A stretch of DNA of 30,945 bases from Alphaproteobacteria bacterium (lineage in GTDB: Bacteria > Pseudomonadota > Alphaproteobacteria > Micropepsales > Micropepsaceae). Where the stretch lies: assembly GCA_031378595.1 (NCBI GenBank), contig JANNEL010000037.1:1-30945 (forward strand), given 5' to 3'. Position numbers and translations under genes: made by a program. This document shows positions 1-30,945 of this stretch, one piece after another (position 1 is the stretch's first letter; each line of letters opens with the position of its first letter). The notes beneath the pieces were generated by a model. That model was not told the DNA's origin, searched no databases, and was given only the letters and a program-made list of their open reading frames with translations.

Positions 1-2053
1 TCGATTGAACCATGGGCACAAGGCGCGCGCGGAAATCGTTCAGCACGGGTTCCAAACGCTTACGCGTCATGCCCGGTTCGTATTCGTCCAGCAGGATGAC
101 ATAGGGATCGGTGTCAGGATCGATCGCCTTCGACGTTTCGCGGGCGATGGCGACGAGTTCGCCGAGTGCGGGTGCGAGGAGCTTGAAGTCGTTGGCTTCG
201 CGGGCATCTTCCCATGCGGCAGTGGCACGGGCGCGCGCGGCGGCGTAGGCGCGTACCAGTTCGGAGGGGATGGCAAGGTCGCTTGAGCGAAGGTCGCGCA
301 GGAGTTCGATCTCGCGGCGCCAGCGTTCGTCGCCATCACGGGCGACCGCCACTTCTTCGATCAGATCGCCGAGGTGATCGGACGTCAATAGCCCATGACG
401 TGCTGCTTCGAGTGTTGCCAGTTGTTCGCCGCGTTCGTCGCGACCCCCGTCGGGCAGCACCGTTTCTTCATCCCATTCGAGGAGCGCGATCGCGTTGTCG
501 AAATGCTGGAGTTCGGCAATCTTCGAACGAAGCGCTTCTTCGGCGCCGTCGCTGCGGCCCTGAGAGCGCTTCGGTACGCGCAGTTCGCGAGGCGGGTGTG
601 CGACAAGGACCGCCGCCATGCCGCCGTGCTGTGCCACGTTCACGACCTGCTTTTGGCTGACGCGGCACATGATGCCGAGGCCGTTTTCGGTGGGGGCAAA
701 GCCCATGACCGCGTAGAACGGTTCGGCGAACACGCGGCCGTCTTTACCCACGATCGGGAACTCGTGGACCGGAAGGCGTGTCGCCTTCTGCACCACCCAG
801 TTTTCTTCGGTGTCGCCGGCGTTTGCGACTGCTTCGTCGATGAGTTTCTCCCAATCGGCGGCCGAAGTTGATGCACCGATCGTAACGCCTTCGCCGCCGT
901 AGGACCGGTTCGGCTTCATCACGAGCTCTTCGCGATGGAGGCGCAAGAATTCGAGCAGGTCGCCTTCGACATTGTGCGTCAGCGTCGTCTTGCGGTCGCC
1001 GACGATGCGGGTCCACAGCACGTGACGACGAAACAAGCGGCATTCTTCGGCGCTGAAATACTTTTCTGCGATGGCCGGGTCAGTGAGCACTTCCCAGCAG
1101 CTTTTGTGGTCGAAGTCGCCGACGAGCGAGGAGACGATACGGTTCTGCTTGAAAAGCTGGCGCATCGCCTCCAGCGGTTTGCCCAGTTCTTCCTCGAGTT
1201 CGATGAGATCGCGGACTTCGTAGTCGCGATAGGCGACGTCGACGCATTCGTCGCCGTAGAAAACCTCGCCGTCCTTCAGACGCAGTTCGCTGGGGTCGGC
1301 GTGCGTGATGGTGAGATTGTGGCGCTTCGCCAGATACGAACTCAGCACCGACTGCTCGTTGATGCCGTCTTCGGCGTATTTCGGTTCCACGAAGCTCAAG
1401 CGGCATTTCGTGCGGCCGAGCGCGCGGGCGTGGTCGATCAGCGTTTGGATGAAGAGGTCGCGTTGATCGCGCGGGAGTTCGATCCTGAGCGCGGGATCGT
1501 GATCGAGCAGCGTGGGCACGATATCGCGCATGACGAGCTGTTCGGCGAGCGGCGCGTAGTTGATGCCGCCGACGCCGGAGAGGTTTGCCTCCATGAAGTG
1601 CAGCGTGTCTTGCCAGCCTGCTGCGGTGAAATCGCAGACAGCGTCCAGACGTCCGTAGACCGTGTTGTTACGTTCATGCGCTGGGGTCCAAGTGTCGCGC
1701 AGCCAGCCTTCCTCGCCGGGCGTGATTGCGATGACGCGCTTCACCTGCGGGTCGTTCAAGTACAAAGACGGTAACCGTTTCAATGCGTCGGTGAGGCGCT
1801 GGCAAACGTGTTGGACGTAAGCGAGTTGCTCATTCATCGCGAGAAGTGGACGCAACATTACTGGGATAGGTTCGAACTTCCCGTCGCGTTCGTAGGTGAA
1901 CTCGTTCTTCTCGGAGTCGGCTCGGATGCGCTGGCCGATCTGAGCGAACGTCAGGTCGTTGATGTGGCCGGCCGCCTTGCGCACGCGGCTGTCGAGCGAT
2001 GCGCCTGCGAGGCCGAGGGTTTCGTTTGGACTGAGGATACTTGGCGTCGTCAT
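1..2053 (-). CDS. Fusion protein (3'-truncated by window edge): N-terminal circularly permuted ATP-grasp / glutathionylspermidine-synthase-like ligase (~2053-600) plus C-terminal M32 (carboxypeptidase Taq-like) metallocarboxypeptidase (~535-1)
   Basis: Manual translation from ATG at 2053 (MTTPSILSPNETLGLAG...) is open for 684 codons to the edge. Ligase motifs: YGRLD (1657-1643), FMEAN (1597-1583), LVMKPNRSYGGEGVTIG (K at 916), WVVQ, VVNVAQHGG. M32 N-terminal motifs: LLEWDEETVLPDGGRDERGEQLATL (W at 475), AWEDAREANDF, YVILLDEYEPGMT. Absent from the ORF track because there is no in-window stop. Confidence 0.9.
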   Translation of the reverse strand, partial: MTTPSILSPNETLGLAGASLDSRVRKAAGHINDLTFAQIGQRIRADSEKNEFTYERDGKFEPIPVMLRPLLAMNEQLAYVQHVCQRLTDALKRLPSLYLNDPQVKRVIAITPGEEGWLRDTWTPAHERNNTVYGRLDAVCDFTAAGWQDTLHFMEANLSGVGGINYAPLAEQLVMRDIVPTLLDHDPALRIELPRDQRDLFIQTLIDHARALGRTKCRLSFVEPKYAEDGINEQSVLSSYLAKRHNLTITHADPSELRLKDGEVFYGDECVDVAYRDYEVRDLIELEEELGKPLEAMRQLFKQNRIVSSLVGDFDHKSCWEVLTDPAIAEKYFSAEECRLFRRHVLWTRIVGDRKTTLTHNVEGDLLEFLRLHREELVMKPNRSYGGEGVTIGASTSAADWEKLIDEAVANAGDTEENWVVQKATRLPVHEFPIVGKDGRVFAEPFYAVMGFAPTENGLGIMCRVSQKQVVNVAQHGGMAAVLVAHPPRELRVPKRSQGRSDGAEEALRSKIAELQHFDNAIALLEWDEETVLPDGGRDERGEQLATLEAARHGLLTSDHLGDLIEEVAVARDGDERWRREIELLRDLRSSDLAIPSELVRAYAAARARATAAWEDAREANDFKLLAPALGELVAIARETSKAIDPDTDPYVILLDEYEPGMTRKRLEPVLNDFRARLVPMVQS

Positions 2054-2217
2054 AGTGTTCCCGTGATTGCGCGTGGACGGCGTTGCGATTCAAGGCGGTT
2101 TCGAGCCAAGGGTTAGCACGGAACTGCGGCTGTGCACGATTGGTGTGCGCCAATTGGACCTGCGACCGGGAGCGGGCCTCCTGTTAGCCTCGCCCACAAA
2201 TATGGGAGGTGGTGAAA

Positions 2218-3303
2218 ATGGGCCGGGTTTTATTGTGGTTGTTTCTCGCTCTGCTGTTGGCTGCTGGCGGGTGGGTCTATTTCTTCCTGGTGGACGCGGG
2301 GGTGTTTTTGGACCTTAAGCCGACGTCGGTCGGCGTCTGCCGGCAGGTCACGGCTGGTGGCGTTGTCGGCGTTGAAGATATCGCCATCGATCATGAAACG
2401 AAGATTGCCTACCTCGCGGGCTACGACCGGCGGAAAGCGATCGGGGCTGGAGCGACACCCAACGCGAACGTTCGCGGCGCCATCTGGACCTACGATCTGA
2501 ACACGCCCGACGCCGTACCGGTGGACGCTACAACGGCTGCACTGCCCGACGGGTTCTCGCCGCATGGCATCAGCCTTTATCGCGGTGCGGACGGACGCAA
2601 AGTGTTATTTGCGATCAGCCATGCGGGTGGAAAGCACTCGGTCGAGATTTTCGACGTGAATGGCGCAGCCTTAACGCATCGGCGGACGGTTGCGGGGCCG
2701 GAGCTCTTGTCGCCGAATGATGTCGTCGGCGTTGGGCCTGATGCGTTCTTCGTGACGAACGATCACGGCAACGCTGCCGGATGGCGGCGGTCTGCAGAAG
2801 ATTACATGCGCCTCAGAGAATCGACCGTGCAGTATTTCGACGGCGCGAAGTTTGCCACTGCGTTGAGCGGCATCGGCGGCGCGAACGGCATCAACGTGAG
2901 TGCCGATGGGCGTTCGCTCTATCTCTCGGCAGCGTCGGAACGCACGGTCTATGTCTATGACCGCGATCGGGCAACGAACGCATTGAAGCAGCGGGCGGCG
3001 ATCAAGGTGCCCGGTTTCGCCGACAATCTCGATGTGCTGGCGAATGGCGACTTGCTGCTCGGGCTGCACTCCAAGATATTGCAGTTCCTGGAGCATGTGG
3101 GCGATGCCACGAAGCCTTCGCCCAGTCACATCATGTATCTCAAGGCGGATGGGAAGGGCAGTTTCGTTGCGCGCACGATCTACTACAATTTGGGTGACGA
3201 AATATCGGGGGTCAGCGTCGGCGCGGGTGTCGATAAGCGTCTGCTGATTGGGTCGGTGTTCGAGCCTAAGATCTTGGATTGTGTTTGGGATGGTGCGCCC
3301 TAA
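2218..3303 (+). CDS. Paraoxonase/arylesterase-like six-bladed beta-propeller lactonase with N-terminal hydrophobic anchor
   Basis: GGAGG at 2205-2209 precedes ATG 2218. PON-type motifs VEDI, FSPHGIS, ISH, SPNDV, VTNDH, ANGIN, ADNL, GLH. Confidence 0.85.
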   Translation: MGRVLLWLFLALLLAAGGWVYFFLVDAGVFLDLKPTSVGVCRQVTAGGVVGVEDIAIDHETKIAYLAGYDRRKAIGAGATPNANVRGAIWTYDLNTPDAVPVDATTAALPDGFSPHGISLYRGADGRKVLFAISHAGGKHSVEIFDVNGAALTHRRTVAGPELLSPNDVVGVGPDAFFVTNDHGNAAGWRRSAEDYMRLRESTVQYFDGAKFATALSGIGGANGINVSADGRSLYLSAASERTVYVYDRDRATNALKQRAAIKVPGFADNLDVLANGDLLLGLHSKILQFLEHVGDATKPSPSHIMYLKADGKGSFVARTIYYNLGDEISGVSVGAGVDKRLLIGSVFEPKILDCVWDGAP

Positions 3304-3955
3304 GACCGTCAAGATCGCCGTCGGCTCGGGGCAGGTTTCCGGCCTGCTTCTGACACCGCAATCGCCGCGCGCGGGCTACGTGTTCGCGCACGGCGCCGGT
3401 GCGGGCATGGCGCATGCGTTCATGGAAGCGGTCGCGCAGGAGTTGGCGGAGCGTGGTATCGCCACGCTGCGCTATCAGTTCCCCTACATGGAACAGGGCG
3501 GCAAGCGGCCCGATCCGCCCAAGGTCGCGCACGCCGCCGTGCGGGCGGCGGTTGCGAGGGCGCGGGAGCTGCTGCCGGGGATAACGCTTGTTGCCGGCGG
3601 CAAATCGTTCGGCGGGCGGATGACGTCTCAGGCGGAGGCCGTGGAGCCGACTGGCGTGAAGGGGCTCGCGTTCTTCGGCTTTCCGCTACATCCAGCTGGC
3701 GCGCCCTCCGACGAACGGGCGGCGCACTTGTCCGATGTTCTTGTGCCGATGCTGTTCTTGCAGGGGACGCGGGATGCGCTTGCCGACGTCACGCTGCTGA
3801 AGCCGGTGGTTAAGTCGTTGGGCAAACGTGCGACACTGTATCTTGTCGCGGATGCCGATCATTCTTTCCACGTTCCGGCCAAGAGTGGCCGCAAGGATGC
3901 CCAGGTTCGCGCCGAAATACTGGATGCTTTTGCAGCTTGGGTGGCCAGCCTGTAA
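3290..3955 (+). CDS. Alpha/beta hydrolase (KANL3/Tex30-like, dienelactone-hydrolase-like)
   Basis: FAHGAGAG, nucleophile elbow [28 protein letters not shown] 3290 overlaps the upstream gene end. Confidence 0.85.
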
Positions 3956-3995
3956 CGAGTGGGCTGGTCTCAACTAGAGATTCGACACGGTCGCG

Positions 3996-5504
3996 ATGTT
4001 TCGTTCCCTGCTTTCGGTCGGCGGCTTTACGCTCTTGAGCCGCATGACCGGCCTCCTTCGCGACATGGTCATGGCGCCCATCCTTGGGCACGGCGTGCTG
4101 TCGGACGCGTTTTTCGTGGCGTTCCGCTTGCCGAACCACTTTCGAACGATTTTTGCCGAGGGTGCGTACAACGCGGCGTTCGTACCGATGTACACGGGCT
4201 TGCGCGCGCAGAACGAAGAGAGTGCGCATCGCTTCTCGCGCGAGATGCTAGGCTGGCAGATTGCGGTCCAGGTGGTGCTGTTGGCTGTTGCGCTCGTGGC
4301 GACGCCCTATCTCGTGGCGCTGCTGGCGCCGGGGTACGTGGGCAAGCCCGAGCAAATGGGGCTTGCGGTAAGCCTCACGCGGATCACGTTTGCCTATCTG
4401 CTGTGCATCGCGGTGGTGACGCATCTCGGCGGCATGCTGAACGCGGAGAAGAGATTTTGGGCGGCGGCGGCCGCGCCAGTTTTGCTCAACATCGTGATGG
4501 CGGGCGCGCTCAGCGTTGCGTTCCTGTTTCCGAGTGCTGGGTACGCGGCCGCGTGGGGCGTGGTCGCAGGCGGCGTCGCCGAGTTGCTGCTTCTTGTTTT
4601 CGCCGCGTGGTTTGCGAAGTTGCCGGTTGCGCCTGCGCTCCCGTCTGTCGACCAGAATGCGCGCACGTTTCTGCGGCGGTTTGGGCCAGCGACGCTGGGT
4701 GCGGCCGGTGTGCAACTCGCGCTCTTTGCCGACACGATTTTGGCGAGCTTTCTCGGCGCGGGATCATACACGTCGCTCTACTACGCCGACCGCGTGAACC
4801 AATTGCCGATGGGCGTGATTGCGATCGCGCTTGGAACGGTGTTGTTGCCGGAGATGTCGCGCAGCGCGCAGGCCGGCGATACGGCGCAGACGGCGCGTAC
4901 GTTCAATCGTGGCACGGAGATGGGGCTGCTGCTGACGATGCCCTGCCTCGCGGCGTTCTTCGTGTTTCCCGACGCGATCATGGAAGGTTTGTTCGCGCGC
5001 GGCGCGTTCAATGTGGATGCGGCGCGTGCAGCTGCGTCCGTGTTGGTTGCGTATGCTGCGGGGTTGCCGGCGTTCGTCGTGCTGCGCACGGTGACACCTC
5101 TGTTTCATTCGACGGGCGACACGCGAACGCCCGTTATTGCGACGGTCGTTGCGATGGTCTGCAATCTGGCGGTCAAGTTTGGGCTCATTGTTGGTCTTGG
5201 CTACGGCGTCGAAGGTTTGGCGCTTGGTACGGCCGTCGGCGTCTGGGTGAACGTGCTGGTGCTTGGCGCGTTCGCGTGGCGGCGCGGGATGGTGCGCGTC
5301 GATGCGCAACTGATCGACAATGGGTTGCGGTTTCTCGGCGGAACGTTGCTTGCGGGGTTGGTCGCCGCGTTGGTTGCGCAACCGCTGCTAACTTCGCTCG
5401 CTGGCGTCACGTTTGAACGGTCGCTGGTGTACGTCGCTATCTTAGGTCTTTTGACCCTTGCGGCCTACGCGCTGACGGTGCTTGGCCTTGGGTGGAAGCG
5501 GTGA
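3996..5504 (+). CDS. murJ: Lipid II flippase MurJ (MviN)
   Basis: TLLSRMTGLLRD, SDAFFVAFRLPNHFR, FAEGAYNAAFVP, LYYADRVNQLPMGVI; 502 aa with many hydrophobic helices. Confidence 0.93.
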   Translation: MFRSLLSVGGFTLLSRMTGLLRDMVMAPILGHGVLSDAFFVAFRLPNHFRTIFAEGAYNAAFVPMYTGLRAQNEESAHRFSREMLGWQIAVQVVLLAVALVATPYLVALLAPGYVGKPEQMGLAVSLTRITFAYLLCIAVVTHLGGMLNAEKRFWAAAAAPVLLNIVMAGALSVAFLFPSAGYAAAWGVVAGGVAELLLLVFAAWFAKLPVAPALPSVDQNARTFLRRFGPATLGAAGVQLALFADTILASFLGAGSYTSLYYADRVNQLPMGVIAIALGTVLLPEMSRSAQAGDTAQTARTFNRGTEMGLLLTMPCLAAFFVFPDAIMEGLFARGAFNVDAARAAASVLVAYAAGLPAFVVLRTVTPLFHSTGDTRTPVIATVVAMVCNLAVKFGLIVGLGYGVEGLALGTAVGVWVNVLVLGAFAWRRGMVRVDAQLIDNGLRFLGGTLLAGLVAALVAQPLLTSLAGVTFERSLVYVAILGLLTLAAYALTVLGLGWKR

Positions 5505-5836
5505 CTCAGCTTGAGGCGATGGCGTTGACCTATGCCATCGAGGCGGCCGTCGCGGCGGCGCTTGCGCCAGCGTTCGGTCGCGCGGCTTTGATGTGTGCGC
5601 TTGCCGCTGTTGCCGGAAGCACGATGACGCACCCGATCCTGTGGGCTGTATTTTACGACGCGCAGGCGGCCTTCGGACCGCTGGTGACGCCGGCGTTGGA
5701 GGCGGGCGTCATTGTTGCGGAGAGCTTCGCGTATCGCTTGCTGGCAACATCACGGTGGGATGAGGCCGCGTTGTTTTCGGTTCTTGCGAACGCGGCGTCA
5801 TGGTGGGGCGGCGAAGCTATTTACGCGCTGACGTGA
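5501..5836 (+). CDS. Small hypothetical integral membrane protein (about 4 TM helices)
   Basis: GTG 5501 overlaps the murJ stop (GTGA). Hydrophobic, with THPILW, LEAGVIVAE and LANAAS segments. Alternative start ATG 5519. Confidence 0.65.
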   Translation: MTQLEAMALTYAIEAAVAAALAPAFGRAALMCALAAVAGSTMTHPILWAVFYDAQAAFGPLVTPALEAGVIVAESFAYRLLATSRWDEAALFSVLANAASWWGGEAIYALT

Positions 5837-6806
5837 AGCCTTGGCCGATGGCGAGCAAGAGGATCGGCAATTCGATCCAGGCGTGGATCGCGGCGGCAAC
5901 GCCGTAAGCGGCGCGGGCGTCGGTGTAGCTGACCGCATAAACGCCGAAGGCGACGGCAGCGATTGCAGCGACGCCGGCTGCGAACACCGGCCAAGTGGGC
6001 CATGGGACGAGCGTCTGGGCGGCGGTGCCTTGTTTGGCGCGCAAGAGCTGCGGCAGCAGGACGATGACGGCGACGTAGTGCATCGACTGGGCGACGACGG
6101 CTGCCGAAAACAGGTTTAGGTCCAGTGACTCCGGCGGTAGGAACGAGAGCAACGGCTTGTCGCCTGCGCCGAACATCGAGGTCCATTGCAACTCGGCCAC
6201 TTGGAACACGAGATTGGCGAGGCCATGGAACATGCCCGTTGCGACCAAGGCTGGGAGGACGAAGAACGGGATCGCGAGCAGCGTGAGCCAACGGCGGCGC
6301 TCTTCGCCTTCGGTGATTTCGGCGACGAAGCCGAGCGGGGTAAGGTTGTGCAGCCAAGCCCAGATTAGGAACGTGGGCACGGGCGCGAAGACTGCGCCGA
6401 GAGCGAAGGCGGTGCCGATGGCGGCACCGAGCGGCTTGTTGTGGCGCATGAGCGCGGTTGCGGTCAGTGCCAAGGCGGCGCCAAGGCCAAGCTCGATCCA
6501 AAGGAAGGCATCACCCATCAGGATGTGCATGCCGTTGGCGATTCTGGCGGTGGCAATGAGTGCCACGAGGGCGCCGATGGCGGCGAGTGGGCGCGCGGAC
6601 ATCCGGGCGCTGAAGCGCTCGTCGACGTAGCGAAGCTCGTAGAGCACGTGGGGCAGGCCGAAAGCGCTGATCATCAGCACAAACGCTGCAATCGGTGCGA
6701 TGGCAACAGACACCACCGAGACGATTGACACCGCGATCCAAAGCGCGGCGAGACGCGAGGATGAGGAGTCAAATGCGAGCGGGGACACGTTCATGTGGAA
6801 AACCAT
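5817..6806 (-). CDS. Hypothetical polytopic membrane protein with four spaced His motifs
   Basis: 329-aa hydrophobic ORF; GLPHVLYELRY, WLHNLTP, QSMHY, IHAWIELP. Start may be 6806 or 6794. Confidence 0.75.
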   Translation of the reverse strand: MVFHMNVSPLAFDSSSSRLAALWIAVSIVSVVSVAIAPIAAFVLMISAFGLPHVLYELRYVDERFSARMSARPLAAIGALVALIATARIANGMHILMGDAFLWIELGLGAALALTATALMRHNKPLGAAIGTAFALGAVFAPVPTFLIWAWLHNLTPLGFVAEITEGEERRRWLTLLAIPFFVLPALVATGMFHGLANLVFQVAELQWTSMFGAGDKPLLSFLPPESLDLNLFSAAVVAQSMHYVAVIVLLPQLLRAKQGTAAQTLVPWPTWPVFAAGVAAIAAVAFGVYAVSYTDARAAYGVAAAIHAWIELPILLLAIGQGFTSARK

Positions 6807-7109
6807 GGCGGTTGAAACGACGACGCGTCAACGGCAGAACAGCAATCGCGTGCACGCGGTAATTGAAACTTCAGCCTCATCTGATTGATTTCATACGGAT
6901 CGTCTCCGATTGTTAGCATGAAATCATCAAGCGTTACCGCTGAAAATTTGGCCAAGCGATTCGTTGGACGGATTGGTACAGCCAACATGGGGTTGTGACT
7001 TCGTCGCGAGCGACCGCGCGATGAAACTTCTGTCTTTCCCAGCCAATGTTGCGCTCGTCCACAGTGCCCCCCCTATTGCGATCCGGATCGGCTGCTAGAG
7101 TTAGATCAC

Positions 7110-7229
7110 TGAAGTGATTCTTTCGCGCCTAGAGACGGGATGCCCCCCTACCCAAGCGTTCCCGTCGAACCCATCGCCTAGGCGTCGAATGCGGCAGGTG
7201 TTCGCCCCCAACGGCACCTGCCGCTTTTT
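7110..7229 (+). ncRNA. Candidate small RNA (structured, C-rich loop, own terminator); 5' end uncertain
   Basis: CGCCTAG(7126-7132)/CTAGGCG(7178-7184) and GACGGGA/TCCCGTC stems around the loop TGCCCCCCTACCCAAG, followed by a + strand terminator with no + strand CDS upstream. Confidence 0.35.
7191..7229 (+). terminator. Intrinsic terminator; U-tract on + strand, hairpin may also serve the convergent minus-strand gene
   Basis: Perfect 10-bp stem GCGGCAGGTG (7191-7200)/CACCTGCCGC (7215-7224) followed by TTTTT. Confidence 0.8.
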
Positions 7230-7238
7230 ATTTGTGCT

Positions 7239-8792
7239 TTAAGCAAACATCGCTTCGATCAAGTGCGGGCCGGGTTCGGCGAGCGCGCGCTTGACTGCTT
7301 TGACGAAGCTTTCGCAGTCGTCGGCGCGTGCGGCGCTGACGCCCAGCGCCTTTCCCATCGCAGTGAAGTCGATCACAGGCTTGTCGAGCGAGAGCAACGA
7401 GCGCGAGCGTTCGCTTTGCGCGGTCGCGCCGACGCGGTCGAGCTCCATATTCAAGATGCCGTAGGACTTGTTGTTGAAGAGGATGGTGATGACGTGCAGG
7501 CCTTCGCGCGCCGCAGTCCACAAGCCTTGGATCGTGTACATCGCGCTGCCATCGGCCTGTAGGTTGATCACGGGCCGACCTGGGCACGCGATCGCGGCGC
7601 CAACCGCCATCGGGATACCGTCGCCGATCGCGCCGCCCGTGAGTGCCAGCCAATCGTGCGGCGCTGACGCCTGCGAGGCGATCTGCGCCCATGTGCCGGA
7701 CGTTATTGCCTCGTCGGAAACAATAGCGCCTTCCGGCAACAACGCGGCGAATGCATCGCCGAAGGTTTGGACATTCAGCTTTCCGCTGGTTGGGACCTCG
7801 GGCAGCGCGCTTCCCGCCGGTGCGGGCGTGACTTTCGCGCCGACTTCTTCGGCTAACGCCGTCAGTACGTCGACGACGTCGTTTTCGCTGTCCCACGGCT
7901 GATAGGTTTTGCACTCAGGCGACAGAAACGTGGAGGGCTTGTTCGGGTAGGCGAAGAACGCCACCGGCGCTTTCGTGCCCACCATGACGGCGTGGCGGAA
8001 GCCTTGCATCATCATCACCGCCATCTCGCCCAAGTAGGGCACACGATCCGGACGCGAGCGGCCTCGTCCGCGCGCGAGCCGCGGCACGAACGTGTCGGCG
8101 AAGAGGCGTACGCCGGTTTTCTCTGCAATCGCGGCGGCGAGCGCCAGCGGCCGTTCAAGCCCAGCATGGCCGCCGATCAAGAGGACCGCGGGTTCGCCGG
8201 AGCGCAGCGCCGCGGCCGCCTCGCGCACAAGCTTCATGTCTACGGCTTTCGCTGCCGTGCGCTTCGCTTTGACGCTGGGCGGCGCTGGTGGCATCTCGGA
8301 CCAAGCGATATCGGCGGGCACGATCAGCGTCGACAGACCGCCGTTCGGGCGCATCGCGATGTCGAAGGCTTGGCGTGTTTTCGCGAGCGCGTCGTCGGCG
8401 GAGACTGGGTCGCCGATCCAATCCGAGACGGGCTTGGCGATCGAGTGGATGTCGCTTTGCAACGGTGCGTCGTATTTGCGGTGATAGGTGGCGTGATCGC
8501 CGATCAGATTGATCATGCGCGACTGTCCGCGCTTGGCATTGTGCAGGTTCGCGAAGCCGTTCCCGAGGCCGGGGCCTAGATGCAGGAGTGTTGCAGCAGG
8601 CTTTCCCGCCATTCGGGCGTAGCCGTCAGCGGCGCCGGTGCACACACCTTCGAACAGCCCAAGAACCGGGCGCATGCCGCCGACGCGGTCGAAGCTGGCC
8701 ACCAGGTGCATTTCCGATGTGCCGGGGTTGCCGAAGCAAACCTCGACGCCAAGGTCCACAAGTTGGCGCAAGACGGCTTCGCTGACGTTCAT
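7239..8792 (-). CDS. ThDP-dependent enzyme, acetolactate synthase large-subunit-like family
   Basis: CFGNPGTSEMH, LGLFEGVCTGAADGYAR, LHLGPGLGNG, ThDP-binding motif QADGSAMYTIQGLWT...NN. Confidence 0.9.
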   Translation of the reverse strand: MNVSEAVLRQLVDLGVEVCFGNPGTSEMHLVASFDRVGGMRPVLGLFEGVCTGAADGYARMAGKPAATLLHLGPGLGNGFANLHNAKRGQSRMINLIGDHATYHRKYDAPLQSDIHSIAKPVSDWIGDPVSADDALAKTRQAFDIAMRPNGGLSTLIVPADIAWSEMPPAPPSVKAKRTAAKAVDMKLVREAAAALRSGEPAVLLIGGHAGLERPLALAAAIAEKTGVRLFADTFVPRLARGRGRSRPDRVPYLGEMAVMMMQGFRHAVMVGTKAPVAFFAYPNKPSTFLSPECKTYQPWDSENDVVDVLTALAEEVGAKVTPAPAGSALPEVPTSGKLNVQTFGDAFAALLPEGAIVSDEAITSGTWAQIASQASAPHDWLALTGGAIGDGIPMAVGAAIACPGRPVINLQADGSAMYTIQGLWTAAREGLHVITILFNNKSYGILNMELDRVGATAQSERSRSLLSLDKPVIDFTAMGKALGVSAARADDCESFVKAVKRALAEPGPHLIEAMFA

Positions 8793-8936
8793 GGGAGGCT
8801 CCTGGGCTGTGGATGCCTGTTACGATAGCCAAGGCTGGTGATTGGCGCCACAACAGACGAAGTGCTCCCCCCGCGGTTGGTGGCAGCGGCGCCGGGTTTC
8901 TCCTAACGTTCAGCCAACAGCTAGGGATTCTGTCTC

Positions 8937-10223
8937 GTGTTCTTTGTGCTGAAGAATGTCGTCCGCCTTGTCGTTTCGCTGATCTTCCTGAGTCCGATCA
9001 TCGTGCCGCTGCTGGCGATCGAGCGAAAGCCTCTGGTGAGCGAGGCGGACCAGCAGAACTTCGACGGGATTGGGGATGCGACGAGCATTCTGAAGCGGTT
9101 CGACCCACGTGGTTTGAACCCAGATGTAGCGACGAAGATCAGTGTCAGCGACACGGAGATCAGCCGCGCGATCGGCGCGGTGTTGTCGCGTGTCGGGGCG
9201 GCGCACGGTCGTGTCGAAGCCGCGCCAGACGGTGTCGTGTTTCAGGGCACTGCGACGTTGCCGATCCCGGAGAGTTTGCTTGGCAAGTATCTGAACGTCG
9301 AAGCGAAGGTTGTGCCGTCGGATACCGAGCTCTCGGTGTCGAGCCTCTCGGTCGGTTCGATCAGCGTGCCGGGTTGGATCATCAAGCCTGTGACGATCTA
9401 TTTGCTCGATTGGTTCGTGGGGCAGGGTAAGGGCGATCCGATTTATTCGAGCATCCGCTCCGTTGAGGTGGCGGGAGATGTGATCACGGTCGGCGTGCAG
9501 CCGCCGGCGGACCTCGTTTCCGATGTGAAAGCGGCGGCGGGAAAGGCCTTGAACCTCGACAATGCGGAGGCGATCCGGTCGTACTATTTGACGCTTGTGG
9601 GCACGAGCGCATCGCAGGCGACGACGCCGGTGTCGCTTGCCGCGTATCTCGGGCCGTTGTTCGCGGTTGCGCAAGAACGTTCGCAAGGCAACGACCCAGT
9701 GGAGGAGAATCGCGCATTGATACTGGCGCTTGCGATGTATCTCGGTGACGACCGCTTTCAGGCGTTGCTTGCCGACGTGAACACGAAGGATGCGGACGCG
9801 GGGCCGTTCGATATCGCTTCGGTGAAGGTGCAGCGGCGGCACGATTGGGTGCGCCATTTCGCGACGACAGCTGGTCTCCAGGTGGCGACCGGCAGCGGTG
9901 TCTCGAACCTGATCGGCGAAGCGAAGGAAGTGGCCGACAGTGACGGGCCTTCCGGGTTCAGTTTCACTGACGTTGCGGCCGACCGAACCGGCGTCCGGTT
10001 TGCGGAGGTGGCGACCGCCAACGAAGCTTCGGCGCGGGCGTTGCAAAGCGCGTTCGCGGGCGGCATCAGCGAAGGCGACTTCTTCCCAATGGTAAGCGAC
10101 TTGCCGGAAGGATTGAGCGCGGCGCTGTTCAAGAAGCGCTACGGCGATGTCGGGTCGCCCGCCTACACGGCGGTTTTGCAGAAGATCGACACGCGCATCG
10201 GAAGTATCGCGCTTTATCAATAA
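8937..10223 (+). CDS. Hypothetical membrane-anchored/exported protein with C-terminal YfiM/DUF2279-like motif
   Basis: 428-aa ORF with hydrophobic N-terminus and C-terminal RHFATTAG...GEAKEVADS...SGFSFTDVAADRTG. Exact start uncertain. Confidence 0.7.
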   Translation: MFFVLKNVVRLVVSLIFLSPIIVPLLAIERKPLVSEADQQNFDGIGDATSILKRFDPRGLNPDVATKISVSDTEISRAIGAVLSRVGAAHGRVEAAPDGVVFQGTATLPIPESLLGKYLNVEAKVVPSDTELSVSSLSVGSISVPGWIIKPVTIYLLDWFVGQGKGDPIYSSIRSVEVAGDVITVGVQPPADLVSDVKAAAGKALNLDNAEAIRSYYLTLVGTSASQATTPVSLAAYLGPLFAVAQERSQGNDPVEENRALILALAMYLGDDRFQALLADVNTKDADAGPFDIASVKVQRRHDWVRHFATTAGLQVATGSGVSNLIGEAKEVADSDGPSGFSFTDVAADRTGVRFAEVATANEASARALQSAFAGGISEGDFFPMVSDLPEGLSAALFKKRYGDVGSPAYTAVLQKIDTRIGSIALYQ

Positions 10224-10906
10224 CCGGCGAGCGGGCCTGCAAACGAGCCGATGACGCGCGTGCCGCGGTCGTCAATTTCGAAGGAAAGCGGCTGCTTGCG
10301 GTCGATGCGGTAAACGACGACGCCAGCCGTGTGGGCCGCGTCGGTTTCTGCGGGCGCATCCGAGAAGAACGTGAGCTCATAAGGTTCGACGCCGACCGCT
10401 GTTGCGATCTTCGTGTAGGACGCTGGGTCGCCCTTGGGGCCGGTCGTCGTGTCGAAGTAGCCGCCCACCAACGGGGACAGATCACCCGCAACGCTGTGTG
10501 CGACATAGAGCTTTTGCGCTTCGATCGAGCCCGACGAATAGATGAATATTTGCACGCCATGGCGGGACCATGTGCGCATCGCTTCGATGGCGTCGGGATA
10601 GAGGTGCGCCTTCAGTTCTCCGGATGCGTAGCCTTCGCGCCAAGTGATACCCTGAAGCGCTTTTAGCGGGGTGATCTTTTTGTCCTCGTCCATCCAAGCG
10701 AGGAACTGGGCGGCCGCTTCTTGTGGCGTTGCCAGAGCCTTGGCGCTCGCCTCGCGCGCACCAGCGACCGTCACCTCGACTTCTGGATCGGTCCAGCGAG
10801 CCTTGAGCGTGTCGGCGATCCGTGCGCGCGCGAAAGGGAACAGGACGTCGCGTACGAACGCGATGTCCCCGATCGTACCTTCGATATCGAGTAGGGCTGC
10901 TTTCAC
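10217..10906 (-). CDS. mtnC: Enolase-phosphatase E1 (acireductone synthase, HAD family)
   Basis: GTG 10906 overlaps the mtnD stop (GTGA). LLDIEGT, FVRDVLFPFAR, DKKITPLKALQGITWREGY, YSSGSIEAQKL, FFSD. Confidence 0.92.
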   Translation of the reverse strand: MKAALLDIEGTIGDIAFVRDVLFPFARARIADTLKARWTDPEVEVTVAGAREASAKALATPQEAAAQFLAWMDEDKKITPLKALQGITWREGYASGELKAHLYPDAIEAMRTWSRHGVQIFIYSSGSIEAQKLYVAHSVAGDLSPLVGGYFDTTTGPKGDPASYTKIATAVGVEPYELTFFSDAPAETDAAHTAGVVVYRIDRKQPLSFEIDDRGTRVIGSFAGPLAGY

Positions 10907-11448
10907 GCGTCGTATTTCGGGATCGTGTCGGCGATCTTGTCGCCGGTGAACGAGGCGACCCAACCCTCCGGCGTCGTGAACAACCGGATGGCTGCAAAGA
11001 GCGGGCGGGGACCCATGTCGAACCAATGGCGCGTGTGGGCCGGAACCGACAGCAAATCGCCGGCTTCGCAAACGACCTTCAACACGTGCTCGTTGTTGCG
11101 CAGATAGAACGCGCCGGCGCCTTCCACAAAGAAGCGGACCTCATCGTCGCCGTGCGTATGTTCCGACAGGAACTTGCCGCGCATCGCGTCGCGATCGGGG
11201 TGTTCCGGGTGCATGCGGACAACATCGACGGATTGATAGCCACCGATCTTCTTCAGGCGATCGACGTCTTTCGCGTAGGCCTCCAGCACGGCGTCTTGGC
11301 CTGCGCCGGGGGCGAGCGGCTTCGTCGCCTCCCAGCGCTCGAAACGCACATCGAACGGGATCAGCGCCTTGCGGATGTCGCGCTCGTCGCGGGTGGCGTC
11401 GCGGGGCGACGTGCCTTTGGTCAGGTCGTAGACCGTTAGGATCGTCAT
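10903..11448 (-). CDS. mtnD: Acireductone dioxygenase (cupin)
   Basis: KFLSEHTHGDDEVRFFVEGAG, GDLLSVPAHTRHWFDMG, IRLFTTPEGWVA. Confidence 0.95.
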   Translation of the reverse strand: MTILTVYDLTKGTSPRDATRDERDIRKALIPFDVRFERWEATKPLAPGAGQDAVLEAYAKDVDRLKKIGGYQSVDVVRMHPEHPDRDAMRGKFLSEHTHGDDEVRFFVEGAGAFYLRNNEHVLKVVCEAGDLLSVPAHTRHWFDMGPRPLFAAIRLFTTPEGWVASFTGDKIADTIPKYDA

Positions 11449-12077
11449 ACCGGAACTCCTTTCAACTTCAGCATCAGGGTAAAAAGATAGTCGAATGCGT
11501 CGAGATGGCGAAGGGCCTCTCCCACATCTTTCCCCCAGACGTAGATGCCGTGCCCGGCAAGCAGGAAACCCCAGCCGAGGCCATCGGCCTTCAGGCGGGT
11601 TTCCACGCGGGCGGCTAGTGCGCCCATGTCTTGCTCGTTCTCGAAGACGGGAATGTCGAGGTGGGTCTCGTGCGTCTTGACGCCTGAGAACGCTTTCAGC
11701 AGTTCCAAGCCTTCGATGCGGACACTGCCGTTTTTCGCCAGAGCCAGCGATGCCAAGACCGCGGGTTGCGCGTGTACGTGTGTCACGGCGCCTATTGCGG
11801 GAGATAGGCGGTACATCAGGTAGTGCAGCGGCGCCTCAGCGGATTGGCGGGAGTGTGCGCCGCCGGTGAATGGGGCGCGGATGACGCCGTTCGGCGTGAG
11901 CTTCGTCTTGTCGCTGCCCGAGGCCGTGATCGCGCAGTCCGTGGCGTCTATTCGGACGGAGAAGTTTCCGCTGGTCGCGGGGATCCAGTCTTTGGCACCG
12001 GCGTGATGGGCGAGCGCGATGACACCCGCGACCGCCTGTGCGGGTGGTTCCAAATCACGGGGATCGGTGGTCTTCAT
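11445..12077 (-). CDS. mtnB: Methylthioribulose-1-phosphate dehydratase
   Basis: WIPATSGNFS, ITASGSDK, SAEAPLH, VTHVH, EGLELLKAFSGVKTH, LLAGHGIYVWG; ATGA overlap with mtnD. Confidence 0.93.
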   Translation of the reverse strand: MKTTDPRDLEPPAQAVAGVIALAHHAGAKDWIPATSGNFSVRIDATDCAITASGSDKTKLTPNGVIRAPFTGGAHSRQSAEAPLHYLMYRLSPAIGAVTHVHAQPAVLASLALAKNGSVRIEGLELLKAFSGVKTHETHLDIPVFENEQDMGALAARVETRLKADGLGWGFLLAGHGIYVWGKDVGEALRHLDAFDYLFTLMLKLKGVPV

Positions 12078-12139
12078 TCGTACTACCTCAAGGGGCGTAG
12101 ATATGGGATTTGGCCCGCGGATGTCATCCCCTTTCGCCC

Positions 12140-12174
12140 AAAAAGAACGGGCGCCGCGATGATGGCGGCGCCCG
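12140..12174 (-). terminator. Intrinsic terminator downstream of the binding-protein gene
   Basis: Stem CGGGCGCCGC (12148-12157)/GCGGCGCCCG (12165-12174); A-run at 12140-12147 gives a U-tract on the minus strand. Confidence 0.8.
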
Positions 12175-12196
12175 CTAACGACGTCAGATCGGGCGC

Positions 12197-13309
12197 TTAA
12201 CCGCCGCCGCGAATCTCGGTCCAGAACTTGATGATCTCATCCTTGTTTTTGAGGCGCACTTGGAACGTGCCGGATTCGATGAACGACTTCACGTCGCGCA
12301 CGAAACCCATCTCTTTCAACTGATCGTCGGTGTAGTCGGCGAAGATGCTCATATTCGCGGGGCCGTTGTGCAGTTCTTCGAACTGGTACTTCATCGCTGC
12401 GGCCGAGATGCCACTGTCGATGAGGTCGTAGGCTTTATCCAGCTTCTTCGTTTTTGCGTGCAGAACCATGCCGCACAGGTAGGTGAACATGCCGCCGGGT
12501 GGGTTCATGTATGCAACGGGCTTGCCCTCACGCTTCAACGCCGCGTGCGTTTGGTTCCAGGTGATGGCCGCGACCACTTCGCCCGCTGCAAGTGCTTGGC
12601 TCAACGACGTTTCGTCGCTGGAGATGAAGCGCGCGTTCGCAACGAACTCGCGCAGTTTCCCTTGCACCATTTTCCATTGTTCGTCGGTCATGTTGTACGG
12701 ATCGACGCCGAACGTCTTGGCGATCAAAGTAACCGTGTCGTCCACGCCCTCGAGGCCGGCGACCTTGCCTTTGTATTTCGGGTCGAAGAGAATTTTCCAG
12801 CTCTCCTTACCCACGTATTCGGGCGCCAAATCCGTGCGGTAGGTGACCGACGTGTTCGCCCAGTATTGCGGGATGAACCACGCCTCCGTCTCGGACTTCA
12901 TCATGCCCGGAACCTTCTTGAGGTAGTCCGGGATGTCCTTCCAGTGCTTCAGCTTGGTCACGTCGATAGGCTGCAAGAGGCCGGCTTCCTGCCAGCGGCC
13001 GAATTCGTACGAGCAGGGCCCCATGACGTCGGGCGTATAGCCCGTGCGCATCTTCGCGAAGGCTTCGTCTTCGTCGGCCCAGATTTGCGATTGAGGTACC
13101 GTGCCGTGCTTTTCCTTGTACTCGGCGAAGAAGGGCGGATCAGCCCAGTTCTCCCACGTGAAGAGCAGCGGTTCATCGCTGTCGCCGGCATCGGTCGTGG
13201 GTGTTGTCGTTGCCGTTTGATCGGCAGGTTTGTTCGATTGACCGAAGACGAAATAGGCGACAACTCCGAGCAGGACGATCGCAAGGATCGCAATCAAGGA
13301 TCTGTTCAT
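12197..13309 (-). CDS. PotD/PotF-family (polyamine-type) extracellular solute-binding protein
   Basis: TWENW, GLLQPIDVTKL, WANTSVTYRTD, SWKILFDPKYKGKV, GEVVAAITWN; N-terminal hydrophobic helix. Confidence 0.85.
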   Translation of the reverse strand: MNRSLIAILAIVLLGVVAYFVFGQSNKPADQTATTTPTTDAGDSDEPLLFTWENWADPPFFAEYKEKHGTVPQSQIWADEDEAFAKMRTGYTPDVMGPCSYEFGRWQEAGLLQPIDVTKLKHWKDIPDYLKKVPGMMKSETEAWFIPQYWANTSVTYRTDLAPEYVGKESWKILFDPKYKGKVAGLEGVDDTVTLIAKTFGVDPYNMTDEQWKMVQGKLREFVANARFISSDETSLSQALAAGEVVAAITWNQTHAALKREGKPVAYMNPPGGMFTYLCGMVLHAKTKKLDKAYDLIDSGISAAAMKYQFEELHNGPANMSIFADYTDDQLKEMGFVRDVKSFIESGTFQVRLKNKDEIIKFWTEIRGGG

Positions 13310-13349
13310 CCGGGGTTTCCCTAGAGGTTACGTCGCGACTCTCAGGCAC

Positions 13350-13385
13350 AAAAAAACATGCGGTCCGCAATTAGCGAACCGCATG
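13350..13385 (-). terminator. Intrinsic terminator downstream of the DPAA-repeat gene
   Basis: CATGCGGT (13357-13364)/ACCGCATG (13378-13385) stem; 7 A at 13350-13356 give a U-tract on the minus strand. Confidence 0.8.
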
Positions 13386-13421
13386 CCCAATTCCGTCAAG
13401 CGGATTGTTGTCGCTGCCAGC

Positions 13422-13721
13422 TTATTGCGGTGGCGGCGTTGCCGGGTCGGCCGGCGGTGCTGCCGGGTCGGCCGGCGGCGCTGCCGGATCAGCCGGAGCT
13501 GCTGCCGGGTCAGCCGGAGCTGCTGCCGGATCGGTCGCCGTCGCCGGGTCGGTCGCGGCCGGATCGGTCGCCGTCGCTGCTGCCGGGTCCGTGGCAGCCG
13601 GATCGGTCATTGCCGCCGGATCAGCCTCAGGAGGCTTCGCCATTTTGTTCGTGTAGTACCAGTAGGCTGCGACCGCCAGGATGACGACCGCGATAAAGAG
13701 AAACAGACCAGTCCTATTCAT
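13422..13721 (-). CDS. Small membrane-anchored low-complexity protein with about 11 DPA(A) repeats
   Basis: GGAGAG RBS upstream, one N-terminal TM helix, (T/A)DPAA repeats, own terminator. Confidence 0.8.
   Translation of the reverse strand: MNRTGLFLFIAVVILAVAAYWYYTNKMAKPPEADPAAMTDPAATDPAAATATDPAATDPATATDPAAAPADPAAAPADPAAPPADPAAPPADPATPPPQ
13432..13625. repeat. Intragenic imperfect tandem repeats (GCCGGRTC core, about 15-21-bp period)
   Basis: Recurrent GCCGGGTC/GCCGGATC cores, e.g. near-identical 21-mers GCCGGGTCGGCCGGCGG(T/C)GCT; in frame with the DPAA repeats. Confidence 0.8.
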
Positions 13722-14083
13722 TCTTTCTCTCCGTTTATGGCCGTCATGGTGGCCATGAATCCCCGTTTCGTCGTACGATCTTCGAACTCAAACGCTTGGT
13801 GCCCGATGCAAGAAAAAAGGCAGCCGAGGCCGCCGTCTTGCAAAGTCCCGCACCGCACGCTTTCGCACGACTTGAAGGTAAGCCTAGCACCTCCGTAACA
13901 GGCAACAATTGCGGCACGGCACCACACCCGATGGCGTTCTGCCGCAGAAGGGCCGCTTGAACCTACCGGAATCGTTAGCCTTTCAAACAATCGCCGGTTG
14001 CTGAGCCCATTCGCCGCGCCCTATGCTGCGGTGCATGATCCGAGGCGGGGTGACCATCGGATTTGGGGCGTCGCGGAACCTTC

Positions 14084-15412
14084 ATGAACGTTCATCGAAA
14101 CGCACTCTCGGACGAGGCTGGAGCGTCGCGTCTCGGCGCCACCGAGGTCGCTGCTTTCTTAAGCGAGAACCCAAACGTTCACTACGTCGATTGTGTATTC
14201 GTCGATTTGTGCGGGAACGTGCGCGGTAAGCGAATCGCGTGCGCCGAACTTGACGACCTGTTTCGCAACGGCTTGTCCATTCCGTCTTCGATTTACTTTC
14301 TAGACGCACGCGGCGATGTCGTCGAGGGGCAGATGGCGAGCGGCGGCGCGCCGGGGACAGCTTGGCCGGTGGCAGGGACACTCACGCGCGTGAGTTGGGC
14401 GCAACGGCCGCATGGGCAGGTCTTGATGGCGCTCAGCGACGGCAAGGGCGAACCCTTCTTCGGCGAACCGCGCAATGTGCTGAAGCGGGTTGTTAGGCGG
14501 TTCGACGAGTTCGATGTGGCGCCTGCCGTCGGGGTCGAGATTGATGCCTTCATCGTCGACCGGGAGCGTGGGAAAAACGGTCTACCCCAGGAAACAACGG
14601 CCGCCGACAGCGCGGTGCTTGAGGTTATTCGCAAAGACATCGCAAGCGCGGCCCAGGCGCAAGCATTGCCGCAGCTCATGATAGACGGCGACTTGCCGCG
14701 CATCAGTTTCGGTTTTGCGGCGCAGAGCGATGCGGTTGCTGCGGCTGACCATGCGGTTTTCCTGCGGCAAGTCGTGCGCGCCGTGGCACGCAATCACAAG
14801 CGCGACGCCCTCTTCATGGCGCGGCCGTTCCTCAAGCGCGCAGGCTCCAGCATGCGCGTGGTGGTCGACGTCAAACGCTCCGGCGAGAGTGTGTTTTCCT
14901 CTGACTCCGGGCGCGGTTTGGCGCGGTTTGCGGCTGGCGGTCTGCAGGCGTTGATGGCGGAATCGATAGCTCTCTTTGCACCCAGCGTGAATGCGTTCCG
15001 GCGCTTTTCGGGCGCGACGGCTATCCCGCGCAATAGGCGTTGGGGTTATTCCAATGCTTCGGCGAACATCTCGATCGTGGTGGGCGGCGATGTGCAGCCA
15101 CGGCTTGAGCACCGCGTTGCCGGCTCCGATGCTAATCCTTACTTGGCGATCGCGGCGGTCCTGGCTGGCATTCACCATGGGATCGGGCAGAACATCGATC
15201 CTGGGCAACCGAGCGACGGCGACGTTTCAGCGCTTGTCGATCCGACAGTTCCGCTCAACGTCGACGGCGCGCTGCTTGCGCTCGAAAACGGCAGTGTGAT
15301 GCGCGAATATTTGGGCCCAACCTATGTCGACCTTTATTGCGCGACGAAGCGGGCGGAGTTTGAGCGCTTCCGCGACTTCATTCCGGCGCATGAGTACGAC
15401 TGGTACGCCTAG
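14084..15412 (+). CDS. Glutamine-synthetase-family protein, PuuA (gamma-glutamylputrescine synthetase)-like, apparently catalytically degenerate
   Basis: DLCGNVRGKRI, EPRNVL, FMARP, APSVNAFRRF, LEHRVAGSDANPYL follow PuuA architecture, but several metal/substrate ligands are substituted (see findings). Confidence 0.85.
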   Translation: MNVHRNALSDEAGASRLGATEVAAFLSENPNVHYVDCVFVDLCGNVRGKRIACAELDDLFRNGLSIPSSIYFLDARGDVVEGQMASGGAPGTAWPVAGTLTRVSWAQRPHGQVLMALSDGKGEPFFGEPRNVLKRVVRRFDEFDVAPAVGVEIDAFIVDRERGKNGLPQETTAADSAVLEVIRKDIASAAQAQALPQLMIDGDLPRISFGFAAQSDAVAAADHAVFLRQVVRAVARNHKRDALFMARPFLKRAGSSMRVVVDVKRSGESVFSSDSGRGLARFAAGGLQALMAESIALFAPSVNAFRRFSGATAIPRNRRWGYSNASANISIVVGGDVQPRLEHRVAGSDANPYLAIAAVLAGIHHGIGQNIDPGQPSDGDVSALVDPTVPLNVDGALLALENGSVMREYLGPTYVDLYCATKRAEFERFRDFIPAHEYDWYA

Positions 15413-17895
15413 GCGACGCCGTCTTGTGCGAACGGCAGTGTGAAGTAAACACTGGTTCCGATCGCGACTTCGCTTTCGATCACGAGTTTGCCGCCGTGCA
15501 GTTCCACGAGCGCGCTCGAAACCGGAAGGCCGAGGCCCATACCACCGTCGTTTTGGTGGCCTGCGGTTCCGGCTTTCTCGAACGGCTTCATCACGCGCGG
15601 GATGTCGGGGTTGTCGATGCCGACACCGGTGTCGTGGATCCAGATCGCAACGCCGTTTTTCTCGGCGCGTGTTTCGACGGTTATATAGCCGTCGGAACTG
15701 TTGAACTTGATTGCGTTCGACAGAAGGTTAAGCAGCACCTGCTTGATCGCGCGTCTGTCCGCCTTCACAGGCGGCAGATCGGGTGTGTTGATGCGGAACT
15801 GAAGGCCGGCTTCGTCTGCCTTCGGCTTGATCGTCTTGATTGCGTCGTTGACGAGTTGCGATGGATCGACAGCGACGAACTCGAGTTCGATCTTGCCTGA
15901 TTCAATTCGCGCCATGCTGAGGGCGTCGTTGATGAGATCGAGCAGATGCTGACCCGAGCGGTTTATATCGCTCGCGTACTCGGCATAGCGCGGCGGCAGG
16001 GCGCCCAACATTTCGTTCCGCATAACATCGGAGAAACCAATGATGGCGTTGAGCGGCGTGCGGAGTTCATGGCTGACGTTTGCCAGAAATTCCGATTTCG
16101 CGCGGCTGCCTTCTTCGGCGCGCTCTTTCTCGGATTCGAGGCGCTTTGCAAGTTCGCTGAGTTTCCGGGTCTGCGCTTCGAGCAGGTTGCGCGAGGTCTC
16201 AAGTTCGTCCTCGTGCGCCTTCAATGCAGTGATGTCGGTCGCCACCGCGATCTTGCCGCCTTCGAGCGCGCGGCGTTCGCTGACGAGGAGCCAGCGGTTT
16301 CCGGCTTTTTGCAATTCGATCGTTCCGGTATTGCCCGAGGAATCGAACATCTCAAGCGGTGTCGCCGTATCGGCGCCTTCGCCCGGCGATCTGGCGCGTT
16401 TGAAGATCGCCTGGCGCGACTCGCCGGCCTTGATCCCGTCGATGCCGTAGAATTCCTGGAAGCGCTTGTTGCAGACGATGAGCTGGTCGTCGCGGTCCCA
16501 AAGGACGAACGCTTCCGCGGCGTTTTCGAATGCTGCTTCAAGGACACGTTCGACCGCGTCAACGCGGGCGTCGGCGCGTTTCTGGTCGGAGATGTCGAGG
16601 ACGATGCCTGATAGGCGGCCGTCCTCGGAGCGGATCGTGCGGTAGTGCTGACCCTTGGCGCGGACCCAAACCCAGTGTCCGTCGGCGTGTTTGGCGCGGA
16701 ACGAGCGGTCGTAGCCGTCGGCACCGGCGCGGACCGAGGATTCTATTGCGCCGAGGACGAAGCGGTCTTCCGGGTGGATCAGCTGCTCAGCTTCGTCGAA
16801 CGAGAGAATGCGCGGCTGCTTGCCCCGGCCCAAGAGCGCATTCATCGCGCCCGACCAATACAGGCGGCGGTTTGCGATATCCCAATCCCATATTCCGCAC
16901 TTGGCGCCGCTGACGGCGAGTTCGAAGCGTTCCTCTGTGCGGCGTAAGACACCATCGACGCGCGACGTGCGTTCGATTTGTGTGAGCAACGCCCACGCCA
17001 GCCCCGCGCCGAGCAAACTCGGACCGAAGATCATGATTGAGTAGAGGGGGAGGGATTGGTACCATTGCGACAGCGCATCGGCGGCGCGCACGACGGTGAC
17101 GAGCCGGAGATCGTAACCAGGAATTAGACGCGTCGTCGTTAGGTAGTTGGCCCCGCTGTCGGTGATGTAGCGCAGCGCCGGTGTTGTGGACACGTTGGCA
17201 GGGCTGACCGAAGCCGCATGCGCGTAAAGCGCGTCGTCGATTGCCGTGGAAGCGATGCGCCTGGTTTGCGCGTCGGCCAGAATGACACCAACGCTGCGGC
17301 TGCCCTGGACGCTTTCGAGTAGGCTTGTCAGATAGCTTGGATCGATGAGCGCGAATACGAATTGACCGGCGATGCTGTCGCTGCGCATGGCGACCACAAA
17401 GGGGCTTTTGCCAAACTCGTTGTCTGCGAATGAACCGGAAACGAAGCGCACGCTCTCAGGCGTTGAGGCCAGTTTGCGCAACAGCACCATATCGCTCAGC
17501 CGGCGCGGCTCGAGGGGTGCGCCGTTCTTGTCCCAGGCGATGTTGCCCAAGGCGTCAGTGGCGACCACATTGATGAGGGCGGGATCGGTTGCAACGGCAG
17601 CGCCAGGCGACATGCGTGCGGAGCGCCTCAGCATCTCCTGGGTGCGGTCGAGTGCACCCGAGACGAGGGCGCCGGTGACGGCGACAAAGGAGCGAGACTC
17701 GCGTTCAACCTGCTCCAGCGCGATCGCGTGATCTTTGCGCATCTGGATTGAGCCTGCCGCAGCGACCGACAGAACGGTTGCAAGGGTCCCCAGCACAATC
17801 AAAAGGGATGTACGGCGTTTCGCCGTCATCCCCGACCATGCGCCTAAGGCGCCAGCCGACGATGTATGCACTGGTGTTGTTGTGGCTATTGCCAT
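15409..17895 (-). CDS. pleC: PleC-like membrane sensor histidine kinase with PAS domains
   Basis: Two TM segments; PAS (GIWDWD...IHPEDR...DGHWVWV); H-box SRAKSEFLANVSHELRTPLNAIIGFSDVM; N-box QVLLNLLSNAIKF; G-boxes DTGVGI and GMGLGL; adjacent to pepN as recalled for Caulobacter-type genomes. Start 17895 or 17907. Confidence 0.75.
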   Translation of the reverse strand: MAIATTTPVHTSSAGALGAWSGMTAKRRTSLLIVLGTLATVLSVAAAGSIQMRKDHAIALEQVERESRSFVAVTGALVSGALDRTQEMLRRSARMSPGAAVATDPALINVVATDALGNIAWDKNGAPLEPRRLSDMVLLRKLASTPESVRFVSGSFADNEFGKSPFVVAMRSDSIAGQFVFALIDPSYLTSLLESVQGSRSVGVILADAQTRRIASTAIDDALYAHAASVSPANVSTTPALRYITDSGANYLTTTRLIPGYDLRLVTVVRAADALSQWYQSLPLYSIMIFGPSLLGAGLAWALLTQIERTSRVDGVLRRTEERFELAVSGAKCGIWDWDIANRRLYWSGAMNALLGRGKQPRILSFDEAEQLIHPEDRFVLGAIESSVRAGADGYDRSFRAKHADGHWVWVRAKGQHYRTIRSEDGRLSGIVLDISDQKRADARVDAVERVLEAAFENAAEAFVLWDRDDQLIVCNKRFQEFYGIDGIKAGESRQAIFKRARSPGEGADTATPLEMFDSSGNTGTIELQKAGNRWLLVSERRALEGGKIAVATDITALKAHEDELETSRNLLEAQTRKLSELAKRLESEKERAEEGSRAKSEFLANVSHELRTPLNAIIGFSDVMRNEMLGALPPRYAEYASDINRSGQHLLDLINDALSMARIESGKIELEFVAVDPSQLVNDAIKTIKPKADEAGLQFRINTPDLPPVKADRRAIKQVLLNLLSNAIKFNSSDGYITVETRAEKNGVAIWIHDTGVGIDNPDIPRVMKPFEKAGTAGHQNDGGMGLGLPVSSALVELHGGKLVIESEVAIGTSVYFTLPFAQDGVA

Positions 17896-18012
17896 TTTTG
17901 ATCGCACAGACTCGAATCAGGTCCAGTGGCGATTATGTCGGCCGCGTTGGCTTGGGAATACCCAGTGGGTGCGATCTGCAACAGGTAAAAGGGTAATCGA
18001 TGCCTGAAAGAC

Positions 18013-20646
18013 TCAGCCCAGTGTCTTCTCGGTGATCTCGTGCACGTTGCGGGAGAGGTTCTTTGCATCCTTGATGCGCATTAGCTCCTCACGCATCAAT
18101 TTCTGGCGTTTGCCGTCGAAGCGACGCCAGGTTTCGAACGCACCGCACAGTCGAGCTGCAACCTGTGGGTTGAGTTTATCGAGCTTCATGATGTTGTCGG
18201 CCAAGAACGCATAACCTGAACCATCAAGTGCGTGGAAGCGCAGCTGATTGTTCATGGCAAAGGCACCGATCAAACTGCGGACGCGGTTGGGATTTTCGAT
18301 GTTAAAGGCGGCGTGTTTGGTCAAGGCTTTGACCTGTGCGAGCGTGTCCGGGCGGCAGGACATCGCCTGCAAGGACATCCATTTGTCGGTGACCAGGGGA
18401 TTCGCCTTCCACTGCTCGTAGAACTGCTTCAGCGCCTTGTCGCGTTCGTCGCCGTCCATGTCGACCAATGGGGCCATGCCGCCGATCTTGTCGGTCATGT
18501 TGTCGGCGGCGCGGAACTGTTCGAACGCCAGGGTTCGGGTTTCCTTCGAGTCTTCCGCGGCCAGGTAACGCAGACACATGTTGCGCAGCGAGCGCCGACC
18601 GGCGGATGTGGCGTCGGGGCTGTACGGCTCGTTGCTCTTAAGCGATTGGTAGATTTCGCGAAGCGCGCCTTTGTGCGTCGAGGCGAGCGCCTTCTTCAGC
18701 GTCTCGCGCGCGGTGTGGATCGCGTCCGGATCGGCGTCTTCGATTATCTGCGCGAGTTCCATCTCGCCCGGGAGTTGGATCGCGAGTGCAGTGAACGACG
18801 GGTCTTTGCGCGCGTCGCGCAGCAATTCAGCGAATGCGTCGACGTAGAGTTCATCGACCTCCGGTGTTTTGCCGGCGACGACTTGCTTCGTCATGCGCAG
18901 CAGTGAGCCTGTGGCAATGCTCTGGCCCGCTTCCCAGCGATTGAAGGCATCCGAGTCCTTCGCCATCAGGAACGCGCGATCTTCGCCGTTCGTGCCCACG
19001 TCGAAGCGAACTGGCGCGGAAAAGCCGCGGCCGATCGACGGCACGACCGGTTCGCCGACGCCGGTTAGTTTGAACGTCTGCTTCGCTTTGCGCAGATTCA
19101 GGACGTGCGTCGTCGCCTTGTCGCCCTCGTGGGTCACACTGAGGTCGCGGCCGCTCTTGCGTCCGACGAGGCCGACGGAGACAGGGATGTGCATCGGCTC
19201 CTTCGCCTTTTGTCCCGGTGTGCCGGCCAAATGCTGCTCCAGCGTCACTTCGTAGGTTTTGGTTGCGGCATCGTATTTGCCGCGGGCTTTCACGCGCGGC
19301 GTTCCGGCTTGCGAGTACCATAGCTTGAACTGCGTGAGCTCCACGTCGTTCGCGTCTTCCATCGCCTTGATGAAGTCGTCGCACGTGGCCGCCGTGCCGT
19401 CGTGGCGTGCGAAATAGAGGTCAGATCCTTTGCGGAAGCCTTCGGCGCCTAAGATCGTGCGCACCATGCGGCAGAGTTCGGCGCCCTTCTCGTACACCGT
19501 GGCCGTGTAGAAGTTGTCGATCGTGAGGTACGAATCCGGTCGCACGGGATGGGCGAGCGGTCCGCCGTCTTCTTGGAATTGCCGCGCGCGCAACGCGCGC
19601 ACGTCGCCGATGCGTTCGACGGCGGCGGAACGCATGTCGGCCGAGAACGACTGATCGCGGAAGACGGTGAAGCCTTCTTTCAGCGAGAGCTGGAACCAGT
19701 CGCGGCAGGTGACGCGATTGCCCGACCAGTTGTGGAAGTACTCGTGGCCGACGACGGCTTCGATCAGGTCGTAGTCGGTGTCGGTCGCGGTGTCGGGGCG
19801 CGCCAGTATCAGCTTATCGTTGAAGATGTTAAGGCCTTTGTTCTCCATCGCACCGAAGTTGAAGGCGCTAACGGCTACGATGTTGAAGACATCGAGGTCG
19901 TACTCGCGGCCGAACGCGTCTTCGTCCCACTTCATGGAGCGCTTCAACGCGCCCATAGCGAAGTCGACTTTGTCTTCGTTGCCGTGCGTGACGTAGATGC
20001 CGAGTTTGACGCGGCGGCCGGAGCTCGTGACATAGTGGTCTTCGGCGTGTGCCAAGTCGCCCGCGACAAGGGCGAAAAGGTACGACGGCTTCGGAAACGG
20101 GTCGTCCCATTCGGCCATGTGGCGGCCGCCCGGTAGCGCGGTGTAGCCGTCGGGGTTGCCGTTCGAGAGCAGCACGGGAAAGCGCGCCTTGTCGGCGATC
20201 ATCCGTACGCGGTAGGACGACATGTTGTCCGGCCGGTCGTACGAGTAGGTGATGCGGCGAAAGCCTTCGGCCTCGCACTGCGTGCAAAACATGCCGTCGG
20301 ACATGTAGAGGCCGCTGAGCGCTGTGTTCGCTTTCGGATTGATCTCAACCGCGGTATCGAGCCGGAAGCGCGTTGCCGGCGGGTTCTTGATCGTGAGCTT
20401 TTCCGGCGTCACCTCATACGCGTCGGCAGGCAACGGCCGGCTGTCGAGCTTGATGTCGAGGAGTTTCAGATGTTCGCCGTCGAGCACCAGCGGCCCGACC
20501 GCATCGTTTTGGCGTTCGACGTGAAGCGTTGCGTAGACGCGGGTCGCCGTTTCATCCAGGTGGAATTCGAGTTCGGTCCGCGCCACGCGATAGGGCGCGG
20601 GGCGGTAGTCTTGGCGGCGGATCGGAATCGGCGTCTCGGTCTTCAT
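18013..20646 (-). CDS. pepN: Aminopeptidase N (M1 family)
   Basis: GAMENKGLNIFN, HEYFHNWSGNRVTCRDWFQLSLKEG, NFYTATVYEKGAE, NPNRVRSL. Confidence 0.97.
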   Translation of the reverse strand: MKTETPIPIRRQDYRPAPYRVARTELEFHLDETATRVYATLHVERQNDAVGPLVLDGEHLKLLDIKLDSRPLPADAYEVTPEKLTIKNPPATRFRLDTAVEINPKANTALSGLYMSDGMFCTQCEAEGFRRITYSYDRPDNMSSYRVRMIADKARFPVLLSNGNPDGYTALPGGRHMAEWDDPFPKPSYLFALVAGDLAHAEDHYVTSSGRRVKLGIYVTHGNEDKVDFAMGALKRSMKWDEDAFGREYDLDVFNIVAVSAFNFGAMENKGLNIFNDKLILARPDTATDTDYDLIEAVVGHEYFHNWSGNRVTCRDWFQLSLKEGFTVFRDQSFSADMRSAAVERIGDVRALRARQFQEDGGPLAHPVRPDSYLTIDNFYTATVYEKGAELCRMVRTILGAEGFRKGSDLYFARHDGTAATCDDFIKAMEDANDVELTQFKLWYSQAGTPRVKARGKYDAATKTYEVTLEQHLAGTPGQKAKEPMHIPVSVGLVGRKSGRDLSVTHEGDKATTHVLNLRKAKQTFKLTGVGEPVVPSIGRGFSAPVRFDVGTNGEDRAFLMAKDSDAFNRWEAGQSIATGSLLRMTKQVVAGKTPEVDELYVDAFAELLRDARKDPSFTALAIQLPGEMELAQIIEDADPDAIHTARETLKKALASTHKGALREIYQSLKSNEPYSPDATSAGRRSLRNMCLRYLAAEDSKETRTLAFEQFRAADNMTDKIGGMAPLVDMDGDERDKALKQFYEQWKANPLVTDKWMSLQAMSCRPDTLAQVKALTKHAAFNIENPNRVRSLIGAFAMNNQLRFHALDGSGYAFLADNIMKLDKLNPQVAARLCGAFETWRRFDGKRQKLMREELMRIKDAKNLSRNVHEITEKTLG

Positions 20647-20711
20647 TGCGCGGGGCTCTCACAAGTCGAAGCCTCGCGTTGTATGCGATTTGCGCCGTAG
20701 CGGGGTAGGGC

Positions 20712-21506
20712 CTAATCGAACACAGCATTGAGATCGAGCCGCGGGCCTGCCAATCCGCCGAATGTGCCGTGCTCCGCGATTTCCTTTGCGGCAGCGGAAA
20801 ACCCGCGCCAGGCGGCTTGCGCCAGTGAACCGCCGACGCTGATCCGGCGGACGCCGAGGTCGGCGATCTCCGCCACCGTGATCCAGGGGCCGCCGATCAG
20901 GTTTACCGGTTTCGGCGCGACCGCGCGTACAACGGCTGCGATGTCGTCCTTCTTGTTTAGGCCCGGTGCAAACAGGCAGTCGGCACCCGCGGTGGAATAC
21001 GCTTGGAGGCGCTTGATGGTTTCGGCGAGATCGGGACGGCCTCTGATGAAGCCTTCGGTGCGCGCCGTGAGCAGCACGCCGCTGCCCGTTTTGTCGATCG
21101 CGGCGCGGGCGGCCTTGATGCGGTCGACGGCTTTGCCGAAGGCGTAGAGAGGCTCGGCGCCGTCTTGCGTCGAGTCTTCGATCGAGAGCCCGGCGATGCC
21201 GGTTGCGATGGCTTTCGTCACGTTGGCGGCGACGCCTTCGGGTTCGACGGCCAGACCGTCTTCGAAATCGGCGTTGACCGGAATGCTCACGGCGCCGGCC
21301 AGCGCTTTGAGATGCGCGAGCAACTGCTCAAGCGTCACGTCGTTGTCGCTGTGACCTTGAGACCAGGCGAACCCTGCGCTGGTACTTGCGATCGCTTTGA
21401 AGCCCAGCTTCTCGAGATAGATCGCGCTGCCGGGGTCCCACGGGTTCGGGATGACGAAGCAGCCGCTTTCGTGCAGGCGACGGAACGTGTCGATCTTGGA
21501 TGACAT
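20712..21506 (-). CDS. Isocitrate lyase / PEP mutase family protein
   Basis: IPNPWDPGSA, AIASTSAG, PVNADFEDG, GLSIED, LTARTEGF, GADCLFAPG, RRISVGG; ATG 21506 chosen. Confidence 0.9.
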   Translation of the reverse strand: MSSKIDTFRRLHESGCFVIPNPWDPGSAIYLEKLGFKAIASTSAGFAWSQGHSDNDVTLEQLLAHLKALAGAVSIPVNADFEDGLAVEPEGVAANVTKAIATGIAGLSIEDSTQDGAEPLYAFGKAVDRIKAARAAIDKTGSGVLLTARTEGFIRGRPDLAETIKRLQAYSTAGADCLFAPGLNKKDDIAAVVRAVAPKPVNLIGGPWITVAEIADLGVRRISVGGSLAQAAWRGFSAAAKEIAEHGTFGGLAGPRLDLNAVFD

Positions 21507-21591
21507 GGCGGCCTTCCGGAAAAAGTTCGGGCGTCGCACCAGATGGCGGACGCCCAAACGTCAAATCTTCCCGTAAGCTGATGTCAACAGG

Positions 21592-22131
21592 TTACTGCGG
21601 GATGTCCTGCTCGATGTAGCGCAGCATGCCTGCCGCTTCTTGGCAAAGCGTTTGAATTTCGTGCGGGACGTTCTCCGCCTCAAGCTTCACGAAATCGTTG
21701 AGGGCGCGCAGGAGGGCCGCCATCTTCGGCGCCGTCACGATCATCCGCGCCTGATGTTCGATTTTCTCCGGATAGAGATCGTATTCCGCACCCGGCGTAC
21801 GCCAGCCGCCCCATTCGGCCTCACCCGTCACGACCTGCGGATGCGTGCCGGGGTAGGGGTGGTTGCCGCACTCTTCAGGGGCTTTGTATTTGTTCTTCGC
21901 GCGCACAAGGCGCCAGTTTTCGGCACCGGCTGCGACGCTCGACGTGTTGTGCGATTGCTCGGTTTGCAGTTCTTCGGCGGTGAATTCGCGCCCGAGGCCG
22001 ACATCGTAGAAAATGCGCAGCGGCTCGTCCAAGCCCTTGGTCCAATGGGGGACCACGCGCTCGATCGTCGACCACGTCCCGACGGTCCGCACATAGATGC
22101 GCTGGTTCTTGTGAAATACTGCTTTTGCCAT
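21592..22131 (-). CDS. Hypothetical protein (179 aa)
   Basis: Clean ORF with typical coding composition (MAKAVFHKNQRIYVRTVGTW...FYDVGLGREF) filling the gap between genes. Confidence 0.8.
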   Translation of the reverse strand: MAKAVFHKNQRIYVRTVGTWSTIERVVPHWTKGLDEPLRIFYDVGLGREFTAEELQTEQSHNTSSVAAGAENWRLVRAKNKYKAPEECGNHPYPGTHPQVVTGEAEWGGWRTPGAEYDLYPEKIEHQARMIVTAPKMAALLRALNDFVKLEAENVPHEIQTLCQEAAGMLRYIEQDIPQ

Positions 22132-22193
22132 GACTTGCCCCTGGCGCCATTTTTCGGCGCTTCATCCCAGGGCGTCATCGTGACGGATGCGGC

Positions 22194-22208
22194 TTAAGGT
22201 GCGGTTAA
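22194..22208. promoter_or_regulatory. CtrA-type binding box TTAA-N7-TTAA
   Basis: TTAA ggtgcgg TTAA in an 80-bp GC-rich intergenic gap, about 63 bp upstream of the 22131 start. Confidence 0.65.
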
Positions 22209-22212
22209 GCGA

Positions 22213-25200
22213 TCACTTTGCGGGCGAGATGCGGCGGCCGAAAAGCCCGCGAATTCGCGACTGGAATCCGCCAAATCCTGCGTAGGCGTCCGCCATTAAC
22301 GTGTAGGCAACCGGAACGATGAAAAGCGTCAAGAGCGTCGACGACAGGATGCCGCCGATCATCAGCACGCCCATACCGTTGCGGAACTCCGCACCTTGGC
22401 TCGTCGAGATCGCGACGGGAATCATGCCGAAAACGGTCGCGAGCTGGGTCATCAGGACCGGGCGCATACGCCGGGGGCCTGCTTCTTCCATCGCTTCGCG
22501 CGCCGTTATGTTGCGTGTTTCGCGCGCGGTGTTCGCGTAGTCGACGAGCAGAATGCCGTTCTTCATGACGAGGCCCATCAGCGCGATCATGCCGATTTGG
22601 GCGAACATGGTCATCGTCATGCCGGTGAACGAGAGCGCGGCAAATGCGCCGACGAATGACAACGGCGCCGTCAGCATGATGATTGCGGGCTGGGAGAAGC
22701 TGTTGAACTGGCTGGCCAGGATCATATAGAGCGCGACCAGGGCCAGCAGGAACGCGAAGCCGATCGCTTGGGCGGATTCCTTCATGCGTTCCGCTTGGCC
22801 AATGTATGTGCCGGTATAGCCTTGCGGCAGACCGACATCAGCCACGATTTGCTGCAGCTTGTCGGTTGCCGTGCCGAGCGCGACGCCCGGCGGATTGTTC
22901 GCGAGGATCGTGATCGTGCGCGCGCGGTTGCGCCGGTCGACTTGGGCCGGGCCCTCCTCGATTTTAAACTCGGCGAGGCTTGCCAGGTCGACCAGGCCGC
23001 CGTTTGTGCTGCGGACCTGGATCTGATCGAGTTTCGTTGGGTCGTTGCGCTGGGATTCTTCGAGGCGGACGTGGACGTCGTAGCGATTGCCGAGTTCCTC
23101 GTAGGTGCCGGCATCGACGCCGCCGATGAGCGCGCGAACGGTCGTGGCAAGCGGACGGATCGCGACACCGAGATCGGCGGCGCGGCCGCGATCGACGTGG
23201 ATCTGCACTTCGGGCTTGCCTGCTTCGTAAGACGAACGGGCGTCCGTGAAGGTCGCCGTGTCGGCGCGCATGCGGGCCACGATCGCGTCGGATTTCTCGC
23301 GCAGCGTTTCCAGCGACCGTCCCTGCAGCGAATAGGTGATCGCGGTGTTGAAGCTCGAGCTGCCGCCGATCCAGGGAACTTCCGTCGCCTCGATGTGTTT
23401 GGCTTCCGGCACGACTTTGGCCAGAAGCGCGCGTACGTGTTGCATGACGACGAACTGGTTTTCGGCGTACGAGCGCTCACGCTTCGACGTGAGGCCGACA
23501 TAGAGATTGATGCGGTTGATACGCGGCTGAGCGCCGCCGCCGACAGTCGCGAACACGGTTTTAACGTGTTCCGTCGCCTGGAGCGTCTTGCTGACGCGCG
23601 CGGCCACGGCTTTCGTGTCGGCGATGCCGGTGCCGTAGGGCAGGTCGATGGTCGCCAAGAACTCCGAGCGGTCTGTCTTGGCTTGGAAATCGAACGGGAT
23701 GCCGCGGGCGAGCATGACGCCGGCGACGATCGTCGCGAGGCCGATGCCGAGCACTGTCCAACGGCGTTCAAGCGACCAATGGAGGATGCGCTTGTAAACG
23801 CTCTCGAGTCCATGGTGGAAGCCTTCGATCCGTTGCGCGAACGGTCCGAGATGCAGCTTGCTCAAGAATTTGGAGCAGAGCGCGGGGGTCAACGTCAGCG
23901 AAACGAGTAATGACACCAGAACCGAGAAAACGATCGCTAGGCCGTATTGGTAAAAGAAGCGTCCGACGACGCCCTCCATGAATGCGATCGGCACGAACAC
24001 GGCGACCACCGCCCAGGTGCCCGCCATGACGGCGACCGCGACTTCGCTTGTGCCTTTGGAGGCAGCTTCCGCGGGGTTCAAGCCTTCTTCAAGTTTGCGG
24101 TGAACGCTTTCGAGGACGACGATCGCGTCGTCGACGAGGAGGCCGACAGACACGGAAAACGCCATGAGCGTCAAGTTGTTGAGCGTGAAGCCGGCCCAAT
24201 AGAACGCAAAGAAGGTTGCAATCAACGAGGTGGGCATCGCGACCGCAACGATAATCGTAGCGCGGAAGTCGAGCAGAAACGCCATCGTGATCACGATGAC
24301 GAGGAAGATGCCCAGCATGATGTCGAAGCCGACGTCGTTCACCGACTCTTCGATGAAGAGCGAGATGTCGCGCGCGACGACCATCTTGACGCCGGCGGGC
24401 ACCGCGCTTCGCATCGACTCGATTTCGCGCTTGACGGCCTTTGCGACCTCAACGGTGTTTTGTCCCGATTGGCGGCGGACCTCGAGCGAGATGCCGGGCT
24501 TGCCGTTTAGGGTCGCAAAGGTGCGTTCGTCCTCGGCGCCATCTTCGACGCGGGCGATGTCGCCCAGAAGTGTAGGCAGCGCGAGTTGGCGGAACGAGAC
24601 GACAATGTTCTTGAAGTCTTCGACGCGCTTGACCTCGCCTTTCGTCTTGACGCTGAATTCGGCGTGTTCGCCCGAGAGTTCCAAATTGCCGCCGGGCATG
24701 TCGGCGTTTTCACGGCGCAGCGCCGAGACGACATCGTCGGCCGTGACGTTGAGCGCGCGCATTTTGTTAGCGTCGAGCCAGATGCGGATTTGCCGGGCGC
24801 GGCCGCCTAGGATCGTGACTTGGCCGACACCGGAGACGCGTTCGAGGCGCTCCTTGATTTGCTTGTCTGCGAACTCGGTAAGATCGCGCGTCGGCATGTC
24901 GCCCGAGAGCATGACCGAGAGGATCGGTTCGGCGTCGGGGTCAATCTTTTGGATGATTGGCTGCTCTGCGTCCTGCGGCAGGTCGCGGATCGCGAGGTTG
25001 ACCTTGTCGCGAACGTCTTGAGCTTTGACGTCGGAATTTTCGTTGAGGCCGAATTCGATGATGATCTGCGAGAGGCCTTCGTAGCTTTGCGACGAGAGCG
25101 ATTTGATACCGGAGATCGTGTTGACCTGGGCTTCAATCGTGTCGGTGACGTCGGTTTCTATCGCGTCGGGGCTTGCGCCTTCGAGCACGGTCATGACGTT

Positions 25201-25335
25201 CACATAGGGAAACTCAACGCGCGGGAAGAGATCGACCCCGATCCGCTGCAGCGATACCCACCCAAGCGCGACCAACGCGCCGATGACCATCGTGGCCAGA
25301 ACTGGCCGGCGGATCGAAAGATCGGAAATCCACAT
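22213..25335 (-). CDS. RND efflux transporter permease subunit (AcrB/AcrD/AcrF family)
   Basis: SIRRPVLA, proton-relay residues VDDAIVVLE, MKNGILLV, RMRPVLMT; 1040 aa. Confidence 0.95.
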   Translation of the reverse strand: MWISDLSIRRPVLATMVIGALVALGWVSLQRIGVDLFPRVEFPYVNVMTVLEGASPDAIETDVTDTIEAQVNTISGIKSLSSQSYEGLSQIIIEFGLNENSDVKAQDVRDKVNLAIRDLPQDAEQPIIQKIDPDAEPILSVMLSGDMPTRDLTEFADKQIKERLERVSGVGQVTILGGRARQIRIWLDANKMRALNVTADDVVSALRRENADMPGGNLELSGEHAEFSVKTKGEVKRVEDFKNIVVSFRQLALPTLLGDIARVEDGAEDERTFATLNGKPGISLEVRRQSGQNTVEVAKAVKREIESMRSAVPAGVKMVVARDISLFIEESVNDVGFDIMLGIFLVIVITMAFLLDFRATIIVAVAMPTSLIATFFAFYWAGFTLNNLTLMAFSVSVGLLVDDAIVVLESVHRKLEEGLNPAEAASKGTSEVAVAVMAGTWAVVAVFVPIAFMEGVVGRFFYQYGLAIVFSVLVSLLVSLTLTPALCSKFLSKLHLGPFAQRIEGFHHGLESVYKRILHWSLERRWTVLGIGLATIVAGVMLARGIPFDFQAKTDRSEFLATIDLPYGTGIADTKAVAARVSKTLQATEHVKTVFATVGGGAQPRINRINLYVGLTSKRERSYAENQFVVMQHVRALLAKVVPEAKHIEATEVPWIGGSSSFNTAITYSLQGRSLETLREKSDAIVARMRADTATFTDARSSYEAGKPEVQIHVDRGRAADLGVAIRPLATTVRALIGGVDAGTYEELGNRYDVHVRLEESQRNDPTKLDQIQVRSTNGGLVDLASLAEFKIEEGPAQVDRRNRARTITILANNPPGVALGTATDKLQQIVADVGLPQGYTGTYIGQAERMKESAQAIGFAFLLALVALYMILASQFNSFSQPAIIMLTAPLSFVGAFAALSFTGMTMTMFAQIGMIALMGLVMKNGILLVDYANTARETRNITAREAMEEAGPRRMRPVLMTQLATVFGMIPVAISTSQGAEFRNGMGVLMIGGILSSTLLTLFIVPVAYTLMADAYAGFGGFQSRIRGLFGRRISPAK

Positions 25336-25338
25336 GGA

Positions 25339-26490
25339 CTAGAGTTTCGCTTGCGTGGTGGGCTTTGTTACGGCCCCTTCGATCGTCACCGGAACGCCGT
25401 CGGCAAGTTGCGACAGGTTCGGACCGGTCAGGAGTTCGGTGCCTTCCGGCACGTTGCTTAAGAGTTCGACGCGTTCGCCGTCGATCTCGCGGGTCGAGAG
25501 GGCGATTTTCTTCGCGCGGCCGTTTTGCGCAGTGAATGCGTAGCGCGAACCGTCGGGGCCGAGGATCGCTTTGCGGTCGACCACCAGCGCCTTGCGCGCG
25601 GCAGGGATCAGTTCGACCCGACAATAGAGGCCAGGGAGAATTTTGTAGTCCGGATTGGGCAGTGCCATGCGGACTTCGACGCTGCGCGACTTGTAGTCGA
25701 TACCGTAGTTGATCACAGCGACCTTTGCTTCGAATGGCTTGGAGATGCCGTCGACGTGGATGCGACCGGTCATGCCTTCTTTCAGCTGTTCGAAATACGC
25801 CGCCGGCGCCACGACGATGACCGCAAGCGGGTCGATACCCATGATCTGCACAACGCCGGCGGCACCGCCCATCGCACCACCGCCGCCGAAGCGCGTGGCC
25901 ATGAAGCGGCCTTCGTAGACGTCTTTTTTGGAGATCACCCCGTCGTAGGGTGCGCGGACGAGCGTGTCTTTCAGCTGTTGACGGCCTTGCGCCAAGCGCG
26001 CTTCCCAGATGCCGAGCTGGGCTGCGGCCACGTCGGCGTTTGTCTTTGTGGTGTCCATGCGCGACTGGCTGACCCAGCCGCCGCCTTTGAGCGAGTCTTG
26101 GCGTTTGAGATCGGCCTGGGCGTTGCGCAGTTGCGCGCGTGCGAGTGCGACCTGCTTTTCTTGCTCTTGCACGACGAGACGGATGTCGACGTCGCGGGTG
26201 CGGAAGAGCGGGTCGCCCTTTTTTACCTTGCTGCCGACGCCGACCATGACCTCATCGATAATGCCGTCGACGGTGGGTCCGATATCGGTTTGACGCGAAG
26301 GGGTCAGCGAGCCGGTGGCCATGATCGGGACGGCGACATCGGCCTTCGTGACCTTCACGGTCGAGACCGTTACCCCGACTGGGGCGGCTGTCTTTTGCTG
26401 GTCCTCGGCTTCTGTGGGCTTTCCGCAGGCGGCGAGGCCCAAGGCGAGCACGGTCAGAACGGCGGCGGCGAAAGGCCGGTGTGCGATCAT
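25339..26490 (-). CDS. RND periplasmic adaptor (membrane fusion protein), lipoprotein
   Basis: Lipobox LAAC, GSKVKKGDPLF, coiled coil, VRAPYDGVI, LPGLY. Confidence 0.92.
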   Translation of the reverse strand: MIAHRPFAAAVLTVLALGLAACGKPTEAEDQQKTAAPVGVTVSTVKVTKADVAVPIMATGSLTPSRQTDIGPTVDGIIDEVMVGVGSKVKKGDPLFRTRDVDIRLVVQEQEKQVALARAQLRNAQADLKRQDSLKGGGWVSQSRMDTTKTNADVAAAQLGIWEARLAQGRQQLKDTLVRAPYDGVISKKDVYEGRFMATRFGGGGAMGGAAGVVQIMGIDPLAVIVVAPAAYFEQLKEGMTGRIHVDGISKPFEAKVAVINYGIDYKSRSVEVRMALPNPDYKILPGLYCRVELIPAARKALVVDRKAILGPDGSRYAFTAQNGRAKKIALSTREIDGERVELLSNVPEGTELLTGPNLSQLADGVPVTIEGAVTKPTTQAKL

Positions 26491-26500
26491 AGCGCGGCGT

Positions 26501-26571
26501 TACCTGTTGACGTCAGGAATTAGTATACGAGATTACTATATGCTACGATACCAATTCCTGAACAGCAGGTA
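26501..26571. promoter_or_regulatory. Symmetric inverted repeat in the divergent MFP/MarR promoter region (candidate MarR operator)
   Basis: TCAGGAATT (26513-26521)/AATTCCTGA (26553-26561), with outer TACCTG.../...CAGGTA arms. Confidence 0.55.
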
Positions 26572-26579
26572 GCACGCCT

Positions 26580-27119
26580 TTGAGTGAGACATTTTCGACC
26601 GCAGCACGGGGCAAAGCCGCGCGGAAGTCCGTGGCTGCCGCAAAATCCGTGCGGCGGACGGAAAATGAGCGGCTAAAGATCGAGATGGAGGTCGAGCACA
26701 CGCTTGGCTGGCTGTTCCCCGATATTCATCGCCTCTTAAGCAAAGACTTCGAAAGCCGGTTCGTCGGGCTTGGCCTCACGCGCGCGCAGTGGCGGGTGCT
26801 GTTCACGATCGACCGCGCCGGCGTTCCGTTGACCCAAACCGAAATCGCCGACTTGACGGAGATCGAGAAAGCCCCCCTCGGCAAAACGCTCGACCGGTTA
26901 GAGCAAGGCGGGTGGATTGTACGCAAGTCCGATCCGAGAGATCGCCGGGCGCGCCGGGTTTCCGTTACGGCAAAAATCGAGAAGGCATTTCCACTCGCCG
27001 CTGCGGCTGCGAAGGGAACATTTGCGCGTGCGCTGCAAGGTATGCGACAGAGTGAGGTGAAGGAATTGATTGCGAAGCTTGAAAAGCTGAAACGCAATCT
27101 CGGCGGCGCCGACGACTAG
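26580..27119 (+). CDS. MarR/SlyA-family transcriptional regulator
   Basis: LTRAQWRVL, LTQTEIAD, LDRLEQGGWIVRKSDPRDRRARRV. TTG start uncertain. Confidence 0.9.
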   Translation: MSETFSTAARGKAARKSVAAAKSVRRTENERLKIEMEVEHTLGWLFPDIHRLLSKDFESRFVGLGLTRAQWRVLFTIDRAGVPLTQTEIADLTEIEKAPLGKTLDRLEQGGWIVRKSDPRDRRARRVSVTAKIEKAFPLAAAAAKGTFARALQGMRQSEVKELIAKLEKLKRNLGGADD

Positions 27120-27163
27120 GTGCCTTGCGCCGCCCCGAACCAAGTTCAACCTTGAGGGCCGCG

Positions 27164-28291
27164 ATGAATTTCGATTTCTCAGACGACCAGAAGATGCTGA
27201 AGGATCAGGCGCGCAAGTTCCTGACGGAAAAATGCTCGACGAAAGTCGTGCGTAAGATCCTGGAAGGCGACGAGCCGTACGACAAGGCGCTGTGGAAGCA
27301 GATCGCCGAGATGGGTTGGCTGGGCACTGCGATCCCGGAAGAATACGGCGGCTTGGGCCTTGGGCATCTTGAGCTTTGTGTGATTGCGGAAGAGTTGGGC
27401 CGCGTGGTTGCGCCGGTTCCGTTCGCGTCATCCGCTTATCTTGCGACCGAAGCACTGTTGATCGCTGGAAGCGACGCGCAAAAAAAGAAGTATCTGCCGA
27501 AGCTCGCGAGCGGCGAATGGATCGGTACGTTCGCGATCGCCGAGGGACCGCAGCCGCCAAGCCCGAAAACGCTCAAGGCGTCTTTGAAGGGGGGCAAGCT
27601 CGACGGCACAAAAAGCCCGGTGCCGGACGGCGATGTCGCAGATTTTGCCGTTGTGCTTGCCAAGACCGCCGAGGGGCAGGGCGAGCGTACACTGTCGCTC
27701 GCGATCGTCGATCTGAAGGGTTCGGGCGTTTCGCGCCGCACGGTGAAGACCGTCGATCCCTCGCGTAGCCAAGCGGAGCTTTCGTTCAAGGGTGCAACCG
27801 CCGAGGCGCTTGGGCCGGCCGGCGACGGATGGGACCTTGCGAAGCGCGTGCTGGACCGCGCGGCCGTGCTGATGGCGTTCGAGCAGGTTGGCGGCGCGGA
27901 TGCGTGCCTGGTGATGGCGAAGGACTATGCGCTGAACCGTTACGCATTCGGACGCACGATCGCTTCGTTCCAGGCGATCAAGCATAAGCTTGCCGACATG
28001 TACGTCATGAACGAACTCGCTCGCTCAAACGCCTATTTCGGCGCGTGGGCGCTCTCGACGAATGCGTCGGATTTGCCTGAGGCGGCGGCCGGCGCGCGGA
28101 TCAGTGCGACGGATGCGTTCCACAATGCCTCGAAAGAGAACATCCAGACGCATGGCGGCATGGGCTTCACGTGGGAGCTCGACTGTCACCTCTATTACAG
28201 GCGTTCGAAGATGCTGAGCTTGGCGCTCGGCGCATCGCGGGTGTGGAAGGACCGATTGGTCAACCACCTCGAGAAGAAGAACGTCGCTTAA
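27164..28291 (+). CDS. Acyl-CoA dehydrogenase family protein (short, PimD/FadE27-like partner subunit)
   Basis: MNFDFSDDQ, IPEEYGGLG, RYAFGRTIASFQAIKHKLADM, QTHGGMGFTWE; lacks the C-terminal GGTxE motif. Confidence 0.9.
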   Translation: MNFDFSDDQKMLKDQARKFLTEKCSTKVVRKILEGDEPYDKALWKQIAEMGWLGTAIPEEYGGLGLGHLELCVIAEELGRVVAPVPFASSAYLATEALLIAGSDAQKKKYLPKLASGEWIGTFAIAEGPQPPSPKTLKASLKGGKLDGTKSPVPDGDVADFAVVLAKTAEGQGERTLSLAIVDLKGSGVSRRTVKTVDPSRSQAELSFKGATAEALGPAGDGWDLAKRVLDRAAVLMAFEQVGGADACLVMAKDYALNRYAFGRTIASFQAIKHKLADMYVMNELARSNAYFGAWALSTNASDLPEAAAGARISATDAFHNASKENIQTHGGMGFTWELDCHLYYRRSKMLSLALGASRVWKDRLVNHLEKKNVA

Positions 28292-28320
28292 TCGTCATTC
28301 GAACCGAAAGACACGATCCC

Positions 28321-29565
28321 ATGGATTTCAACGACACCGCTCAAGAAGCCGCTTTCCGCGCCGAAGTGCGCAGCTGGCTGGAGGCGAATGCGAAGCCGAA
28401 GACTGCCGTTGGCTTTTCGGCCGAGAACCCCCGCTTTCAACGCAATGAGCAGGAAGCTCTGAAGATTGCCAAGGCTTGGCAGGCGAAGAAGGCCGAGAAG
28501 CGTTATGCGCGCATCACGTGGCCGAAGGAGAACGGTGGCCTTGGCGGCACACCGATGCAGCAGGTGGTGTACAACCAAGAAGAGTCCAAGTTCGACGTGC
28601 CGTCGGGGTTCTTCGAAATCGGTCTCGGCATGTGCATCCCGACCGTCACGCACTATGCGTCGAAAGACGTTGCGGCGCGGTATGTGAAGCCTGCGCTTTA
28701 TGGTGAAGAGATTTGGTGTCAATTGTTCTCCGAACCGTCAGCCGGCTCCGACGTCGCGGGCTTGCGCACGCGTGCGGAGAAGGATGGCGACGACTGGATC
28801 ATCAATGGGCAGAAGATCTGGACGTCGGGTGCGCACTATTCGGACTACGGCATCTTGCTCACGCGGACGGACCCGAACGTGCCGAAGCACAAGGGCCTGA
28901 CGATGTTCTATCTCTCGATGAAGGCGCCGGGCGTGGAAGTGCGGCCGATCAAGCAGATGTCGGGCGGGGCGAACTTCAACGAAGTGTTCTTCACGAACGT
29001 GCGCATTCCGGATGCGCAGCGCTTGGGCAATGTGGGCGACGGCTGGTCGGTCGCGCTGACGACGCTCATGCATGAGCGTCTGGCGGTCGGTGGCGGGCAG
29101 GGTGGTTCGGGTGCGGATATCAACGAACTTCTGTCGCTTGCGCGCGAGACGGAGCTCGAAGACGGGCCTGCGATCCGCAACGCTTCTGTGCGCGAGCGCA
29201 TCGCGGAGTGGTATGTGCGCGGTCAGGGCTTGAAGTACACGACCTATCGCACGCTTACCGCGCTTAGCCAGGGCCGCGTTCCGGGGCCGGAGGCTTCAAT
29301 CGCGAAGGTGGTCGTTGCACCGAAGATGCAAGACCTCGCTTCGTTCGCGATGGATCTTGAGGATATGGGCGGCGTGATGACGGGCGAGGATTCGCCGATG
29401 ATGGGCGCGTTCCAGCAATCGTTCATGTGGGCGCCAGGCCTACGTATTGCCGGCGGCACGGACGAGATCTTGAAGAACATCATCGCGGAACGGGTGCTGG
29501 GCTTGCCGGCCGACATCCGTGTCGACAAGGATATCCCGTACAACAAGCTTCCGACGGGTCGCTGA
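28321..29565 (+). CDS. Acyl-CoA dehydrogenase family protein (PimC/FadE26-like, retains GGTDE)
   Basis: WCQLFSEPSAGSDVAGL, INGQKIWTS, FNEVFFTNVRIP, TLMHER, RIAGGTDEILKNIIAERVLGLP. Confidence 0.92.
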   Translation: MDFNDTAQEAAFRAEVRSWLEANAKPKTAVGFSAENPRFQRNEQEALKIAKAWQAKKAEKRYARITWPKENGGLGGTPMQQVVYNQEESKFDVPSGFFEIGLGMCIPTVTHYASKDVAARYVKPALYGEEIWCQLFSEPSAGSDVAGLRTRAEKDGDDWIINGQKIWTSGAHYSDYGILLTRTDPNVPKHKGLTMFYLSMKAPGVEVRPIKQMSGGANFNEVFFTNVRIPDAQRLGNVGDGWSVALTTLMHERLAVGGGQGGSGADINELLSLARETELEDGPAIRNASVRERIAEWYVRGQGLKYTTYRTLTALSQGRVPGPEASIAKVVVAPKMQDLASFAMDLEDMGGVMTGEDSPMMGAFQQSFMWAPGLRIAGGTDEILKNIIAERVLGLPADIRVDKDIPYNKLPTGR

Positions 29566-29574
29566 TCGCATCGA

Positions 29575-29595
29575 TGGCCCGTTCAAAGCGGGCCA
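29575..29595. terminator. Hairpin between convergent genes (possible terminator, weak U-tracts)
   Basis: TGGCCCG-ttcaaag-CGGGCCA. Confidence 0.5.
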
Positions 29596-29599
29596 CTTG

Positions 29600-29845
29600 C
29601 TAATCGGCTTCGGTGATTAGCTTCATGAAATCGCGGTTGATAAACGTCAGCGCGCCCGCGTTGGTGCGCATCGGCAAGAACTGACGGCTGCCGTCGTTCA
29701 GCAGGTCCTGCAGTCGCTGGCCGGTTTTGAACACGTAGAGTTCGCCGCTCAATACGGTGCCGTCCGTCAAATGAACAGTTGCTGGAACGCCTTCTTTCGT
29801 GGCGCGCGTGCCGTTCAATGTCGTCGATGTGTTGAAGGTCTTCAT
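29600..29845 (-). CDS. Small hypothetical protein (81 aa), DUF6812-like pattern
   Basis: RBS-like AGGGGGAAG before ATG 29845; VHLTDGTVLSG...RLQDLLN...FLP...INRD. The ORF-track extension to 30181 overlaps the next gene and is rejected. Confidence 0.7.
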   Translation of the reverse strand: MKTFNTSTTLNGTRATKEGVPATVHLTDGTVLSGELYVFKTGQRLQDLLNDGSRQFLPMRTNAGALTFINRDFMKLITEAD

Positions 29846-29912
29846 TGCTTCCCCCTGGGCCTGAAGCGGAGGAGCATTTTGCCGGCTGCGCGTTAAGATT
29901 TGTTGACCGGCA

Positions 29913-30509
29913 CTATTTCGCGGAAAGCCAGCCCTTGCGGCTGCCGTCGAGTTCGATCGCGAACGTGTTGTTGCGCAAGTTGCAGTCGCCGTAGCGCGTG
30001 TTGACGATCTCACCCCCCAGCTTTTTGTATTGGATTGCCAGCGTGTAGACACGGCGGAACTTGCCCTTTTCGACGTCCGCGACGGGGGCGGCGAACTCGA
30101 ACCTGATCGCGACGCCGCTGTGTTGTGCGATGCGATCGAAGGGAACGCTCGCGACGACGCGGCCCTTCTTGCCGGCAACAAGATCGTCTTCGATGACGAC
30201 CGCGGCCTGTTCGCCCGGTTTGCCCATGAACGGCTGGTCGCCGATGTTTCGTGCGCGCATGACGAACGGCCAGTGGAAGATGCCGTCGCTCGTAACCCAA
30301 GCGCTCAAACGCTGCACACGCGTGGCGCCTGCGGGAGGACGTTGCGAGATATCAACCTCGAGGAACCGGTCGGCCGCCGGGTCCGCGCACGGCGGAACAA
30401 GCGGTTCGAGTTGAGGCAGCACGACGTTGCTTGGAATCTTGAGCTCGGCGCCATGGGCGCTCGCCCAGCCAAGTGCGATTGCCGATCCCAAAAGCCCTAG
30501 ATACTTCAT
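29913..30509 (-). CDS. Secreted hypothetical protein (198 aa), possible CARDB/Ig-like fold
   Basis: ATG 30509 overlaps the pcp stop (ATGA); signal peptide MKYLGLLGSAIALGWASAHG; ARNIGD and GDCNLRNN motifs. Confidence 0.7.
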   Translation of the reverse strand: MKYLGLLGSAIALGWASAHGAELKIPSNVVLPQLEPLVPPCADPAADRFLEVDISQRPPAGATRVQRLSAWVTSDGIFHWPFVMRARNIGDQPFMGKPGEQAAVVIEDDLVAGKKGRVVASVPFDRIAQHSGVAIRFEFAAPVADVEKGKFRRVYTLAIQYKKLGGEIVNTRYGDCNLRNNTFAIELDGSRKGWLSAK

Positions 30510-30945
30510 GCGACGACCCTCGACCTTTCCTGTAAGACACCGACGCATGTTTCGACCACGATCTTCATCGCAGCGATCAGTTGCGTCTCCGTCAACGTGG
30601 AGGCGTGTGGCACATTGTGGCCCTGGGCTGCAAGGCGTGCCACCTGCGTATCCAGGTAGGGGACGTGGACGAAGCCCACGATTTGGGGGCCACCGCGTTC
30701 TGCGCGTTCGACGAGCCGGTAGAACGTGAGATTGCAAAGGTAGTCGCCGGCATTGTCCGACGGACTGACCGGGATGCCGGCCTTTGCGAGTGCGATTGAG
30801 ATGTCGTCGATCGGCAGACGGGATGCGTAGGTGTCAGGACCAGCGTCGACCACACACTCTCCAGCTGCGCAGATGCCCGTATGGTCGGGGCGGTCGACTG
30901 CGACCGTATTGCGGGCCACGGACTCGAGCGTGACGCCGGTCGCCT
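30506..30945 (-). CDS. pcp: Pyroglutamyl-peptidase I (C15), 5'-truncated by window edge
   Basis: VTLESVARN (catalytic Glu), SDNAGDYLCN (Cys), GFVHVPY (His); the frame stays open to the right edge. Confidence 0.88.
   Translation of the reverse strand, partial: ATGVTLESVARNTVAVDRPDHTGICAAGECVVDAGPDTYASRLPIDDISIALAKAGIPVSPSDNAGDYLCNLTFYRLVERAERGGPQIVGFVHVPYLDTQVARLAAQGHNVPHASTLTETQLIAAMKIVVETCVGVLQERSRVVA

Follow-up and report, generated by a model that had tools for sequence, protein, structure and literature searches.

A circularly permuted ATP-grasp ligase fused to an M32 carboxypeptidase: a candidate bifunctional enzyme of bacterial peptide metabolism

The fusion gene and its completion

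The left end of the window, i.e. of the whole stretch of 30,945 nucleotides analysed here, is occupied by the 5' part of a minus-strand gene whose features are compiled in Table 1. Its frame has no stop codon up to the left end of the window, which is also the end of the contig, and the 684 open amino acids bear out the uninterrupted frame noted in a preliminary description of the sequence; likewise, the motifs quoted there (YGRLD, MEAN, KPNRSYGG, WVVQ and VVNVAQHGG) and the linker following them are all present in the translation. The frame continues on another contig of the same assembly (C188), and joining the two via an exact overlap of 32 nt yields a protein of 991 aa, in agreement with the total of about 1000 aa that had been expected. 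This leftward extension also supplied the HEGGH motif and thereby a complete M32 domain. The genome is a fragmented metagenome-assembled genome (MAG) of 753 contigs in which the fusion gene is split across two, and since the join depends on the 32-nt overlap and C188 diverges over its initial 100 nt (66% identity), the C-terminal half of the window genome's own protein is a reconstruction from an imperfect assembly. In near-identical relatives of the window protein the gene is continuous. The 992-aa relative P0001 is 92% identical to the window protein, and 89.8% identical to the joined 991 aa when compared end to end. A signal-like sequence was not found at the N-terminus of the ~991-aa protein.

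Table 1. Features of the fusion gene in the window
Feature	Residues (aa)	Position	Strand	Basis
First 684 codons of the fusion gene		2..2053	(-)	single open frame, ATG at 2053
Circularly permuted ATP-grasp amide-ligase domain (predicted)	1-487	593..2053	(-)	fold and profile
YGRLD, containing R135-L-D137	133-137	1643..1651 (R135-L-D137)	(-)	family-invariant; matches Cp1B R139/D141
MEAN, containing E155-A-N157 (E-x-N Mg2+/phosphate site)	154-157	1583..1591 (E155-A-N157)	(-)	invariant columns
K380-PNRSYGG387, ATP-binding lysine and glycine-rich loop	380-387	893..916	(-)	aligns with KEVQGSGG of 3n6x
WVVQ	419-422		(-)	translation
VVNVAQHGG, C-terminal CP-ATP-grasp signature	470-478	620..646	(-)	aligns with VVNSSQGGG of 3n6x
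Inter-domain linker HPPRELRVPKRSQGRSDG	486-503	545..598	(-)	pLDDT, conservation
N-terminal 177 residues of M32 (carboxypeptidase Taq) domain		2..532	(-)	Pfam

Recurrence of the fusion

The fusion recurs: more than 2000 homologues exist, Planctomycetota have copies, and 46 of the 120 genomes of the family to which the window organism belongs carry it, all with open frames of ~1000 aa; a survey of how often the architecture recurs, as had been proposed, thus finds it to be common. Most members of the family and of the class lack it. Among 80 genome loci, 68 of the 70 complete open reading frames (ORFs) are fused and contain HExxH, the other two ending early, and a continuous frame of ~990 aa is also present in a 5.2-Mb single-chromosome MAG and on a 2.6-Mb contig.

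That two separate genes were joined by an assembly error or a frameshift might be suspected from a gene broken across two contigs of a fragmented MAG, and from one relative (L096) that reads as two overlapping ORFs. However, the continuous ~990-aa frame recurs in thousands of independent assemblies, which leaves such an artefact a practically negligible probability; it is refuted in practice by the recurrent continuous frames among the homologues, the 80 loci and the family genomes. In particular, there is no sign of a stop codon hidden near the junction of ligase and M32, as the frames of the relatives run through for ~1000 aa. The ~991-residue protein is therefore real and conserved, a flexible tether connecting its two intact enzyme domains.

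The ligase domain

With respect to its fold, the AlphaFold2 (AF2) model of the ligase domain is most similar to homoglutathione synthetase (Z 22.8 over 417 residues), followed by YjfC (20.8), Cp1B (19.5), GspS (18.9 over 378 residues, at ~12% sequence identity) and 3n6x (18.8). Permuted members superpose at Z 18.8-22.8 over 370-430 residues, in contrast to classical non-permuted ATP-grasps, for which Z does not exceed 6-7.5 over ~200 residues. The best structural matches, the glutathione and homoglutathione synthetases (3kal, 1m0w, 2hgs) and Cp1B (9cjn; PMC12568646), have the same permuted topology but are stand-alone enzymes that are not linked to a peptidase, and share 10-14% identity with the window ligase. 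In addition, a profile of 70 family members matches the solved CP-ATP-grasp structure 3n6x with an E-value of 1.1e-13, colinear over ~440 residues. Residues 1-487 belong to the circularly permuted ATP-grasp branch that comprises eukaryotic glutathione synthetase, GspS, YgiC, Cp1B and 3n6x.

The Pfam family CP_ATPgrasp_2 (PF14403) scores only 18-20 bits on the window protein, versus a cut-off of 32, so that the ATP-grasp assignment needed profile and fold. The Pfam scan gave no match of the window protein to CP_ATPgrasp_1 (PF04174), whose cut-off is exceeded only by occasional relatives (P0029, 26.4 versus 23.1 bits), and the NCBIfam scan returned no family for it. By sequence profile, the CP_ATPgrasp_1/CP_ATPgrasp_2 proteins (3n6x Mfla_0391, Rv2411c, sll0335) are nevertheless the closest, and they have in common with the window ligase the VVNxxxGGG tail, the K-x-x-x-x-x-GG loop and the theme of association with peptidases, whereas neither Pfam gathering threshold is reached by the window protein or by the majority of its family. 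Given the significant match to 3n6x and the sub-threshold Pfam scores, the ligase represents a sister subfamily, as yet unnamed, and not a member of these two families as now defined.

The order of the motifs, with E155/N157 upstream of K380 and G386-G387, is diagnostic of the permuted topology. K380, P381, G386, G387 and N472 are invariant in the alignment of the ligase family, R135, D137, E155, N157, K317, K380 and Q422 remain so in 70 sequences with identities down to 27%, and these seven together with G386, G387 and N472 down to ~28%. In Cp1B, a fungal ligase of E-64 biosynthesis which joins a carboxylate with a free L-amino acid, mutation of R139, D141, E163 or N165 abolished or attenuated activity (PMC12568646), and this R-x-D...E-x-N tetrad is invariant in the family of the window protein. 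The residues for ATP and Mg binding and for formation of the acyl phosphate are thus all conserved, and the domain is predicted to be a carboxylate-amine ligase; fold, profile and residues together uphold the earlier call of a complete circularly permuted ATP-grasp ligase.

Its position below the Pfam thresholds of the CP_ATPgrasp families and the lack of a known ligase product would also fit a domain that no longer ligates and serves as an ATP-binding regulatory or substrate-recruiting module gating an ordinary M32 carboxypeptidase. However, not only the nucleotide-binding residues but the full catalytic set is invariant in fused and stand-alone members alike (28-48% identity), and the existence of stand-alone members without any peptidase implies a function of the domain's own, which makes the loss of ligase activity very unlikely. 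Even less probable is that the domain is the cell's glutathione synthetase fused to a housekeeping peptidase: although eukaryotic-type glutathione and homoglutathione synthetases are the top fold matches, identity to them is only 10-14%, Pfam GSH_synth_ATP and GSH_synthase do not match, and the distribution of the fusion in family and class is patchy, unlike that of a housekeeping gene. This reading was rejected because the genome encodes its own GshB of the canonical type (PF02955, 240 bits) as well as a glutamate-cysteine ligase of the GCS2 type.

The carboxypeptidase domain and the linker

Downstream of the ligase, Peptidase_M32 (PF02074) matches residues 508-683 with positions 2-179 of its 489-position profile (E 1e-36, 127 bits versus a cut-off of 25), in accordance with the ~175 N-terminal M32 residues first recognised. 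The remainder on C188 scores 385 bits, and P0001 513 bits across the full profile. HEGGH, the HExxH zinc site, lies at residue 761 of the joined protein, and HEAQ, the HE(S/A)Q motif whose Glu is the third ligand, is also present, as are DDVRLT, IRATSDE and GVLQDSHW for the DxRxT, IRxxAD and GxxQDxHW motifs (C188:133-1055, outside the window). Neither truncated nor devoid of HExxH, residues ~505-991 constitute a complete domain that is predicted to be an M32 zinc carboxypeptidase. Compared with stand-alone M32 enzymes such as Thermus TaqCP and B. subtilis YpwA, the C-terminal half of the fusion has the full profile and all canonical motifs, and shares 45-53% identity with its nearest stand-alone M32 counterparts. 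However, stand-alone enzymes are usually single-domain proteins of ~500 aa, whereas in the fusion a ligase of ~500 aa precedes the M32 domain. All six canonical M32 motifs are kept in 116 fusions. In the clade of the window protein HPG replaces the HPF motif, which most fusions keep; a specialised M32 active site was considered and rejected, the motifs being canonical and the HPG variant confined to this one clade.

Within the linker, the fusions have P488, L491, P494 and R496 as conserved residues. The full-length AF2 model has a mean pLDDT of 87.8 and a pTM of 0.55, with pLDDT below 50 in the linker (residues 492-500 in P0001). Prediction of a complex between the two halves as separate chains gave a score of 0.00, which weighs neither way.

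Genomic context and origin of the fusion

Stand-alone homologues of the ligase have only two recurrent neighbours, namely genes for TldD/PmbA and for M32 peptidases, the latter lying head-to-head with the ligase gene in the case of the closest stand-alone homologues. The 47 dereplicated metagenomic ligase clusters include 15 with TldD/PmbA next to the ligase, three with M32 next to it and four with M32 fused to it. Where each flank extends for 1.5 kb or more (23 clusters), 12 have a TldD/PmbA or M32 partner. No peptidase adjoins about half of the well-flanked stand-alone ligases, and the other neighbours are heterogeneous. The ligase family also contains a fusion to Peptidase_Mx. The sole recurrent partners of the ligase are thus two families of oligopeptide-degrading zinc metallopeptidases, and the statement that ligases of this kind accompany peptidases is substantiated for this family. 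The CP_ATPgrasp_1/CP_ATPgrasp_2 families, by contrast, are associated with alpha-E/transglutaminase or M20/GAT-II partners.

In turn, no conserved operon partner of the fusion was found at the 80 genome loci beyond the closest clade, an arylesterase-like upstream gene being restricted to 14 of them. Nor did the split systems reveal a third partner: two of them, L092 and L008, have unrelated genes downstream of the ligase, and a 64-aa ORF in L092 found no support. As no neighbour is conserved across lineages, the genomic context gives no clue to the substrate.

In the ligase tree, 32 fusions and L096 form one clade (SH-aLRT 100), the sister of which consists of four head-to-head ligase/M32 gene pairs (SH-aLRT 94; joint clade 98), and TldD-linked ligases branch next outside. 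According to this topology, the fusion arose once, in a lineage already keeping ligase and M32 as head-to-head genes. The pattern of ligase and peptidase neighbours and the single-clade origin of the fusion are new here.

Proposed function

Since stand-alone ligases repeatedly lie beside genes for peptide-degrading zinc peptidases, the two halves of the fusion probably cooperate on the ends of short peptides. The ligase would phosphorylate a carboxylate with ATP and couple it to an amine or a free amino acid, so that a new amide bond forms at the C-terminus, and the M32 half would hydrolyse C-terminal peptide bonds of short peptides. If opposed, the halves might set the level of a product, as in glutathionylspermidine synthetase/amidase; if acting in sequence, trimming followed by re-extension might remodel a C-terminus. 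On balance it seems probable, by a modest measure, that both activities, opposing or sequential, serve one pathway whose targets are short peptides of the cytoplasm or a metabolite resembling a peptide. The putative 'writer/eraser' function suggested at the outset is chemically coherent, because glutathione synthetase and Cp1B, the closest characterised relatives, make the type of bond that M32 enzymes cut. Unregulated opposing activities in one polypeptide would spend ATP in a futile cycle, and nothing of a regulatory kind was recognised in the fusion protein.

Alternatively, the M32 half might free amino acids from oligopeptides, and the ligase would at once build one of them, or the shortened peptide, into a specific compound of the dipeptide or gamma-glutamyl type, for example an osmolyte, a thiol or a storage compound. 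Such salvage would agree with partner peptidases that are interchangeable and non-specific (M32 or TldD/PmbA), as expected of suppliers of building blocks, with the use of free L-amino acids as amine substrate by Cp1B (PMC12568646) and glutathione synthetase, and with the loose coupling that a flexible tether and a low pTM suggest. However, the cytoplasm is rich in free amino acids, which makes a dedicated fused supplier seem superfluous, and the 80 loci contain no conserved downstream pathway genes; we consider salvage unlikely.

Protein C-terminal tagging, as in RimK or tubulin tyrosine ligase, with the M32 half erasing the residues that the ligase adds, had also been envisaged. The chemistry would be compatible, as the ATP-grasp enzymes RimK and LysX modify protein C-termini and have the core fold in common with the window ligase (Z ~7). 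However, its nearest structural relatives (Z 19-23) are all small-molecule enzymes, no target or carrier gene is conserved beside the fusion or the split pairs, and M32 enzymes, as is known of this family, have a deep channel and active sites that admit only oligopeptides, i.e. short unfolded peptides. Tagging is accordingly quite improbable, and less likely than an action on short peptides or small metabolites. A broader proposal, namely that the ligase with its interchangeable M32 or TldD/PmbA partners forms a general bacterial system rewriting the C-terminal residues of cytoplasmic peptides or flexible protein tails, is doubtful, although a little less so; if true, prokaryotes would possess an equivalent of the cycles of tyrosination/detyrosination and of glutamylation/deglutamylation, condensed here into one polypeptide.

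Comparison with known systems and implications

The logic of an ATP-grasp 'adder' and a carboxypeptidase 'remover' at a C-terminus is indeed that of tubulin tyrosination/detyrosination, TTLL/CCP glutamylation and RimK. However, those systems employ non-permuted ATP-grasps and M14 or vasohibin peptidases as separate proteins acting on protein substrates. E. coli GspS (PDB 2io7) and trypanothione synthetase-amidase (TryS) likewise combine a permuted ATP-grasp-type ligase with an amide hydrolase in one polypeptide. In GspS, however, the hydrolase is an N-terminal CHAP cysteine amidase, whereas that of the fusion is a C-terminal M32 zinc carboxypeptidase, the domain order being reversed; no CHAP domain was matched in the fusion by Pfam, so that it is GspS-like by logic only and does not belong to GspS/TryS.

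The literature search found no paper combining M32 or carboxypeptidase Taq with ATP-grasp, and hence no prior characterisation of the architecture, the work of Iyer et al. 2009 lying outside its coverage. It returned only passing mentions of 'circularly permuted ATP-grasp', in three papers, and, for ATP-grasp together with TldD, only the ammosamide PEARL pathway. By comparative genomics, Iyer et al. reportedly predicted that CP_ATPgrasp proteins, jointly with peptidases, synthesise small peptides or modify proteins. Thousands of database entries list the fusion under no other name than 'carboxypeptidase Taq/M32' or 'hypothetical' and so conceal a predicted ATP-dependent ligase of 500 residues. 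The protein is self-contained, without conserved partner genes, and is therefore directly testable in vitro. ATP-grasp ligases of broad amine scope are also useful biocatalysts, Cp1B being an example (PMC12568646).

Among bifunctional ligase/hydrolase enzymes of this fold, GspS/TryS, which controls thiol-polyamine conjugates, is to our knowledge the only kind that has been studied. The permuted ATP-grasp and M32 domains would represent a second, unrelated pairing of this sort, and the company that the ligase subfamily keeps with TldD/PmbA or M32 points to an unexplored bacterial peptide metabolism, which could consist in a novel small peptide metabolite whose turnover is built in, or in the enzymatic editing of peptide C-termini.

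Reading frame and gene completion

With open ends allowed in the ORF listing, the left end of the window is seen to be occupied by a single minus-strand frame that starts with an ATG and runs free of stops up to the end of the contig (C482), which belongs to an assembly of 753 contigs that is 93% complete. All ligase motifs named in the preliminary description are present in its translation (aa 133-137, 154-157, 380-387, 419-422 and 470-478), as is the linker (aa 486-503), followed by the first part of an M32 domain (Pfam Peptidase_M32 at aa 508-683, profile positions 2-179 of 489, E 1e-36). There are exactly two M32 matches in the own genome, this piece and positions 21-1049 of a second contig, C188 (profile positions 144-489). 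Bases 101-132 of C188 agree in all 32 nt with the reverse complement of window positions 1-32, and the proposed leftward extension was indeed found there, as the same frame continues on C188 via HEGGH to a stop. The virtual join of both contigs encodes 991 aa with one terminal stop and aligns along its entire length with P0001, a fusion relative of 992 aa, at 89.8% identity. However, the first 100 nt of C188 (locus L003) match the window at just 66% identity and include an in-frame stop, so that the join is, on the available contig sequences, very likely but not proven for the MAG of the window; the divergent stretch resembles an artefact of the contig end or of strain variation, arising where the de Bruijn graph was broken.

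Features of the window at and next to the fusion gene
Position	Strand	Feature	Remarks
2-2053	-	fusion gene, open frame of 684 aa	ATG at 2053
2209-3303	+	arylesterase/SMP-30-like beta-propeller with hydrophobic N-terminal segment	divergently upstream of fusion
3248-3955	+	Abhydrolase_11	divergently upstream of fusion
3996-5504	+	MurJ	divergently upstream of fusion
5817-6806	-	ORF, 329 aa	no Pfam family at E<=0.001
8937-10223	+	ORF, 428 aa	no Pfam family at E<=0.001

The two catalytic halves

The joined protein carries HEGGH (761), HEAQ, DDVRLT, IRATSDE and GVLQDSHW, all of them conserved, and all six canonical M32 motifs are retained in 116 fusions, among which HPG instead of HPF is confined to the clade of the window. 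In P0001 the M32 domain covers the full Pfam profile (513 bits), and the fused domain shares 45-53% identity with its nearest stand-alone M32 relatives. The C-terminal half thus appears to be an ordinary, complete M32 carboxypeptidase.

With respect to the ligase half, the Pfam scan suggested in the preliminary description matched M32, while CP_ATPgrasp_2 stayed below threshold (18 bits vs 32), and an NCBIfam scan of the window protein matched no family. Two AF2 models cover this half, and both are confidently folded: one of aa 1-497 (pLDDT 75.8, pTM 0.76) and one of full-length P0001 (pLDDT 87.8). The best match by Foldseek and VIA-align is homoglutathione synthetase (Z 22.8, 417 residues, rmsd 3.8), followed by YjfC (20.8), human GSH synthetase (20.2), the fungal E-64 ligase Cp1B (19.5), GspS (18.9) and the solved permuted protein 3n6x (18.8), whereas the classical ATP-grasps LysX, E. 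coli GshB, RimK and Ddl align in the C-terminal ~200 residues only, with Z 6-7.5. A profile of 70 family members retrieves both 3n6x (E 1.1e-13, with a colinear alignment of ~440 residues) and Cp1B (E 3e-9). By the structural comparisons the half has a circularly permuted ATP-grasp fold, and we conclude that the subfamily is sister to Pfam CP_ATPgrasp_1/2 and outside the current models.

Down to ~27% identity, 17 columns are invariant, including R135, D137, E155, N157, K317, K380, G386, G387, Q422 and N472. The first four correspond to R139, D141, E163 and N165 of Cp1B, which ring the nucleotide and of which any, when changed to alanine, leaves activity abolished or attenuated (PMC12568646). 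A rival explanation would take the N-domain as merely regulatory; from the conserved residues and the modelled fold we conclude instead that it is a predicted active carboxylate-amine ligase. A housekeeping GSH synthetase was ruled out, since the own genome carries GshB and GCS2.

In the full-length model of P0001 each domain is confident, with an overall pTM of 0.55 and pLDDT <50 at residues 492-500, so that the two domains of the fusion seem to be connected by a short, flexible tether.

Distribution of the fusion

Whether the fusion recurs had been left to a survey, which shows it to be common and not an artefact: the window protein has >2000 homologues, the best 120 at 62-92% identity and 117 of these longer than 950 aa, named in the databases either 'carboxypeptidase Taq/M32' or 'hypothetical'. 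A complete ORF is found in 70 of 80 fetched genome loci, in 68 of them a fusion with HExxH; two shorter ORFs with early ends (L089, 811 aa; L090, 570 aa) are possibly frameshifts or pseudogenes. The fusion is present in 28 of 34 genomes of the genus, in 46 of 120 sampled Micropepsaceae (by record titles; always a ~1000-aa open frame) and in one of 400 genomes of a class-wide sample. Copies in MAGs labelled Planctomycetota/Planctomycetaceae (L042-L091) share 64-67% identity with the alphaproteobacterial proteins, and the two sets interleave in the tree, suggesting inter-phylum transfer. Therefore, the gene has a patchy distribution and probably moves between phyla. The labels of some MAGs look unreliable, e.g., 'uncultured Flavobacteriaceae'.

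No neighbour of the fusion gene is conserved across lineages in the genome loci, and synteny with the arylesterase-like and Abhydrolase_11 genes is limited to close relatives. In an 86%-identical relative (L005:2232-13195) a Peptidase_S46 (dipeptidyl-peptidase) gene follows the fusion and an M16 peptidase gene lies 3 kb off, whereas in the genome of the window the M32 stop on C188 is followed by an MFS_2 transporter gene of opposite orientation.

Origin of the fusion and its link to peptidases

In a maximum likelihood tree of 112 ligase domains (quick IQ-TREE, LG+G4, SH-aLRT support, midpoint root), all 32 fusions and L096 form one clade (SH-aLRT 100), demonstrating a single origin. Four ligases paired head-to-head with M32 genes form its sister group (94; 98 for both groups together), and next out are TldD/PmbA-linked ligases, which are also the prevailing type in the tree's other half. 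In L096 the ligase ORF (66% identical) overlaps an M32 ORF by 38 nt and is one linker frameshift short of a fusion; being nested within the fused clade, it has either been split secondarily or contains a sequencing error.

When only the ligase half is used as query, an exhaustive search yields 1743 relatives, most of them stand-alone proteins (455-490 aa, 30-48% identity). The two closest stand-alone ones (P0125, P0127) are each head-to-head with a separate M32 gene, three others (P0129, P0136, P0138) adjoin TldD/PmbA pairs, and P0192 (676 aa), with an N-terminal Peptidase_Mx domain (putative zinc metallopeptidase), is a second, independent ligase-peptidase fusion of opposite domain order. Among 80 metagenomic loci, fetched by a profile of stand-alone members only and dereplicated at 80% identity to 47 clusters, 15 clusters are TldD/PmbA-adjacent, three have a separate M32 nearby, four are M32-fused, and in 25, many with short flanks, no peptidase was detected; where at least 1.5 kb is available on both sides, 12 of 23 have a TldD/PmbA or M32 partner. 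The ligase subfamily is thus persistently linked in genomes to zinc oligopeptidases. The remaining neighbours in these loci are heterogeneous (kinase, GT4 glycosyltransferase, BioB-like radical SAM, SDR, SpoU methylase).

In a separate ligase lineage (L127:4911-9122, L132, L133, L135), ligase, a DUF6616-like ORF, a SpoU-type RNA methyltransferase and M32 follow each other in this order on one strand. At L097:3452-6491, an M32 peptidase is translationally coupled to another kind of carboxylate-activating enzyme, of the AMP-binding (ANL adenylate-forming) type: the gene of the latter lies upstream and shares 11 nt with the stand-alone M32 gene, whose product has 51% identity to the M32 domain of the fusion.

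The evolutionary context, i.e. split-gene (Rosetta-stone) pairs, the TldD/PmbA link and the single origin, is the main new result, to which the contig join and the distribution figures are added. The fusion protein is uncharacterised and mis-annotated in databases, and no M32-ATP-grasp link was found in the searchable literature, which excluded the text of Iyer et al. 2009, a comparative genomics study that reportedly defined the permuted ATP-grasp families.

Possible function

ATP-grasp ligases of the permuted branch activate a carboxylate by phosphorylation and join it to an amine, and M32 enzymes take C-terminal residues off short peptides; with both catalytic domains intact, the two halves of the fusion would do likewise. 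Glutathione synthetase and Cp1B attach a free L-amino acid, creating a new C-terminal residue, and since M32 enzymes remove such residues, the ligase product may by analogy contain the very bond type cut by the other half. The fusion resembles known bifunctional ligase/hydrolases as well as permuted ATP-grasps with a peptidase partner. Rival explanations assume salvage coupling of the two halves or protein tagging. We favour two readings: the halves might counteract each other, as in GspS/TryS, providing product homeostasis, or they might act in sequence, trimming and then re-extending a peptide, which would amount to C-terminal remodelling.
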